From contig CAVQRZ010000023.1 of the NCBI GenBank assembly GCA_963715335.1, positions 64,001 to 128,000 on the forward strand: a stretch of 64,000 nucleotides of DNA. Reading direction: 5' to 3'. The notes under the pieces are model-generated. The model did not search any database, had not been told where the DNA came from, and was given only the letters and a program-made list of their open reading frames with translations. A program made the translations under genes and the position numbers. This DNA comes from an uncultured delta proteobacterium (GTDB taxonomy: Bacteria > Desulfobacterota > Desulfuromonadia > Desulfuromonadales > BM103). Shown piece after piece: positions 1 to 64,000 of the stretch; the stretch's first letter is position 1, and every line of letters starts with the position of its first letter.

Positions 1-76
1 TGATACAGGCCTTGACGCCGAAACAGCCTTACGCAAGACAACCCGCAAATTATTACAGGAGCTGGACAGAGAATGA
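1..76 (+). CDS. mazG: 3' end of probable MazG nucleoside triphosphate pyrophosphohydrolase (partial)
   Basis: Frame from nt 2 reads DTGLDAETALRKTTRKLLQELDRE*, resembling the MazG C-terminal DxExALRxxxxK motif. Not in the ORF track. Confidence 0.55.
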   Translation, partial: DTGLDAETALRKTTRKLLQELDRE

Positions 77-169
77 AGCCGTCTCCCGCCCTGACGCTTG
101 CCGGATTGCAATGAACTTCCCCGGGCTGGTAAATGCCGATATTCAAAAAAACGAAGTGTTTCAAGCATC

Positions 170-211
170 TCCACACCTTGTCCACAAAAAGTGTGGACAA
201 GGTGTGGAAAA
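170..211. promoter_or_regulatory. Palindromic cluster of DnaA-box-like sites
   Basis: Perfect 17-bp inverted repeat TCCACACCTTGTCCACA-aaaag-TGTGGACAAGGTGTGGA. It contains TTGTCCACA (178-186), its complement (192-200) and TGTGGAAAA (203-211). Confidence 0.55.
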
Positions 212-387
212 CCATGTGTACAAACTAAACCTAAATCGGCTTTATAACCACTTCAGCTATATGCCCAAAAAATGTGCACTTTTTTTGTTCCATAAAAACG
301 GATAGTTACCAAATAATCCGTTCAAAAACTATATATGATGTTTATTAGTAAAGCCTTCATTGCCTGAAATCCATTAAGCGAGGTGCC

Positions 388-780
388 ATGTTTATAAAAC
401 TCCTGTTAATCTTTGTTTTTGTACCGGTTATGGAGCTGTACATACTGATTGAGGCGGGCCGCATAATCGGCATCGGTGCGACCATTGGCCTGATCATGTT
501 GACAGGGGTTGCCGGGGCCTGGCTCGCTCGGAGTCAGGGATTGGAAATCTTGAGAAGAATCCAACAGGACACTGCCAACGGCCAGATGCCAGCCCGGACT
601 CTGATTGACGGCGCGCTGGTTTTAGTCGGTGGCTTGCTGCTGCTGACACCGGGCTTTTTCACAGATGCTCTCGGTTTCAGCTTGCTGGTTCCGATCACAC
701 GTGAGCTGTGGCGAAAAGGTCTGACTGCGTGGCTGGAAAAGCAGATTCGACAAGGTTCTGTGACGGTCTATCGAATGTAG
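388..780 (+). CDS. fxsA: FxsA family membrane protein
   Basis: Hydrophobic 130 aa with ELYILI and GGLLLLTPGFFTD motifs; GAGG RBS. Confidence 0.92.
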   Translation: MFIKLLLIFVFVPVMELYILIEAGRIIGIGATIGLIMLTGVAGAWLARSQGLEILRRIQQDTANGQMPARTLIDGALVLVGGLLLLTPGFFTDALGFSLLVPITRELWRKGLTAWLEKQIRQGSVTVYRM

Positions 781-819
781 GAGGCGATCCGGAACGTTCA
801 ACCAGACTTCACGACAGAG

Positions 820-1381
820 AGGGCAACAGATGGTTCATCTGTTGCCCTGGTTCCTTTTCTTGAAATACTTAAAAGCAAAACCGGCGGGTCGCGTCCCGCC
901 CGACGCCATACTTTTGTCCGGCAACAAAAGTATGCAAAAGTGCCTGCTCCTTGCGGAGGGCATCTCCTCTGCCGGGTTTCTGTGACTTCAAGAACCTGCT
1001 GTAATGGGAATCCGGCCCTGTGTCAAAGGGCCTGACCTTTCTGTGCGATTTACCAGGGAAAAGCCAAAACAATTACTACCGACGCAAACCTCCACGAAAG
1101 GAGAGGCTCTCAAGAGCCTCGGTTCCTGCGGGGGAAATGTAGAATCTTAATCGGTTAGTATGGTCTGAATTGAGGTTGCCGCCTTGACGCGCCAGACATG
1201 CCCAGCGCAGCGCAGGCCTTTTTCTGCTTACTCTTTTGGGCCAGCAAAAGAGTAAGGCGCAGTCGGGGGGCGCAACCCCCGGGTTTTGCCTTTGTCTTTG
1301 AATTCTAGAGAACAACAGCAAAGGGCAACAGATGGTAAATCTGTTGCCCTAAACTTCATAAACACTCCACCTGACAGGCAA
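820..1381. mobile_element. Non-autonomous repeat element, copy A (inverted relative to copy C at 51.8-52.5 kb)
   Basis: Bounded by palindromes AGGGCAACAGAT-N5-ATCTGTTGCCCT (820-848, 1322-1350). Segment 869-1072 closely matches the reverse complement of 52179-52382. Confidence 0.8.
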
Positions 1382-1383
1382 CA

Positions 1384-3243
1384 TCAATCGCTTTTCACAC
1401 CTTCTGTGTTAACTCTCGCCAGTAATTGGTTGCTCCGATCCAGAAAACGCGACATGCGCTCCTGATCAAAGGCCCGGCATGTCAACATGGCCAGATCATA
1501 CACCTGGGCAACCAACAGCTCCACATCTTGCGTTTGCTGCTTTGCATGTAACTCGAGGATGTTTGCCACGACCGGACAGGAAGCGTTGACCAACAACGAC
1601 GGCCCCTTCTCGGAGAGGGAGACATCCCTACCCAGGGTACGCGACATCTCCTGAAAACGCCGATCCTGTTCGGAAAAAAGCGCCATTGCCGGAACCGAAC
1701 TATCCTTCAGTCGTTCAACACGGATCTCGATTGAATCGTCCTGAAGATTTTGTTTGAACAAGTCGGCGATCCTCTCATCGCGGGTCTTGCCATCCTCACC
1801 ATCAATCAGGTCGGCAGCCTTGTCCTGCTGGAGCAGGTTCTCCGTGACGTCTGCATCGACCCTGGCGAACTTGATTTCGGTGTTTTTCATCTCCAGGAAC
1901 TGGATGAAATGTGAGTCGATCTGGGCATCCAGGACCAGCACGTTCAACCCCTGGGCTTTGAACAGTTTGAGATAAGTCGATTGGGCAACGGCATCGTTCG
2001 TGTAATAAACCGTCGTGGCTTTTGCCGCAGAGTTGCTCTCTAAGTATTCCGGCAGGGTCGTCCACTCATCAGAACCGCTCAGGGCGAACAACATATGGTC
2101 CTTGAGCTTTTCGTAGAATTTGTCATCCTTCATCATACCGAACTTGACAAAAGTGTGAATATCCTTCCAGACAGCTGAAAATGCTTTTCGATCGTCCTTG
2201 TCCAGTTCTACCAGTTTCCCGGCAACGCGACTGGAGATGACATCGCGAATCTTGCGCACCTGCGGCTCATTCTGCAGGTAACTACGGGAGACGTTCAACG
2301 GCAGATCCGGGGCATCAAGACAACCCTGCAACGGCATCAGAAATTCAGGGATCAGTTCCGGGCAGTTGTCGCTGACAAAGACCTGGTTACAGAATAGCTT
2401 GATGTGACTTTTGGTCACATCGAACTCATTTGTCAGCCTGGGGAAGTAGAGAATCCCCTTGAGATTGAAAGGAAAGTCAATATTCAGGTGAATCCAGAAC
2501 AGAGGCTCATCGGAAAACGGATACAACTTACGGTAGAACTTTCTGTAATCCTCCTCGTTAAGTTCCGAAGCCATTCGCGTCCACAAGGGGTTCTGATCAT
2601 TGACGACATCACCTTCAAGGTGAATGGCAACCGGGAGAAAGTTACAATAACGGGTCAGGACTTCGCGAGCACGGGCAGGCTCAAGAAATTCCAGCTCATC
2701 TTTTACGAGATGGAGAACAACTTCAGTCCCCCGCTCGCTTTTTTTAATTTCGTTTATCTCGTAACTGGTCGAGCCATCGCACGTCCAATGGACACCCGTG
2801 GCACCCTCCTGGTAGCTGAGGGTCCGTATTTCGACCTTCCCTGCGACCATGAACGAAGAATAAAAGCCGAGTCCGAAATGTCCTATGATCTGGCTCTTGT
2901 CTTCAAGGTCTTTGAATTTCTGCACAAACTCCTCTGCCGAGGAGAAGGCAATCTGGTTGATGTAACGGCGCACTTCATCTGCCGTCATGCCGATCCCGTT
3001 GTCCTTGATCGTCAGGGTCTTGTCGGCCTTGTTCAGGTAGACGTCAACACGATATTCCTCGGACTGCTGCAAGCCCTCCATGAGGTTGACATGCTGCATT
3101 TTATGAATCGCGTCAACGGCGTTGGAGACGAGCTCACGCAGGAAAATTTCTTTTTCGCTGTAAAGCCACTTCTTGATGATCGGAAAGATATTTTCCGTAT
3201 GAATGGAGATACTACCCTTTTCTGTTTTTTTTCTGGCTGACAT
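1384..3243 (-). CDS. htpG: Molecular chaperone HtpG (Hsp90)
   Basis: FLRELVSNA, DNGIGM, IGHFGLGFYS and LPLNVSR motifs. Confidence 0.97.
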   Translation of the reverse strand: MSARKKTEKGSISIHTENIFPIIKKWLYSEKEIFLRELVSNAVDAIHKMQHVNLMEGLQQSEEYRVDVYLNKADKTLTIKDNGIGMTADEVRRYINQIAFSSAEEFVQKFKDLEDKSQIIGHFGLGFYSSFMVAGKVEIRTLSYQEGATGVHWTCDGSTSYEINEIKKSERGTEVVLHLVKDELEFLEPARAREVLTRYCNFLPVAIHLEGDVVNDQNPLWTRMASELNEEDYRKFYRKLYPFSDEPLFWIHLNIDFPFNLKGILYFPRLTNEFDVTKSHIKLFCNQVFVSDNCPELIPEFLMPLQGCLDAPDLPLNVSRSYLQNEPQVRKIRDVISSRVAGKLVELDKDDRKAFSAVWKDIHTFVKFGMMKDDKFYEKLKDHMLFALSGSDEWTTLPEYLESNSAAKATTVYYTNDAVAQSTYLKLFKAQGLNVLVLDAQIDSHFIQFLEMKNTEIKFARVDADVTENLLQQDKAADLIDGEDGKTRDERIADLFKQNLQDDSIEIRVERLKDSSVPAMALFSEQDRRFQEMSRTLGRDVSLSEKGPSLLVNASCPVVANILELHAKQQTQDVELLVAQVYDLAMLTCRAFDQERMSRFLDRSNQLLARVNTEGVKSD

Positions 3244-3323
3244 AAAAACCTCCCGGAGACATAAATACCCGGGAGGAAGATAGTTACGATGAAGAGGAAT
3301 GTCAAGTCTGCCAGGTGCCAGGG

Positions 3324-3662
3324 TCAGGCGCCGTGGACGTCATCATGGGTATCCAGAGGCCCTTTCTGCTTCCACAAACGCATGAGGTCGCGATAAGAGT
3401 CAACGTTGAGATTCAGTTCTGGTTCGTTATGATGCAGCACAACCGTAGCGTCATAATGACGTACGCCCCAACCGAGACAGAAGACACATATCAGCATGGG
3501 CAAGGCGACCCTGGCGAAAAAATACAGAGAGTGACCCAATGTACGGCCCCACAGTCGCCGCAAATTGGCCAGGATCCCATCCTGACGGCCGGAAAGGACC
3601 ATATACAGAGACACGGCTGCAACATAAAGGGCAAACAACCCGAATACAATATGTGCATTCAT
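3324..3662 (-). CDS. Hypothetical membrane protein (112 aa)
   Basis: ATG at 3662 preceded by GGAGG; two hydrophobic segments. Confidence 0.6.
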   Translation of the reverse strand: MNAHIVFGLFALYVAAVSLYMVLSGRQDGILANLRRLWGRTLGHSLYFFARVALPMLICVFCLGWGVRHYDATVVLHHNEPELNLNVDSYRDLMRLWKQKGPLDTHDDVHGA

Positions 3663-3780
3663 GACGCCTACCTCCGCAGAGTTACAACAGAACCTTAACT
3701 CTCTTTCATTATAAGCAACACTCCTGAATTTGCAAGATAATATAGAACAATGTTCTAACAGATGCGCCAGAGATCGCGCA

Positions 3781-4200
3781 TCATTCGCCGATAATCTTGA
3801 CCAGAACACGCTTGCGTCGGCGGCCATCAAATTCACCATAGAAGATCTGCTCCCATGGGCCGAAATCAAGCTGACCGGCAGTGACAGCAACCACCACCTC
3901 TCGCCCCATTATGGTTCGTTTCAGATGCCCGTCGCCATTATCCTCGCCGGTGTTGTTATGCTGGTAGAGTGACAAAGGCTCATGGGGCGCCAACAGTTCG
4001 AGCCAGCGCTCGAAATCCTGGTGCAGCCCTCTTTCGTCGTCATTTATAAAGACGGACGCGGTAATATGCATGGCATTGCACAGGACAAGTCCTTCCCGTA
4101 TACCGCTTTCACGTACACAGGCTTCGACCTGGGAAGTGATATTCATAAAGCCACGACGGCTGGAAATTTCGAACCATAACTCTTTGCGATAAGACTTCAT
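3781..4200 (-). CDS. yjbQ: YjbQ/UPF0047 family protein
   Basis: [26 protein letters not shown] and [13 protein letters not shown] motifs; start at MKSYRK. Confidence 0.93.
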
Positions 4201-4327
4201 ATTCGCTCCCTTGACCCAGGTCATTGAATAAACTGCTGGTTGTTTATACAAAAGACATCATGATAAAATGCCGGTTGAGGTTCTGTCGATGCACAGGCAG
4301 GCTGACCCACTCCATCGAGGTCACTTG

Positions 4328-5338
4328 ATGACTGTTTCCCCGTTCATAATATCACCCAGAGTGTTATTGCTCACCTTGATTTACATTCTTCTTTTATCCG
4401 GTCACGCCGTACCGACCCGTGCGGATTCGACACTGGTCGACCTCGAAGAAATCCCGGCAATTAGCCTGGAGACGACAAACGGGCTGCAGGCCTTTTTCCA
4501 GACCCTCGATTATGACTGGAAAGAACTGGAAGAAGGCGTCCCACCATTGATACTCGAAAACATTCCAGACGACATCGACCGGACAGCGAGCGCCATGGCA
4601 AAGAAACATACGTTTTTTATGGGCCTGCTACCAATGGTTCTGCTGGCCAACCAGGAGATCGAACAGGAGCGGGAAGATATTTTGGCGATATTGGACAGAC
4701 ACAAATCAAATCGGATACTGGACGGAGATATCGAACGTCTGGATGAAGTTCTCAAGCGTTACGGTCTGCGTGGCCACCCGTTCACTGACCACCGGACCCG
4801 GTCCCGATTACTGCGGAGAGTCGACATCATTCCTCCAGCCCTGGTCCTGGCCCAAGCGGCCAACGAATCGGCGTGGGGGAGCTCGCGGTTTGCCCAGCTC
4901 GGCAACAACCTGTTCGGTGAATGGACATACAAGCCAGGGACAGGGATCGTGCCGCAGGGACGGCCGGAAGGGGCAACTTACGAGGTCCGCAAATTCTCCA
5001 GTCTTTATGAATCGATCCGCAGTTACATGAACAACCTCAATCGCAACGGGGCGTACCGCAAGCTGCGTGAGATACGGGAGAAGCTGCGCAAATCGGGTCA
5101 ACCAGTGACCGGAATGGCGATGGCTGGAGGGTTGGAAAAGTATTCCGAGCGTGGCCATGACTATATCAGGGAGATCCAGGTCCTGATCCGCCAGAACAAA
5201 CTCGCACGGGCCAACGATGCCTCCCTGCGCCGGCCAGAGATGGACACCAGCACGATCATCGGTACATCCGGCTCCGGTCTCTTCTCTACGCGCAGCAGAC
5301 TGATCGGGCATCGTCTACCGGCGCGGCAAAACCCATAA
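4328..5338 (+). CDS. Bax-like glucosaminidase (GH73) domain protein
   Basis: LAQAANESAWGSSRFA, NNLFG, YMNNLN and YSERG motifs; N-terminal signal/TM segment. Start uncertain. Confidence 0.85.
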   Translation: MTVSPFIISPRVLLLTLIYILLLSGHAVPTRADSTLVDLEEIPAISLETTNGLQAFFQTLDYDWKELEEGVPPLILENIPDDIDRTASAMAKKHTFFMGLLPMVLLANQEIEQEREDILAILDRHKSNRILDGDIERLDEVLKRYGLRGHPFTDHRTRSRLLRRVDIIPPALVLAQAANESAWGSSRFAQLGNNLFGEWTYKPGTGIVPQGRPEGATYEVRKFSSLYESIRSYMNNLNRNGAYRKLREIREKLRKSGQPVTGMAMAGGLEKYSERGHDYIREIQVLIRQNKLARANDASLRRPEMDTSTIIGTSGSGLFSTRSRLIGHRLPARQNP

Positions 5339-6345
5339 CTGGCTGTACCAGTACCAGGTCCTGCCGTCACGTTCCGATGCCGTGACCGTATATTTGCTGC
5401 GCCGCCCGGCAAGCGGACGGTTAGGCTGGATCTCGTAGAGGTTCTCCTCGCCCGGCACCACCCTCACCTGGCATTCCGGCTGACCGGGCACGAAACAACG
5501 CAGCGTCCTCCTGTCAAACGGACCGTCTTCAAGCGAGAAGACCAGTCTTGGAGGATTATCGTCCTCAATCACGGGGGTCTTGGGAGTGACAACCTTGACA
5601 GGCAGGTGTTTTAAGAGAAGTTTGTCCTGGAATTCACCGGGATCGGCATAAACGCCTCCCGTCGGGAAACGCGGCAAGCTGAAAAGATCCTGGTCTGACG
5701 TCAATACGCCTGATTGCTGACCGAAGGCGGCATCGAACCCGACTTGCCTGACCAGTTCGACAAGTTCCGGGGAAAATTCACCATAGGGATAGGCGAACAG
5801 GCGCGGCGCAAAGCCCAGGTTTTTTTCAAAGAGCTGCTGGGCCTGGCTGAGATCTCCAAGAACTCTGGCCGCCCAATTCTCATCGTTCATCTGGTCAAGC
5901 AGATAAGCATGGCTGGCAGAGTGATTGCCTATCTCAACCCCCTCTCCGCGCAAAGCTCTCAACTCATGCCAGTCTAGATATTCCCCCTCACCCACCGTAT
6001 CCGCACTGACAAAAAGAGTTGCCGGGAAACCAAAGCTCTTGAGAAGTGGCCAACCGGCGGTGGCAAAAGAACGATAGGCATCGTCTATGGTGATTACCGC
6101 GCAGCGTTGCGGCAGGCTCTCCCCACGCTTTATCCTGTCAACTACCTCCCCGAGTGGAAGAACGGTAAAATTCAGCCGTTGTATGGTTTCAAGGTGGGCG
6201 CGGAAATCCCGGGTGGGAATATTGGTCGAAGGGAAGCGGGCATCGTCGAAGCGGTGGTAAACAAAGACATTCGCCTGGCCTGCGGCTGCTGCCTGCACAG
6301 ACAGGCAAAGCAAAACGACTCCGAAAACCAGTAAGCTGGAGAGGA
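5315..6345 (-). CDS. Polysaccharide deacetylase (NodB) family periplasmic protein
   Basis: VYHR, TIDDAY, NHSASH and FAYPYG motifs. True start unclear, near the stop of the upstream RSH gene. Confidence 0.85.
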
Positions 6346-6347
6346 GA

Positions 6348-7835
6348 TCAGGCTTTCTCCTTGCCGCCGCGCTGCTTGACTTTGGAGCGCAGGTAACGAC
6401 GGATACTGTTGCGGGCCCGCGGCGTGACAGCCCACTCCAGCCATTTGGGCAACACGGTTGGTCGGTCTGCTGTTTCAACATCGATTTGATCCCCATCCAT
6501 CAGGCGTGCCTTGAGTTGACGAATCTTGCCGTTGATGCGTACGCGAACGGCGTGCAAGCCGAGTTGTTCGTGGATATTAAAAGCAAAGTCCAGCGCGCTG
6601 CAACCTTCGGGTAACGTACGGACATCCCCCTGAGGGGTATAGACCTGGATTGATGCAGAGGCAAGGCGCAGGCTGTCCATGTCAAAAGCCGACTCGCCTT
6701 CGATCAGAGACTGCATCAATTCTTCAAAGTTCTTGCTGCGGAATTCGAAGCCTGGGGCCAGCACACCGGAATCGTTGAAACGCGCAAGCTTGCGCGTTGT
6801 GATTTCGATACGTAAACGCGCCTCTCCGGCCTGGACGCTGGTTTTCAAGGCCTGGTAACCATATTGCGAAGGCACATTCAGGTGGTCCCGCAGTTTACCG
6901 GGGATCGGCGGGTAGAGACGATGCAACAAACCCAGAGTGTGGTAGGCATCCATAAAACTGTCCACCAGGATATCCAGAGTATAGAGGGCCTGCAGTCCGC
7001 GGGGAGTGGAGCGGGCGGCGGCGATTGAAAACGAGCGCCAACGATCCTTGACCAATGCATCGATCTTGTGATGTTCGAGGATATTATGGACTTCTGAACG
7101 GATCAACCCGAGACTCGAATCATAACCTTTGCGGAGTTCAGCGACGGCGGCTGCGTATCGCTCTGCACGGTTCGGATAGAGGATCGTCAGCGACAGCGCT
7201 TCGAGCTCAGTCGCAACGCGCCCCATGCCAAGATGCCTGGCGAGGGGAACGTAAATAGTCCTGGTTTCCTCGGCGATCAGGCGCTGTTTCTCAGAGTTCA
7301 GGGCCTGTATGGTCTGCAGGTTGTCAATCCGATCCCAGAACTTCAGGCACAGGACCCGAACATCCCGAACCGCAAGCAGGACCTGTTTACGGTACGTCTG
7401 TTCCTTGAGGGCACTCCGGCTGAGCAAGTCGTCATCCACCTTGGTCAGACCGTCAACCAGCAGGCGGGTCTCTTCGCCGAACATATCGTTGATATCCTCA
7501 AGGGTTGTCGGCGTATCTTCAACGACATCGTGTAATATGGCTGCGTTGACCGAGGCGAAATCCATCCAGTGCCGGGCGGCCATGTGAGCAACTCGCAGGG
7601 GGTGGAAAAAATAGGGCTCACCAGACTTGCGCAACTGTTGGCGATGCGCTGTCTGCGCGAGTTTGATGGCCTTCTGCAATGCATCGATCGATTCGTCGAG
7701 GACAGAATCACTGAGACTGCCGCCATAATGCGTTACCAGCAACTCCATGATTTCGTTAATCAGGCGCAGCTGACGCTTGTCGTCGTACTTCTCCGGCGCA
7801 TCAGGCTCGGCTATTGGTTGATGAATCGTCTCCAT
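6348..7835 (-). CDS. RelA/SpoT homologue: HD hydrolase + degenerate synthetase + TGS domain
   Basis: RKSGEPYFFHP and HDVVED hydrolase motifs; TGS motif YTPQGD..LPEG..ALDFAF.IH; no ZFD/ACT region. Confidence 0.88.
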   Translation of the reverse strand: METIHQPIAEPDAPEKYDDKRQLRLINEIMELLVTHYGGSLSDSVLDESIDALQKAIKLAQTAHRQQLRKSGEPYFFHPLRVAHMAARHWMDFASVNAAILHDVVEDTPTTLEDINDMFGEETRLLVDGLTKVDDDLLSRSALKEQTYRKQVLLAVRDVRVLCLKFWDRIDNLQTIQALNSEKQRLIAEETRTIYVPLARHLGMGRVATELEALSLTILYPNRAERYAAAVAELRKGYDSSLGLIRSEVHNILEHHKIDALVKDRWRSFSIAAARSTPRGLQALYTLDILVDSFMDAYHTLGLLHRLYPPIPGKLRDHLNVPSQYGYQALKTSVQAGEARLRIEITTRKLARFNDSGVLAPGFEFRSKNFEELMQSLIEGESAFDMDSLRLASASIQVYTPQGDVRTLPEGCSALDFAFNIHEQLGLHAVRVRINGKIRQLKARLMDGDQIDVETADRPTVLPKWLEWAVTPRARNSIRRYLRSKVKQRGGKEKA

Positions 7836-7936
7836 TCAGAAAACTTCCAGGTTAGGGATATGGCCGATATTAAATCAGAAATCACCGTGTCGCAACCCTG
7901 TTCCTGCCGATCGATCGAAGTACGGCAAGGCCCCTT

Positions 7937-8284
7937 CTAACCGGGAGGCCAGGTCATGTCGCGGCCGCCCATCAGATGAAAGTGAATGTGCCACACAGTT
8001 TGGCCGCCGGCATCGTTGGTATTGTTGACCATACGGAAGCCATCTTCGGAGAAACCGAGGTCATGGGCGAGTTTGCCCGCCACCTGGTAAACGTGTCCGA
8101 TCAACTCATTATCGGCGGTCGTCAAGTCCAGAGTTGTGCGGATATGCTTCCTGGGCACGATCAAAAGATGGTTGGGGGCCTGGGGGTTGATGTCTTCGAC
8201 GACAACGACCCGGTCATCCTGGTAAACAAATTTCCCCGGGATGTCTCCGGCGATGATCTTACAAAAGATGCAATTGTCGGGCAT
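7937..8284 (-). CDS. hinT: Histidine triad nucleotide-binding protein
   Basis: CIFCKI start, HIHFHLMGG motif and WPPG end. Confidence 0.95.
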   Translation of the reverse strand: MPDNCIFCKIIAGDIPGKFVYQDDRVVVVEDINPQAPNHLLIVPRKHIRTTLDLTTADNELIGHVYQVAGKLAHDLGFSEDGFRMVNNTNDAGGQTVWHIHFHLMGGRDMTWPPG

Positions 8285-10412
8285 GCTCTCCTCCTTCCTC
8301 ATCCGTGTTCGCGTCGGCAGTGCCCCCGTCCAGCGGGACCACATGCCAGCGCTCTCGTGCGGCCCGCTTGCCTAGTTCCAGGTTATGACTAAACAGGACC
8401 AGTTGTCCATCAGCTGAGGCAAGGTCAACCAGGTTCAGCGCAGTCGCGAGGCGTTTCTGATCAAGGTGCACAAAAGGGTCGTCAAGCATCAGGGGCAAAG
8501 ACCTGCCATCATTACGGATCTTTGTCAAACTGGTACGCAGGGCCAGGTAAAGGGCGTCTAAAGTCCCTCTGCTCAAGTTTTCGGCCGACAGCCAACGGCG
8601 CCCGTCAATCTGGACTGACGGGATCATGTTTTCATCCAGCCTGATTGCCGTGTATTGACCAGCCGTGATCTTGGCAAACAACTTACCGGCCTCCTGGTTG
8701 AGGCGGAGAAGATGCGAGCGGCTGAATTCATCAACAGCACCGGCCAGAAGATTGATCGCTTTGCGCAGCAAAGCGATGCGAAGCTCAAGTTCATGCTTGC
8801 GCTTCTGCAATGCGGTGCCATCGCCTTCTGCTCTGCCAGCCTGTGTAGAATTCAGCTTCTCAAGCTGCATAGTCAGGCTTTGCAGGTGATCTTCTTTCCG
8901 GCTCATTTCAGCTTCAAAGTCTGCCAGCCGGGCTTCCAGCTCAGACAGCTCATCGGCAGGGCCATCCTCTTCATGAAGTCCGGTTTCCACGTTTTGCTCT
9001 TGCGGTCGAGGCTCAATGTGCTCCGCAACATCGTCAACCGGCTGCTCGGCAGCCGGCTGGGACCAGTAACGCTCCAGCAGTTCACGGTTCGATGATACAA
9101 TTTTCTGCAGCCGGACCAGGTCGATCGGTGAGCATGGCAGGCCAATAGCTTCGCAACGCTCACTGAGTACAGACTGACGCTTCTGTGTGGCAAGTTTTTT
9201 CCGGTCCAGCTTGCCGCGTTCTGTTTTGCATTCGGCATGAGCCTTTCTGCTGCACATCAAACGCCAGCCGCACCAGCCTGAGAAGAACGCCACGACAATG
9301 CCGGCAAAGACTGCAACGGCGAGTGGATAAAGCTGCCGCCACCACGCGGCGCCGGTTACCAGTGCAAGCAGGATGCAGACCGACAACAGCGCCGTCCAGG
9401 GCGTCCCTGGGATCTTTTTTTCACGGTTGCCGAGGACGGCATAAGGCTGTTGCAGTGTGCTCATCTCCTGCCTGATCTCGGCAGCCTCGGCCAGCAGTTC
9501 GGGAAGGTTTCTCGGTGGGTTCTCAGGCAGGCCGGCTGCTGCCAGCTGCATACAGATATGATCATTTTTTACCGCATCGACCGGTTGAGATTGTTTGTCA
9601 CTAACCGTTTGAAAGATCTTTACCGGGGATGTCGTTTGCTGGCTGCGGACATGCTCGACATAGCGGAGACCTTTTTCATGTTCGAGACGATCGCTGACCA
9701 GTTCAGCAGACAAGGTTTCGATCTGCCCTGCAATTTCAGTTGCGTCATCTAATTCAACGAAAACCGGCACCGTATCGACAGGTCCGAGGTTACCCAGCTC
9801 CCGACAGATGTCTTCATATTCACGATCACGCTGCTTGTCACGACCCCATGGGTTGCTGCGCGTCAGGTTGAAGTGTTCGTCCAGCAGGCTATCAAGGATA
9901 TCGGCGTAGTCGACTTCAGCTGTGCCGCTGACCAGGGTGCGGAGCTTCTGCGCCAGTTCGTCGTCACTCCATTCCTGGGGTCGGTGGCCAAAGAAATATG
10001 TCGCCCGGAACAATTTCTCGTCAGAGATGCCAATTAAAGATTCAAGCAGTTCCCGGTATTCACGACACGATGAACTACGCCCGCGCAGGGGAACTTTACC
10101 GGAGAAGTGTGACAAAGGCTGATAAAGGTCGTCGCGTTCAACCAGTTCGACATCATCGGTGACCAGATTGCGTTTGACCTGGATCGTCCTGCCGCCACCC
10201 TCAAAGAAAAGCGTCGCCGAGCAGGCATTACGGCCCCAGGGCTTGAACCTTTCCAGGCGATCCGTGCCAAACAGCACCGCCGGAACAGCTTCTGCAATGG
10301 TTGACTTGCCCGCTTCATTGGGCCCGATCACAAGGTTCAAACCACGTCTGAATTCGACGGTCTGACCACGAAACCTGCCGAAATTCTCCATTTCGATACT
10401 GCGCAGGATCAT
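8259..10412 (-). CDS. YhaN/Rad50-like SMC-type ATPase with central TM segments
   Basis: Walker A GPNEAGKST, signature LSRGT, Walker B LMLDDPF, coiled coils and two hydrophobic helices. Confidence 0.88.
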   Translation of the reverse strand: MILRSIEMENFGRFRGQTVEFRRGLNLVIGPNEAGKSTIAEAVPAVLFGTDRLERFKPWGRNACSATLFFEGGGRTIQVKRNLVTDDVELVERDDLYQPLSHFSGKVPLRGRSSSCREYRELLESLIGISDEKLFRATYFFGHRPQEWSDDELAQKLRTLVSGTAEVDYADILDSLLDEHFNLTRSNPWGRDKQRDREYEDICRELGNLGPVDTVPVFVELDDATEIAGQIETLSAELVSDRLEHEKGLRYVEHVRSQQTTSPVKIFQTVSDKQSQPVDAVKNDHICMQLAAAGLPENPPRNLPELLAEAAEIRQEMSTLQQPYAVLGNREKKIPGTPWTALLSVCILLALVTGAAWWRQLYPLAVAVFAGIVVAFFSGWCGWRLMCSRKAHAECKTERGKLDRKKLATQKRQSVLSERCEAIGLPCSPIDLVRLQKIVSSNRELLERYWSQPAAEQPVDDVAEHIEPRPQEQNVETGLHEEDGPADELSELEARLADFEAEMSRKEDHLQSLTMQLEKLNSTQAGRAEGDGTALQKRKHELELRIALLRKAINLLAGAVDEFSRSHLLRLNQEAGKLFAKITAGQYTAIRLDENMIPSVQIDGRRWLSAENLSRGTLDALYLALRTSLTKIRNDGRSLPLMLDDPFVHLDQKRLATALNLVDLASADGQLVLFSHNLELGKRAARERWHVVPLDGGTADANTDEEGGEHARQLHLL

Positions 10413-10594
10413 ATCGCGTCACCTTCCATTGCCTGGAAGCGGGTCAGGAGAAGTTGCAGGGCCTGTTCCAGCAGCGTCACCTCATCGGTGTCTGCCCCTT
10501 CAGCCTGTTCAAGTACCATGCGGACCAGAACACCCCGCACACTCTCCTCGCGGGCCAAGGCCTTGATCTGGTCGCTTCCCAGCAATCCTGTCAT
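10409..10594 (-). CDS. Small helical protein (61 aa) coupled to the ATPase
   Basis: GGGGAG RBS; ATGA overlap with the ATPase start. Confidence 0.6.
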   Translation of the reverse strand: MTGLLGSDQIKALAREESVRGVLVRMVLEQAEGADTDEVTLLEQALQLLLTRFQAMEGDAI

Positions 10595-10750
10595 TCGACT
10601 CCCCCATCAAAGAATTCTGTATAATAACAAACGTGCTGTCGGCAGGCCACACCGAACCTTATACAGTAACCACCCACTGTTCGGCGACAAGCGTAGATTA
10701 ATCCGGTAAAATTTTCCGCCAGGGCAGCAAATTCTTCAGTCAGCATCACG

Positions 10751-11551
10751 TTACTGACCCTCTGTTTCAGCATCAAAAAAGTCGTTATCCCGGTTCTTCC
10801 AGATATGATCCCGTCGGTAATCCCACCAGCTCGAGTCAGCATCAAACGACAAACTTTCACCGACCAGAATCAGGGTCAGTGCCGGACGCGGGTTCGGGTT
10901 TTCGAGGTTGAAAAAATCTCTCGAGCCGACTCTATCCACAATCGTGTCGAGTGTCGCCATGATCAACTCCTCTCCTGGCAGCCCTACCTTGTGCGCCAGT
11001 GCTATCGGCACATCTCTACCATAACCGGTTCGCAGCTGTGATACCAACTCGGCCAGCGGCAGATTATTCATGTAAATCACCAGGGTCACCCCGGGGGCGG
11101 CGAGGTCTGTCATGGTTAGAGCGTCGGGGCCATCACCGAGCGTCCGTGGCGAAGCCAGGACGGCTCGACTGCAGGCCCCCGGGAGGTCCAGGGTCTTTTT
11201 CAACACCGCTGATGCGGCATTTACCGAACCGACACCCGGGACAACTACGGCGAGCTCACCCAGCCCGTCAACCAGGGCCTGAAACGGTGAGTAGAAGGTC
11301 AGATCACCCGGCACCAGGAAAGCGACCGGAGCTGTTTCGAGCTGGGCCCTGATCATTCTGGTCAGATCGGCAAAATAGTATGCAAAGGGGACAAACAGCT
11401 CCTTGCCAACCAGAAGTTCGGCAAAAGTCTGGTCGTAAAACGGTGGGACATAGACGACCGGACAACCTTGTAGAATGCGTTCGGCACGACGCGTCAACAG
11501 TTCCGGGTCACCGGGTCCGGCACCGAGGAAATAGACCCGGTTCTCCATCAC
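10751..11551 (-). CDS. Tetrapyrrole methylase (CobM/CbiF-like)
   Basis: GAGPGDPELLT, GDLTFYS and VVPGVGS motifs. Confidence 0.85.
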   Translation of the reverse strand: MMENRVYFLGAGPGDPELLTRRAERILQGCPVVYVPPFYDQTFAELLVGKELFVPFAYYFADLTRMIRAQLETAPVAFLVPGDLTFYSPFQALVDGLGELAVVVPGVGSVNAASAVLKKTLDLPGACSRAVLASPRTLGDGPDALTMTDLAAPGVTLVIYMNNLPLAELVSQLRTGYGRDVPIALAHKVGLPGEELIMATLDTIVDRVGSRDFFNLENPNPRPALTLILVGESLSFDADSSWWDYRRDHIWKNRDNDFFDAETEGQ

Positions 11552-12291
11552 GGTCTCCCCGAACGCAGATGAATCAGAAATTCACGGTTGCCTTTCGGCC
11601 CGAGGAGCGGGCTCTCGCAAAGGCTCACCACCTGGCAGCCGAAATTTTCGGCCAACAGCTTGATTTTCTCTATTACCTGGGCATGTTGTTCGGGATTGCG
11701 TACTACCCCTTGTTTACCGACCTGCCCTTTACCGACTTCGAACTGGGGTTTGATCAGGGCAATGATGTCACTGGCAGGCCGGAGGAGTGAAATAGTGGCC
11801 GGCAGAACCTTCTCAAGGGAAATGAACGAGGCGTCAATCACTGCGAAATCCGGCACATCGTCAAGTTGGTCCGCAGTCAGGTGCCTGATATTGGTGCGTT
11901 CGAGATTGACGACTCGCACATCATCCCGAAGCTTCCAGGCCAGTTGACCATAGCCGACATCAACAGCGAACACCTTCCTGGCACCGCTTTGTAACAGGCA
12001 GTCGGTAAAACCACCTGTCGAGGCCCCGACATCAAGCGCCGTACGACCTGCAGCATTCACCTGAAAAGTCTCCAAGGCCTTCGCAAGCTTTAATCCGCCG
12101 CGCGAAACATAGGGGATATCCTCCCCTTTGAGACGGATGAGAGCCTCGGAATCGACTTGGGTTCCGGCCTTGTCGACAGGCTGGTCATCGACCAGAACAC
12201 GGCCGGCCATGATCAGGGACCTTGCCCGTTCACGCGACCCGGCCAATTGTCGCTGCACCATCAACTTGTCGATTCTTTCCTTGCCAGTCAT
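11548..12291 (-). CDS. tlyA: TlyA family RNA methyltransferase
   Basis: S4 domain; YVSRGGLKL, DVGASTGGFTDC and LIKPQFE motifs. Confidence 0.95.
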   Translation of the reverse strand: MTGKERIDKLMVQRQLAGSRERARSLIMAGRVLVDDQPVDKAGTQVDSEALIRLKGEDIPYVSRGGLKLAKALETFQVNAAGRTALDVGASTGGFTDCLLQSGARKVFAVDVGYGQLAWKLRDDVRVVNLERTNIRHLTADQLDDVPDFAVIDASFISLEKVLPATISLLRPASDIIALIKPQFEVGKGQVGKQGVVRNPEQHAQVIEKIKLLAENFGCQVVSLCESPLLGPKGNREFLIHLRSGRP

Positions 12292-12315
12292 AGCAAAAAC
12301 CGTCAATCAGGCAGT

Positions 12316-12864
12316 CTATAAGGTTGCCAGAAGCCTTTCTTTCGCTGTGGCACCTGCGAAACCCATGCAGTTCTGCAGAAAATCAGCAAAAATCATTGCC
12401 AGCCAATCGAGCTGTTCGACAAGGGCATGACCGGCCGGGACCACGTGCAGCATCGCCCGGTGAGTGCGGGCAAACTCAAGGACCATGTCGAAAGGCACTA
12501 TATCGTCGGACCAGCCGTGAACGATGGACAATTTCCGTGCGTGTGGTTCCGGCATCGACTCCTTGTAACCAGGCATGCCCAGGGCCGGGGCCATCAGGAA
12601 CAAACCGACCGGCTGGATAGCCTGAGAAGCCGTGGTTGCAACGTACCCCCCCATACTCGAACCAACCAGGACAACGGAGCCATCGATAGCCCTGGCTTCA
12701 TCTATCAGCCGGGTCACCCGCAAATCAGGGTCGAGGGTATCGCTGTCATCACGGCTGACGACCCGGTAACCCAGGGTTTCGGCAATTTTGGCCATCACCC
12801 TGATCTTTATTCCCCACGGTCCGCTTTCACGCCCATGAGAAAAGCACACGGTAAAATTCTGCAT
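12316..12864 (-). CDS. Small alpha/beta hydrolase
   Basis: SHG, GSSMG nucleophile elbow, HGWSDD and AGH motifs. Confidence 0.85.
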   Translation of the reverse strand: MQNFTVCFSHGRESGPWGIKIRVMAKIAETLGYRVVSRDDSDTLDPDLRVTRLIDEARAIDGSVVLVGSSMGGYVATTASQAIQPVGLFLMAPALGMPGYKESMPEPHARKLSIVHGWSDDIVPFDMVLEFARTHRAMLHVVPAGHALVEQLDWLAMIFADFLQNCMGFAGATAKERLLATL

Positions 12865-13323
12865 CCGTTACTCCCGGCAAAAATGATGGCAGACTATACC
12901 ATGATTCAGCATGCAATCCCACAATCAAGGCGAAATATTTATGTCAATTTCAATCACGATTTCCATGGTCGGCCGCAACAGCCAGTTGGTCAACTGGAGG
13001 GCCTGCGTCTAACCTGAGGGGTAACGGCAAAGGGCAGAGGACAACGCATTGAGCAGAAGGTCGGCGACCTCAACATCCTCAAAGCACTCATGGGCCATAA
13101 CATGGCGCAATGGCAGGTTGAATAGCCGATCGAGAGAAAAATCAGCCGGTTCTCCGCCTGTGCACGCTGAAAGGCAGATTCAGCCCAGGATGCCAGTCAA
13201 CCGGATTGTCAACGTGTTGTAACAGGTAGGGGCTTTTCTCGGTCTGTAAATGGTTCATATAATTAAAGTAATTTATTATACATTATAGCATAAATTACTG
13301 TTTTTATTATATTAAATTCGGCA

Positions 13324-13635
13324 TTAGTCCGTATTTAGTGAGCGTCCCGAGCCGCGCCAACGCGACATGTGCCCCTCCAGAAGCTGAAGATTCTTGTAGC
13401 CGCGAAACTTAAGCAGCATCCTTGCCATCTGGGCTCGCGGTCCGTGTTCACAAACGATAACCAGAAGGTCTTCTTTCCTGGTGTTTACGGCTTCCACAGC
13501 TTTGAGCACTCCAGGCAGCGGGGCATGTATCGCCCCGGGAATATGCCCGGATTGGTATTCGAAAGCGCTTCGGACATCGAGAAGAACTGGCGCATCCCCG
13601 CTTTTTAAATGCATTGCAAGCTGTTCAGCTGTCAT
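13324..13635 (-). CDS. Rhodanese-like domain protein
   Basis: LDVRS..EY..GHIPGA and CEHGPRA motifs. Confidence 0.9.
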   Translation of the reverse strand: MTAEQLAMHLKSGDAPVLLDVRSAFEYQSGHIPGAIHAPLPGVLKAVEAVNTRKEDLLVIVCEHGPRAQMARMLLKFRGYKNLQLLEGHMSRWRGSGRSLNTD

Positions 13636-14482
13636 CTTCACCCTTCTCCATGAAATCTTCAGGTCTCTCCAGGCTGACCCGGCTGATGAGGCCGGCGCGC
13701 AGCTCCCGCAACAGCAGCTCCGAGGCGCGCTGCCGATCAACGTCACCACCGGCAATCAGACAGCCTCGCCGACGTCCGATCTCGTTGACAAGTTCCGAGG
13801 CACTCTCCGGAAGGCCCTGAATCTTGTAGCGAGCGGCCAGCGGTGCCGGGTAATGGTGCATCAGGTAGTCGGCGGCGTACAGGGCCACATCGACATAGTC
13901 CATGGCCGCATCACCAATTGCGCCGCTTGCGGCAAGACGGTAAACACTCTTCTGATTGCGGATATCCGGCCACAGCAGTCCGGGTGTATCGGCCAGATGG
14001 ATACCGTTGCGAAGATCAATCTGTTGGGGACAGGTCGTGATAGCCGGTTTGTCGCCAACCCGGGCCATCTTTCTGCCTGCCAAAGTGTTGATCAGAGTCG
14101 ATTTGCCGACATTGGGAATACCGACCACCATCGCACGCAAGGTCTTCCCCGGTACACCTCGGTTCGGCACCATGCTACGGCACAGGCCCGTAATCTGGCT
14201 CACGGTTGACCGTTTTGACGCCTCAATGGGAAGGGCCTTTACGTCCGCGAACTGATCGAAGTATGCGACCCATGATTTTGTCACGGCAGGGTCTGCAAGA
14301 TCATTCTTGTTCAGAACCTTGATACAGGGCTTATGCCCGCGCAGTTTCTCCAGCAAGGGGTTGGAGCTGGAAACCGGCAGACGCGCATCAAGCACCTCGA
14401 TGACGATATCAATTCTCGGCATGACTTCGGCGATCTGCCTTTTGGCTTTCGCCATATGTCCTGGAAACCACTCTATTGCCAT
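13625..14482 (-). CDS. rbgA: Ribosome biogenesis GTPase RbgA/YlqF
   Basis: WFPGHMAK, NKND, GIPNVGKS and DTPG motifs (circularly permuted GTPase). Confidence 0.95.
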   Translation of the reverse strand: MAIEWFPGHMAKAKRQIAEVMPRIDIVIEVLDARLPVSSSNPLLEKLRGHKPCIKVLNKNDLADPAVTKSWVAYFDQFADVKALPIEASKRSTVSQITGLCRSMVPNRGVPGKTLRAMVVGIPNVGKSTLINTLAGRKMARVGDKPAITTCPQQIDLRNGIHLADTPGLLWPDIRNQKSVYRLAASGAIGDAAMDYVDVALYAADYLMHHYPAPLAARYKIQGLPESASELVNEIGRRRGCLIAGGDVDRQRASELLLRELRAGLISRVSLERPEDFMEKGEDDS

Positions 14483-14568
14483 AAATCAATACCCTGTCGG
14501 AGAAACGGCACACCGATGTGATGACCTGACCAAGGCCGATGCATTACGAAGTTTTCGGTGTTTTGAGT

Positions 14569-15060
14569 CTAATAGGACTTGCGGAAAACCGTCTTATGAC
14601 ATTTGGGACATGGCGGAATACGCGCGGTCTTTGTCATATGCATCTCGGCTTCGCAATCTTTGCAGGTCAGGGTCCCGGCACTGGTTATTTCCCCGGTTTT
14701 ATACTCCAGGGATTTCTCGGACCGTTCTGCCAGTTCCGTTAAGGTTGTCGCCGCACCGGTCAAGATACGGGAAAAGGCGCTCTGTGCACCGGCCGCAAGG
14801 CGCTGCGGCTCAATGGCCTTTTTAACCGCCTCTGCAGCTTTGGCAGCGTTCTCCTTCAAGTCACGCCTGACGTAATCGCCGAGCCTGTCCGCCTGTTCTC
14901 GTGAGAAATCACCAGCCGAAGCGAGTTCCTCCTTGGCTTTCTTCAGAGCCTCATCGAAGGTTTTCTTCCCTTCTTCAAGGAGATCTGCAGTACGGGAAGC
15001 CAGCTTTTCATAAAGGCCAATCTCTTCGTGTTCATTTTTGTTTTCATTCTGGTCGCTCAT
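14569..15060 (-). CDS. Zinc-ribbon-containing protein (DUF1451-like)
   Basis: YVRRDL and YKTGEITSAGTLTCKDC...IPPCPKC motifs. Confidence 0.8.
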   Translation of the reverse strand: MSDQNENKNEHEEIGLYEKLASRTADLLEEGKKTFDEALKKAKEELASAGDFSREQADRLGDYVRRDLKENAAKAAEAVKKAIEPQRLAAGAQSAFSRILTGAATTLTELAERSEKSLEYKTGEITSAGTLTCKDCEAEMHMTKTARIPPCPKCHKTVFRKSY

Positions 15061-15284
15061 GAGATCTCTCCTGGGGAATTTATAGATGAATCTTATTGTA
15101 AAGACTACCACAAAAGACACACTTTGGTTATCAACGAAGGCTCATTTTCCTGTACTCTGCCGCAATTTTATACTGGAGCTTGTCGTGCCTGGTGCTATTG
15201 AGATAATTATTTGAAGAAATAACCAGAAGGTGTAAAAATAATGCAGTCTTTATGATTGTTTCTTAACAACCACTGGAGGTGAAT

Positions 15285-15815
15285 ATGCAGAAGAGATATA
15301 TCATGACAGCATTCGGCAAGGACCGCCCGGGGATCGTTGCCGATGTTACGGAAGTCCTTTATGAGAACGGTTGCAACCTAGAGGATACCAGCATGTCAAT
15401 GCTGTCCGACGAATTTACCATTAACCTGTTGTTCTCATCCGGCAACAACGACATCGAATCCATTCTTGAGAAAGAGTGTGCTTCACTTGAACAACAGAAA
15501 GACATCTCGGCTTTCATTCGCCCCGTCAAGTCTATCCAGCAGGAGGCCCTGGAAAAACTTCCCCTTTGCACCATTCATGTTGAAGGCCTGGACCAGGCTG
15601 GTATCGTCTATAAGATCAGCAGGTACCTGTCGGACAATCAACTCAACATCGTTGACCTGAAATCTACAGTAAAAGCCACACCGGAAAGCGGTACGGCGCT
15701 CTACCTGATGGATATCCACATTCAACTGCCGGCAGCCTCCTCAATCCTCTCGGTTAGCGATGCTCTGAACGCCGTTGCCGAAGAGATCAATGTCGACATA
15801 ACGGTCTCTCCCTGA
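15285..15815 (+). CDS. Two-ACT-domain protein (GcvR-like)
   Basis: GKDRPGIV and GLDQAGIV ACT motifs; GGAGG RBS. Confidence 0.85.
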   Translation: MQKRYIMTAFGKDRPGIVADVTEVLYENGCNLEDTSMSMLSDEFTINLLFSSGNNDIESILEKECASLEQQKDISAFIRPVKSIQQEALEKLPLCTIHVEGLDQAGIVYKISRYLSDNQLNIVDLKSTVKATPESGTALYLMDIHIQLPAASSILSVSDALNAVAEEINVDITVSP

Positions 15816-15884
15816 CAGACTGGCCACAGAATGCCAGAGCGCTGCACATGAACGGTGTTGCAAAGGCAGACAAGATGAATTTAT

Positions 15885-16310
15885 TTGCTAGAATGCATAA
15901 ATAAACCAACTGTGATGGACCTGAAGCGGTCAAGGGATGCCATGCACCGGGACCATGTTCTCAATGTTCTGCAACAAACAGAGGAAAAGCGCGTCCGCTT
16001 CCTTAAGGCCTGGAAACACGGCGTCGAATACCTCGGGCCACGGTTTTTTGGTCCGGGTCTGCCTGAAACGGCCAAGAGCAAGGCCGAACTCATACCGCTT
16101 CGGGATATCGTGGAAGCCGAATTCGAGAAAGAGAGTGAGGGGGAAGAAGAATTTCTGGCTGCAATGGTGAGCTTCTACGACCCGGCATGGGGAGAGGAAC
16201 TCGCCGCGCGCATCGAGTGTCACAAATCGCTCAGCGGTCTCACCCTCGACCTCGATCATGAATGTACTGAAATCATTTGCGAACTTCTACTGAACCATGA
16301 AGGCTGGTAG
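15885..16310 (+). CDS. Hypothetical protein
   Basis: 141-aa ORF filling an intergenic gap. No motif recognised; start uncertain. Confidence 0.55.
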   Translation: MLECINKPTVMDLKRSRDAMHRDHVLNVLQQTEEKRVRFLKAWKHGVEYLGPRFFGPGLPETAKSKAELIPLRDIVEAEFEKESEGEEEFLAAMVSFYDPAWGEELAARIECHKSLSGLTLDLDHECTEIICELLLNHEGW

Positions 16311-16609
16311 CCTGCTGGTCGACCTCAAAGTCACATGAAACAGGCAGCGATTTACGCGACTCCATCTCCGCGACAGCGGCAAAAGAGCCGATTACACAAA
16401 AAAGTCGGCTGAACAAAAGAAGTGCTTCTGCAGGGGTGAAATCTGTTGCAACTTGGATATAATTACAACAGCAACGTTGCTGCCAACGTCAACCCCTCAC
16501 AAGGAGGTCTCGCCTATCGAAATAAACCTGATCATTGCGAAGAGATTCAGACCAGCCGGCGTCAAGCGCCGGATTTACCCGTGATTAGGGTCAGAAGATA
16601 GGTAAAAAT

Positions 16610-16638
16610 AAAGGCCTGCGCACAAGTGGCAGGCCTTT
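16610..16638. terminator. Probable bidirectional intrinsic terminator
   Basis: AAAGGCCTGC...GCAGGCCTTT hairpin downstream of the PilZ gene. Confidence 0.6.
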
Positions 16639-16663
16639 CACTTCTCCAAAACACTATCGCCCC

Positions 16664-17005
16664 CTACTCTCCCCGTTGCAGATCAAGATCGTCACAGAGG
16701 CCGCGGTACAACTCTTCGCCAGACAAGAATGAGATGATCTCCACGCCCATCCCGCCCTTCATTTTATGGATCATGCTCGCGGGTATTTTTTTAGACCAGC
16801 AAACCTCCCCGAGCAAAGCAATCAGACCGTCAGGATGACAGATTTCAACCCTGATCTTTGATCCTGGTTTCGCGACGACCGCGGAACGGATAAAGAGCCC
16901 CTGGTAATTAATGTCATTCGTAAACCCCAGTTTCTCAGCCTTGTCGAAACCGAATTTCAGCGAGAACCTTTTAGGATGACGTCTTTTGATGCGGTTTTCC
17001 GGCAT
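16664..17005 (-). CDS. Stand-alone PilZ domain protein
   Basis: RxxxR-like (RIKRR), DINYQG and GMGVE motifs. Confidence 0.8.
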   Translation of the reverse strand: MPENRIKRRHPKRFSLKFGFDKAEKLGFTNDINYQGLFIRSAVVAKPGSKIRVEICHPDGLIALLGEVCWSKKIPASMIHKMKGGMGVEIISFLSGEELYRGLCDDLDLQRGE

Positions 17006-17026
17006 AAACTCCAGATATCATCCTGA

Positions 17027-17518
17027 TTAATTGGCAGAATATTTTGCACGCCGCTCTTGCAGAATTTTGGCGTGCCGGCTTTCCTCACCCGCCAGCCAGG
17101 AGAATGCTTCCCTGCCGTCGTCCGACTGGGCAAGCTGGCTGGCTTTTTCGAAGTATTCGGCAAATTTTACTTCTGCCTCGATAGCCATGTCGAGTGCCTG
17201 GATGTCGGCATTCTCTGTTTTCAATACCGCTTCCAGACGTTCCGCATCGGGGAAGATCTTGTCATCGGAGAACCGGTTGAGGTATGGCAGGAACTCTTCT
17301 TCGTAATCGGCAAACGAACCGTCCTGGTATTTTGCCTCCAACTGGTTCAAACGTCGGAGATGTTCCACCTCGTCCTGGGCAAGCCAGGTGAAGAGTTCCT
17401 GCAATGCCGGGTCCGTGGCACGCTCGGACATGGTCGAATAAAAGCGATGGCCGTTCTTTTCTACTTCCTTCGCGGCCCTGACGACTTCAAATCCGCTGAA
17501 GTGCTTGATACCACTCAT
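17027..17518 (-). CDS. Ferritin-like/rubrerythrin family protein
   Basis: Two ExxH diiron motifs (DEVEH, EESRH). Confidence 0.85.
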   Translation of the reverse strand: MSGIKHFSGFEVVRAAKEVEKNGHRFYSTMSERATDPALQELFTWLAQDEVEHLRRLNQLEAKYQDGSFADYEEEFLPYLNRFSDDKIFPDAERLEAVLKTENADIQALDMAIEAEVKFAEYFEKASQLAQSDDGREAFSWLAGEESRHAKILQERRAKYSAN

Positions 17519-17573
17519 AAAAGACATCCTTAATGGAAAGTAAGGGTTGTTGTATACCAGGCCAAAAGACCTG

Positions 17574-19928
17574 TCAATTGCCAAAAAGTTTTTTCAGTGA
17601 ATCCTGCATCGACTTGTTCGTCGGATTGTCGACCGGGTTGGTCTCCTTAGCGGGCTGTTGCTGGTCATCTTGCTGTGCTGCCGGAGCTGGTGAACCGAAC
17701 AATTTATCAAGATGGCGGCCCAATTCCTTGCCAAGCACTTCCGATGCCTGCTTCTGCACCCCTATCGGGTCCAGTCCGAACTTCGGCGCAGCGTAGTTGC
17801 CAGAGACAAGCAACGGAATCTGGCTCCAGCCGTCCTTGTCGGCCAGGTATTTTGCCATATTTCCGCCTGAATCGAGCCGGGCGGCAAGTTGTGGACTCAA
17901 ACGGGTATCCACCGACAGGTTCATGGTGCCGTCCAGGCCGATCGTCCCTCTGGGGAAAAGCTTTAGCTCGTCACTGAGGATACTGCTGTCGATGTTTAAT
18001 TTACCGTCGACGATTTTAATATCGCCCTGAAAATTTTTAAAGCGTATTTCATCCTTATTTGCAAGTTGCAGGAAGGAGGCGAAGCCTTTGACAAGCCCCG
18101 GACTGACTACACGACCGTTGGCGATCTGCATGTTGCCCTGGCCGTTAAGCTGCTTGCTCAGGGATTCCCACTGGGTCCCGCGACCCTTGAGATTGAGATC
18201 GAGGTCCATCGCCCCAAACAGTGCACCGCTGGCCTTGGGAATGAACGCAGTCAACAAGGGGTCTGCCTGGATTGTCTTGACCGCGAGGTCAGCGCTGTAG
18301 GTCAAACCTTTTGTGCCGAGGTTAACCTGCGCCGTGTTGGAAAATGAGCCTCCTGCTATCTTACCGTCCATTTGGCTGATCGTCAGGACATTGTCCTTCA
18401 ATTGGTACCTGGCAACAAAATCATCGATCGCAAGCGTCTTGTAGACGGTCTTGCCGATACTGAGTGTGCCACTGGCCAGAACGGGGATGTCAAAGGGGCC
18501 AAGTTCTTCCCCATTGCCTGTTGCCGGCACTCCACCTTTAGCGGCAGCGACCCCGGCGGCTCCGCCAGCACTCAGCAAAGGATCAAGCAAAAAGCTCTCG
18601 GAAGCAACGTCGGCCTTGACGACTATCGTTTTACCGAAAAGGTTGCTGGCGTTCAGGTCAATACGGGCACGATTCTCGCCCATGCGCATTTCCAGCCCTT
18701 CGGAAACCAGCTTTTCATCAGCAAACCTGAGTAGTCCAAAAATTGCCGGGCGCTGGCCGTTTGCAGCTATCTGGACATTGTCCAGGGTGACAACGGCCTT
18801 GCGGAGCAGCTTGACCGGATTATCCAGGCCTCCTGCCAGTTGTGCATCGACCTTGACCATACCGGAAGGGTCGGTATCCCGGGCTCCGGCGACCAGGCCG
18901 GCAGGCAAGCTTTGCATGGCCTGTCTCAGATCGATGCCTGGCACGTTCAGTTGCATTGCCAGGTCCTGCTGGCCGAAGAGGTTCTTGATTTTTCCGGTCG
19001 CCTCGGCAACCAGCCCATTATAATCGACACGCCCGCGACGCAAATCCAATAGTCCTGATTTCAAGTCAACGGACAGATCATAACCGATTTCGACTCCGGC
19101 ATTTTTCAGGGGCGCGTCGGGCAATGCATCAAGCGTCAGGTCAATACCTGTCATATTGATTGTGCCGGCAGCAGAGACATCTTCAATGCCCCCTGAAATT
19201 TTCGTTTCAAGATTCAGCTTGAGACCATCAAGCTTACCCGGCACAGAATCCTTGAAGTAAGGTGCAAAGGCCATGGCATCAAGGCCCTCAAGCGTAACCT
19301 CAAACACTCCTGAACCATCTAAAAGGCTGACCGTTCCATCCATATCAAGGCTGGCCTGATCGATCTTGCACTTGATTGCAACCGGCACAGAACCGGTCAG
19401 GGTAATGCCTTTTGCGGCGACTTGCAGTTCGCTAACCTGGATGGTGTGCGGAGGTTTATCTTTGACTGTGTTGTCAATAAAGACAAGGTTTCCATCCTCG
19501 ATACTCACTTGCGAAATCAGGAGACTGATCGGCGTTGTGGCCGATTCCCCTTGCTTACGCTCTTTTGTGGTTTTTTTATCAGTTCCGCCGACTATATCAT
19601 CAAAGCTGAATTGGCCATTGCTCATACGAACAACCCGGATCCTGGGAGACTCAACCCTGACCTCGTCGATCACCACCTTCATGGCCAATAGTGGTAAAAG
19701 TTGGTACTTCAGTCGAACCAGTTTCGTGCCGACGAAAACATCCTTACCGTCTTTCTCATAAACCTTGAGGTCGTTCAGTTCGATCCCTGTAAACAGGCTG
19801 ACGCTGATATCACCAAGTTCAACCTTGCGCTGCAATGCGTCCTCGGCAAGCGGTAACACGGTCTGCTTGACACGCTCTGGTGTAATCACAATTTTGGCCA
19901 GCACAACCAGACCAATGACAAGCACCAC
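17574..19928 (-). CDS. AsmA family protein
   Basis: N-terminal TM anchor and long beta-rich repeats. The true start appears lost upstream (possible indel near 19965). Confidence 0.8.
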   Translation of the reverse strand: MVLVIGLVVLAKIVITPERVKQTVLPLAEDALQRKVELGDISVSLFTGIELNDLKVYEKDGKDVFVGTKLVRLKYQLLPLLAMKVVIDEVRVESPRIRVVRMSNGQFSFDDIVGGTDKKTTKERKQGESATTPISLLISQVSIEDGNLVFIDNTVKDKPPHTIQVSELQVAAKGITLTGSVPVAIKCKIDQASLDMDGTVSLLDGSGVFEVTLEGLDAMAFAPYFKDSVPGKLDGLKLNLETKISGGIEDVSAAGTINMTGIDLTLDALPDAPLKNAGVEIGYDLSVDLKSGLLDLRRGRVDYNGLVAEATGKIKNLFGQQDLAMQLNVPGIDLRQAMQSLPAGLVAGARDTDPSGMVKVDAQLAGGLDNPVKLLRKAVVTLDNVQIAANGQRPAIFGLLRFADEKLVSEGLEMRMGENRARIDLNASNLFGKTIVVKADVASESFLLDPLLSAGGAAGVAAAKGGVPATGNGEELGPFDIPVLASGTLSIGKTVYKTLAIDDFVARYQLKDNVLTISQMDGKIAGGSFSNTAQVNLGTKGLTYSADLAVKTIQADPLLTAFIPKASGALFGAMDLDLNLKGRGTQWESLSKQLNGQGNMQIANGRVVSPGLVKGFASFLQLANKDEIRFKNFQGDIKIVDGKLNIDSSILSDELKLFPRGTIGLDGTMNLSVDTRLSPQLAARLDSGGNMAKYLADKDGWSQIPLLVSGNYAAPKFGLDPIGVQKQASEVLGKELGRHLDKLFGSPAPAAQQDDQQQPAKETNPVDNPTNKSMQDSLKKLFGN

Positions 19929-20037
19929 TACAACTACGGCGACGACGGCAAGTATCTTCGAGAACTCATTGTTCCATTATGTACCGTTCAAATAGATCAA
20001 ATCGGCTGGAAAATATTTGATATTGGAAAAATTTTTA

Positions 20038-20525
20038 TCAATGTGATTGGCTCAACGGGTCTTCGATCTGGTTGACCAGCAACACCTCACGCCACTGTTC
20101 TTGGTGACCGGTTGAACGGACAATCGGTTGCCCTTGCGCAGGACATCCATCCCCGACAGGACCGGATGCCTGCGGAGGTCGTCCCGGGTCAGCGGGCATG
20201 GCAGGTGACACAAGTACCGTACGTCCACCACAAACCAGATCGGTTTCGCATCAGAAGCGTTCGGATCAAAATGCTTTTCACGCGGATCCAGGGCAGTCAG
20301 GTCTGGATACCCTTCACGAACAACCTTCGCCAGCCCGACAATTGCCGGCTCCTTGCAGTTGCTGTGATAGAACAGTACGCCGTCACCGGCCCTGATTTGA
20401 TCGCGCAGGAAGTTGCGTGCCTGGTAGTTGCGTACACCATCCCACCGGTCCGTACTCTCCGGGCAGGCTTTCAGATCATCGATAGAGAAACAATCCGGTT
20501 CGGATTTCATCAACCAGTAGTTCAT
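20038..20525 (-). CDS. EVE domain protein (apparent 1-nt deletion near the C-terminus)
   Basis: YWLMKSEP, WDGVRNYQARN and RLSVQPV motifs. The expected EQW tail continues in another frame after about 20101. Confidence 0.88.
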
Positions 20526-20628
20526 TATAACCTCGATGAGCGAGGGTCGAAGCGAGAAGTGTGAAAGTTCATGACTTTATTCCTCCAACCATCCTCACTT
20601 CGCGTCCCGCACTTCATTTTTCGATTTT

Positions 20629-20644
20629 TTTGACCTCTGTCAAA
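20629..20644 (+). promoter_or_regulatory. Crp/Fnr-family (HcpR-type) binding site upstream of hcp
   Basis: TTTGAC-ctct-GTCAAA palindrome, spaced like a class II site relative to TAAGCT at 20666-20671. Confidence 0.7.
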
Positions 20645-20814
20645 GCGCGCTGAAACAAAACCGGATAAGCTCGCGTCAACTTCACTCACATGTGTAAGTA
20701 TATCAAATCACCGAGTTGAAGCTGCGAGATATTTTACATAAACCTGTTAAACTCGTTGTGATTTGAACGCCCGATTCATAGATTGCAACCCAACCGAAGG
20801 AACGGAGGAGAACC

Positions 20815-22437
20815 ATGTCCATGTTTTGCTACCAATGTGAACAAGCTGCCCAAGGCACCGGCTGCACCGCAATCGGCGTCTGCGGCAAGCAACCCGATGT
20901 CGCCGCCCTGCAGGACCTGCTGGTCTACACCCTCAAGGGGATCGCATTCTGGGCCGACAAGGCCCGGACGAAAGGCGCCAGGGACCAGGAAATCGACCGC
21001 TTCATGATCGACGGCCTCTTCACCACAGTTACCAATGTCGACTTCGATCCGGAAGCCGTCTCCAAATTCATTGCCGAGGGCGTCCGCCTGCGCGGCAAGG
21101 CCAAGCAGCTTGCCGGTGCGTTTGACGGCAAAGTTCCCCCGGCCGCACAGGACTGGGCTCTGCCGAAATCAATTGACGAGCAGGTCAAGCTTGGCGAACT
21201 GCATGGCGTGAAGGATTACACCGTCGATCCCGACATCCACTCGGTACGTGAGATCACCATGTACGGGATCAAGGGGTACGCCGCCTATGCCGACCACGCC
21301 AAGATCCTCGGCAAGGAATCCGAAGAGATTTATGCCTACACGCACAAGGCCCTTGCCGCCCAACTCGACGACAGCCTCGACCTGATGGCTAACGTCGGCC
21401 TGGCCATGGAGGCCGGCAAGATCAACTATGTGACCATGGAGCTGCTCAACCAGGCCCATGTCGAGGCTTACGGTCATCCGGTCCCGACTCCGGTCCAGCT
21501 TGGCACCAAGGCCGGCAAGGCGATCCTGGTCTCCGGCCACGACCTGAAATTCCTCGAAGAATTGCTCAAGCAGACCGAGGGCACCGGCATCAACATCTAC
21601 ACCCACGGCGAGATGCTGCCGGCCCACGGCTACCCCGGCCTGAAGAAATATGCCCACCTGGTTGCCAATTTCGGTGGCGCCTGGCAGGACCAGCACAAGG
21701 AATTCGCCGAATTTCCCGGTGCCATCATCTTCAACACCAACTGCATCCAGAAGCCGGCTGAGAGCTACAAGGACCGCCTCTTCACCTGGGGCCTGGTCCA
21801 GTGGCCCGGCGTCAAGCATGTCAACGGCTGGGATTTTTCCGAAGTCATTGCCAAGGCGAAACAATGCGCAGGTTTTACGGACAACCCCGGCCAGGAGATC
21901 CTCACCGGCTTTGGTCACAACGCCATCCTCGGCGTCGCCGACAAGGTCATCGCAGGCGTCAAGGCCGGCGCCATCAAGCACTTCTTCCTGGTTGGCGGCT
22001 GCGACGGTGCCAAGTCTGGTCGTAACTACTACACCGAGTTTGCCGAGCAGGCACCGAAAGACACCGTCATCCTGACCCTGGCCTGCGGCAAGTTCCGCTT
22101 CAACAAGCTCGACCTCGGCGATATCGGCGGCATCCCGCGCCTGCTCGACGTCGGCCAGTGCAACGACGCCTACAGCGCCATCCAGGTCGCTCTGGCTTTG
22201 GCGGACGCCTTCGAGTGCGGTGTCAACGACCTGCCGCTCTCCATGGTCCTGTCCTGGTACGAGCAGAAGGCGGTTGCGATACTTTTGACCCTGCTCCACC
22301 TCGGCATCAAGAACATCAAGCTCGGACCGTCACTGCCGGCGTTCATCACGCCGAACGTGCTCAACTTCTTGGTTGAGAACTTCAATATCGGACCGATCAC
22401 AACTGCAGAACAGGATCTCAAAGAGATTCTCGGTTAA
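20815..22437 (+). CDS. hcp: Hybrid cluster protein (hydroxylamine/NO reductase)
   Basis: MFCYQCEQ...GVCGK, SGHDL, GGCDG, GQCND and SWYEQKA motifs. Confidence 0.98.
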   Translation: MSMFCYQCEQAAQGTGCTAIGVCGKQPDVAALQDLLVYTLKGIAFWADKARTKGARDQEIDRFMIDGLFTTVTNVDFDPEAVSKFIAEGVRLRGKAKQLAGAFDGKVPPAAQDWALPKSIDEQVKLGELHGVKDYTVDPDIHSVREITMYGIKGYAAYADHAKILGKESEEIYAYTHKALAAQLDDSLDLMANVGLAMEAGKINYVTMELLNQAHVEAYGHPVPTPVQLGTKAGKAILVSGHDLKFLEELLKQTEGTGINIYTHGEMLPAHGYPGLKKYAHLVANFGGAWQDQHKEFAEFPGAIIFNTNCIQKPAESYKDRLFTWGLVQWPGVKHVNGWDFSEVIAKAKQCAGFTDNPGQEILTGFGHNAILGVADKVIAGVKAGAIKHFFLVGGCDGAKSGRNYYTEFAEQAPKDTVILTLACGKFRFNKLDLGDIGGIPRLLDVGQCNDAYSAIQVALALADAFECGVNDLPLSMVLSWYEQKAVAILLTLLHLGIKNIKLGPSLPAFITPNVLNFLVENFNIGPITTAEQDLKEILG

Positions 22438-22486
22438 GCGTTACAACAGACTGCAGAAAATAAAGGGCGGCCCATAAAGCCGCCCC

Positions 22487-22622
22487 GGATTGTTGACAAA
22501 CCCCGCACGTGATGCGGGGTTTGTTTTTTTACCTGGCAGGTGAAGCTTCTATAAAGCATGGGGCAACAGATGGTTAATCTGTTGCCCTCCTAAACATCAA
22601 TGCTGAAATTTGTCAGCAGCCT
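22487..22622. mobile_element. MITE-like element, copy B (about 136 bp), in the hcp terminator
   Basis: Imperfect terminal inverted repeats GGATTGTTGACAAA / TTTGTCAGCAGCCT, one GGGCAACAGAT palindrome (22561-22587), and a left part shared with 51819-51923. Confidence 0.75.
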
Positions 22623-22742
22623 GGAGCGCCCCTTTTGCCATCGGCTTAAACTGTTTTTCGTGACAAACAAAAGGCCCCCGATCCGCAAAGAGGGGGCTTT
22701 TGAATTTTATAGGCAGTGACACACGACGATCAATGCAAGCTT

Positions 22743-24152
22743 TCAGGCTTGCGAGATCCGGTCCTTGCCCGACAACTTAGCCTTGTACATAGCCTTGTCA
22801 GCAAGTTGCACGAGTTGGTCGCAAGATTGGGCGCTGTTACCTGTCAAGGTTGAGGTTCCTAAGCTGATAGTGACCTGCTCACCATCGAGACATTCAAACC
22901 GGTGGTCACGGATTATCGAGCCTAACCGGGTTGCCAGCTGCAGGGCTCCTTCAGAGGTTGTGTTCGGCAGGACAACCGCAAATTCTTCTCCTCCATATCG
23001 TGCCGGCACATCACTCAACCTGGCGACGTCCTTCGTGAGCTTACCGATTTCTCTTAGGACAGTATCTCCCTGGGTATGGCCATAATTGTCGTTGATCCGC
23101 TTAAAATTATCTATGTCAAAGAAGACCAGAGAAAGGGGTGTGTGGTAGCGTCTCGCTCTGCTGAATTCTTTTTCAAGACAACTGTAAAAATGTTGATGGT
23201 TGTAGAGTTTTGTCAATCCGTCCCGAATCGACATTTCCTCAAAATACTCTTGTGCGGTTTGCATCGACTCAAACAGGACAGCCGTTTCCAATGCGTTGGC
23301 GGAGAGGTTCGCCACCAATTGACACAACTTGTGGATTCTTTTGGTGACGCAACCGGGTAGCGGGCTCGCCATCCGCAAGAGGAAAGTCCCTATGACACTT
23401 TCTTTTTTAATAACCGGAATGACAACGATTGAATTGAAATTAAGACCAGCGATCTGTGCTCTTACAGAATCCATGAGCGGGTCGTTTTTTATGTCATTGA
23501 TGATGACGGGTTGTTTGGTGGCTAGGGCCTTGCTGATTTCCGGGTAGTTGCATAGTTCCAGTTTTATCTCTTCGTAAATCTCAAGGTCGCTACTGGCTTT
23601 GACATAAGGGATGCCGTCATCCTTGATGCTGACAATGGAACAGCGTGCTTCATCAATGATGGCCGACATCCTGTCGACGATCAGATGAAGTATCGTCATG
23701 GGATTGCGTATCGCAGAAATGTTTTCTGCCAGTTCAAGGAGCAGTATCAAATCTCTTGGTTCTAAATCGGCATAGTAATCTTTGGGCCTGAGATGGGCAC
23801 CTACACGTGCAAGGATTTCTGGAAGACACATCGGTTTTGTAATGTAATCGTCCGCCCCAACCTTTAACCCCCGAGCAATGTCTTCCTTTTTTGCAAGGGA
23901 GGTGAACAAGATGATGGGGATTTTTCTTGTCTTGACACTCTCCTTGAGAGTACGACAAGCATCAATCCCGTTTTTTCCTGGCATTTCAACATCCATGATA
24001 ATCAGATTGGGTTCCTGTGTCCTGGCAAGACGGATGGCCTCATCACCACTCACTCCTTCTATGATGTCGTATTGATCTTTCAAAGCATCTTTCAGAACAC
24101 TCCTGAAAAAGAGCTCGTCATCGACAACTAGAATTTTCAGTCCTGTTTTCAC
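22743..24152 (-). CDS. Response-regulator diguanylate cyclase (REC-GAF-GGDEF)
   Basis: VVDD, MDVEMP and KP receiver residues; RLSD I-site; GGEEF motif. Confidence 0.92.
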   Translation of the reverse strand: MKTGLKILVVDDELFFRSVLKDALKDQYDIIEGVSGDEAIRLARTQEPNLIIMDVEMPGKNGIDACRTLKESVKTRKIPIILFTSLAKKEDIARGLKVGADDYITKPMCLPEILARVGAHLRPKDYYADLEPRDLILLLELAENISAIRNPMTILHLIVDRMSAIIDEARCSIVSIKDDGIPYVKASSDLEIYEEIKLELCNYPEISKALATKQPVIINDIKNDPLMDSVRAQIAGLNFNSIVVIPVIKKESVIGTFLLRMASPLPGCVTKRIHKLCQLVANLSANALETAVLFESMQTAQEYFEEMSIRDGLTKLYNHQHFYSCLEKEFSRARRYHTPLSLVFFDIDNFKRINDNYGHTQGDTVLREIGKLTKDVARLSDVPARYGGEEFAVVLPNTTSEGALQLATRLGSIIRDHRFECLDGEQVTISLGTSTLTGNSAQSCDQLVQLADKAMYKAKLSGKDRISQA

Positions 24153-24421
24153 AAATACCCCTAATATATCCAGAGCTTGAATTAATTATCACTTTAACAG
24201 TACTCATTTACTGATTCGTTTACAAGGCAAGAAAGCATCGAGATGCTACTGAATCGAATAAAGTTGGCAAAGTCGAGCGTGGTCGAGGATTTTTGCTGCC
24301 CCTGATTAACAAAAAAATGGCCACTTGGTGAGATCCAAGTGGCCATCATTGTGTTAATTGGCAAGCGTCCCAAATGCCTCTATCAAAAGTTGGGACTGGA
24401 TTTGAATACTGATCCTATCCT

Positions 24422-24886
24422 TCAGGCTGAAACCAGCTCAAGAGAATGTTCGATCCGGATACACCCGGTAACGCTCATCGCTGCGGGGCACTTTTCAATA
24501 TAATTTTCCATTGCCCATCGAGCATCAGCTTCTTCTTGGTGACTGAGTTTCAGTACATAGTGAACGCGAATCACAGTAATTTTGAGTATACCCTCTACGT
24601 TCTCAATATCGCCTTCGACATTGGCCCGAAAAAGATCGGTGTGGGTTCTTATCTTTTTGGTCGCCAGCACGCTGGCGAAGGTGCCCATCATTCAAGCCGA
24701 GACTGCACCGACGATGTGATCCAAAGTAGCCGCGTGCTCTTCTACCGGATCGACCTTGTAAAATTTTTGTATTCCGCCATGGACCCCATAGAAGACCGGA
24801 TCAGAAAAGCCTTCTATTTGAGCTATCCTGATCGGACCCCTGTCTCTTGTGATGGTGATGCGTGATGTGTGAATTATTTCAGCCAT
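24422..24886 (-). CDS. OsmC-family selenoprotein (UGA at 24692-24694 probably read as Sec)
   Basis: Two ORF-track pieces join in frame as ...VGAVSA-U-MMGTF...EKCPAAMS; AGGAG RBS; SECIS-like hairpin downstream of the UGA. Confidence 0.85.
24661..24678 (-). promoter_or_regulatory. Putative bacterial SECIS element
   Basis: mRNA UCGCCAG-CGUG-CUGGCGA stem-loop starting 14 nt after the UGA, with GU in the apical loop. Confidence 0.75.
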
Positions 24887-25236
24887 TGTAATGTCTCCTT
24901 TCTTAAGAACATCGACATGTAAAACGTTACCACATTGCAGTGACCGCGCTCACAAGGCAGAGGGGAAATGTGTCATGGAAGTTGTTTGAACTAACCTGGT
25001 CAAAAATAGCTGACCTGGTCAAAATTTCTACAACTTTCACGAACAAGACGTCATCTTCCCCCTGCAAAATCTACTTGAACAAGACTACTTTAACGCATTG
25101 ACTCTATATAGCAAAGCTGTTGCATCCAAAACCTTGATAAAATCAGCAAAATGGTTTACCAATGGTGACGGATTGCTGCGATAAACCAGGCAATTCCGGG
25201 TTTGCCTGAAGAGCTTGACAGGAGCGCGTGGCGCAC

Positions 25237-25653
25237 TCAACTCATGCCTTCAAAAGTCAGAACCTTTGCCGTAAAATCAGCGTCCAGCCTTCTCGGTTTA
25301 CGTTTCTGGTAATCGAAACAGACCAGCGCCGTTTCTCCTTCGGCCGTGACTTCACCATTTCGTTCGATGCGATATGCCATACTGAAGGACGAGCGGCTCA
25401 AATCGCGCACCCTGACAGCAATCAACAACTCATCATCGTGAAACATCTCCGCCCGATACTTGACATGCGCCTCGGGCAGAATAATCCCACAGCCCCCGCC
25501 TATATCGAGCTCTGAATAGCCGCCGAGATTTTTCAGGTAACCAATCCGGGCATCCTGAAAAAAATTCAGGACCGCAGAGTTGGCGACATGCCCACCGTAG
25601 TTGACATCGGCAATCCGTACTCTGTACGGGAGCGTGAACTTGAATCCTTGCAT
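25237..25653 (-). CDS. Acyl-CoA thioesterase (4HBT/YbgC hotdog fold)
   Basis: DVNYGGHVAN and DARI motifs. Confidence 0.88.
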   Translation of the reverse strand: MQGFKFTLPYRVRIADVNYGGHVANSAVLNFFQDARIGYLKNLGGYSELDIGGGCGIILPEAHVKYRAEMFHDDELLIAVRVRDLSRSSFSMAYRIERNGEVTAEGETALVCFDYQKRKPRRLDADFTAKVLTFEGMS

Positions 25654-25709
25654 GTTTGACTCCTGGGGCGAGAACTTCAGGGCTTTATATCCTTCAAGAC
25701 CTGATCAAT

Positions 25710-26525
25710 TCATTTCTGGCATTTTGCGCAATGGTAAGTCGATCGCTGTCCCAATCTTGTCTGTATAATGGCGCTACCGCAGGCTGTACAAGGTTCTCCC
25801 GCCCTGCCGTAAACCCGGAGTTCCTGTTTGAAATAGCCGGGCCGGCCCTCGGTGTCCATAAAATCCCTGATCGTAGTCCCACCGGCGGCAATCGCTTCGG
25901 CCAGAACCTCCTGCACAGATTGGACGAGCAGCGCAAACGCTTTTCTGCTGACCCCGCCAGCTTGCCTGCCTGGTGAAATGCGCGCGCGGAATAACGCTTC
26001 GCTGGCGTAGATATTGCCGACTCCAACAACCACATGCGCGTCCATGATGAACGGTTTGACGGCTACTTTACGATCCCGAGAGGTGCGAAAAAGGTAATCG
26101 GCGTTGAAAAGACCGGTTAACGGCTCCGGCCCAAGGCTGACCAGGCGTTCATGTTGCAGGGGATTTGTGTCTGTCCAGAAGATGGCACCGAACCGCCTTG
26201 AGTCATTGAAGCGCAAAACCGAGCGGTCGGTAAAGAACAACTCTACATGATCGTGTTTGCGTTTCTCTTCGCCAGACCGGCAAACCCGCAGATGACCGGT
26301 CATGCCCAGGTGGATTATCAGCGTTCCCTGTTCGAAGTTCATCAACAGGTACTTGGAGCGCCGCTCCACTGCGCAGACTTTTTGTTTTATGAGGGTTGCA
26401 TTGAGGTCCGGCGGGACCGGCCACCGTAATGAGGCATTGTGAACCAGCACCCGTTCTACATACTTGCCCCTGACCAGTGGCTCAATCCCACGTCGGGTGG
26501 TTTCAACTTCCGGCAGTTCAGGCAT
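25710..26525 (-). CDS. mutM: Formamidopyrimidine-DNA glycosylase
   Basis: MPELPEVE, HLGMTG, GVGNIY motifs and C-terminal Zn finger. Confidence 0.98.
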   Translation of the reverse strand: MPELPEVETTRRGIEPLVRGKYVERVLVHNASLRWPVPPDLNATLIKQKVCAVERRSKYLLMNFEQGTLIIHLGMTGHLRVCRSGEEKRKHDHVELFFTDRSVLRFNDSRRFGAIFWTDTNPLQHERLVSLGPEPLTGLFNADYLFRTSRDRKVAVKPFIMDAHVVVGVGNIYASEALFRARISPGRQAGGVSRKAFALLVQSVQEVLAEAIAAGGTTIRDFMDTEGRPGYFKQELRVYGRAGEPCTACGSAIIQTRLGQRSTYHCAKCQK

Positions 26526-26555
26526 ACAAGACCGGGACGCGGAAAATGATTTGCA

Positions 26556-27029
26556 TCATTTTTGGGATACTTTCTCCATCAGATTCGCTAGATAGCTTTC
26601 TGCTTCAATGGATCCTTCGGCAGGCGACCAGGGAGCGAAATCTTTATCCGACATGGGCACGTAAGGGCCGGGTTTGGTCTCGAAAAACACACTGCCGGGC
26701 TCAAGGGCCAGCAACGTGTGCCAAAGACCTGACGGCAGTTCTATGGCCACAGCATTGTGGCCATCGCCGAGAGGTACGATTTCTTCAATCTCACCGTGGG
26801 CATCGAAAACAAGCAGAGCCATCCTGCCCCGGACTGCCAAAAAACATTCGGGCTTAGGGGGATCGATGTGACGATGCGGACGAATATAAGTACCAGGCTC
26901 CACTGCATTAAAGAGCCTTTGGCACGGATCGTCGTACTGCTCATGCAGGTTGAGGTTCTTGCGGCGGCGGTCAGACTCTGCCGCCTCTCTGCTTAAACCG
27001 TCGAGAATGCCTTGATTGATTATTTTCAT
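26556..27029 (-). CDS. WbuC-like cupin-fold metalloprotein
   Basis: RKNLNLH, YIRPHRH, WHT and ETKPGPY motifs. Confidence 0.85.
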   Translation of the reverse strand: MKIINQGILDGLSREAAESDRRRKNLNLHEQYDDPCQRLFNAVEPGTYIRPHRHIDPPKPECFLAVRGRMALLVFDAHGEIEEIVPLGDGHNAVAIELPSGLWHTLLALEPGSVFFETKPGPYVPMSDKDFAPWSPAEGSIEAESYLANLMEKVSQK

Positions 27030-27041
27030 GGCTGAGCGCAC

Positions 27042-27473
27042 TCAGTAGATCGTGTTCGGATCAAGGTTGTCAAAGTCGCCAATGGTCAGGGCTTCCGGTT
27101 CAGCAGGGAGTTCACTTGCGGTCATCTTCAGTCCCCGATGATATCGCCAGGCTTGATCTTCCATTTTCAGCCAGACGAGTTCCGCAAACCACAGCAGGTC
27201 GCCCTGGACATCCATCTGCATCAGAAAAACCACCCTGGATTCCTCACTGTCGAGCTCTTCGTCGAGAACTCTGCAATCGAGGATTTTATAACCTGGGCCG
27301 AGGTTCTCTTCACCGAAGCGACAGTACTCGTTACGGTCCGGGAACTGCCGCCGAAAATTCGACGCGGAGTGGTAGGAGTCATGAATAAAACCGAAATCGC
27401 CTGCCGAAAAAGCATGATTTCGGGCCAGGATCAGTTCAGACGGCGTGTAATCGGACAGGCTCTTCCTGTTCAT
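27042..27473 (-). CDS. YchJ-like (NTF2 fold) protein
   Basis: PSELILARNHAF...YH and WRY motifs resemble YchJ. Confidence 0.6.
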   Translation of the reverse strand: MNRKSLSDYTPSELILARNHAFSAGDFGFIHDSYHSASNFRRQFPDRNEYCRFGEENLGPGYKILDCRVLDEELDSEESRVVFLMQMDVQGDLLWFAELVWLKMEDQAWRYHRGLKMTASELPAEPEALTIGDFDNLDPNTIY

Positions 27474-27542
27474 TCCAGCGACCCTGTTAATATAGAAGAA
27501 AAGCCACCGTTCCAGGGCTTAAAGGCCTTACAGCCCTGCAAT

Positions 27543-28385
27543 TCAGTCCTTGATCCTAGGATCCATGGCATCGCGGATTCCCTCACCCAGCAGGTTGTAG
27601 CCAAGGACGGTGAAGAGAATCGCCAGGCCGGGGAAGACCGACAACCACCAGGCCGTGCCCAGGGTCTGCTTGCCGGCAATCAGCATGTTGCCCCAGGACG
27701 GAGTCGGGGGTTGAACGCCGATACCGAGGAAAGAAAGTGCACTTTCCGTCAGGATCGCACCGGCAATGCCGAGCGTCGCAGAAACCAGCACCGGCGAAAT
27801 GGCGTTCGGCAGGATATGCCTGAAGATAATCCTTGTATCCCGTGCGCCGATTGCACGTGCTGCGACCACGAAGTCGCGCTCCCGCAACGACAGGAATTCT
27901 GCCCTGACCAGCCTGGCTACACCCATCCAGCTGGTCAGGCCGATGATAATCATGATGTTCCAGATCGATGGCTCGAGAAAGGCAATCACGGCCAGGATCA
28001 GAAAAAAGGAAGGGAAGCAGAGCATGATATCGACGAATCGCATGATCAGGGAATCGATCCACCGACCGTAAAAGCCGGCAAGAGCACCGAGCAGGATGCC
28101 GATGAAAGTCGCGATGCCTACGGCGACGAACCCAACCAGCAGAGAAATCCGTGCCCCGTACAGAATTCTGGCCAGCACATCACGACCCAGGTCGTCCGTA
28201 CCGAGAGGATAATCGAAACTGGGGGGCTGGAGCCGGTGGACAATGTCTATCGCGCCAGGGTCGCGACCCGAGACCGGCGCGAGCATAGCAAGACAGAACA
28301 TGGCCAGAACGATCAGCCCACCGGCCATGGCCATGTGGTTTCGTTTCAGGCGTGTCCAAAGCACTTCACGAAAAAAAGCAGCCAT
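27543..28385 (-). CDS. Oligopeptide/dipeptide ABC permease (OppC/DppC)
   Basis: LGTDDLGRD, AARAIGA, HILPN and PTPSWG motifs. Confidence 0.93.
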   Translation of the reverse strand: MAAFFREVLWTRLKRNHMAMAGGLIVLAMFCLAMLAPVSGRDPGAIDIVHRLQPPSFDYPLGTDDLGRDVLARILYGARISLLVGFVAVGIATFIGILLGALAGFYGRWIDSLIMRFVDIMLCFPSFFLILAVIAFLEPSIWNIMIIIGLTSWMGVARLVRAEFLSLRERDFVVAARAIGARDTRIIFRHILPNAISPVLVSATLGIAGAILTESALSFLGIGVQPPTPSWGNMLIAGKQTLGTAWWLSVFPGLAILFTVLGYNLLGEGIRDAMDPRIKD

Positions 28386-28547
28386 TGAATCCTCGAAATG
28401 TCATTTATACCATTGTCGGCAGGTTACTTTGAGCCATTCGGCACTAAACCCGCGCGAATCGACATTCTAACATAACCCCGCATGAAACGCGGAACGGGGC
28501 CGGCGACCCGGCAAATGGACGGAAGCCGTTCAATGGTCTCGCGCAAC

Positions 28548-29882
28548 TCAGCGCCGGCCGATGCCGAAATACTCGAAACCGGCCTCTTTCAGGCTGCGCG
28601 GGTCATACTGGTTCCGACCGTCGAAGATGACCGGTTGCTTCATCATCTCTTTCATGGCCCGGAAGTCCGGATGACGGAAGGGTTTCCATTCCGTAACCAG
28701 TGCCAATGCGTCAACCTGCTCCACAGCCTCGTACTGATGCCGCACGAGAGTCACTGAGCCGTTATCGAGCCATGCACCGGGCAACTCGTCACGGGTAGCC
28801 TCCAGCGCCTCGGGATCGTAGGCACGCACCCTGGCCCCTGCGTCGACCAATTCCCTGATCAGGATGAGGGCCGGAGCCTCGCGGATATCATCCGTGCCGG
28901 GCTTGAATGCCAATCCCCACAGGCCGAAAGTCAACCCTGAAAGATCAGCGCCAAAGCGGGCTTTGATCTTGCGGAACAGGACGTGTTTCTGGTCTTCGTT
29001 ACGCTCATGTACAGCCTGAAGTATCATCGACGGGTAATCATTCTCGCCAGCCATATGGATAAGCGCCCGGACATCCTTGGGGAAGCATGACCCCCCGTAA
29101 CCGCACCCCGGGTAGATAAAGGAATAGCCAATCCGGCTGTCGGCGCCGATGCCGAGACGGACGTTCTCGACGTCAACATCGAGATGGTCACAGAGGTTGG
29201 CGATTTCGTTCATAAAGGAGATCTTGGTTGCCAGCATGGAGTTGCCGGCGTACTTGGTCATTTCCGCATCCTTGACGCCCATGAACAGGATCCTGTCATG
29301 GTTGCGGCTGAAATCCTTGTAGAGTTCACGCATGACCTCACGGGAGCGATCCGAATCAATCCCGACCACGATCCGGTCGGGCTTCATGAAATCGGCGACA
29401 GCAGCCCCCTCTTTAAGAAACTCCGGATTGCTGACCACGTCAAAAGCTACGCTGACTCCACGGCTTTGCAGTTGCCTGCTGACTGCCGCCTTGACTTTCT
29501 CGGCCGTCCCGACCGGCACGGTCGATTTGGTGACAACGACAACGTAATCAGACAGGTTTCTGCCGATCTCGGAGGCAACGGCCAGCACATGCTGGAGATC
29601 TGCCGAGCCGTCCTCGCCGGGGGGTGTCCCCACGGCAATGAAGATGACTTCCGAATCTTGCATGGCTTCGGCCAGAGCCGTCGAGAAGACCAGCCGCCCT
29701 TCTTCGCAATTACGTTCGACGATCGGCTTGAGCCCCGGCTCGTAGATAGGAATCCAGCCATCCCTTAGCCTGGCCACCTTTTCGATATCTATGTCCACAC
29801 AGGTCACGTGATGTCCCATTTCCGCAAAACAGGATCCTGTGACCAGTCCGACGTATCCGGTTCCAACGACAGTTAACTTCAT
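28548..29882 (-). CDS. ugd: UDP-glucose 6-dehydrogenase
   Basis: GTGYVG, NPEFLKEG, GYGGSCFPKD and FKPGTDD motifs. Confidence 0.95.
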   Translation of the reverse strand: MKLTVVGTGYVGLVTGSCFAEMGHHVTCVDIDIEKVARLRDGWIPIYEPGLKPIVERNCEEGRLVFSTALAEAMQDSEVIFIAVGTPPGEDGSADLQHVLAVASEIGRNLSDYVVVVTKSTVPVGTAEKVKAAVSRQLQSRGVSVAFDVVSNPEFLKEGAAVADFMKPDRIVVGIDSDRSREVMRELYKDFSRNHDRILFMGVKDAEMTKYAGNSMLATKISFMNEIANLCDHLDVDVENVRLGIGADSRIGYSFIYPGCGYGGSCFPKDVRALIHMAGENDYPSMILQAVHERNEDQKHVLFRKIKARFGADLSGLTFGLWGLAFKPGTDDIREAPALILIRELVDAGARVRAYDPEALEATRDELPGAWLDNGSVTLVRHQYEAVEQVDALALVTEWKPFRHPDFRAMKEMMKQPVIFDGRNQYDPRSLKEAGFEYFGIGRR

Positions 29883-29972
29883 AAAACCTCCGAGACGCGC
29901 AGCGCGAAACGCGCAACGCGACAAATGATTAACCTCTCAAATAACGGCCCAAACCTGAAATGGAGCTTGTTC

Positions 29973-31869
<1,897 letters not shown>

Positions 31870-31870
31870 T

Positions 31871-32875
31871 TCAACCTCCAACACACGTGAGTTCTGCCAG
31901 GGACAGGTTTCGGTCATGGAAATGCAGGCTGCCACGGGCGACAGACGCATCGACCCGTAGCGAAAAATCCGGGCAAATGCAACTGAGCCACGCCCGGTTC
32001 TCGCCACGGTGGCCGACGGCGTCGCTGAGATCATCAGGATGCACGGTGAGCGGATGCCCGTGATTACCGGCCCGTACCAGCGCCCGTCGCCAGATCCGTG
32101 AGCGAACCAGCTGCCCGAACGCCGGGTGAAAGGGGCCGGCCAGCAGGTTTCTCTGCAGGGCGCTGTCCTGCTGCAGACCAAGCCGTATAACCGGTATATC
32201 ACGCTGGCGACAGAGCAGCATCATGTCTGCGCAGAGCTCGACGGTTTGGTCCAGCGACCACGGCTGGTAGCCCCCGGCATGCCAGAGCTCCGCCAACGCA
32301 GTGTCTGCGATCACAACCGTCGGATAGATTCTCAAAAAATCGGGTTTGAGTTCCAGGGCCTGGTGCAATGAACTCATGGCCTCCTCAACGCTGCCACCAG
32401 GCAACCCGGGCATCAATTGGACGCCGACGTTGAAACCGGCCGCCCGACAGCGCCGCACCGCAGCAATACTCTCGGCAGCGCCATGACCGCGCCCCGCCTG
32501 CATAAGCACGCTGTCGGAGAAGCTCTGGCAGCCGATTTCGATCGTCCGCACACCGCCTTTCTGCAATCGCTCGAGACACGCTTCGTCGAGAGCGTCCGGT
32601 CGGGTCGAGATACGGATACCGGCCGCCCTGCCGGTCGCTATGAACTGACTAGCAGCAGCCAGGTAGAGCTGCTGCTGGCGTAGCGGCAGGAGAGAGAAGG
32701 TGCCGCCGTAAAAGGCGATTTCACCGTTGCCGTGGTCCGGCAACATGTCGTCCAGCCGGCTGACAACCGCAGCAGCATCAGGGACATCGACCTGGCTGAC
32801 AGACCTGTCCTGGGCACAGAAGAGGCAGCGGTGCGGACACCCTGCATGGGGGATAAAAACCGGATATATTTTCAC
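31871..32875 (-). CDS. Elp3/YhcC-like radical SAM protein
   Basis: CPHRCLFC, FYGGTF and STRPD motifs; lies between rnc and era. Confidence 0.88.
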   Translation of the reverse strand: MKIYPVFIPHAGCPHRCLFCAQDRSVSQVDVPDAAAVVSRLDDMLPDHGNGEIAFYGGTFSLLPLRQQQLYLAAASQFIATGRAAGIRISTRPDALDEACLERLQKGGVRTIEIGCQSFSDSVLMQAGRGHGAAESIAAVRRCRAAGFNVGVQLMPGLPGGSVEEAMSSLHQALELKPDFLRIYPTVVIADTALAELWHAGGYQPWSLDQTVELCADMMLLCRQRDIPVIRLGLQQDSALQRNLLAGPFHPAFGQLVRSRIWRRALVRAGNHGHPLTVHPDDLSDAVGHRGENRAWLSCICPDFSLRVDASVARGSLHFHDRNLSLAELTCVGG

Positions 32876-33588
32876 GAGTCTTTGTCCAGGAGCATCAACG
32901 CCGCGGCTGCGGCCGCCTGTTCGGCGCTTTTTTTCGTCCGGCCCTTGGCCGTGCCATATGCACGCTCGCCGATCAACACCTCGACCTGGTAAACACGTTC
33001 ATGGGGTGGGCCGGACTCGTCTAACATTCTGTAGACAGGGAGTTCCTTGCGGGTTGCCTGCAGCAGCTCCTGCAAACGGCTTTTATGGTCCTGCCCGGCT
33101 TCGGCAGAGGCCTGTTTCAGCAACGGGACAAACAGCGGCAGGACAACCGATTTGGCGGCTTCATAGCCACCATCAACAAAAACCGCACCGAACAAGGCCT
33201 CCAGGGTGTCTGCAAGCAGACTCGGCTTTTCCCGGCCACCGCTGCCGGATTCACCTTTGCCCAGCAACAGCTTACGACCGATCCCGAGCGAGCCAGCCAA
33301 CCCGGCAAGGCTTGGCATGGCAACAACCTCTGCCCTGATCCGGGTCAGTTCTCCTTCATCAGCAGCTGGCAGCGCATCCATCAGGTACTCGCTGACGACC
33401 AGGTCCAGCACCGCGTCGCCGAGGAACTCTATCCGCTGGTTATCCGGGCCTGCGGCTTCAGGATACTCGTTGGCATAAGACTTGTGGGTCAAAGCATTGA
33501 CCAGCAGCGACTTGTCCCGAAAAGAATATCCCAGGGTCTTTTCCAGCTTCTGCCGGTCATCGTCATCCAGGCTGACAGGTGATTTCAT
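32872..33588 (-). CDS. rnc: Ribonuclease III
   Basis: QRIEFLGDAVL motif and dsRBD. Confidence 0.97.
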   Translation of the reverse strand: MKSPVSLDDDDRQKLEKTLGYSFRDKSLLVNALTHKSYANEYPEAAGPDNQRIEFLGDAVLDLVVSEYLMDALPAADEGELTRIRAEVVAMPSLAGLAGSLGIGRKLLLGKGESGSGGREKPSLLADTLEALFGAVFVDGGYEAAKSVVLPLFVPLLKQASAEAGQDHKSRLQELLQATRKELPVYRMLDESGPPHERVYQVEVLIGERAYGTAKGRTKKSAEQAAAAAALMLLDKDS

Positions 33589-33778
33589 GAACAGATGTTT
33601 TCTCGACGGCTGAGGAATTACCTTGCCACACAGCTTAAACTACGATGTTCAAAGTCAGTCATATTACACCAACTCACCATATATATCAATTGCACCAAAC
33701 CACAAATTCATTATAGTATGGCGATTCATTTCAAGCGTGTGAATACACCATCCACCAGACGATCCAAGATACTGTTTT

Positions 33779-34426
33779 ATGTCATTTTTTATTACTTTGG
33801 AAGGGATTGAGGGGAGCGGCAAAACAACCCAGTTGCTGCGCCTTCAGGAACACCTCCGGACGTTGGGGCACCAGGTCGCCGTAACCCGTGAACCGGGAGG
33901 TTGCAGAATATCCGATGCCATCCGCACCCTGCTGCTGCACCCGGGGAATCACTCGATAGCGCCGCACACGGAACTGCTGCTCTACAGCGCGGCAAGGGCT
34001 CAACACGTTGCTGAGTTCATTATCCCGGCCCTGGGACAGGGCAAGATTGTCCTCTGTGACCGCTTCGCCGATGCGACAACTGTTTACCAGGGTGCAGGAC
34101 GCGGATTGGACATGGCCCAGCTCGAAACCATCAACCGGTTTGCCAGCAAAGGGCTGATCCCTGACTTGACACTCTTGCTCGACTACCCGGTCGAGGATGG
34201 TTTGCCTCGAGCGAGAGCGCGTAACCACAGGGACAATCTCGAAGCGGAGGGTCGTTTCGAGTTGGAACCTCTCGATTTTCACCAGCGAATTCGCCAGGGC
34301 TACCTCGACCTGGCGGCCCGCGAGAAACGGTTCCGGGTAATCGATGCACAGGGTGATGAGGATGCCGTTGCTAAGCGCATGATCACCGTGGTTGACCTCT
34401 TCCTGGCCGGCAGGAGATCGGCATGA
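33779..34426 (+). CDS. tmk: Thymidylate kinase
   Basis: EGIEGSGKTT, REPGG and CDRF motifs. Confidence 0.97.
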   Translation: MSFFITLEGIEGSGKTTQLLRLQEHLRTLGHQVAVTREPGGCRISDAIRTLLLHPGNHSIAPHTELLLYSAARAQHVAEFIIPALGQGKIVLCDRFADATTVYQGAGRGLDMAQLETINRFASKGLIPDLTLLLDYPVEDGLPRARARNHRDNLEAEGRFELEPLDFHQRIRQGYLDLAAREKRFRVIDAQGDEDAVAKRMITVVDLFLAGRRSA

Positions 34427-35391
34427 CCTTCGACCAGATCCTCGGCCATGACCGACAAAAGGAGATCCTGAGCCGGGCCCTGGAAAACGGCAGGCTTGCT
34501 CACGCCTACCTGTTCTCGGGTCCGGATGGCATCGGCAAGCGGCTTATGGCTCTCGCCCTCGCACGGGCTGTCGTCTGTCACGAGCAGCGCGGTTGCGGCA
34601 ATTGCCAGGCCTGCCGGAAAATAGACCATCAGAACCATCCCGATCTGCACGTCCTCGAACCGGACGGCAGTTCGATCAAGATCGAACAGGTCAGGGCCTT
34701 TCAGAAAGACCTCAACCTCAAACCTCTCGAGGCATCCCACAAGATATGCCTGATTGAAGAGGCCGACAGCATGACGGTCGGTGCTGCCAATGCCCTGCTC
34801 AAGACCCTTGAAGAACCACGCGGCGATACGCTGCTGATTTTGCTGACAGCCCACCCGAACCGACTGCTCGAAACGATTCGCTCCCGCTGCCAGCTTTTGC
34901 CGTTCACACGGCACCCGAACAGCAGGATTCAGGCGCAGCTCGAGAAACAGCTCAACATCGATCCGACGGAATCTCACATTCTGGCTGCGCTTTCCGAAGG
35001 CAGCTTCAAAAAAGCCTTCGGCAAAGACCGCCAGCTCTACCTGGAGGAACGCCGGAAACTGCTAAAAACCTTGACGGGGCTAACCACAGGCAGTATCTTG
35101 CCAATTCTGGATTTTGCCGAGCAGATCGCTGCCGACAAATCCGTTCTGCCCGATATTTTGGAAATTTTCCAGGCTTTTTACCGGGATGTTATGATGATGC
35201 TTCAGGGCCGCGGGGATGATGATCTCGTTAACCTCGACCTGAAGGAAAAAATCCGCAGGGTTGCCAACCGTGAGAACCTAACGTCAATTCTCGCCAAGCT
35301 TGACGCCCTGATCGAAGTCCGCCGCCAGCTCGACCGCAACGTCAACCGGCAATTGGCCATGGAAGTGCTGCTGTTGAAACTGGCGAACTGA
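34423..35391 (+). CDS. holB: DNA polymerase III delta-prime subunit
   Basis: HAYLF, Zn-binding Cys cluster, ANALLKTLEEP and TIRSRC motifs. Confidence 0.95.
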   Translation: MTFDQILGHDRQKEILSRALENGRLAHAYLFSGPDGIGKRLMALALARAVVCHEQRGCGNCQACRKIDHQNHPDLHVLEPDGSSIKIEQVRAFQKDLNLKPLEASHKICLIEEADSMTVGAANALLKTLEEPRGDTLLILLTAHPNRLLETIRSRCQLLPFTRHPNSRIQAQLEKQLNIDPTESHILAALSEGSFKKAFGKDRQLYLEERRKLLKTLTGLTTGSILPILDFAEQIAADKSVLPDILEIFQAFYRDVMMMLQGRGDDDLVNLDLKEKIRRVANRENLTSILAKLDALIEVRRQLDRNVNRQLAMEVLLLKLAN

Positions 35392-35441
35392 GCTGATCGC
35401 CAGGTACAGGATTTGCTCCCCCTACTTAAAAAAATGACCTT

Positions 35442-36509
35442 ATGATACGCATTGTCCCATTAAAATTTCAGCAGGCCGGTCGCCAGTACAATTTCAACGC
35501 CACAACACTTGAACTCAAGGCGGGCGACAAAGTGATCGTCGAAACCGATCGCGGTCGCGCCATGGCGAGCGTTGTCGTTGTGCCTCGGGAGATAGAAGAC
35601 AACAAAGCCCCGGAAGGCCTGAAAAGCATCCTTCGCATGGCCACGGAAGAGGACTTGGCACTGGCAGAAACCAATGCGGCCAGGGAAATGGACGCCTACA
35701 AATACTGCCAGGAACGGATCAAGTCCCGCCAACTGGATATGAAGTTGGTACGTGCCGAATACGCCTTCGACGGCTCGAAAATCATCTTCTTCTTTACCGC
35801 CGATGGCCGTATCGACTTCCGCGAACTCGTCAAAGACCTCGCTCATCATTTCCACACCAGGATTGAAATGCGTCAGATCGGTGTCCGTGATGAAGCCAAA
35901 CTGGTTGGCGGCCTCGGCATCTGCGGTCGGGAGCTTTGCTGCAGTAGTTTTCTCACCCAGTTCAACCCGGTTTCGGTCAAGATGGCCAAGGAGCAGGGGC
36001 TGGCCCTCAACCCGACCAAAATATCCGGCCAGTGTGGGCGTCTGCTCTGCTGTCTCGGCTACGAGTTCGAGACCTACTGTGCGCTTAAAAAAGGCATGCC
36101 GAAATGTGGCAAGAAGGTCTCCTGGCAGAATCGCGAATGTGAAGTCACATCCGTCGACATCCTGCGCCAGCAGATCAGCCTGCGAGACCAGGAGGGCAAT
36201 AGCTACCGCATAACCTTGAAAGAATTGCAGAGCGGACAGGCCGAGCAACCGGCGGCCCAGGAGCAAACCACCCCTGAGACCCATGCCAGTCGCCTGAGCA
36301 AACGCAGGCATGAGCCCCGCAAGCAATCGGGCAGAGGCCAGGGCTCTGCCGAGAAAACCGGCGAGCAGCCGAAACAACCTGAGGAAGAAAAGAACCAGCC
36401 TGAGCAACGGGCTGCGGGTGAGGACAGGAGCCAGAAGAAGCCTCGTCGGCGCGGCAGGCGCAGACCCCGTGGCGGCCGCAAACCGGGCCCGGGCAAGCAG
36501 GGAGAATAA
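35442..36509 (+). CDS. yaaT: PSP1/YaaT (RicT) family protein
   Basis: RIDFRELVK, GICGRELCC and SGQCGRLLCCL motifs; basic disordered tail. Confidence 0.92.
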   Translation: MIRIVPLKFQQAGRQYNFNATTLELKAGDKVIVETDRGRAMASVVVVPREIEDNKAPEGLKSILRMATEEDLALAETNAAREMDAYKYCQERIKSRQLDMKLVRAEYAFDGSKIIFFFTADGRIDFRELVKDLAHHFHTRIEMRQIGVRDEAKLVGGLGICGRELCCSSFLTQFNPVSVKMAKEQGLALNPTKISGQCGRLLCCLGYEFETYCALKKGMPKCGKKVSWQNRECEVTSVDILRQQISLRDQEGNSYRITLKELQSGQAEQPAAQEQTTPETHASRLSKRRHEPRKQSGRGQGSAEKTGEQPKQPEEEKNQPEQRAAGEDRSQKKPRRRGRRRPRGGRKPGPGKQGE

Positions 36510-36514
36510 TACTC

Positions 36515-38050
36515 ATGTCGGATGCAAAGCCTTATTACCTGACGACTCCGATTTACTACGTTAACGATGTTCCGCATATCGGTCACGCCTACACGACACT
36601 GGCATGTGATGTCATGGCACGATATAAGCGCGCCCGCGGCTTTGAGGTCAGCTTCCTCACCGGCACCGACGAACATGGTCAGAAAGTGGAAAAAGCTGCC
36701 CATGCCAAGGGTGAAACCCCGCTGGAGTTGGCGGACCGGGTTGTCAAACGCTTTCAATCACTGTGGGAAAAGCTGAATATCTCGCACACCGACTTCATTC
36801 GCACATCACAGGAACGCCACAAGCTGGCGGTCCAGGAAATTTTCCGGACGATTGAAGCCAAGGGCGACATCTACCTCGGCGAATATGAAGACTGGTACTG
36901 CACTCCCTGCGAGACATTCTGGACCGAAACCCAGTTGCTTGACGGCAACTGCCCCGATTGCGGACGTCCGACCGACAAGCTCAAGGAGGAGTCCTACTTC
37001 TTTCGCATGAGCAAATACCAGGACCAGCTACTCGCTCATATCGATGCCAATCCTGATTTCATTCAACCAAAGTCACGGCGCAACGAGATCCTCAGTTTTG
37101 TTCGTGAGGGGCTGCGCGACCTTTCCATCTCACGGACAACTTTCTCTTGGGGGATCCCCGTACCGGACAATGAGAAACATGTCATCTACGTCTGGTTTGA
37201 CGCCCTGACCAACTACATCAGCGCTCTTGGCTACCCGAATCGGGACGGTGATTTCAGTAAATTCTGGCCTTGCGACGTTCACGTTATCGGCAAGGACATC
37301 CTGCGTTTCCATACCGTCTACTGGCCGACCTTCCTGATGGCTGCCGGGATCCCGCTGCCGCAAAAGGTCTTTGCCCACGGCTGGTGGACAGTTGAGGGCC
37401 AGAAAATGAGTAAAAGCCTGGCCAACGTCGTCGAACCGAACATGCTGATCGACAAGTACGGCGTCGATGCGATCCGTTACTTCCTGCTGCGTGAAGTTCC
37501 CTTCGGGCTCGACGGCGACTTCTCCCACAACGCACTGGTCCACCGCATCAACTCGGACCTTGCCAATGACCTTGGCAACTTGGTCAGCCGCTCCACGGCA
37601 ATGCTCAACAAGTACTTTAAAGGAATCCTGCCAAGCCCCTTAAAAGGTGATGCTATTGACGACATACTTAAAGACAAGTTTGTCAAGCAAACCGGCGTTG
37701 TCGACGAGCAGATGGAGGCTCTCGCCTTTAACAAGGCCCTGCAGTCGATCTGGGAGTTGGTCAGCGCCGCCAACAAGTATATCGATGACTCGGCACCCTG
37801 GACTCTGGCCAAGGACGAGACGCAGCGCGAACGCCTTGGCACCGTCATGTACAACCTGCTCGAAGCCGTACGCCTGATCGGCTTGCTGGTCACCCCTTTC
37901 ATGCCTGACACCGGCATCAACATTTGCAACATCCTTGGGATTGACTCCGCAGACCGGCAACTCGATGAACACGACAGCTGGGGGCTTCTGCAGCCAGGCA
38001 GTTCAATCGAAAAGGCGGCCCCGCTCTTCCCCAGGATTGAGACGGAATAG
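36515..38050 (+). CDS. metG: Methionine--tRNA ligase (short form)
   Basis: HIGH and KMSKS motifs and Zn knuckle; ends at LFPRIE with no appended tRNA-binding domain. Confidence 0.97.
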   Translation: MSDAKPYYLTTPIYYVNDVPHIGHAYTTLACDVMARYKRARGFEVSFLTGTDEHGQKVEKAAHAKGETPLELADRVVKRFQSLWEKLNISHTDFIRTSQERHKLAVQEIFRTIEAKGDIYLGEYEDWYCTPCETFWTETQLLDGNCPDCGRPTDKLKEESYFFRMSKYQDQLLAHIDANPDFIQPKSRRNEILSFVREGLRDLSISRTTFSWGIPVPDNEKHVIYVWFDALTNYISALGYPNRDGDFSKFWPCDVHVIGKDILRFHTVYWPTFLMAAGIPLPQKVFAHGWWTVEGQKMSKSLANVVEPNMLIDKYGVDAIRYFLLREVPFGLDGDFSHNALVHRINSDLANDLGNLVSRSTAMLNKYFKGILPSPLKGDAIDDILKDKFVKQTGVVDEQMEALAFNKALQSIWELVSAANKYIDDSAPWTLAKDETQRERLGTVMYNLLEAVRLIGLLVTPFMPDTGINICNILGIDSADRQLDEHDSWGLLQPGSSIEKAAPLFPRIETE

Positions 38051-38141
38051 ACCGAAGTGCGAGGTTTGAAGCGAGAGTGTGAAGAAACTCTTTTGATAAT
38101 TTCTCGTCTCGCACCTCGCGCTTCACGCTTCTGATATTTAT

Positions 38142-39533
38142 ATGAATAATTTACAGTCAACCCTCGTCGACTCTCACGCCCATCTCGATTCAAAGCCCTA
38201 CGCAACCGACCTGGACGATGTCATAGTGCGCGCCAAAGAGAATGGTGTCGCATACATCCTGACGGTCGGCTGCGACCTCGAGAGTTCCCGTGCCAGTGTC
38301 GACCTGGCAATTCGTTACCCGAATGTCTACGCCAGCGTCGGCGTCCACCCGCATGATGCCGACCAGGTCAATGAACAGGTCATGGCAGAACTGGCTTGCA
38401 TGATCGAATCGGTAGACAAGATCGTTGCCGTTGGCGAAACAGGACTCGACTTCTACCGCGACCGCTCACCGCGCGACCAGCAGAAAGAGGCTTTTCGCCG
38501 TCACATACAGCTGGCCAAAGAGACTGGCAAACCACTGATCATCCACGACCGCGACGCACATGATGAGGTCGTACGGATTCTGCGGGACGAACACGCCGCA
38601 GAGACAGGTGGTGTCCTGCACTGTTTCTCCGGCAATCTGGAGATGGCCCGCAAATGCGTAGAGATGGGCTTTTACATTTCCTTCGCCGGCCCCCTGACCT
38701 ACCCGAAGAATGACGCTTTGCGCAGTATCGCGGCAGCGCTGCCGGTCGATGTCATGCTGGTGGAAACTGACTGCCCTTACCTGTCACCGCAGAGCTGGCG
38801 CGGCAAGCGCTGTGAACCGGCCTACGTCCGCACAACTGCCGAGAAACTGGCGGAAATCAAGGGACTGACCATCGAAGATGTGGCTCGCATCACCAGCCTC
38901 AATGCCTGGCGCCTGTTCGGTATCGGTGAGATCGATCAAAGCACCAGAATCGCGTACGTCATCCGCAACAGTCTCTATCTCAACATAACCAACCGGTGCA
39001 CCAACAGCTGCACCTTCTGTGCAAAGTTCAGGGATTTCACAGTCAAGGGGCACCAGCTCTGCCTGGAACGAGAACCGACCGTCGAGGAGGTCATGCAAGC
39101 GATCGGCGATCCATCCTCTTACGATGAGGTCGTCTTCTGCGGCTACGGCGAGCCCCTGCTTCGGCTGGACCTGGTCAAAGAGATTGCCAGCTACCTGAGG
39201 CAGAACAACATAACGGTCCGGATCAACACCGACGGCCAGGCCAACCTGGTGCATGGCCGAAACATCCTGCCGGAGCTCGCCGGCCTGGTCGATTCGATCA
39301 GTGTGTCGCTCAACGCTCCCGACGCAGAAAGCTACCAGAAGATCTGCAGATCAGAGTTCGGCGAAAAAGGCTATGCCGCCATCAAGGATTTCCTCGCAGA
39401 AGCGGTACGGCACATCCCTTCCGTCACTGCCACGGCTGTTACCCTGCCAGGAATAGATATAGATGCATGCCGTAAGGTCGCCAAACAACTTCAGGTGGAA
39501 TTTCGTGAAAGAGTTTACAACGAAGTAGGATGA
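38142..39533 (+). CDS. TatD-family nuclease fused to a radical SAM domain
   Basis: DSHAH, GVHPH, GETGLD, HCF and ETDCP (TatD), followed by CTNSCTFC and GYGEP (radical SAM). Confidence 0.92.
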   Translation: MNNLQSTLVDSHAHLDSKPYATDLDDVIVRAKENGVAYILTVGCDLESSRASVDLAIRYPNVYASVGVHPHDADQVNEQVMAELACMIESVDKIVAVGETGLDFYRDRSPRDQQKEAFRRHIQLAKETGKPLIIHDRDAHDEVVRILRDEHAAETGGVLHCFSGNLEMARKCVEMGFYISFAGPLTYPKNDALRSIAAALPVDVMLVETDCPYLSPQSWRGKRCEPAYVRTTAEKLAEIKGLTIEDVARITSLNAWRLFGIGEIDQSTRIAYVIRNSLYLNITNRCTNSCTFCAKFRDFTVKGHQLCLEREPTVEEVMQAIGDPSSYDEVVFCGYGEPLLRLDLVKEIASYLRQNNITVRINTDGQANLVHGRNILPELAGLVDSISVSLNAPDAESYQKICRSEFGEKGYAAIKDFLAEAVRHIPSVTATAVTLPGIDIDACRKVAKQLQVEFRERVYNEVG

Positions 39534-39662
39534 GCTTGTCAGCTCCTGACTTTCAAACGGGGGCAGGTTTCACGTCTGACTCCGCTTGATATCCTGTCGG
39601 TTTTGCTTGCCATGACAACGGTTGCGGGACAACCCTGCGGCTCTCAAGCCGACCATCAAGAC

Positions 39663-41903
39663 TTACTCGACCTGCTCCGGCGTCACCAGGTCACCCAGGA
39701 ACAGACTGCCATTGTGGACAAAGAAGCAGTTCTGAAAGCCCGCCGCAAGTTCAGCCAGCCGTTCTGCATAGTTTTCCTCATCACCGGCATTCGGTGTCGC
39801 CAGGCCCAACAGGACGGTATCGGCATGAGCACTCTCCCGATGCATGATTTCCAACACGCTTTCATCTTCTGATTTGAGTGTGATTTCAACGTCCGCGTCG
39901 ATTCGTATCTCCGGAATCAACTGTGCCAGGAATCGCTCAGTCCGCCCTTTCATGAGTTCGTTTGAGGCAATACTCAAGATCCTGATCTTGGCCTGCCGCC
40001 ATTCCGGATTACGGGTCAACAGATATGCCAGAAGCAGCATCAGGTCGCCGTTACGTCTAAGACCACCCCACCAGACATGAATCTCCTGGCGCTGGTCTTC
40101 TCGAAACGACATCAGGGGGTTGGTTTTGCCGATAATCAGGCTTTTATTGATATGTTTCAGTGCTCGAATAACCCGCAGGAACCTGACCAGTCGCGACAGG
40201 TCATCCGGCCAGCCAACCAGAACCGTATTACTGGCCAAACCGGCAATTCCGTTCGACTGGGTGACGGCGAGAACACCGCGCTCCAGGTCCTGAACAATAT
40301 TGACTTCGCCGAAAGCAACGATCCCATGTGCTTTAAGTACGGCATTGATCTGTTGTTCTCGTGCGAAAACATCGACATTGAGCTCGATAAGGTCCCCTTG
40401 GTAAAGCTCGCAGATCGAGACCACTCCGCGATTCTCGGCAAACCAGGCACCGAAGCGCACCAGATCAAGACGCTTCTCCACATTGCTGACAAATACCAGC
40501 ATGTGTGGTCGCCAGTTGCGGGCGGTCATCGGACGATTATTCAGTTTGACCAGCGCCCAGCGGATCAGGGCCTCGTAAAGGTCGCGCCAGACATCGCCCC
40601 AGGAATCCTTGCGCACGCGTCTTTTCAGATAGAGCCAGATCGCGAGTTCGACGGTCATGGCAAAAATGGTTGCTGGCCAATGGATCAGCAACATTACACC
40701 GAAACAGCCGAACCCCCCGAGCAGGCTCAAGGTCCAGTGGATATTCAAGGTGGGCCGCCAGGATGGGTTGCCGGAAAGATATTCCAGGGCGGAGACGAGG
40801 TTGACTGTGCCGTAAACGCTCAGGAAAAACATCGTCGCTACAGTGGCGACAGTATTCAGATCGCCGAGAAAAACTGCGGCCAGGCTGATTACCAGAGTGA
40901 CGATCATGCCCAATTTAGGTTCTTCTCCAGGCCCTGAAGACCCGGCGAGCCGGTGTGGCACAAGTCTGTCAAGAGCAAGGGCCTGAAGGGTCCGTGGAGC
41001 GGCGAGCATCGAGCCGACAGCAGAGGAAAAGATCGCACCCCATAGCCCCGGCAGAACCAGCCATGGCCCGAACAGGGCAATCCGGGTCCAGATCATCGGG
41101 TCGCTGTTGAGACTGCTTGAATCGGCGCTGAGATAGAGCAAGACCGGAATCGCCAGGTACACCACAAGGCCAACCAAGGTTGCTGCGACACTGCCACGCG
41201 GGATCGAGTGGCGCGGGTCGGCAAGGTCTCCTGACATACTCAACCCGGCCATAATGCCGGTGACGGCGGGGAAAAAGACGGCGAAGACAATCCAGAATCC
41301 GGCTGGGGTAAAAGTACCGGGAACTTCGGCCGAAGCCTGGATGCCCGGCCCGGTGAATACCCCGGAAGCAAGTGCCAGTAAAGACAGGGCAATCAATACC
41401 ATGACCGGAAGTTGAGCGCGCAAAGCAAAGGTGGCCCCACGGAACGACAGAATCGCGACCGCGAGGATAATGGCACACGCCGCAATCGACACAGGGATGG
41501 CCGGCCAGACAAATTTCAGTGATTCTGCAAGACCGAAGGCATAAAGAGTTACAGACAGTGCCTGGGAGACGTATAGCGGGAAACCGATAGCGCCGCCGAT
41601 TTCCAGTCCGAGGCTGCGGGAGATCATGTAATAGGCCCCGCCGACGCCAACGTGGCTATTCGTGGCAATGGCAGAGAGGCTTAAAGCTGTAAGCAAAGTA
41701 ATCAGGTTGGCAAGCAGGACGATCAGAATGGTTTTGAAAAGTCCGACCTGGCCGACCACCCACCCAAAGCGTAGGTACATGATGACACCGAGAATCGTCA
41801 GGATGGTCGGTGTGAATACACCGAGAAAGGTCCCGAGTTTTCCGGATGATGAAGCACTCCTCCCGAACATGCTCAGTCTATTTTGCGATTTGGTGGATGG
41901 CAT
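39663..41903 (-). CDS. APC-superfamily cation-chloride cotransporter homologue (SLC12-like)
   Basis: GVIMYLRFGW, GGAYYMISRSLG, FFPAVTGIMAG, NWRP and VWW motifs. Confidence 0.85.
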   Translation of the reverse strand: MPSTKSQNRLSMFGRSASSSGKLGTFLGVFTPTILTILGVIMYLRFGWVVGQVGLFKTILIVLLANLITLLTALSLSAIATNSHVGVGGAYYMISRSLGLEIGGAIGFPLYVSQALSVTLYAFGLAESLKFVWPAIPVSIAACAIILAVAILSFRGATFALRAQLPVMVLIALSLLALASGVFTGPGIQASAEVPGTFTPAGFWIVFAVFFPAVTGIMAGLSMSGDLADPRHSIPRGSVAATLVGLVVYLAIPVLLYLSADSSSLNSDPMIWTRIALFGPWLVLPGLWGAIFSSAVGSMLAAPRTLQALALDRLVPHRLAGSSGPGEEPKLGMIVTLVISLAAVFLGDLNTVATVATMFFLSVYGTVNLVSALEYLSGNPSWRPTLNIHWTLSLLGGFGCFGVMLLIHWPATIFAMTVELAIWLYLKRRVRKDSWGDVWRDLYEALIRWALVKLNNRPMTARNWRPHMLVFVSNVEKRLDLVRFGAWFAENRGVVSICELYQGDLIELNVDVFAREQQINAVLKAHGIVAFGEVNIVQDLERGVLAVTQSNGIAGLASNTVLVGWPDDLSRLVRFLRVIRALKHINKSLIIGKTNPLMSFREDQRQEIHVWWGGLRRNGDLMLLLAYLLTRNPEWRQAKIRILSIASNELMKGRTERFLAQLIPEIRIDADVEITLKSEDESVLEIMHRESAHADTVLLGLATPNAGDEENYAERLAELAAGFQNCFFVHNGSLFLGDLVTPEQVE

Positions 41904-41959
41904 TGACAGTCTCCGCTAACAGAAATTAACGAGAGGATACCTTGAATGCTGCAAAAACA

Positions 41960-41986
41960 AAAGGGCGGCCTTAATGGCCGCCCTTT
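41960..41986 (-). terminator. Intrinsic terminator of the cold-shock gene
   Basis: AAAGGGCGGCC-ttaat-GGCCGCCCTTT hairpin. Confidence 0.75.
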
Positions 41987-42010
41987 CAAAACTGGTCGAT
42001 ATGCTATGTA

Positions 42011-42211
42011 TTAAAGCTTAACGACGTTCGATGCCTGGGGGCCTTTCTGGCCATCAGTAACATCGAAAGAGACTCGCTCGTTTTCGGCGAGAGTCTTGAA
42101 ACCATCGCCCTGGATCTGGGAAAAGTGAACGAATACGTCAGGACCGTTGTCCTGCTCGATGAACCCAAAACCCTTAGCTTCGTTGAACCATTTCACTGTG
42201 CCTTCAGCCAT
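42011..42211 (-). CDS. cspA: Cold-shock protein
   Basis: GTVKWFN, KGFGFI and VFVHF motifs. Confidence 0.96.
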
Positions 42212-42456
42212 CTTGAAACTCCTTCACTCCGGTTGGGAGGTGTTCTGTTGTGTATTTTCGTCTGCCGTAAATAATAAACCACTCAACGAAAGCTTGTCTG
42301 AGTGGTCTCTTCCAAACTGACTACCTTTAATCTGTCTGTTGAGCAACGAAATAGATACACAAACTTGTTATGATGCGCCCTTCTATCACAGTCAAATCAA
42401 AAAAAGCAAGTGTTTATTTATTTTTCATGAGGTTTTTCTTGCCTGGACTTCTGTTA

Positions 42457-43809
42457 CTAAACCCGCTCAGCCAGCAGGACAGATTCATCCCAGGCGACCG
42501 GTTTGACCATAACACATTGGCCGACCATTGACTGGTCCCCATCAATGCGCACATCCAGATAATTCCTCGATATCCCCTTCATCAGGCCGTTTATGGAACC
42601 GGTCTCAACGATCACCTCGAGCTCTGCATTGATAAACCCTTCGGCAAAAAGCTTATATTTCCGTTCGGCAAGGCTTCTTAATTTCTCAGCCCTCCCCTTG
42701 CTGACCTTGCCCGGAACCTGGTTGCTCATGGTTGCAGCCTGAGTTCCCGGACGTTTGCTGAAGGGGAATACGTGCAGGTCCGTAATTGGCAAGCCTGCTA
42801 TAAAATCGTAAGCATCGTTAAATTCCTGATCAGTCTCTCCCGGGAAACCGGTGATCACGTCCAGACAGATCGCAGCGTTCGGCAAAGCTGCCCTGACCTT
42901 TTCAATCAACCTTGAGAAGAAATCCCGGTTATAGGTACGGCCCATGCGCTGCAGGACAGCATCGTTTCCGGCTTGCAAAGGAATGTGTAAGTGTGGGCAG
43001 ACAATTTTCGAATTGGTCACTGTTTCCAGCAGTTCGTCAGTCAGTTCAGTGGGCTCAATGGAACCGAGACGAAGGCGGTGTATGGTAGATTCTGACTCGA
43101 CCCGTCTAACGAGGCGGTGCAACGTTGAGGAAGGAACCAGATCCGCACCGTAGCCGCCGACATGAATACCGGTCAGAACCACCTCCCGAAATCCGGAGTC
43201 CGCCAGTCCGTTGATCTGCTCGAGGACTTCATGCTCCGGTGCGGATCGACTGGCACCGCGAGCATACGGGATGATGCAATAGCTACAGAACGCGTCGCAG
43301 CCATTCTGGATCTGGACAAAAGCCCGGCTGCGTCCGGCAAAGGATATTGATGCCGGAAGACAGACTGATTCAGCCTGTCGGATGTCTGAGACTTCCACCA
43401 GGGTTGACGGGTAATCCTGCTGAAGAAAATCGAGCAGGCGCTGTTTTTCTTCGTTGCCAATCACCAGGCTCACACCGGGTAGATCGTGCAAGGCGTCCGG
43501 GTCGACCTGGGCGTAGCATCCCGTCACAATCACCCGGCATTCGGCATTCTGTCGCCGCGCCCGACGAATCAGGTTGCGCGACTGGGCATCGGTCGCACTG
43601 GTCACTGTGCAGGTATTGACGACTACCAGGTCAGCACCATCCTCAAAACGAACAATCCGGTAACCAGCCCCCTGTAAGGCCTCCTGCATCGCGGCAGACT
43701 CGAACTGGTTGGTTTTGCAGCCTAGCGTCGCAAACGATACCGTTTGTGAAGACGGGACGCGGGACGCAGGACGCGGGACGCGACTGTTGTCTTTATCGGG
43801 AGTAGTCAT
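42457..43809 (-). CDS. mtaB: tRNA t6A37 methylthiotransferase
   Basis: TLGCKTNQFES, NTCTVT and CDAFCSYCIIP motifs; TRAM domain. Confidence 0.92.
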   Translation of the reverse strand: MTTPDKDNSRVPRPASRVPSSQTVSFATLGCKTNQFESAAMQEALQGAGYRIVRFEDGADLVVVNTCTVTSATDAQSRNLIRRARRQNAECRVIVTGCYAQVDPDALHDLPGVSLVIGNEEKQRLLDFLQQDYPSTLVEVSDIRQAESVCLPASISFAGRSRAFVQIQNGCDAFCSYCIIPYARGASRSAPEHEVLEQINGLADSGFREVVLTGIHVGGYGADLVPSSTLHRLVRRVESESTIHRLRLGSIEPTELTDELLETVTNSKIVCPHLHIPLQAGNDAVLQRMGRTYNRDFFSRLIEKVRAALPNAAICLDVITGFPGETDQEFNDAYDFIAGLPITDLHVFPFSKRPGTQAATMSNQVPGKVSKGRAEKLRSLAERKYKLFAEGFINAELEVIVETGSINGLMKGISRNYLDVRIDGDQSMVGQCVMVKPVAWDESVLLAERV

Positions 43810-43859
43810 AATGTCTGTTGAATTACCTTAAACTTCACTATCGGAAAACAAGAGGCCAG

Positions 43860-44993
43860 TTATTTGGTTTCCGCGTACCGCGTACCGCATTCCTCGTCCC
43901 GCGTCGCGGAGTTGCTGATCCAACCGCCACCAATCACCCGATCATCATCGTAAAACACCGCAGCCTGGCCTGGTGTCACACCGTTTTGCGGTTCGTCGAA
44001 ATCGACCCGCACCGTACCATCGTCCATGGCTGTGATCTTCGATGGAACCTCCTGATGACGATAGCGGATGCGACAGGCCGCCTCGAGTGTTCCGGTCGGA
44101 GGATCAATGAACCAGTTGACATCAGAAACAAGACATTGCGAAACACTGAGGTGCCGTTTTTCACCAACAATGACCTGGCGTTTGGCCGCATCGATACCAA
44201 CGACATAAAGCGGTTGCGGCCACGCGAGCCCCAGTCCGCGGCGCTGACCGATCGTGTATCGATATGTCCCCTGATGCCTGCCGAGGACCTGGCCATCGAT
44301 GTGGACGATCTCGCCGTTCATCGTCCCGGGGCCACGCTGTTCTTCAAGGAACCGGACGTAATTGCCATCGGGGACGAAACAGATGTCCTGACTCTCCGGT
44401 TTTTCAGCGACCTGCAAACCAAGTCGCACAGCGTGGTCGCGTACCTCATTCTTGGTCATGCCGCCGAGCGGGAAACGGACATACCGCATCTGTTCCCCGG
44501 TCAGCGTGAAGAGAAAATAAGTCTGGTCCTTGTTGCGGTCATGCCCTTTCCTGAGAACCATGCGACCATCTTCTTCGACCAGTTGGGCATAATGCCCGGT
44601 AACCAGGTAATCAGCCTGCAGCTCTCGAGCCCTGCGCAGCAATATCTCGAACTTGAGCAGCTGGTTGCAAAGCACACAAGGGTTGGGCGTACGACCGTTG
44701 AAGTAGTCATCACAGAAGCGGTCGATGACTGCCGCTTCAAACTGTTTTTCAAAATTGACGACATAAAAGGGTATGCCGAGAGACTCGGCCACCCGGCGGG
44801 CATCGTAGACATCGTCGAGAGAGCAGCAGGTGCCGAACTTTTCGCCGTGCTCCGCGGTAAAGCCGGAATAGTCCCAGATCTGCATGGTCATGCCGATCAC
44901 CTCACAGCCCTGCTCCTTGAGTAAAGCAGCAGCAACCGAGGAATCTACCCCGCCGCTCATGGCAACGACGACTCTTTTGCCTGGTTCAATCAT
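43860..44993 (-). CDS. mnmA: tRNA 2-thiouridine synthase
   Basis: SGGVDS, TPNPC, TGHY, KDQTYFL and PGQ motifs. Confidence 0.97.
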
Positions 44994-45048
44994 GTCAGAT
45001 CTGTACGAACACTCACGGGAATGATCAATAGGTAATATTCGTCCATAA

Positions 45049-45154
45049 GGAATTCAGAATACAGTATCCAGTATCAAGAAGAAAACCTAAAGTATAGGGT
45101 CTATAGGCTTCCGGCTTCTGGCTTCTGGCTTCTGGCTTCTGGATTCTGAATTCT
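45049..45154. repeat. Heptamer tandem array (GGCTTCT-like x7) with upstream complementary arm
   Basis: 45106-45154 holds seven 7-nt units; 45049-45081 holds AGAATAC/AGTATCC-like units. Confidence 0.85.
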
Positions 45155-45226
45155 CGGATACCCAACAAAGAAAGGGCATCCAAAAGATGCCCTCCTTTAC
45201 TTCAAGTCGATTCTTCGAAATGAGCT

Positions 45227-45595
45227 CTAACCATTCTGTTCTTTATAGTTTTTAATGGCCTCGTGCAAGGCATCTGCGGCCAGGTTCGAACAATGCATCT
45301 TCTGCGCCGGCAACCCGTCGAGGGCCTCAGCAACCGCCTGGTTACTGAGCTCAAGCGCCTCATCGATCGTCTTGCCAATCGCCATCTCCGTAACCATTGA
45401 AGATGTGGCAATGGCCGCGCCACAGCCAAAGGTCTTGAACTTCACATCTTGAATGACGTTGTTTTCGACCTTGAGAAAAATTTTCATGATGTCGCCGCAG
45501 GAGGCATTACCCACCTCGCCCACGCCGTTGGCATCTGTTATTTCACCCACATTGCGCGGGTTGGTAAAATGGTCCATTACTTTATCTGTGTACAT
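45227..45595 (-). CDS. iscU: Fe-S scaffold protein IscU/NifU-N
   Basis: NPRNVG, CGD, FGCG and MHCS motifs. Confidence 0.95.
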   Translation of the reverse strand: MYTDKVMDHFTNPRNVGEITDANGVGEVGNASCGDIMKIFLKVENNVIQDVKFKTFGCGAAIATSSMVTEMAIGKTIDEALELSNQAVAEALDGLPAQKMHCSNLAADALHEAIKNYKEQNG

Positions 45596-45710
45596 GTCGA
45601 CTCCTTAATATTCACTGAAGACTTTCAACAGTCTGCCTTTAAAAAACGAGAAGTGCGAAGTGCGAGGTGCGAAAGGTCTTTTCGGGCTTCGCGCCACTCG
45701 CCTCGCGTTC

Positions 45711-46940
45711 CTAAATTCTCCTCACCGTTTCACAGGTCTCGCACCCTTCCGGAGTTTTTCCACAGTTATACAGGGGGCTCATATCGCGGAGACGCTGCAC
45801 GGTAGCCGGCAAGACCTCCAGGACCTTGTTAATCTCTGCCTCTGTGGTTTCAGGGCCGAGACTGAAACGCGTACTCGAGTGTGCCAGGGTCACTTCGACG
45901 CACATAGCTCCCATGACATGGGATGGCTCCAGGGAACCGGAAGTGCATGCAGAACCTGACGACGCTGCAATGCCAAACATGTCGAGGTTGAGGAGCAGTG
46001 ACTCTCCCTCAATGTATGCGAAGCTGACATTCAGGGTGTTCGGCAGGCGCTTGTCACGATCAGGCGTTCCGTTCAGCTTGATGTCCGGGACCTGACTGAG
46101 GACGCCATCTTCCAGGCGGTCACGCAGTGTGCGGACACGGCGGGAACAGGTTTCGAGTTCGGCGGAAGCCAGTTCACAGGCCTTGCCCAGCCCCACGATA
46201 CCGGCAACATTCTGAGTTCCGGCACGCCGGTTGCGTTCCTGGTGGCCGCCATGGATCAGAGCGGACATCCGCGTGCCGCGTCGCACATAGATTGCGCCAA
46301 CCCCTTTTGGTGCGCCAATTTTGTGGCCAGAAATCACCAGCAGGTCGACATTGGCTTGCTGCACGTCAACCGGGATCTTGCCGACAGCCTGTACCGCATC
46401 GGTATGAAACCGGATGTTGTACTTCCTGGCGATTCGGCCGATCTCCTCGACCGGATAAATGTTGCCGGTCTCATTGTTGGCCCACATCACCGATATCAGT
46501 ATGGTTTTGTCAGTAATTGCAGCTTCCAGGTCAGCAAGATCGAGCATGCCGTCCTTGTCTACCGGCAGGTAGCTCACAGCATAGCCCTGCTTTTCGAGAT
46601 ACTGACAGGTTTCAAGGACTGCAGGATGTTCTATCGCTGTTGTAATGATATGGTTGCCTTTTTCTTTCAGGGCATCCAGCGTTCCCTTGATAGCCATGTT
46701 GTCACCCTCGCTGCCACAGGAGACAAAGACTATCTCGGCGGCCGAGGCGTTGATCAACGCGGCAACCTGCTCACGCGCCTTCTCCAGGGCACCGGAGACC
46801 TGCCGTCCCGCCCAGTGAACGCTGGAAGGGTTGCCGAACTGTTCGCGGTAAAAAGGCAACATCACCTCCAGGACCTCTGGCCTGACCGGTGATGTGGCGT
46901 TGTAATCTAGATAAATGTTGCCCAATTCCCTGTCCTCCAC
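45711..46940 (-). CDS. iscS: Cysteine desulfurase
   Basis: DYNATS, SGHK and SSGSACTS motifs. Confidence 0.96.
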   Translation of the reverse strand: MEDRELGNIYLDYNATSPVRPEVLEVMLPFYREQFGNPSSVHWAGRQVSGALEKAREQVAALINASAAEIVFVSCGSEGDNMAIKGTLDALKEKGNHIITTAIEHPAVLETCQYLEKQGYAVSYLPVDKDGMLDLADLEAAITDKTILISVMWANNETGNIYPVEEIGRIARKYNIRFHTDAVQAVGKIPVDVQQANVDLLVISGHKIGAPKGVGAIYVRRGTRMSALIHGGHQERNRRAGTQNVAGIVGLGKACELASAELETCSRRVRTLRDRLEDGVLSQVPDIKLNGTPDRDKRLPNTLNVSFAYIEGESLLLNLDMFGIAASSGSACTSGSLEPSHVMGAMCVEVTLAHSSTRFSLGPETTEAEINKVLEVLPATVQRLRDMSPLYNCGKTPEGCETCETVRRI

Positions 46941-46949
46941 TTACAAAAT

Positions 46950-47387
46950 TTAATGGCTACCTTTTGTTTCCTTGAACTTGCCCCTTGCTTCCTGGGTCAA
47001 CTCTTCGAGAGTGATCGAGGCAAGGAAGTCGCGGATCTTCTCACCCAACCCATGCCAGACATTATGTGTGACGCAATGGTCATCACAAACGCAACCGCGC
47101 TTCTGGTCCATGCAGGCGACCGGGACCAGAGATTCCTCGACACTGTCGATGATCTCATCGACCTGAATCTCCCGCGCAGGTCTGGCCAGGAGATATCCTC
47201 CTCCAGGACCGCGAACACTTTTTACGATCTTGCCGCGGCGTAATTTAACAAAAAGCTGTTCAAGGTAAGTCAATGAAATACTCTCTCGCAGAGAGATATC
47301 GCGCAGGGATACCGGTGAGCCTTCGGAATAAAGATTCAGATTTACCATGGCCCGCACGGCGTACTGTGCTTTGGTGGACATTCGCAT
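46950..47387 (-). CDS. iscR: Rrf2-family regulator, IscR-like
   Basis: SVRGPGGGY motif and C-terminal Cys/His cluster ligands; lies upstream of iscS-iscU. Confidence 0.9.
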   Translation of the reverse strand: MRMSTKAQYAVRAMVNLNLYSEGSPVSLRDISLRESISLTYLEQLFVKLRRGKIVKSVRGPGGGYLLARPAREIQVDEIIDSVEESLVPVACMDQKRGCVCDDHCVTHNVWHGLGEKIRDFLASITLEELTQEARGKFKETKGSH

Positions 47388-47389
47388 GT

Positions 47390-48187
47390 TTACGCCTCGG
47401 TTTTTTCCTTTTTACGAGAATCCGTCGGGCTCGCGACTGATTTTGCCGCAGCGCTCCTGGTCGACGCAGCGCGTTTGACGGTCTTTTTCACAGCAGGTTT
47501 TGCTTGCGTCTCTCCAAGGCGGGACGTCAGGTCTTCAACTTTCTTTTCCAGAGCTCTAATTTGATCAAACAGGCAGCTGATCGCCTTGGCTTCGGGGTCG
47601 GGCAGATTGCCATGTTCGAGGTCGGGGCGTTGTTCCTCATCGACAACCTTCTTTTCCTGCTGCATCACGACCCGACCGGGGATGCCAACCACCGTGGCAT
47701 TCTGCGGTACTTCCTTGACGACGACCGAATTGGAACCGATCTTGGCACCCTTGCCGACGGTGAACGGGCCGAGAACTTTCGAACCGGACCCGATCACGAC
47801 ATTATCCTCGACAGTCGGATGACGCTTGACCTTGTCCCAGGTCACGCCGCCGAGAGTTACGCCATGATAAATGGTAACATTATCACCGATTTCGGCTGTT
47901 TCGCCGATGACCACGCCCATGCCGTGATCGATAAAGAACTTCTTGCCGATCTTTGCCCCGGGATGGATCTCGATGCCGGTGAAAAAACGTCCCAGGTGAG
48001 AGGTTAACCGGCCAAGGAAGTAAAGCTCGTGGGTCCAGAGCCAGTGTGCGACGCGGTAAAACCAGACCGCGTGCAATCCTGGGTAACAGAAAATGATCTC
48101 CAGGACACCACGCGCCGCAGGATCACGGTCAAAAACTGAATAAATATCCTCGCGAATTTTATCGAACACTTGCAGTATCTCCTCCAC
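47390..48187 (-). CDS. cysE: Serine O-acetyltransferase
   Basis: DPAA, IEIHPGA, IDHG and KRHP motifs. Confidence 0.96.
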
Positions 48188-48261
48188 ACCCCATCAGACA
48201 TGATTCGAGTTACATTATAAAAACACCGGCGAAACATCAGCCGGTTACCGAGCATGGTCTA

Positions 48262-48294
48262 GGGATAGCATACCTGAGTAAAACTGTCAATTAA
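48262..48294 (-). promoter_or_regulatory. IscR type-1-like operator overlapping the cysE-isc promoter
   Basis: ATACCTGAGTAAAACTGTCAATTAA (48270-48294) overlaps the minus-strand TTGACA at 48285-48290. Confidence 0.7.
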
Positions 48295-48369
48295 TTTAGA
48301 TGAAGGAATCGGATAAAAAAGGACCACTGAAAAAATCGCAGAGAAGAAAAGTTTCTCCGCGTATATACG

Positions 48370-49878
48370 TTACAAAAACAGCTGGTAGGCCTGGTTGCGA
48401 GTCTCTTCGACATACCGGTAACCGAGATTTTCAAGGAAGGCCTGCAGCTGCGGCTCCTGCCCTTTTGGTATTTCCAGGCCAACCAGGACCCTGCCAAAAT
48501 CACCACCCTGTGTGCGATAGTGGAACAATGAGATATTCCAGTCTGCGCCCATTGATGCGAGGAACCGTGCCAAAGCACCGGGCCGTTCAGGGAACCAGAA
48601 GCGGAACAAGCGCTCCCCGGTCACGTCAGGAGAACGACCGCCGACCATATAACGAACATGGGTCTTGGCCAGTTCGTCGTCAGTCAGGTCGATGCTTTCA
48701 AAACCTTGCTGCGTCAATTGCTCGCGAAAGGCCTGGCGCTTTTTATCGCCATCAATGGCTATACCGACAAAGATATAAGCCGATTCACGACCAGACAGGC
48801 GATAGTTGAACTCGGTAATATTCCTGTCACCGACAACTTCACGGCAAAAACGGAACAACGCTCCGGGTTCCTCCGGAATGGTGACAGCAAATAACGCTTC
48901 CTGTTTCTCGCCGATCAGGGTGCGTTCAGCCACATAGCGCAGGCGATCGAAATTCATGTTGGCGCCCGAATTGATCGCGACCAGCGACTGACCAGTCACT
49001 CCTTTGTCGCGTACATATTTTTTCAACCCCGCAACAGCAAGGGCTCCGGCCGGCTCAACGATTGAGCGGGTGGCCTGGTAAACACTCTTCACCGCACTAC
49101 AGATTTCATCCACATCGACCAGGATAATCTCATCGACATGCCGGCGACAGATATCGAACGTCAGTTTACCAACCTCGCGTACGGCAACGCCGTCAGCGAA
49201 GATCCCGACTGAATCGAGTTTGACGCGACGGCCGGCGGCCAGCGAGCGGGCCATGGCGTCACTGTCGACAGGCTCGACTCCAATCACCCTGATATCCGGG
49301 CAAAGCTCTTTGAGAAACAACGATACGCCTGCAAGCAGTCCGCCACCACCGACCGGGACAAAAACCGCATCGATCCGGCCGGCGCTCTGGCGAAGGAGCT
49401 CATCGGCAACTGTCCCCTGCCCTGCGATAACCAGTTCGTCGTCGAACGGCGGGATGAAGACCATACCGGACTGCGCGACCAGGGAGTCACAATGTTCAGC
49501 AGCTTCCGAGTAGTTGTCGCCAAACAGAACCACCTTGACGCCAAACGCCTTAACTGCTGCAACCTTGATGGCAGGGGTCGTCACCGGCATCACGATGGTT
49601 GTGTCAATCCCGAGCTTCTGGCCTGAGAAAGCGACGCCCTGGGCATGGTTGCCGGCTGAAGCCGTAATGATGCCCAAAGCTCTTTCTGCATCGCTTAAGT
49701 TGGCGATTCGATTATAGGCGCCACGAATTTTGAAAGAGAAGACTGGCTGCAGGTCCTCACGCTTGAGCAGCACGCGATTGTTCAGCAATTGGGACAGGTA
49801 GGCCGACTCCTCGAGGGGGGTCTCAATGGCAGCCTCATAGACCTTGGATGTCAGAATTTGTTTGAATAATTTATGCAT
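48370..49878 (-). CDS. ilvA: Biosynthetic threonine ammonia-lyase
   Basis: SFKIRGA, SAGNHAQG and GGGGL motifs; two C-terminal regulatory domains. Confidence 0.96.
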   Translation of the reverse strand: MHKLFKQILTSKVYEAAIETPLEESAYLSQLLNNRVLLKREDLQPVFSFKIRGAYNRIANLSDAERALGIITASAGNHAQGVAFSGQKLGIDTTIVMPVTTPAIKVAAVKAFGVKVVLFGDNYSEAAEHCDSLVAQSGMVFIPPFDDELVIAGQGTVADELLRQSAGRIDAVFVPVGGGGLLAGVSLFLKELCPDIRVIGVEPVDSDAMARSLAAGRRVKLDSVGIFADGVAVREVGKLTFDICRRHVDEIILVDVDEICSAVKSVYQATRSIVEPAGALAVAGLKKYVRDKGVTGQSLVAINSGANMNFDRLRYVAERTLIGEKQEALFAVTIPEEPGALFRFCREVVGDRNITEFNYRLSGRESAYIFVGIAIDGDKKRQAFREQLTQQGFESIDLTDDELAKTHVRYMVGGRSPDVTGERLFRFWFPERPGALARFLASMGADWNISLFHYRTQGGDFGRVLVGLEIPKGQEPQLQAFLENLGYRYVEETRNQAYQLFL

Positions 49879-50057
49879 GCAGGGATTCTGCCACGAAGAC
49901 CTGGAGAGACAAAGAAAAAACTGGCAGATTCGTCGTCCGTTAACGAACATAAGCCAATAATTTACAGCTTCTTTGCCAGGCTTCGCCATGACCCAGGATC
50001 GTAGGGCCAATAATGACAAGTGCCCGCCAGAAACAGAAGATTATTTCCACTTAATGA

Positions 50058-50086
50058 TCGACAACTGTATACAGTTTCGCTATACT
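50058..50086 (+). promoter_or_regulatory. Sigma70-type fumarase promoter with palindromic operator
   Basis: TCGACA-17 nt-TATACT, with a perfect palindrome AACTGTATACAGTT at 50063-50076. Confidence 0.65.
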
Positions 50087-50158
50087 TCAAAATCTGATTC
50101 TATCCGGGGTTCAGTCCTCCGGAGCATATATTTATTGACGTCATAAAGGAGAGAGATC

Positions 50159-51781
50159 ATGCCGGAATTCTTTTACCAGAACCCGTATCCCGTCGGTGCA
50201 GACAAGACCAGCTACTACAAGGTCGAAGGTTCGGAGAAGTATGTCTCCGTCGAAAGCTTCAATGGTCGGGATGTCCTCAAGGTCGATCCGGAAGCACTGA
50301 CTGTGTTGTCCAGCATTGCCATGAAGGATGTGTCCTTTCTGCTGCGCAAGGAGCACAACGAGCAAGTCGCCAAGATTCTGATGGACCCCGAAGCCTCCCG
50401 TAACGACAAGGGTGTGGCGATGGCATTCCTGCGCAACGCCATGGTTTCGGCCCAGTTCGAACTGCCGACCTGCCAGGACACCGGCACGGCAACTATCGTT
50501 GCCAAAAAAGGTCAACAGGTCTGGACCGGTGTTAACGATGCGGAATATCTTTCCAAGGGGGTTTTCAAGACTTACACCGAAGAGAACCTGCGCTACAGCC
50601 AGACCGTGGCCCTTGATATGTACGAAGAGAAGAACACCGGCACCAACCTGCCGGCGCAGATCGACCTTTACGCCACAGAGGGTGACGCCTACAAGTTCCT
50701 GTTCGTAGCAAAAGGTGGCGGTTCCGCCAACAAGAGCATGCTCTATCAGGAGACCAAGGCGCTGCTCACCCCGGAGAAGCTCTTTGACTATCTGGTCGCC
50801 AAGATGAAAACTCTCGGCACCGCAGCCTGCCCTCCTTACCATCTCGCCTTCGTCATCGGCGGGACCTCGGCCGACGCAGTCATGAAGACCGTCAAGCTGG
50901 CGACTGCCAAGGAACTCGACAATCTGCCGACGGTCGGCAACGATCACGGCCAGGCCTTCCGTGATATCGAGCTGGAGAAGAAACTGCAGAAAGCTGCCCA
51001 GGACCTCGGCATCGGTGCCCAGTTCGGCGGCAAGTACTTTACCCACGATGTCCGCGTCATCCGCCTGCCCCGCCACGGCGCATCCTGCCCGCTCGGCATG
51101 GCGGTTTCCTGCTCGGCTGACCGCAACATCAAGGCCAAGATCACCAGAGACGGCCTGTTTGTCGAAGAGATGGACCGCGATCCGGGCCGCCTGCTCCCCG
51201 AGCAGTATCGTATGGCCAAGCATGAGCATGGTCACAAGGTCGACCTCAACCAGCCGATGGAAGCCATCCTCGCCGAGTTGACCAAGCTCAAGTGCGGCGA
51301 CGCCCTGTTGCTCAACGGCACCATCGTGGTCGGTCGCGACATCGCCCATGCCAAGTTCAAAGAGATCCTCGACAGCGGCAAACCATTGCCCGACTACCTG
51401 AAAAAACACCCGATTTACTACGCCGGACCGGCCAAGACCCCTGCCGGCAAACCATCAGGCTCCTTCGGCCCGACTACGGCCGGCCGGATGGACTCTTACG
51501 TCGGCCTGTTACAGGAGAACGGCGGCTCAATGGTCATGATCGCCAAGGGCAATCGCTCGCAGCAGGTCACTGATGCCTGCAAGAAATTCGGTGGCTTCTA
51601 CCTCGGCTCCATCGGCGGCCCGGCCGCCTTGCTCGCCGAAGAAAACATCAAGAAGGTCGAGTGCATCGACTTCCCCGAACTCGGCATGGAAGCTGTCTGG
51701 CAGATCGACGTCGTCAATTTCCCGGCATTCATCCTGGTTGATGATAAGGGTAACGACTTCTTCAAGCAGTTGGGTCTGTAA
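50159..51781 (+). CDS. fumA: Class I fumarate hydratase
   Basis: [21 protein letters not shown] and GPTTAGRM motifs. Confidence 0.96.
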
Positions 51782-51818
51782 ATCAGCCAACAAAAAGCCC
51801 CGGGGATTTCCCGGGGCT

Positions 51819-52470
51819 CAGATTGTTGACGAACCCTGCACGTGATGCGGGGTTCGTTTTTTTTTGCCTGTCAGGTGGAGTATTTATGAAGTTTAGGGCA
51901 ACAGATGGTTAATCTGTTGCCCTCGTTCTCTTATTTGAGATCCAAACACAAAAGTTGAAGAACAAAACCGTCGGGGTTGCCCGACAGCAACTTCATTTTC
52001 TTTGTAGCGACAAAGAAAGGAAGCAAAAGAAAGCTTGGCGCTACGCTGGGCATGTCTGGCTCGGCAGGGCGGCGACCTCAATGCAGAACGTTCTAAACGA
52101 TCAAGAGTCTACGCTTCACCCGCAGGAGCCGAGGCTCTTGAGAGCCTCTCCTGCTGTGGAGACTTGCGTTGATAGAGGTTGTTTTGGCTTTTCCCTGGTA
52201 GATCACACGGCAAGGTCAGGCCCTTTGACACAGGGCCGGATCACCATCACAGCGGGTTCTTGAAGTCACAGACATCCGGCAAAGGAGATGCCCTCCGCAA
52301 GGAGAAGGCACTTTTGCATACTTTTGTTGCCGGACAAAAGTATGGCGTCGGGCGGGACGCGACCCGCCGGTTTTGCTTTTAAGCTTTTCAAGAAAAGCAA
52401 AAAGGGCAACAGATTAACCATCTGCTGCCCTCTCTATCATGAATTCAGGTTAAACTTTTACAGCAGCCCC
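51819..52470. mobile_element. Composite repeat/MITE, copy C, at the fumarase terminator
   Basis: Begins CAGATTGTTGACGAA (like copy B) and ends TTTTACAGCAGCCCC. Palindromes at 51895-51923 and 52403-52431 enclose the inverted homologue of copy A. Confidence 0.8.
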
Positions 52471-52546
52471 GCCCCGGGGGTTTCCGGGTGTTTTTAATTT
52501 CATGGCGGCGAAGAGAAGACTATTGAGAGAAGACAAGCTGAGATAC

Positions 52547-54361
52547 CTATCGTCCCTGATAAAACCCGGCCTGGGCATTATAAAGACCGGCATAAGCACC
52601 AGCAAGCCGCAACAGCTCAGCGTGGGTTCCTTTCTCGATAATCATTCCATCATCCATCACATATATCCGATCAGCCAACTGCACTGAAGAAAGACGGTGG
52701 CTGATGATCAGCGCGCTACGTTGACCGATGACATTGCGAAACGAACGGATCATCTCAGCTTCAGCCAGAGGGTCGAGGGAACTGCTCGGTTCATCAAATA
52801 TCATCAGGTCAGCGCTACGGAACCAGGCCCTTGCGAGAGCGAGACGCTGCCACTCACCAATACTGAGCTCCTGACCGGCCTGAAAATGCGTGCCGAGCTG
52901 CGTATCAATGCCATCAGCAAACCGGTTTATGAACTGGTCCGCACCAGCAATTTTTGCCGCAGCAGTCAATTCATCAGCATTTGCTTCCTTCTCTGAATCT
53001 CCCAGCCATATGTTCTCGGAGATTGGCAGATCGAATTGTGCGAAATCCTGGCTCACAACACTCAAATGGCGACGCCATGACCTCGGCAAGAACAATTTCA
53101 GGTCCTTGCCTTCCCAGCTAACCTGTCCTTCATCAGGGTCGTAAAGCCGGCAAATTAATTTTGCCAGGGTTGTCTTTCCTGCTCCATTCACCCCAACCAA
53201 AGCGACTATCTCACCTGGACGTACTTCGAGATTCACATTCTTTAGAGTATGCTCCTTACGACTTGGATAAGTGAATGAGAGATCACGACAGACAAGCCCC
53301 AAGGCTGCCGGCTCCGGCACGAAACTTTGTCCGTTCTCCAGCTCAACCTTTACCGGTAGGTCAATCAAATCATAAAAATGTCTCAAGAACAGGTTGTCCT
53401 CATAGAGCCAACCCAGCCCCTGAAGAACATTCTGCAGAGCTGTCAAGGCTCTCTGATAACCTTGAAAATACATAACGATAACACCAAGAGTCATCGCCCC
53501 CTGGATCGCCACAAAAACCATCGCGGCCAGAGTTCCATATAGTGCGATTGTTGCACCGCCCTGCGCCAGGATGTCGCGCCTGACACGCCTTTTACTGATG
53601 TCGAGGCGCCCCTGACGCAACTTGTCACGCAAATCCCGGTAACGCCCACGGAATAAATCACCGATACCCAGCAGACGGATTTCACGAGCAAAATCAATAC
53701 TGGTCATCATCCAGTGGTAGAACCAGGCTTGCCGTTCGAGTTCAACCCGGTCTCGCTCAAAGGTATAGAGTTGGCGGGCATAGATAAGACGCACCAGCCC
53801 TGCAGGGACAGCGGCCAGAAGGAGAGCCAACCCAACGGCCCAATGAAAGGAGAACAACAGCCCGACGATACCAAAAAGTATCAGGAGGTTCTGCAGAGTC
53901 TGCTTCAACCCATTGACGATGTTGGCCGGACGTGACAAGGCGTCTTGTTGAGCAAGATGGAGGGTATTGTGATATGCAGGGTCTTCATAATAACCGAGAT
54001 CGACTGCAATTGACTTTTCGTGGATAAGGTCTGAGACAAAGTCAGAGACAGCCAGAGATTGTGCTTCCGTGACATATGCAGCGATACTGTTAATTGACGC
54101 AGTCGCCAACGCGACCAGGCCAGCAAGCCCGACCCAGATTAAAACTTGCGTTACCGCACCGTCACCTCTTTCAAGCAATGCGGCACCGAGAGAATCAACT
54201 ATCTGCTTCAGCAGCAACAACGCGAACACCGGCAAAGCCGTCTGTACTATCATCAACAACAGGCTTGCAAGAGTCCAGCGAGGGGTTGCTGCCCAAACCA
54301 GTCGCCAGGCACGGTGCAGATTGAAGATTCCTTTGATTCGCATTTTTATCGAACTATTCAT
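52547..54361 (-). CDS. ABC exporter (TMD + NBD) of the RiPP cassette
   Basis: TM helices; GVNGAGKTT, LSIGEWQR, FDEP and ISHR motifs; no C39 peptidase domain seen. Start uncertain. Confidence 0.92.
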   Translation of the reverse strand: MNSSIKMRIKGIFNLHRAWRLVWAATPRWTLASLLLMIVQTALPVFALLLLKQIVDSLGAALLERGDGAVTQVLIWVGLAGLVALATASINSIAAYVTEAQSLAVSDFVSDLIHEKSIAVDLGYYEDPAYHNTLHLAQQDALSRPANIVNGLKQTLQNLLILFGIVGLLFSFHWAVGLALLLAAVPAGLVRLIYARQLYTFERDRVELERQAWFYHWMMTSIDFAREIRLLGIGDLFRGRYRDLRDKLRQGRLDISKRRVRRDILAQGGATIALYGTLAAMVFVAIQGAMTLGVIVMYFQGYQRALTALQNVLQGLGWLYEDNLFLRHFYDLIDLPVKVELENGQSFVPEPAALGLVCRDLSFTYPSRKEHTLKNVNLEVRPGEIVALVGVNGAGKTTLAKLICRLYDPDEGQVSWEGKDLKLFLPRSWRRHLSVVSQDFAQFDLPISENIWLGDSEKEANADELTAAAKIAGADQFINRFADGIDTQLGTHFQAGQELSIGEWQRLALARAWFRSADLMIFDEPSSSLDPLAEAEMIRSFRNVIGQRSALIISHRLSSVQLADRIYVMDDGMIIEKGTHAELLRLAGAYAGLYNAQAGFYQGR

Positions 54362-54484
54362 AGATCCTATCCACATGGAGTCATTACATTTTTCACCAGA
54401 AACACATAAAAAAAATATGCATACTATAGCATTTAAATCATATATTTGTCGTAACAACCATATTCGACATATAATAGCTGCCTT

Positions 54485-55372
54485 ATGTCTGATCGTGACA
54501 AAATATACGGGCAAGAACTTGCTATTGGCCCCCTCATCTACCACCTCTATGCGATTGATGAATGGGGCGCAAGTATTCTTCATGGAATCAGCACACATCT
54601 TGCCTGTAATGAAATTTCGAGAACGGCTGATCGAATAATATTATTGTTTCATAATGAGCCGGCAGCCTTTACTTCGAAAAAAGTTCCCGCCGCTTTTTCA
54701 ACCTGTGAAGTTGAAGAAGATTCGTGGTATTTCCGCAAAAACCTGATTGACACGACCTGGCAATCGGATCAATCAACCTGCACCTTCTGGTCAGCAGGGG
54801 TTGACACGTTAATCGGGCCCGTTCGTTTTCATCTTCCATGGAGCCTTGTTGTTGATGATCTTGTTGCACGGGGGGGAGGACTGATCCACGCCGGGCTGGC
54901 CGACCACGGAGGCTCCGGATATCTGTTTGCTGCCCCGCCAAGCGGCGGTAAGAGCACAACATTGGCAACAGCCCCAGCCGAGTGGATGATTATGAGTGAT
55001 GACGCTGCTCTCGTCTGGCCAGACGAAAATGGCTGGCTGGCCAGTCCCCTGCCATCCTGGGGAGACCAACTCAAGCCTGACGAGCCCTGGCCCTGGCCAC
55101 AGATGGCGCTTGACTCGACTTGCGCTCTGAGCAACATTTTGCAGCTTGATAAAGGCGCCCATGTCGAACTCGCCAGGCTGAAAGAGTCAGCGGCCCTCCC
55201 CTTTATCTACCAGGCTTTAAGTGAGTATCCCGTCATTATTCTGGCAAACATCAGTTATAGAGAAGAATACTTCCGTAGCGCAGCGCAAATGGCCCGCGTT
55301 CTCTCAACATGGCAGCTTACCCTGCCGAAGCATGGCGACATCTGGCACCTGCTCCAGCAGAGAACCAAATGA
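54485..55372 (+). CDS. scmC: HPr-kinase-like P-loop protein, ScmC-like
   Basis: IHAG, AAPPSGGKST and SDD motifs; adjacent to ScmD/E/F-like genes. Confidence 0.72.
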   Translation: MSDRDKIYGQELAIGPLIYHLYAIDEWGASILHGISTHLACNEISRTADRIILLFHNEPAAFTSKKVPAAFSTCEVEEDSWYFRKNLIDTTWQSDQSTCTFWSAGVDTLIGPVRFHLPWSLVVDDLVARGGGLIHAGLADHGGSGYLFAAPPSGGKSTTLATAPAEWMIMSDDAALVWPDENGWLASPLPSWGDQLKPDEPWPWPQMALDSTCALSNILQLDKGAHVELARLKESAALPFIYQALSEYPVIILANISYREEYFRSAAQMARVLSTWQLTLPKHGDIWHLLQQRTK

Positions 55373-56010
55373 ACACACTAACCAACACCTTCATATACAA
55401 AGGCAGAAGCATGTGGCCATGTTTTCAGGAAGGCGACCTCCTGGTGCTGGCTGACATCGAATTCAACCAGATTCGTGCAGGCGATTGCATAGCGTACCAG
55501 AGGACCAGCGGCAGAAAAGCGGTGCACCGTGTAGTTGCGCTTCAAAGCTCACTTATCACACGCGGCGATTCTTTACCTTGCGTTGACACTGAATCGGTCA
55601 AATCGGAGCAGGTTATAGGGCGGGTTGTGAGTTTTTATCGCTTCGGCAGGCGGCATCAAGTTGTCGGAGGGTTCATAGGCAGGATTGTGGGTCTGTTCTA
55701 CCGATATGCAGGCCGTATCGATCCGCAAAGACAGGCGCGAGGCGGCTGGCTAGCGCGCAAAATCCGCTTTTTCAGCATGGCGATACTGAAAACAATTCAA
55801 TGTGATGGGAAAGCTGAGAGGCTTAAACTTGATGGGGCAGATGAATTGAAGGTGTGGACTATAGCCGGGAGGGTTATCGGACAACAGGATCAGGACTCAA
55901 GGCAATGGAAGATTGCCTGGCCATGGATGTTTTTGTTGAAATCAGGGAGACTTTTAAGATGGGGCAGAGGTCTTATTTTTCGCCGTTACCTACAGAACAG
56001 TAAACACTAG
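55369..56010 (+). CDS. S24/S26-family peptidase (Ser-His type)
   Basis: GRSMWP, GD, VHRV and TRGD motifs; ATGA-coupled to the upstream gene. Confidence 0.78.
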   Translation: MNTLTNTFIYKGRSMWPCFQEGDLLVLADIEFNQIRAGDCIAYQRTSGRKAVHRVVALQSSLITRGDSLPCVDTESVKSEQVIGRVVSFYRFGRRHQVVGGFIGRIVGLFYRYAGRIDPQRQARGGWLARKIRFFSMAILKTIQCDGKAERLKLDGADELKVWTIAGRVIGQQDQDSRQWKIAWPWMFLLKSGRLLRWGRGLIFRRYLQNSKH

Positions 56011-56179
56011 CTCCATTGCCACGCGTACAGTTACCCTGGTTTGACGCCCCTGACCCAGATGCGCATTGGGTTGGACCGCCAGGCGTGGGCGTAGTACCAG
56101 TCGCGCATTCACCGAAAATCGGCTGACATGAGTCAACAGACCTGACCATCGGCTCTTTCCATAAACGCTTATTACTCAT
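55973..56179 (-). CDS. Putative RiPP precursor peptide with CxxG repeats
   Basis: 68 aa with WKEP leader motif and four CxxG units; GAGGGG RBS; dedicated promoter. Confidence 0.82.
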   Translation of the reverse strand: MSNKRLWKEPMVRSVDSCQPIFGECATGTTPTPGGPTQCASGSGASNQGNCTRGNGASVYCSVGNGEK

Positions 56180-56209
56180 ACAACAGCCCCCTCAAAAATG
56201 ATTTCCGCG

Positions 56210-56238
56210 ATTATAGCCCTATCCGGGTATCTTGCCAA
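56210..56238 (-). promoter_or_regulatory. Sigma70 promoter for the precursor gene
   Basis: TTGGCA (56238-56233), 17-nt spacer, TATAAT (56215-56210). Confidence 0.75.
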
Positions 56239-56282
56239 CCCCCAGATTATGTAGCCAATCTGCAAGATGAGCCTCGACACCT

Positions 56283-57356
56283 TTAGCCTCTGCGCCTCTT
56301 TAACGGGAACAACCCTTGTTCAGCGGCTTGTTGACAGAACCAGTATGGTGCCAGCAGGTCACCGGAGAGCTGATAATTGGAGGCGACACAACTACCAAGG
56401 CAGTTTTCCTGCATCAAACAATCACGGCAAATCCCCTGAAGACTCTTCGGCAAGCCTTCCCTCAGGCCCATAAGCACCTGGTGGCTCTGCCAAATCTCCT
56501 TGAGCTTTACTGACATGACAGCACCCATCGACAGTTCCGGAACATGTTGACCAACACCACACAACGAGTAGGCCCCTGAGGGCAGGATGCCGAGCACGTG
56601 CATGATGTTACAGACCCCGTCATCCTCCCCGGAGATTATGCGTGAGAGAGGTCGGAAAGCATGTGGAACGCCCATTTGAATGGGGAGGCTGAACTGCTGT
56701 GACCACTTCTCAGAAACTTTTGCAGATATATCCAGGATCTCCTTGATACTCAAGGCATCTCCTTCATTAGAGAGGGTCTCAGCTCTCAGGACCGGTTGCA
56801 GCACGTTCAGTTTGACTGCGCCAGCGCCCAACCCCTCAGCCAGGGCAAAAAAATCAGGCAGTTGTCTTTTGTTCGATTGTTGCAAGGTCAAAATCAATTC
56901 AGGACGGAAACCCGCGCCAACCAATGCGCGAATCCCCATAATGGTTTTTTTAAAACCACTTTTGACGCAGCGAATCGCATCGTGGGTCCTGTCATTTGCT
57001 CCATCCAGGCTCACGGACACCCTGCTCACTCCGCTGTCCCGCATCAAGCTTGCCAGTTCATCATTAACCAACATACCGTTAGTCTCGACAATCGCCTCTA
57101 GATTGTATTCTCTCTGCAAATCAAGAAGCTCACGGAAACACGGATGCAGTGTCGGTTCCCCGCCAGTCCACTTGATGGCAGAAAGACCCAACGGGAGAGC
57201 CTGTTCGATGGCATGCCTCAATATTCGCGGCTCAAGGACAACTTGCTCATCCTGCTTTTGACGTTCCGGCACGAACCAGCAATGCCGACAAGCACAGTTA
57301 CAACCACTGGTCAGGTAAGCATAGAAGGTATTCAATGTCGGCACAGTCACGGCCAT
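56283..57356 (-). CDS. scmF: Radical SAM/SPASM protein, ScmF-like
   Basis: YLTSGCNCACRHCW, TGGEP and C-terminal CxxCxxxxxCxxxC motifs. Confidence 0.85.
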   Translation of the reverse strand: MAVTVPTLNTFYAYLTSGCNCACRHCWFVPERQKQDEQVVLEPRILRHAIEQALPLGLSAIKWTGGEPTLHPCFRELLDLQREYNLEAIVETNGMLVNDELASLMRDSGVSRVSVSLDGANDRTHDAIRCVKSGFKKTIMGIRALVGAGFRPELILTLQQSNKRQLPDFFALAEGLGAGAVKLNVLQPVLRAETLSNEGDALSIKEILDISAKVSEKWSQQFSLPIQMGVPHAFRPLSRIISGEDDGVCNIMHVLGILPSGAYSLCGVGQHVPELSMGAVMSVKLKEIWQSHQVLMGLREGLPKSLQGICRDCLMQENCLGSCVASNYQLSGDLLAPYWFCQQAAEQGLFPLKRRRG

Positions 57357-58456
57357 AACGATAGCCCCTCTGCTGCAAGTTTCTCCTGAAATCGTTTGAG
57401 ACAGGTCGACGGGCATGGCTGGTCAACTTTCCCGGTCGCTGTAAACGCCGTACCGGGACAGTTCCCGGTACAACTTGACTGCCATTCACACAGACGACAT
57501 TCGTCAAACTCTTCAAGCGCAATTTCCCACCGTTCACGCAACCGGCATAATGACTCGGCATTCTGCCAGACCTCAACCAGTGGAGTCTCTCCGACCTTGC
57601 CGAGGACCATGTGCGGCAGCATGACACAGGGGATATAAGCACCATCTGAACGAACCGCAAGGCTGTCGTAAATACAGCCACAACCGACCAGACGTCCCCG
57701 ACCCGGCACAGGAGTCCCAGACCGTCGTGCCTCCTCCATTTCACTGAACATACGCCAGTCCGCCAGAGGCCCTGCATTTGCGCGAATCCGCCCCGGATAT
57801 TGTTTGTCAAGGTTCGCCATGATTTTTATCGCTTTTAAATGCTCTCTGGTGTTAAGCAAAACACCCGTGCCGTATTTTGTCGAAGTCCCGAGCGAGGAAG
57901 CGGCATTGGTACTGAAAGAAGGGAGCCTCAGTTCTGTCAGCAATAGTCGTGCGATTTTCGGAAGGTCATCTATATTGCCGGGATGGATGGTCACTCTGAC
58001 TGTTACTGGCAGTTTGGTACTCTGCAAAGCTCTGATTCCTGATAACGCCGGCTCAAATGTTCCCTTACCGCGAAGACTTTCATGAATTTCTGCTGTCGAG
58101 CCATCCAGTGACACCTGGACCATGTCACACCGGCCTGTCTGCTGCAGGTGAACAGCAATTTGCGAGGTCAGGAAACTGCCGTTGGTCAACACGGAAAAAC
58201 GCATGCGATTGGCAACAATCCCGTCAACCAAGTCTAAAAAATCATCCCTGATCAACGGTTCACCACCCTGCAGGGTTACATTCATCACCTGGCAGTTTGC
58301 CAGTTCCTCGAAAAAGGTTAACCAGAATTCAGTAGGCAGGTCGGCGTAGATTACATCAGGGTTGTTAAGATAGTAACAATAGCTGCAGTTCGCGTTGCAG
58401 CGGCTGGTAATTTCAAGATCCAGAGAGCGTGGAGTACGCATCACTTGCGGAGACAT
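57347..58456 (-). CDS. scmE: Radical SAM/SPASM protein, ScmE-like
   Basis: MRTPRSLDLEITSRCNANCSYC, GGEP, GCGC and CRLCEWQSSCTGNCP motifs. Confidence 0.87.
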   Translation of the reverse strand: MSPQVMRTPRSLDLEITSRCNANCSYCYYLNNPDVIYADLPTEFWLTFFEELANCQVMNVTLQGGEPLIRDDFLDLVDGIVANRMRFSVLTNGSFLTSQIAVHLQQTGRCDMVQVSLDGSTAEIHESLRGKGTFEPALSGIRALQSTKLPVTVRVTIHPGNIDDLPKIARLLLTELRLPSFSTNAASSLGTSTKYGTGVLLNTREHLKAIKIMANLDKQYPGRIRANAGPLADWRMFSEMEEARRSGTPVPGRGRLVGCGCIYDSLAVRSDGAYIPCVMLPHMVLGKVGETPLVEVWQNAESLCRLRERWEIALEEFDECRLCEWQSSCTGNCPGTAFTATGKVDQPCPSTCLKRFQEKLAAEGLSLWP

Positions 58457-58761
58457 TAATCCTGCTCCCAAACCCCTACAGCACCGAGGATTGCTAATGT
58501 CTCCATTAAACCAATGACCTGCTGGGCCGTCGAGTCATCAATGCCCTCGTATCTGTTCCTTAGGCAATCAACAACTTCACCCAGGCTACGTTTTCCATCC
58601 AGCAACTTCCATACGTCAACCGCCGTGCTGTTGAGCATCTGCACCTTTCCATTATCAGGGTCAAACAACAGCGCGCAATCATCGTCTTCGATGCGCAGAA
58701 CGAGACCTGGATTGACCGCCAGGCGACTGTCCATATCGATTTTCAATTCGTTGTTATCCAA
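58456..58761 (-). CDS. scmD: PqqD-family RRE protein, ScmD-like
   Basis: NPGLVLRIEDDDCALLFDPD...LNSTAVDVWKLLDG; TAATG-coupled to the ScmE-like gene. Confidence 0.85.
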   Translation of the reverse strand: MDNNELKIDMDSRLAVNPGLVLRIEDDDCALLFDPDNGKVQMLNSTAVDVWKLLDGKRSLGEVVDCLRNRYEGIDDSTAQQVIGLMETLAILGAVGVWEQD

Positions 58762-58782
58762 AGGAATCCTTAATAGAAGAGA

Positions 58783-59070
58783 CTATTCTATTGGCAGCTT
58801 TACAACGAGACCGTGACGTAGAGCGAAACCAAGGATGGATCGAGTCTGTCGTTCAGCATCAGCCCGGTTGAGGTCAAAGTTCTGCAACAGGAAATTCAAA
58901 CAATCACTACGGTTAAAAAATCGTCCTTCAGGCAGCAACGACGCCTGCTCGAAGAGCGCCGCGGCAGCGTGATTGACAGTAACCATCACATCCCGATTAG
59001 CAATCAGCATAACTGCATCCTCGTCAAAAAATTCAATGAAAACATGAGGAGAGAGTTGGTAGCAATCCAC
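58783..59070 (-). CDS. Second, divergent PqqD-like protein
   Basis: 95 aa with LSPHVFIEFFDEDAVML...VNHAA...GLV pattern typical of the PqqD fold. Confidence 0.65.
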   Translation of the reverse strand: MDCYQLSPHVFIEFFDEDAVMLIANRDVMVTVNHAAAALFEQASLLPEGRFFNRSDCLNFLLQNFDLNRADAERQTRSILGFALRHGLVVKLPIE

Positions 59071-59169
59071 CAGGCGTACACCTTTCGAATATGATCCTTC
59101 ATGTTAGTTGTTTTACAAGTGGACTGTCAAATAAACGGAGGGATGAAATCATTCACCGCCAGAGAATGA

Positions 59170-59869
59170 TCAAAACCCTGACAGCGCCATCAGCAGCGGC
59201 AGGAGAAAGGTTGTCATCAGACCATTCAACCCGATCGCCAAACCAGCAGCGGCACCGGCAAGACGGTTGACCTCGAGCATTCTCGCCGTACCGATGCCGT
59301 GGGCGGACGTGCCGATCGCAAGCCCCATCGACACCGGGGAAGTCACACCGATGCGGCGGCAGAACTCCGGGCCGCAGACCGCCCCGAGACAACCGGTCAG
59401 AACGACCAGGGCGGCGGTCAGAGGCGCAATGCCACCGAGCTTGTCAACGATACTGATGGCAATCGGTGTGGTCACCGACTTCGGTGCCAGGGAGAGGATC
59501 ACCTCCCGGCTGCCACCGAGGAGCCAGGCCAGTCCGCAGGCTGAAATAATCGAGGCGAGAGAGCCGGCAAAGATGCCGGCCAGGATCAGTCGCTTGCGTT
59601 TCCAGATCTCTTCACGGCGCTGGTACAGAGGGACTGCCAGGGCAACCACGGATGGACCGAGCAGGAACAGGATCATGTCGCCGCCACGGGCATAATCACG
59701 GTATTCGATCCCGGTGCCTTTAAGCAGCAGAATGATTGCAACGATCGCCAACAGGACCGGGTTGGCCCATACGCTGTTGACGCGCCGGTAGAGGGTTTGC
59801 GCCAAGCAGGTAGACGACCAGCGTCAGGCCGATGCCGAACAGCGGAGTCTTGACCAGTTCAGCCCACAT
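59170..59869 (-). CDS. lrgB: LrgB/CidB family membrane protein (apparent frameshift near 59806)
   Basis: LGPSVVALAVPLY, PKSVTTPIA and SAHGIGTA motifs. The N-terminus MWAELVKTPLFG lies in another frame. Confidence 0.88.
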
Positions 59870-60212
59870 CATCGCTCCCCCGGTTTTCGAGTTTCTGGGC
59901 CAGCAGACCGGTGACAGCCATGACTACAAAAGTACTGATTATTGTTGCGACGGTAATCGGCAACCATTCTGCAGCGATCAGGTCACTGTAAACCATGACG
60001 CCGACGCCGGCCGGGACAAAGAACAGCGTCATGTTGGACAGCAGGATTTCCGCTGCCTCCTCGATCCATTTCACATCAACCCAGCCGACAATTAAACCAA
60101 GCAACAGCAGCCCCATCCCCATGACGTTACCTGGAATCGGTAAGCCCAGGGACCGGCTGATGATTTCACCACACAGCTGGAACAGCAGCAGGAATGTCAG
60201 ACCACGAACCAT
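59859..60212 (-). CDS. lrgA: CidA/LrgA family protein
   Basis: PIPGNVMG and LFFVPAGVG motifs. Confidence 0.92.
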   Translation of the reverse strand: MVRGLTFLLLFQLCGEIISRSLGLPIPGNVMGMGLLLLGLIVGWVDVKWIEEAAEILLSNMTLFFVPAGVGVMVYSDLIAAEWLPITVATIISTFVVMAVTGLLAQKLENRGSDDVG

Positions 60213-60270
60213 GAGGCTCCCTCATTCTGGATACTGAATACTGAATTCTGAATACCAGTCACTCGACACA

Positions 60271-61063
60271 TCAGCCTTCGTCCTGGAGGCCTTCGATAAG
60301 CGCCTTGACTTCGGCGCAGATATCCTTCGATGCCTGGCTCTTCTCATGTTTGAGAAATTCCCTGAAACAGTGCAGAGACTCCTGAATCTGCTCCTGGTCC
60401 AGGTAGATATTTCCCAGCGTCAGGTAAGCAAAGGAGAAATCCGGATCGAGGGCTATGGCCTTGCGGCAGTATTTTTCTGCCTCGGCCAGATGCATCATTC
60501 TCATAGTGGAACTCGGCCAGGTTGAAATGGCCCTGCGGATCTTCAGGTTCGAGCTCGATGGCCTTCTCAAAACAATCGCGAGCTTCATCCGCACGTCCGG
60601 TCGCGAAACAGACATCGCCAAGTGAATAGAGGGCAAAAGCCGACTCCGGGTCCTGTTCGAGAGCCTGTCGATAGCACTCCTCGGCCTTGTCCATGCGCTC
60701 CTGATGAAAGTGGATCAGGCCGAGACTGACTCGGGCGTCGATTTGACCCGGGTCACGTAACAGAACATCCTCGTAGACCCGGCATGCTTCTTCAGGACGT
60801 CCCAGTTCAAAATAAACATCGCCCAGGTCAAATTGCAGATCATATTCTCCAGGAAGTTCTCCAACGACTTTCTCAAGCACTCTGGCCGCCTCTTCAAGAT
60901 GACCCGCCTCGACCAGGGCTTCCCCCAGGAAGGCACGGGTTTCGACGTCGTCCCCCTGCTCCTGCAAAAGCCTTTTGAGGATCCGTACGGCCTCTTCCGC
61001 CGCACCTTTTTCAAGCGCCTGCTCCGCCCTGCTTATGGAAATTTGTCCTTCATTCATCTGCAT
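60271..61063 (-). pseudogene. TPR-repeat protein interrupted by a single-base frameshift (possible assembly error)
   Basis: TPR repeats in ORF 60344-61105 continue in frame 60271-60636 after about 60493. Confidence 0.7.
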
Positions 61064-62387
61064 TCTCCTCGTATTCTGTGTTAAGAACCGGCGCAAACTC
61101 TTCATTCAAGGTGTCAAGCATGTCCCACACTCCCCATGGCTCAGCCGGAATGACTTCAACCTCGACCTGCAGGTGGTCGGCAAGGTCGCGAATGGACACA
61201 TCGTCCAGGAACACATCTTCAGCTTCACGCAGCATGACATCCGGAACCAGCAGTATCTGGCCGAGTTCTGCATTGGCCAACTGCTCAAGCAGATCCTGGC
61301 CGGTCAGAAGTCCGGCCACGGTAACATCCCCGGCAAAGAAGCGATTCTCAACCGTATGCACCCGCAGGTCAGTACCGCATTTTTCGTTCAGTAAATCAGC
61401 AAACCAGCGGAGTTCCCCGGCAGCGGACACCCCGGTCACCAGGCTGACCGGCGGCAGCTTGAGCGGTTGCGCCTCTTTGATCACTGCCTCGGCCTGCATA
61501 CGAAACATCGGGACCAGGCCGACGCCATTCTCAATCTGGGACAGTTCTTCGTAGGACTCCAGGGGAGGAAAATCCTTTGCCGCCCTGAGATAGAGTTCGT
61601 CAGCGGCGAACATAAATCGTGTGCCGAGCGTTTCCAGCAACTCGGACTGTTTCTCCCCTATCCAATCTGCCAGTTCCAGAGCTTCGCCCCTGGTGTGGAT
61701 CCTCAATTCTGGAAGACGCTGCCGGTGCCCGGTCAATCCGACCGGGACAATCGCCAGAGATTTGACTCCGGGAGCAAGGCAGGACAGTTCTTTCAAGGTC
61801 TGCTCCAGGTGAACACCATCGTTAATTCCGGGACAGACAACGACCTGGGTGTGCAACTCTATGCCTCCATTGACCAGGGTCCTGATTATCGGCATGACAT
61901 CCGGTGCAGGTTTGCCAAGCAGTTTTTGCCGCAGCGTGTTATCGACGGCATGCACTGAGATGTAGAGTGGCGAGAGCTGCTTACGCAAAATCAGCTTCAG
62001 GTCATCCTCAGTCAGGTTGGTCAGGGTGATATAGGCCCCGTAAAGATAGGAAAACCGGTAGTCTTCGTCCTTGATGTACAGGGTACGCCGCATGCCCTGC
62101 GGCAGTTGGTGGACGAAACAGAAGATACAGTTGTTCCCGCACTGTTTCGGTTCCGGATGCGGCAACAAGATGCCGAGCGGCTCCTCGCTGTCGTGCTCGA
62201 TGTCGAGTTCCCAGATTTCACCATCGACGCGTTCAACTTCGATCCACAGCTTTTCGCGAGGTTCTTCGATCAGGTAATCAACCAGGTCATTGACCTGTTC
62301 GCCGTTCAAGCGAACCAGACGGTCACCGGGCTGCAACCCCAATTCATCGGCAATACTGCCGGGCTCTATGGCAAGGATTTCAAGCAT
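61050..62387 (-). CDS. PDZ + DUF512 Fe-S (radical SAM-like) protein
   Basis: N-terminal PDZ-like domain; CGNNCIFCF, KDEDYR and ENGVG motifs. Confidence 0.88.
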   Translation of the reverse strand: MLEILAIEPGSIADELGLQPGDRLVRLNGEQVNDLVDYLIEEPREKLWIEVERVDGEIWELDIEHDSEEPLGILLPHPEPKQCGNNCIFCFVHQLPQGMRRTLYIKDEDYRFSYLYGAYITLTNLTEDDLKLILRKQLSPLYISVHAVDNTLRQKLLGKPAPDVMPIIRTLVNGGIELHTQVVVCPGINDGVHLEQTLKELSCLAPGVKSLAIVPVGLTGHRQRLPELRIHTRGEALELADWIGEKQSELLETLGTRFMFAADELYLRAAKDFPPLESYEELSQIENGVGLVPMFRMQAEAVIKEAQPLKLPPVSLVTGVSAAGELRWFADLLNEKCGTDLRVHTVENRFFAGDVTVAGLLTGQDLLEQLANAELGQILLVPDVMLREAEDVFLDDVSIRDLADHLQVEVEVIPAEPWGVWDMLDTLNEEFAPVLNTEYEENADE

Positions 62388-62515
62388 AATGCAACCTGGG
62401 CAGCGATCTACCGCCTAAGACTTAAATCTTAGCCCTCAACAAAAACAAAGGCCCCAAGCCGGTATTTCCGGCAAGGGACCTTTGGCGCATACAGTTCGAC
62501 AATTCAGGGCGAAAA

Positions 62516-62749
62516 TCAGTCCCTGCCGCCATGCAGGCGGAAGCTGCCGTCGGCTGATGTAATTGACGTGATTGCATGTTTGTAAAGCAGCAGATCACCG
62601 TTACTGTCAACCAGCACGCAGAAGCTGTCAAACGATTTGACGTAGCCTTGCATTTTCTCGCCGGACATCATGGCGATGTCGACGAGGACTCTCTCTTTGC
62701 GAGCCTGGTTAAGATATTGATCCTGAATATTGAAGGGGGACTTAGCCAT
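62516..62749 (-). CDS. hfq: RNA chaperone Hfq
   Basis: NIQDQYLN, SFD and YKHAI motifs; follows miaA. Confidence 0.93.
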   Translation of the reverse strand: MAKSPFNIQDQYLNQARKERVLVDIAMMSGEKMQGYVKSFDSFCVLVDSNGDLLLYKHAITSITSADGSFRLHGGRD

Positions 62750-62765
62750 AACAACCACTCCTTTT

Positions 62766-63704
62766 CTAAATGACATGGAAATTTTCAATCAACTTCTGGA
62801 TTGTAGCAAAGTCACTAAATGATTCAAGCCAAATTATTGATTTATCTTTACGAAACCAGGTTATCTGTTGTTTTGCGTAACGCCGTGTCGAGCGTTTCAG
62901 GTCTTCTACAGCTTCTTCATGAGACATTTCGCCGCGCAGCAACGCAAAGGCCTGCCGATAACCGATGGTTTTGAAGATTTTCAGACCAGGATCATATCCG
63001 CTCTGCAGAATCTGCTCAGCCTCTCCAAGCAGGCCCTGCTGGAACATCGCCTCGGACCGCCGGTCGATCCGTTCATAAAGGGCTTTCCGCTCACAGGCCA
63101 GGCCAATCTTCAGGACACGGTAACGCTCGGTCTTGAATCCGTGCTCATCCTGCAACTCGGAGAGGGGGCGGCCGGACTGGCGAAAAACTTCCAGGGCACG
63201 AACGATTCTGATCAGGTCGTTGGGATGCAAACGGGCCGCTGATTCCGGGTCAATCTCTGCGAGCTCTGCATGCAGGGGCGCACTGCCCTCCCGTTTTGCC
63301 CGGTCATGTAAATGCTTGCGCAGGTCCGGATTGGCGCCCGGGGCATCGAGCAGACCTTCCGTCAATGCCTTGATATAGAGACCGGTTCCGCCAACCAGAA
63401 AAGGCCGTTTGTTGCGCTGGCAGATGTCCTGCATGGCTGCCTCGGCAAGGGTGATAAACCGCGCGGCATGGAACTCCTCGTTGGGCCAAACCACGTCAAT
63501 CAGGTGATGCCGAACCCGCAGCTTTTCCTCTGGCGTCGGCTTGGCTGTGCCGATATCCAACAGGCGATAAACCTGGCGGGAGTCCGCGGAGATGATCTCA
63601 CCACCGAAGACCTCGGCAAGCGCCAGGGCCAGCTCCGTCTTGCCAGCTGCAGTCGGGCCGCAGATGACCGTCAGAGGGGAACGCATGTCTGTCGTATCCG
63701 GCAC
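62766..63704 (-). CDS. miaA: tRNA dimethylallyltransferase
   Basis: GPTAAGKT, DSRQVY, GGTGLY and YAKQQ motifs. Confidence 0.97.
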   Translation of the reverse strand: MPDTTDMRSPLTVICGPTAAGKTELALALAEVFGGEIISADSRQVYRLLDIGTAKPTPEEKLRVRHHLIDVVWPNEEFHAARFITLAEAAMQDICQRNKRPFLVGGTGLYIKALTEGLLDAPGANPDLRKHLHDRAKREGSAPLHAELAEIDPESAARLHPNDLIRIVRALEVFRQSGRPLSELQDEHGFKTERYRVLKIGLACERKALYERIDRRSEAMFQQGLLGEAEQILQSGYDPGLKIFKTIGYRQAFALLRGEMSHEEAVEDLKRSTRRYAKQQITWFRKDKSIIWLESFSDFATIQKLIENFHVI

Positions 63705-63706
63705 AG

Positions 63707-64000
63707 TCAGCCCCTGTGAAAAAACTTCTCAACTTCACGTTTCGACAGACGGTGCGTAACGGGTCGACCATGAGGACAACAACTGCCAAAATCTATTTCG
63801 GCAAGATCTTTCAACAGCTGCTGCATCTCACTTGACGAGAGAGCCTGGTTGGCTCGCACCATACTGTGACAGGCCAGAACGGAGAGAACCCGTTCGATCT
63901 CGTCATCGAGTTTTCCGGCCCGCCCAATCACGTTGAGTTCTGCAGCAAGGTCGCGGACCAGTCGTTCGGCATCGACATCGGCGGCCAATGCCGGGACAGC
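63707..64000 (-). CDS. mutL: DNA mismatch repair protein MutL, C-terminal part
   Basis: ACH and CPHGRP motifs of the endonuclease domain; lies upstream of miaA. Confidence 0.92.
   Translation of the reverse strand, partial: AVPALAADVDAERLVRDLAAELNVIGRAGKLDDEIERVLSVLACHSMVRANQALSSSEMQQLLKDLAEIDFGSCCPHGRPVTHRLSKREVEKFFHRG

Follow-up and report, generated by a model that had tools for sequence, protein, structure and literature searches.

What do eight contiguous genes encoding two radical SAM (rSAM) enzymes, two candidate recognition proteins, a P-loop protein, a peptidase, an ABC exporter, and a small Cys-rich peptide do together in an uncultured delta proteobacterium? The genes lie in the window, i.e., the whole 64,000-nucleotide stretch of DNA that was analyzed, and the genome is a metagenome bin with an estimated contamination of 6.87%. 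Most likely, the products of the gene cluster modify a small cysteine-repeat peptide, trim it, and export it. All eight open reading frames (ORFs) were found at the coordinates given by the first-pass annotation, and each has support from a family scan, a predicted fold, or synteny. The eight are contiguous, as had been claimed, but they do not form a single co-directional operon: ScmC and the S26-type peptidase are encoded on the plus strand, and the other six genes on the minus strand. The stop/start overlaps are real for ScmD/ScmE, ScmE/ScmF, and ScmC/S26, the ATG of the last overlapping the ScmC stop codon as ATGA, and the 68-aa ORF and the S26 gene converge, sharing 38 nt at their 3′ ends.

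The genes make up a SynChlorMet (Scm) cassette of divergent type. The likeness to ScmC, ScmD, ScmE, and ScmF noted in the first pass was borne out by a profile scan, in which ScmE scored above the NCBIfam cut-off and ScmF, ScmD, and ScmC each matched their own Scm model best. Of the five curated Scm models, only that for ScmE was passed; ScmF, ScmD, and ScmC fell under their cut-offs, and ScmA was unmatched. The Scm type of cassette is already catalogued, with a curated precursor family, ScmA (TIGR04252), and has been listed in databases for years. A literature search for "SynChlorMet" and TIGR04248–TIGR04252 found no paper naming the cassette and no characterized product, consistent with what had been said of these families. 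We compared the locus with 20 related ScmE loci, several of them truncated by contig ends. ScmD was found in 18, ScmF in 14, a Cys-repeat peptide gene in 12, an S26-like gene in 10, ScmC in 8, and a strong ABC match in 6, and the synteny comparison proposed earlier shows the cassette gene set to recur. ScmE is 44–52% identical to its counterparts in 20 model-passing relatives, 72% to that of L061, and 83–85% to those of L062–L065. The closest relatives have an identical architecture, including the inverted ScmC–S26 pair and both flanks.

Both radical SAM enzymes show the CxxxCxxC motif and the full SPASM cysteine pattern, as claimed. ScmE (57347..58471, minus strand) scored 447.2 bits with TIGR04250 (cut-off 400) and contains CNANCSYC, Cx11Gx4C, and CxxCx5Cx3C; it likely starts at the ATG at 58456, giving a 1-nt overlap with the ScmD stop codon. 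ScmF (56283..57416, minus strand), which may start at 57356, scored 382.4 bits with TIGR04251 (cut-off 400) and contains CNCACRHC together with the full SPASM pattern. A better fit to cofactor-biosynthesis families had been named as the result that would count against a peptide-modifying role. The top models are those of ScmE (447 bits) and ScmF (382 bits), and the best corresponding cofactor-family scores are far lower, at 111 and 143 bits for AhbD (the runner-up for ScmF, at 142.8 bits), 104 and 80 bits for PqqE, and at most 97 and 103 bits for NirJ-type models. Among solved sequences, SkfB is nearest to ScmE (E 8e-18, rSAM core only), and the solved relatives SkfB, PqqE, and BlsE were all matched over the rSAM core only.

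Two PqqD-like proteins had been proposed. For ScmD (58456..58761, minus strand), a PqqD-family peptide chaperone (RRE), this stands on a Pfam PqqD score of 48.8 bits; it scored 64.5 bits with TIGR04248 (cut-off 100) and is 81–84% identical in L062, L064, and L065. The second, PqqDx (58783..59070, minus strand; 95 aa), falls under every family cut-off and is RRE-like by predicted fold. It had no Pfam or NCBIfam match at E ≤ 0.01, scored 12.7 bits with Pfam PqqD (cut-off 23.4), and matched an ScmD alignment at E 0.048 by hhalign, colinear across 87 columns. Its AlphaFold model (pLDDT 87.6) consists of three strands and then three helices, and the top fold match is the lasso RRE TbiB1 (5v1v; E 1.1e-5, TM 0.72/0.77), with PqqD (5sxy) also matched (TM 0.67). 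There are 26 unnamed PqqDx homologs with 55–100% identity; identity is 75–76% in L062, L064, and L065.

ScmC (54485..55372, plus strand) scored 67.5 bits with TIGR04249 (cut-off 125) and matched HprK_rel_A at E 1e-4. Its model (pLDDT 77.3, pTM 0.79) gave, by VIA-align, Z scores of 13.3 and 11.4 with PEPCK and 9.9–10.9 with four HprK/P chains (rmsd 3.2 over 120 aligned residues with 1jb1); an unrelated chain at 11.4 and a third PEPCK at 6.7 were also matched, and the next row was at 5.3. The family profile aligned with HprK 1jb1 at E 6.7e-4, including the His, the GxGKS/T loop, and the DD pair, and H135, G155, K156, T158, D172, and D173 are invariant in nine sequences. The P-loop and the predicted HprK/PEPCK-like fold agree with the kinase-like protein described in the first pass, and ScmC is likely a kinase or phosphotransferase. 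Alternatively, it could act as a scaffold without catalytic activity or assist the peptidase in an ATP-driven manner. ScmC and the S26 protein are fused in L044. The S26-type (SEC11/SipW-like) peptidase (55309/55369..56010, plus strand) passed the TIGR02228 cut-off (52.9 bits; cut-off 51.85), as expected from the earlier assignment. It aligns with human SEC11C (7p2q) at E 0.0047 across GxSMxP and VHRV, catalytic Ser and His included, and a 12-sequence alignment shows M15, P17, H53, R54, G66, D67, and D73 to be invariant and S14 almost invariant. No hydrophobic segment or membrane anchor was detected in it (maximum KD19 0.92). Its sequence indicates a soluble S26-type protein that is likely the leader peptidase. 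The predicted ABC exporter (52547..54358, minus strand; ORF to 54598), a fused permease and ATPase, is supported by Pfam ABC_tran (109 bits) and by homologs in relatives, with identities of 74% in L061 and 41–45% in L044, L048, and L053. The start is probably at 54358, giving 603 aa, in agreement with the 604–607 aa of relatives. The protein has 57 hydrophobic windows, scored 269 bits, under the cut-off, with an MsbA-type model, and contains no peptidase domain.

The remaining gene (55973..56179, minus strand) encodes a 68-aa peptide that reads as a divergent ScmA. GAGGGGG lies 8 nt upstream of its ATG. Its leader, W7-x-E9-P10-x-V12, precedes an invariant C-Q-P-(I/V)-F-G-E-C segment and four C-x-x-G units, and this fits the plan of relatives' peptides, a (Y/W)-x-x-P-x-(L/V) leader and then C-x-x-G-x-x-(A/P) units, which the peptides at 12 of the 20 related loci share. 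Of the 91 units in 16 peptides, 82 have Gly at +3 and 61 have Ala or Pro at +6; 55 of 75 Cys spacings are 10–11. The small-x-small motif found before the first unit in relatives is missing from the window-clade peptide. Five close relatives conserve the ORF at 60–79%, and the five Cys never vary (5/5 sequences); homologs include those of L063 (77% identity) and L061 (61.5%, E 3e-25), and two homologous protein clusters match at 79% and 71%. Codon changes number 36 against L063 (19 synonymous, 17 non-synonymous) and 49 against L061 (22 and 27). Upstream is a sigma-70-like promoter (56210..56238, minus strand; TTGGCA, 17-nt spacer, TATAAT), with 11/12 consensus matches the top score of the region. 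The flanks of the gene have diverged, and so has the promoter spacer sequence in L061, yet L063 and L061 retain the two hexamers at the 17-nt spacing (with TATGAT as the −10 in L061). Weaker candidates from the consensus scan are a site some 30 nt ahead of the first gene (59101..59130, minus strand; TTGACA, 18-nt spacer, TAACAT; 10/12) and divergent sites between the ABC and ScmC genes (54423..54475), one on the plus strand (TTGTCG, 18-nt spacer, TATAAT; 10/12) and one on the minus strand (ACGACA, 18-nt spacer, TATAGT with TG; 9/12). In all, the region contains 8 promoter-like sites, with 5.9 expected from shuffled sequence.

We consider it probable that the locus is a working RiPP cassette of divergent Scm type, with the 68-aa peptide as its precursor and a pathway of six steps. 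The strong promoter of the 68-aa gene, conserved with the gene itself, would drive production of the substrate. ScmD would hold the W-x-E-P-x-V leader, much as PqqD does with PqqA, and PqqDx, the clade-specific RRE-fold protein, may work with the other enzyme or with the CQPIFGEC segment, which is also specific to the clade. ScmE and ScmF, which have no peptide-binding domain of their own, would then act on the C-x-x-G-x-x-(A/P) units. In the scheme we favor, each Cys unit would receive one radical thioether, for which the Gly at +3 may be the acceptor, and the second enzyme would introduce a link or change of another kind; thioether formation of any kind is put forward only tentatively, and the conservation of that Gly may instead reflect a structural role. 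ScmC, which keeps the His, Walker A, and Asp-Asp, would spend ATP, most simply on Ser/Thr phosphorylation; HPr-kinase homologs are known to phosphorylate lasso-peptide precursors (PMC8498205). The anchor-less SEC11-type Ser–His peptidase would cleave the leader in the cytoplasm, and the product would leave through the ABC transporter.

That the 68-aa ORF is the substrate can be weighed against a true substrate encoded elsewhere, the small ORF being unrelated or regulatory. The curated ScmA model TIGR04252, which matches some relatives' peptides weakly (28.7, 24.2, and about 15 bits), did not detect the ORF, and a leave-one-out profile built without the window's sequence ranked it fifth of 74,992 genome ORFs at E 1.1, so that membership in the wider ScmA-like family does not follow from sequence statistics alone. 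The window's own peptide is also missing from the protein collection, which suggests that public annotation does not call the gene. Against this, the ORF directly follows ScmF here and in L061, L063, and several distant cassettes, its promoter is conserved, and no other genome ORF scores with the family profile (best E 0.23–0.24). The unit pattern, a test chosen after the peptides had been seen, matches only this ORF among the 74,992, with 0, 1, and 0 matches in shuffled controls. We regard a substrate encoded elsewhere as highly improbable.

We give equally little credence to a product of the PQQ or mycofactocin kind that stays in the cell as a redox cofactor or as a prosthetic peptide bound to an enzyme. 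The separate PqqD-type chaperone, as in PQQ synthesis, and the position of the enzymes among PqqE/MftC/AhbD-like members of the SPASM family (about 80–143 bits) would suit such a product, whereas the cassette has a dedicated ABC exporter that recurs in relatives, the locus lacks a partner oxidoreductase, and the core is a variable number of repeats (among the peptides gathered, from 3 Cys in L041 to 13 in L056) rather than a fixed motif. Harder to set aside, although still unlikely, is that ScmE and ScmF modify the 68-aa peptide without making thioethers, through epimerization, C–C or ether links, or sulfatase-maturase-like Cys oxidation, leaving the Cys of the product as disulfides or metal ligands. 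The next-closest named families (WgkB, AhbD, MftC, PqqE, and anSME) span many chemistries, the alignment of solved relatives is confined to the rSAM core, and the units have no conserved acceptor besides Gly (+3) and Ala/Pro (+6). PapA-type peptides, however, are multi-site thioether substrates, which the strict periodicity of one Cys per unit resembles, and the solved protein closest to ScmE is a sactisynthase, SkfB. A SPASM enzyme that makes ranthionines on a Cys-rich substrate was also reported in 2026 (PMC13692751).

Like the curated Scm cassette (ScmA TIGR04252, ScmC TIGR04249, ScmD TIGR04248, ScmE TIGR04250, ScmF TIGR04251), the divergent cassette unites the same five roles in one locus; its precursor shares the leader and Cys-unit plan with peptides beside model-passing cassettes, in which the S26 peptidase and ABC exporter also recur. 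It differs in the extra RRE-fold gene under all family cut-offs, a leader W where relatives have Y, CQPIFGEC where they have GG(V/I)AYA, only four CxxG units, and the inversion of the ScmC–S26 pair relative to the other genes. In the PqqA/PqqD/PqqE system, too, the precursor is small, the PqqD chaperone is a separate protein, and the rSAM/SPASM enzyme has no fused RRE. The window enzymes, however, score far under the PqqE cut-off of 381 bits; the locus lacks pqqB and pqqC, encodes a pair of rSAM enzymes along with a peptidase and an exporter, and has a precursor with a repeat core.

The PapB/freyrasin substrate carries six CxxxD units. Sactipeptides and ranthipeptides (SkfB; PapB/freyrasin; CrpC/CrpA, PMC13692751) share with the locus a Cys-rich substrate with repeated short Cys motifs and a SPASM enzyme with two auxiliary clusters, but scores are low (PapB 85, StsB 91, and SkfB 72 bits; cut-offs 340, 625, and 300), and the C-x-x-G-x-x-(A/P) unit offers no conserved Asp, Asn, or Thr acceptor for the presumed cross-link. 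Phosphorylated lasso peptides of the paeninodin type combine a B1 RRE, a YxxPxL leader, and an HPr-kinase homolog. The window leader, (Y/W)-x-x-P-x-(L/V), resembles the lasso YxxPxL motif (PMC10368454), the top fold match of PqqDx is a leader-bound B1 protein, and an HprK-fold protein is present. Unlike in these systems, the eight genes encode no lasso cyclase or B2 protease, the peptides have no conserved C-terminal Ser, and the modifying enzymes are radical SAM proteins. A further likeness to lasso-peptide loci, in L051, is a peptidase fused to NTP_transf_5.

The two radical SAM (rSAM) enzymes encoded in the locus were scored against the SynChlorMet (Scm) models of NCBIfam and against cofactor-biosynthesis families. 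ScmE (57347-58471, minus strand) matches TIGR04250 at 447.2 bits, over the cut-off of 400 (446.8 bits in a six-frame search of the genome), and ScmF (56283-57416, minus strand) matches TIGR04251 at 382.4 bits, under its cut-off of 400, across model positions 3-352 of 353 and with the next-best model a wide margin behind at 142.8 bits. The first-pass annotation had taken these proteins for peptide-modifying rather than cofactor-forming enzymes, and this reading holds because the cofactor families score far below the Scm models: for ScmE and ScmF, respectively, AhbD gives 111 and 143 bits, PqqE 104 and 80, and the NirJ-type models at most 97 and 103. Both enzymes contain CxxxCxxC, Cx11Gx4C, and CxxCx5Cx3C motifs by regular-expression search, with the C-terminal seven-cysteine SPASM pattern complete, and Pfam detects Radical_SAM (79 and 82 bits) and SPASM (27.6 and 22.6 bits) in each, all over cut-off. 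Among solved proteins, SkfB, PqqE, and BlsE come closest to them in sequence, with matches over the rSAM core only. ScmD (58456-58761, minus strand; 101 aa) has TIGR04248 as its best match at 64.5 bits, under the cut-off of 100, and passes Pfam PqqD at 48.8 bits, while ScmC (54485-55372, plus strand) matches TIGR04249 best, at 67.5 bits against a cut-off of 125, over model positions 56-288 of 292. As judged from sequence, the locus is a conserved, divergent Scm gene set with intact catalytic motifs.

Eight genes lie between 52547 and 59070 in the ORF map. Besides the four Scm genes, these encode PqqDx, an additional 95-aa protein of predicted leader-binding (RRE) fold (58783-59070, minus strand); a 68-aa Cys-rich ORF that is the candidate precursor (55973-56179, minus strand); an S26-like peptidase (55309 or 55369-56010, plus strand); and an ABC exporter (52547-54598, minus strand), whose start is probably at 54358, giving 603 aa compared with 604-607 aa in relatives. 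The contiguous eight-gene cassette originally proposed is thus recovered with every gene mapped, but the genes are not all codirectional, the ScmC and S26 genes being inverted with respect to the rest. Start and stop codons overlap at ScmD/ScmE, ScmE/ScmF, and ScmC/S26 (ATGA), and the S26 gene and the 68-aa ORF are convergent, with 3′ ends overlapping by 38 nt. ScmD, ScmE, ScmF, ScmC, and the small precursor gene adjoin one another, and the same set occurs in eight related loci (L037, L039, L041, L044, L046, L048, L049, and L053). GC content is 0.48-0.53 in the cassette, slightly lower than the 0.55-0.59 of its flanks, a difference too small to argue for horizontal transfer, and we rejected that argument. 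Rfam and tRNA models gave nothing over threshold across the locus.

Of 401 genomes sampled from the same phylum, the one carrying this locus included, 22 have an ScmE over the cut-off and 34 a match at E ≤ 1e-60; the ScmE described here is the weakest among those over cut-off. The sample contains 13 genomes from the same order or class, none of which gave a match at E ≤ 1e-60. From the genomes with a match, 20 more distant ScmE loci were fetched and searched by BLASTP with the proteins of the locus, which detected ScmD in 18, ScmF in 14, an S26-like peptidase in 10, ScmC in 8, and an ABC match (E < 1e-30) in 6; these counts are lower bounds because at least 7 of the 20 loci are broken by contig ends. 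Neither PqqDx nor the 68-aa peptide found a match at 1e-3 by BLASTP in these 20 loci. The peptidase is fused to ScmC in one 528-aa protein of L044 and to an NTP_transf_5 nucleotidyltransferase domain (Pfam E 1.9e-45) in L051 (8196-9740). Both the precursor gene and the ScmD-like gene are present twice in the L051 cassette. In L044, the precursor (1060-1684) contains a long Gly-Thr run encoded by (GT)n within its core, a simple repeat that may make core length unstable, and about 8 kb away (9708-10193) is another copy of the precursor gene that seems to be frame-shifted.

Closer relatives retain the local gene arrangement. L061, a Desulfuromonadales metagenome-assembled genome locus with a 72% identical ScmE, has the same order of ScmE, ScmF, small ORF, inverted S26-ScmC pair, ABC gene, and class I fumarate hydratase. 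Three sediment-metagenome contigs (L062, L064, and L065) with 83-85% identical ScmE carry PqqDx and ScmD, and upstream of the cassette L062 has the same genes, namely miaA, hfq, a DUF512-like gene, a TPR gene, and LrgAB. On a further contig, L063, the small ORF precedes an S26 gene that again runs convergently to it. None of the relative contigs that were fetched covers the PqqDx gene together with the small ORF bearing the CQPIFGEC segment. This clade is set apart by its extra gene of predicted RRE fold, a W-x-E-P leader with the CQPIFGEC segment, a short core of four units, and the inverted ScmC-S26 module.

Several kinds of evidence bear on whether the 68-aa ORF encodes the precursor. It is preceded at 8 nt by a Shine-Dalgarno sequence (GAGGGGG), and the highest-ranking promoter-like site in the region (TTGGCA, 17-nt spacer, TATAAT; 11 of 12 positions) lies just upstream, with both hexamers and their spacing kept in L063 and L061. 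The predicted peptide is 61.5% identical to its L061 counterpart, 77% to that of L063, and 79% and 71% to two protein clusters, and W7, E9, P10, V12, C-Q-P-(I/V)-F-G-E-C, and every one of the five Cys residues are invariant across five aligned sequences. Codon comparison gave 32 identical, 19 synonymous, and 17 nonsynonymous codons against L063, and 19, 22, and 27, respectively, against L061; the coding part is kept in the relatives and its flanks have diverged. C-x-x-G occurs at four of the five Cys residues and C-x-x-G-x-x-(A/P) at three. Beside 12 of the 20 distant cassettes lie small ORFs that combine a (Y/W/F)-x-x-P-x-(L/V/I) leader with repeats rich in Cys and Gly, and similar ORFs are found in 4 of the 8 short loci belonging to an ScmE-like group with lower scores. 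Among the 91 Cys units of 16 such peptides, 82 have Gly at +3 and 61 have Ala or Pro at +6; of the 75 Cys-Cys intervals, 55 have a spacing of 10-11.

The curated precursor model, ScmA (TIGR04252; cut-off 35 bits), gave no match to the 68-aa ORF at E ≤ 10, and a genome-wide six-frame search with it misses the ORF as well. The peptides of relatives scored 28.7, 24.2, and about 15 bits with this model, all under the cut-off, and two gave no score. With a family profile built without the peptide, the ORF ranks 5th of the genome's 74,992 ORFs at an E value of 1.1. It is the sole match among these ORFs to a unit pattern derived from the logo of the family; that pattern was chosen after the peptides had been seen and was matched 0, 1, and 0 times in shuffled controls. 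The peptide is absent from a collection of 5.8 billion proteins, which contains only the two clusters of relatives, and divergent precursors seem to go unrecognized by gene callers as well as by the curated ScmA model, leaving an annotation gap. Position, conservation, promoter, and pattern combined make it very likely that the 68-aa ORF encodes the substrate of the Scm enzymes. A small-x-small leader cleavage site before the first Cys unit (AQA or AYA in relatives) was considered; because this clade lacks the motif, we make no claim about the site.

ScmC has a predicted structure (pLDDT 77.3) that matches phosphoenolpyruvate carboxykinase (PEPCK) along its entire length (Z 13.3 and 11.4) and four HPr kinase/phosphorylase (HprK/P) structures over residues 130-295 (Z 9.9-10.9); an unrelated chain also reached 11.4, and, a third PEPCK at Z 6.7 aside, the next match was at 5.3. 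The best 50 Foldseek matches were all PEPCK entries, HprK/P appearing only in the representative-based search. A profile of the ScmC family aligned with Lactobacillus casei HprK/P (1jb1) at E 6.7e-4, pairing the His, GxGKS/T-loop, and DD residues, which are invariant in nine ScmC sequences. Pfam Hpr_kinase_C did not match this ScmC and gave 17.1 bits for that of L048, against a cut-off of 33.3. HPr-kinase homologs phosphorylating lasso peptide precursors have been described in one report (PMC8498205).

The S26-like peptidase is of the SEC11/SipW type, passing TIGR02228 at 52.9 bits against a cut-off of 51.85, and its GxSMxP (catalytic Ser) and xHRV (His) motifs align to those of human SEC11C. 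Ser, His, and Asp are kept in 12 sequences, with H53 invariant and S14 nearly so. Just 11 residues precede the Ser motif, and no N-terminal membrane anchor was detected, no 19-residue window exceeding a Kyte-Doolittle value of 1.6 (maximum 0.92). Because it lacks a hydrophobic segment, the enzyme should act in the cytoplasm. This type of protease is not otherwise known as a leader peptidase of ribosomally synthesized and posttranslationally modified peptides (RiPPs).

PqqDx has 26 unnamed homologs, all without a Pfam domain, and its sequence link to PqqD is weak (Pfam PqqD 12.7 bits against a cut-off of 23.4; hhalign E 0.048). Its structural model (pLDDT 87.6) has strands at residues 10-15, 18-23, and 28-32 and helices at 34-44, 54-64, and 69-85, and the best fold match is TbiB1 (E 1.1e-5; TM 0.72/0.77), followed in order by another lasso B1 protein, both in leader-bound form, and then PqqD. 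We describe PqqDx as a predicted three-strand, three-helix RRE. A predicted complex of PqqDx, ScmD, and the precursor scored 0.40 (runs 0.34, 0.40, and 0.42), is graded weak support, and is not counted as evidence; the best of three controls, with ScmD replaced, scored 0.10. Contacts agreed between runs in at least 38%, and partner pLDDT was at least 37. Of 157 solved complexes, 116 reach the mark used, as do 2 of 215 mismatched pairs; at scores of 0.60 or less, just 18 of the 157 reach it, plus both passing mismatches. Since RRE-leader complexes have already been solved, the pass may stem from likeness to those structures. The Scm leader resembles the YxxPxL leader motif of lasso peptides (PMC10368454), a resemblance only: none of the eight proteins matches the Asn-synthetase-like cyclase or transglutaminase-like leader-protease family, so that the cassette lacks a lasso cyclase or protease.

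In the pathway we propose, ScmD would capture the precursor leader, ScmE and ScmF would modify the Cys units, ScmC would carry out an ATP-dependent step, the soluble S26 enzyme would remove the leader, and the ABC transporter would export the product. For the chemistry of ScmE and ScmF on the Cys units, thioether formation is our leading guess, held tentatively. A broader joint reading, which we regard as rather unlikely, is that Scm peptides form an undescribed RiPP class in which a radical thioether from Cys to Gly (α-carbon) makes a small ring of every C-x-x-G unit, the second rSAM enzyme and the HPr-kinase-fold enzyme add further changes, and a cytoplasmic SEC11-type protease removes a lasso-like leader; the clade described here would then be a subclass that pairs its own CQPIFGEC segment with a second, dedicated leader-binding protein.

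The Scm cassette type is already catalogued in NCBIfam/TIGRFAMs, precursor model included. A literature search for a SynChlorMet/Scm product or for TIGR04248-TIGR04252 found nothing, with subscription journals mostly outside its reach, so that a characterization may have appeared elsewhere; Scm is absent from a 2021 SPASM review, and a search on SPASM together with the host genera turned up no relevant paper. Judging by the sampled phylum, Scm cassettes occur fairly commonly among anaerobes, yet we found no paper on a product. The present locus is a compact test case: the precursor is just 68 aa long with four units, every accessory gene is present, and close relatives allow comparison. It raises the questions of how two SPASM enzymes act on a C-x-x-G repeat, what part a protein of predicted HPr-kinase fold plays in a peptide pathway, and whether a soluble SEC11-type peptidase can serve to remove a leader.

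Downstream of the exporter, a pair of GC-rich hairpins with T runs, placed back to back (51795-51858), lies directly past the fumarate hydratase gene and is likely a bidirectional terminator; its Rfam matches are weak and subthreshold (anti-hemB, 25.8 bits against a gathering score of 49.5). The gap of about 690 bp between the fumarate hydratase and ABC genes (51860-52546) contains a repeat element, which is absent from the corresponding 180-bp gap in L061. The element has 57-nt terminal inverted repeats (51882-51938 and 52388-52444) that are 75% complementary, and the stretch gave 54 BLASTN hits of at least 350 bp, its own included, on 22 contigs of the genome at 76-95% identity; it looks like a MITE-type nonautonomous mobile element.

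Follow-up and report, generated by a model that had tools for sequence, protein, structure and literature searches.

Which peptide do the two radical SAM/SPASM enzymes encoded in the window (the whole 64,000-nucleotide stretch of uncultured delta proteobacterium DNA analysed here) act upon, and what might they do to it? The genes concerned are as follows:

52547..54598 (start probably near 54361), minus strand: MsbA-like ABC exporter, from family matches, with homology from about residue 80
54485..55372, plus strand: ScmC-like HprK-type kinase with a P-loop and DD motif (TIGR04249 67.5, cut-off 125; TIGR04352 E 1e-4)
55309..56010 (start probably 55369), plus strand: archaeal/SipW-type S26 peptidase (TIGR02228 52.9 bits, cut-off 51.85)
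55973..56179, minus strand: precursor peptide gene of divergent ScmA type, 68 aa, with an ATG start, from homologues and purifying selection
56283..57416 (start probably 57356), minus strand: ScmF-like radical SAM/SPASM enzyme (TIGR04251 382 bits, cut-off 400)
57347..58471 (start probably 58456), minus strand: ScmE radical SAM/SPASM enzyme (TIGR04250 447.2 bits, cut-off 400)
58456..58761, minus strand: ScmD-like discrete RRE of the PqqD family (PF05402 48.8 bits, cut-off 23.4; TIGR04248 64.5, cut-off 100)
58783..59070, minus strand: second, divergent RRE-like protein (matches a profile of the ScmD alignment with 87% probability, E 4e-6)

The locus is a divergent SynChlorMet (SCM) cassette, a system reportedly described by Haft and Basu in 2011, and its gene set is the same as that covered by NCBIfam TIGR04248-TIGR04252 (ScmD, ScmC, ScmE, ScmF, and ScmA). 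ScmE scores above the cut-off of its model; ScmF, ScmD, and ScmC score below theirs, yet in each case that model is the best match. The precursor ORF lies directly after ScmF, with ScmF, ScmE, the RRE, and the second RRE as its own-strand neighbours on the 5' side and the kinase and peptidase genes convergent with it. Its assignment to an ScmE/ScmF cassette in the initial annotation is borne out by this position and by the ScmE score. What sets the clade of the window apart from SCM is the WxxP leader, the additional RRE, and the convergent kinase-peptidase unit. The second RRE-like gene matches no family, although weak PqqD matches are seen in 6 of 11 homologues, and BLAST finds its homologues in 10 loci, all in the near clade. 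The S26 peptidase has intact Ser and His motifs, which were checked across 27 homologues, and no obvious membrane anchor. Literature searches, in which most subscription journals were not covered, found no experiment, product, or reaction for any SCM enzyme.

As the name of the TIGR04252 model implies, ScmA is a short Cys-rich ORF encoded with ScmC/D/E/F. The ORF directly after ScmF in the window is likewise short, Cys-rich, and encoded with these four genes. It gives no match to TIGR04252 at E values up to 10 (cut-off 35 bits) and is therefore classed as ScmA-like rather than as a member of ScmA. The same model matches 14 of 40 family peptides, below the cut-off wherever scores are shown, and 32 of the best 150 database hits, all below 35 bits (best 32.8); above the cut-off, it matches in none of 401 genomes. 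The curated ScmA model thus misses nearly the whole family. The parts of the peptide gene are these:

56111..56179, minus strand: predicted leader, residues 1-23, with a basic N-terminus, W7-x-x-P10, and I-F-G at its end
56161-56150, minus strand: W7-x-x-P10 RRE motif within the leader, from the sequence motif
55976..56110, minus strand: predicted 45-aa core with four CxxG units, from CxxG conservation in family peptides and Cys/Gly positions kept in L081-L083
56107-56096, 56065-56054, 56029-56018, and 55999-55988, minus strand: the CxxG units of the core, from the sequence motif

The ORF of 68 codons stands where the initial annotation had placed it, and every one of its four core cysteines (Cys25, 39, 51, and 61) is followed by Gly at +3; a fifth, Cys18, is located in the leader. 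The repeats had been described as CxxG(x)G. CxxG is present in all four, and the second Gly, at +5, in repeats 2-4 but not in repeat 1. Leader residues K4, W7, P10, and G23 are invariant across 9 close peptides, and the gene is single copy in its own genome. Comparison with the three closest metagenome loci (L081-L083) gives a crude pN/pS of 0.22-0.33, with all eight Cys/Gly positions of the CxxG units kept. On these ratios the ORF is under purifying selection, and it is almost certainly a real precursor gene. None of the Pfam and NCBIfam family models matches the peptide, and a protein atlas returns unnamed hypothetical clusters only (0.92-0.93). AlphaFold2 models it as unstructured, with a mean pLDDT of 54 and no fold; a 265-aa long form of the family likewise gives pLDDT 51 and no fold.

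The 38-nt overlap with the 3' end of the peptidase gene that had been read from the window is present in its sequence but is not conserved in relatives. The distance between the peptide and peptidase genes is -4 to +21 nt in one set of close relatives and -11 to +27 nt in another, and a conserved gene overlap was rejected on this variation. Aligned with L081-L083, the window lacks one base in a short run of T at 55927-55934 (+), just after the conserved W-P-W of the peptidase, and the tail found in relatives is encoded in the adjacent frame. The peptidase tail is thus frame-slipped in the window, which accounts for the overlap with the peptide ORF; the one-base gap may be a mutation or an assembly error.

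Expression signals were located upstream of the peptide and of the enzyme genes:

56187..56193, minus strand: ribosome binding site GAGGGGG, 7 nt 5' of the ATG
56210..56238, minus strand: dedicated sigma-70-type promoter TTGGCA-17-TATAAT, from consensus match and conservation, with a predicted start near 56203
59101..59130, minus strand: promoter-like site TTGACA-18-TAACAT heading the RRE-RRE-ScmE-ScmF unit, from consensus match only

The ribosome binding site (GAGGGGG at 56193-56187) is as first described. The peptide promoter matches 11 of 12 consensus positions and is the best of nine promoter-like sites in 12 kb, a number no higher than in shuffles (7.7 +/- 3.0); the whole 3.3 Mb genome holds only 64 sites of at least 11/12. 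In 10 of 11 close upstream regions, the start is preceded at 27-42 nt by the pattern TTGNNN-17-TANNNT, with a diverging spacer (300 shuffles: mean 0.14, maximum 2). The second tandem peptide in L034 lacks a separate promoter and is not part of this count. The hexamers of L081-L083 are identical to those of the window and lie 29 nt from the start. Among seven metagenome loci tested beyond the 11 close regions, the strict pattern is found at the expected distance in three and missed in four. Looser matches (9-10 of 12) occur in L086, L091, L092, L095, and L150, and the match is 8 of 12 or lower in L087, L089/L090, L147, and L148. Four relatives leave a gap of only 28-45 nt after ScmF, which places the -35 box within the ScmF 3' end. 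The separate promoter proposed for the peptide is thus conserved in both position and spacing. By its conservation it is well supported for the near clade, and it is very probably functional. A promoter of this kind would allow precursor supply to exceed enzyme supply. Overlapping divergent promoter-like sites (10 and 9 of 12) are also seen at 54423-54475, between the ABC gene and ScmC, so the cassette would comprise at least three transcription units in addition to the peptide promoter.

A protein search returns two homologues of the precursor (79% and 71% identity). A homologue follows ScmF in six of seven close loci and is on another contig in the seventh genome. A pattern search of ORFs for [YWF]xxP plus at least three CxxG detects such peptides at 32 of the 47 distinct SCM loci; L041/L042 (not SCM) and the duplicates L051 and L071 were left out of these counts and of those given below for the repeat register and the active sites. 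Several of the 15 SCM loci without a peptide are contigs ending near ScmF. The pattern gives 39 distinct matches in 688 kb of SCM loci and none in 83 kb from 15 other radical SAM loci, and its five matches in the 3.3 Mb own genome are the window ORF and four unrelated frames. A Gly-blind pattern was too noisy, with 65 matches in the own genome. As the initial annotation had predicted, ORFs of this kind stand beside homologous cassettes, in 32 of the 47 loci, and these peptides, together with the invariant W7-x-x-P10, agree with the proposal that the ORF is a RiPP precursor with an RRE-type leader.

Distribution of the SCM cassette is patchy: of 41 related genomes, 5 have an ScmE above the cut-off, and of 401 genomes from across the phylum, 34 have ScmF at E <= 1e-70. 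In this 401-genome sample the peptide is present in 30 of 34 genomes with a full ScmF and in 7 of 367 without. Because 24 of the 34 ScmF genomes supplied training sequences for the peptide profile, the fair comparison is with the remaining 10, of which 7 have the peptide; related genomes and peptides are not independent. The seven genomes with a peptide match and no full ScmF comprise three with a truncated ScmF, three that are 62-88% complete, and one whose match lies inside a 1071-aa frame; no clear case of a peptide without ScmF was found among the 401. A wider profile search matches 1568 database clusters at E <= 0.001, some of them false, with at least four unrelated repeat proteins among the best 150. 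Precursor genes were also observed on contigs other than the ScmF contig (G008 C25, G285 C7, G165 C85, and G227 C1).

The residue at which the repeats are most constant lies three positions after each Cys. Gly occupies Cys+3 for 200 of 203 core Cys in 40 family peptides, and for 80 of 83 beyond the three CxxG demanded by selection, the latter being the only partly independent count in sets chosen with CxxG patterns or profiles. Cys+4 is mixed (Ser 20%, Gly 19%, Asn 17%, and Thr 13%), with Asp/Glu in 3 of 201. The best 138 short database matches, obtained with a profile that itself favours CxxG, have Gly at +3 in 771 of 786 and Asp/Glu at +4 in 23 of 785; twelve of the best 150, which included four unrelated repeat proteins, had been dropped for exceeding 160 aa. 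The PapB acceptor is Asp or Glu, which none of the four +4 positions of the window peptide carries. The PapB-like register from Cys to residue i+4 suggested in the initial annotation is thus not supported, the +4 position being variable beside a near-constant Gly at +3. CxxGxG was rejected as the family motif, with Gly at +5 in only 19% of the 40 peptides' repeats and 9% of those in the database matches. Cys+6 is Ala or Pro in 73% (40 peptides), and Cys spacing is 10 or 11 in 122 of 163 intervals, with spacers of 6 to 17. Peptides in the loci carry 3 to 9 repeats and the long forms 16-21; the repeat number is odd in 94 of 174 peptides, which argues against obligatory disulfide pairing.

The first core Cys lies 17-21 residues past the aromatic residue of [YW]xxP in 38 of 40 peptides. 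An A-x-[AG] motif occurs at most nine residues before it in 124 of 174 peptides (shuffles 29.6 +/- 4.5), and motifs of this type are the pattern read by signal peptidase I. The counterpart in the window peptide is I-F-G at residues 21-23, from which we infer that the leader is cut after Gly23, with a cut after Phe22 as the alternative.

ScmF has seven SPASM Cys that are invariant in 47 of 47 sequences, and ScmE also has seven invariant ones. According to the available text of PMC8326336, an auxiliary cluster of the thioether-forming enzymes SkfB and CteB is bound by three Cys and keeps one site open, the state that a count of seven Cys would leave, and the clusters of SuiB, PqqE, and anSME are fully ligated, with PqqE filling one by Asp; seven Cys are therefore no proof of an open site. 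An ScmE with a fully ligated first cluster was rejected as a general feature, since it would apply to some members only (Cys266 in 15 of 40). Six active-site positions were located by the sequence landmarks given in the accessible part of PMC10288494. In ScmF they read W-T-E-S-G-I/V, in 42, 44, 47, 47, 47, and 46 of 47 sequences, and in ScmE they split into subtypes. Two different chemistries per repeat from the two radical SAM enzymes, as the initial annotation had offered, would be compatible with this split in ScmE. One invariant pocket alongside one invariant motif makes ScmF the likely CxxG enzyme and, on sequence, the best candidate for that reaction. The pocket is a poor match to both StsB (Y-T-I-S-K-L) and CteB (F-F-T-S-H-Q), sharing exactly 2 of 6 positions with StsB, and since it is close to neither, room is left for another chemistry. 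The solved sequences nearest to ScmF, those of BlsE, SkfB, and PqqE, reach E values of only 1e-13 to 1e-11. In L047, L077, and L056, ScmF occurs with an RRE or peptide and no ScmE match in the stretches, which were chosen by ScmF and lie on short contigs; this fits ScmF as the core enzyme.

The predicted complex of ScmD with the leader gives weak support to binding, scoring 0.51 against 0.02 for the best control, with runs sharing at least 93% of contacts and a partner pLDDT of 56-58. That mark is reached by 116 of 157 solved pairs and 2 of 215 mismatched pairs, of which 18 solved pairs and both mismatches score at most 0.60, and because RRE-leader complexes have already been solved, the ScmD-leader score may reflect likeness to them. 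A natural protein, P0139, in which a PqqD domain is fused to a leader and 20 CxxG, supports the link between RRE and precursor. We take it as likely that the RRE binds the precursor leader.

The gene, its linkage, and the conservation of its motif and promoter are computed results; the chemistry that follows we infer at every step. The best model, which we advance tentatively and rate as slightly short of probable, is that ScmF forms alpha-thioethers from Cys to the Gly at i+3. The discrete RRE would bind the W-x-x-P leader, and ScmF, with a three-Cys first auxiliary cluster, would bind the thiol of a core Cys and take the alpha hydrogen from the Gly that lies three residues downstream. Gly has only an alpha carbon to offer a thioether, so a Cys-Gly link must be alpha. 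The result would be a four-residue Cys-Gly alpha-thioether (sactionine) ring, formed up to four times with a loss of 2 Da each. ScmE and the HprK-like kinase, the former probably aided by the second RRE, would then add clade-specific decorations, most likely at core Ser/Thr/Asn. The soluble S26 peptidase, by analogy probably the leader peptidase, would remove the leader after Gly23, and the ABC exporter would release a 45-residue beads-on-a-string peptide. There is precedent for the parts of the ScmF step: StsB makes Cys-Gly sactionines (available text of PMC10288494), and four-residue rings occur in streptosactin (PMC13361665, accessible part) and in CrpA (PMC13692751, accessible part). Gly at +3 could also be a requirement for a turn rather than the acceptor.

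A turn at Gly would suit a ranthionine, in which the Cys sulfur is joined to a side-chain carbon of Ser, Thr, or Asn at i+2 or i+4, a reading that includes the i+4 model. Ser, Thr, or Asn stands at +4 in 104 of 201 repeats and Ser or Thr at +2 in 69 of 203, all four +4 residues of the window peptide are Thr, Ser, or Asn and are kept in L081-L083, and the available part of PMC8326336 describes beta/gamma thioethers formed with Asn, Thr, and Asp. We consider it improbable, however, given that about half of the repeats have none of the three at +4 (Gly alone makes up 19%), that Asp/Glu is so rare there (3/201 and 23/785), and that an invariant ScmF pocket better suits an invariant acceptor. Still a little less credit goes to thioethers between repeats, from Cys to the Gly of a neighbouring unit, nested or laddered into 10-14-residue rings or an StsA-like hairpin. 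The Cys-Gly links of StsA are hairpin-like (PMC10288494, accessible text) and the regular Cys spacing would fit such a ladder, but repeat numbers of 3-9 and 16-21 and spacers of 6-17 suit a local motif that is read repeatedly.

Departing further from the Cys-to-Gly(i+3) model, CxxG may undergo a non-thioether reaction (Gly-radical chemistry or Cys oxidation), or the kinase may be primary and the Cys left free as metal or disulfide ligands. The dissimilarity of ScmF to either tested thioether enzyme and the distance of its nearest solved relatives favour this reading, as does the placing of the first core Cys 17-21 residues past the [YW]xxP aromatic, where LPP has its phosphorylated Ser. We nevertheless regard it as unlikely: no clear genome with the peptide and without ScmF exists among the 401, and RODEO scored homologues as sacti/ranthipeptide precursors in the available part of the PMC10288494 supplement. 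That the ORF is no substrate at all, being a chance frame or an accessory Cys-rich protein, would agree with its 38-nt overlap with the peptidase frame and with its failure to match any family model, TIGR04252 included. It is highly improbable in view of the low pN/pS, the conserved position, leader, and promoter, the RRE-precursor fusion found in nature, and the unstructured model of the peptide.

Among known systems, the sactipeptides StsA/BlaA, streptosactin, and CrpA/CrpC and the PapB ranthipeptides resemble the window in using SPASM enzymes and RREs on Cys-rich cores, as far as the accessible sources describe them, and StsA is a hairpin (PMC10288494, available text). The window enzymes score far below the StsB model (73-91 bits, cut-off 625) and the PapB model (85, cut-off 340). 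The processing genes find a closer likeness in LPP (Popov et al. 2026), which, in the accessible text of PMC13381572, shares with the window a discrete RRE, a kinase resembling HprK, a SipW-like signal peptidase I, an MsbA-like exporter, and a [Y/W]xxP leader. There, the SipW-like peptidase and discrete RRE remove the YxxP leader, and phosphorylation of the core falls to the HprK kinase. Since LppK takes no residue but Ser and the LppS cut follows F-E-T, the kinase target and cut site proposed here are extrapolations. The systems also differ, within the available part of that source: LPP is a Bacillota family with one Ser modified and no radical SAM enzyme mentioned, and it has an NTP transferase, which is absent from the eight window cassette genes scanned. 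The window leader differs after WxxP from the LPP precursor motif YxxPxVLxHQxIxFETxxS. The comparison nonetheless ties the SCM cassette to a newly described processing route.

The precursor itself is not newly discovered, since the ScmA model is catalogued and a 45%-identical homologue was already predicted as a precursor (PMC10288494, accessible part). In the available supplement of Precord et al. 2023 (PMC10288494), the 'Updated Precursor Set' has a row, PLX72414/PLX72413, whose letters are those of the L035 peptide, and contains at least five other YxxP/WxxP plus CxxG rows with paired radical SAM enzymes; all are listed as 'Other Uncharacterized, Singleton', with no family grouping, register, promoter, cleavage site, or experiment given there. 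The L035 peptide is 45-48% identical to that of the window. Judging by accession prefixes, three similar peptides in that supplement presumably come from the founding organisms of the SCM cassette. New here are the conserved promoter, the i+3 register, and the likely cleavage motif.

A bolder generalisation, which we hold to be doubtful, is that CxxG precursors make up a large RiPP class still without a name, in which an LPP-type kinase/peptidase chassis is combined with two SPASM enzymes, with the invariant W-T-E-S-G-I pocket of ScmF installing an undescribed linkage at every CxxG. Such peptides, of 3 to about 20 units and including protein-sized, RRE-fused, or surface-sorted forms, would amount to a modular cross-linked polymer of anaerobes. 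If the Cys-to-Gly(i+3) model is true, ScmF would be an enzyme that reads repeats and closes small Cys-Gly rings, and its natural substrates would number in the hundreds. The window locus offers a compact test case, with one precursor copy, four repeats, and the full enzyme set, for which the predictions are four -2 Da events with Gly28/42/54/64 as acceptors, a cut after Gly23, a transcript that starts near 56203, and a core role for ScmF.

The family includes unusual architectures. P0021 is a precursor with an added FlgD-Ig/T9SS-like tail, and four long forms with 16-21 repeats are found among P0004, P0011, P0033, and P0069. Two to four precursor genes with differing cores are seen in L034 (12270-12700), L028, L067, L068, L070, and L096, which suggests tolerant enzymes.

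The cassette of the window is flanked by what we take, naming genes by eye, to be a cysE-iscR-iscS-iscU-mnmA run and miaA-hfq (43860-48187 and 61050-63704, both minus strand), and an unrelated DUF512 radical SAM gene is among the flanking genes. Just past the end of the ABC gene, at the cassette border, the same hairpin of about 30 nt occurs twice in opposite orientation, 500 nt apart, at 51895-51923 (+) and 52398-52436 (-); the pair possibly marks the ends of a small element or represents paired terminators.
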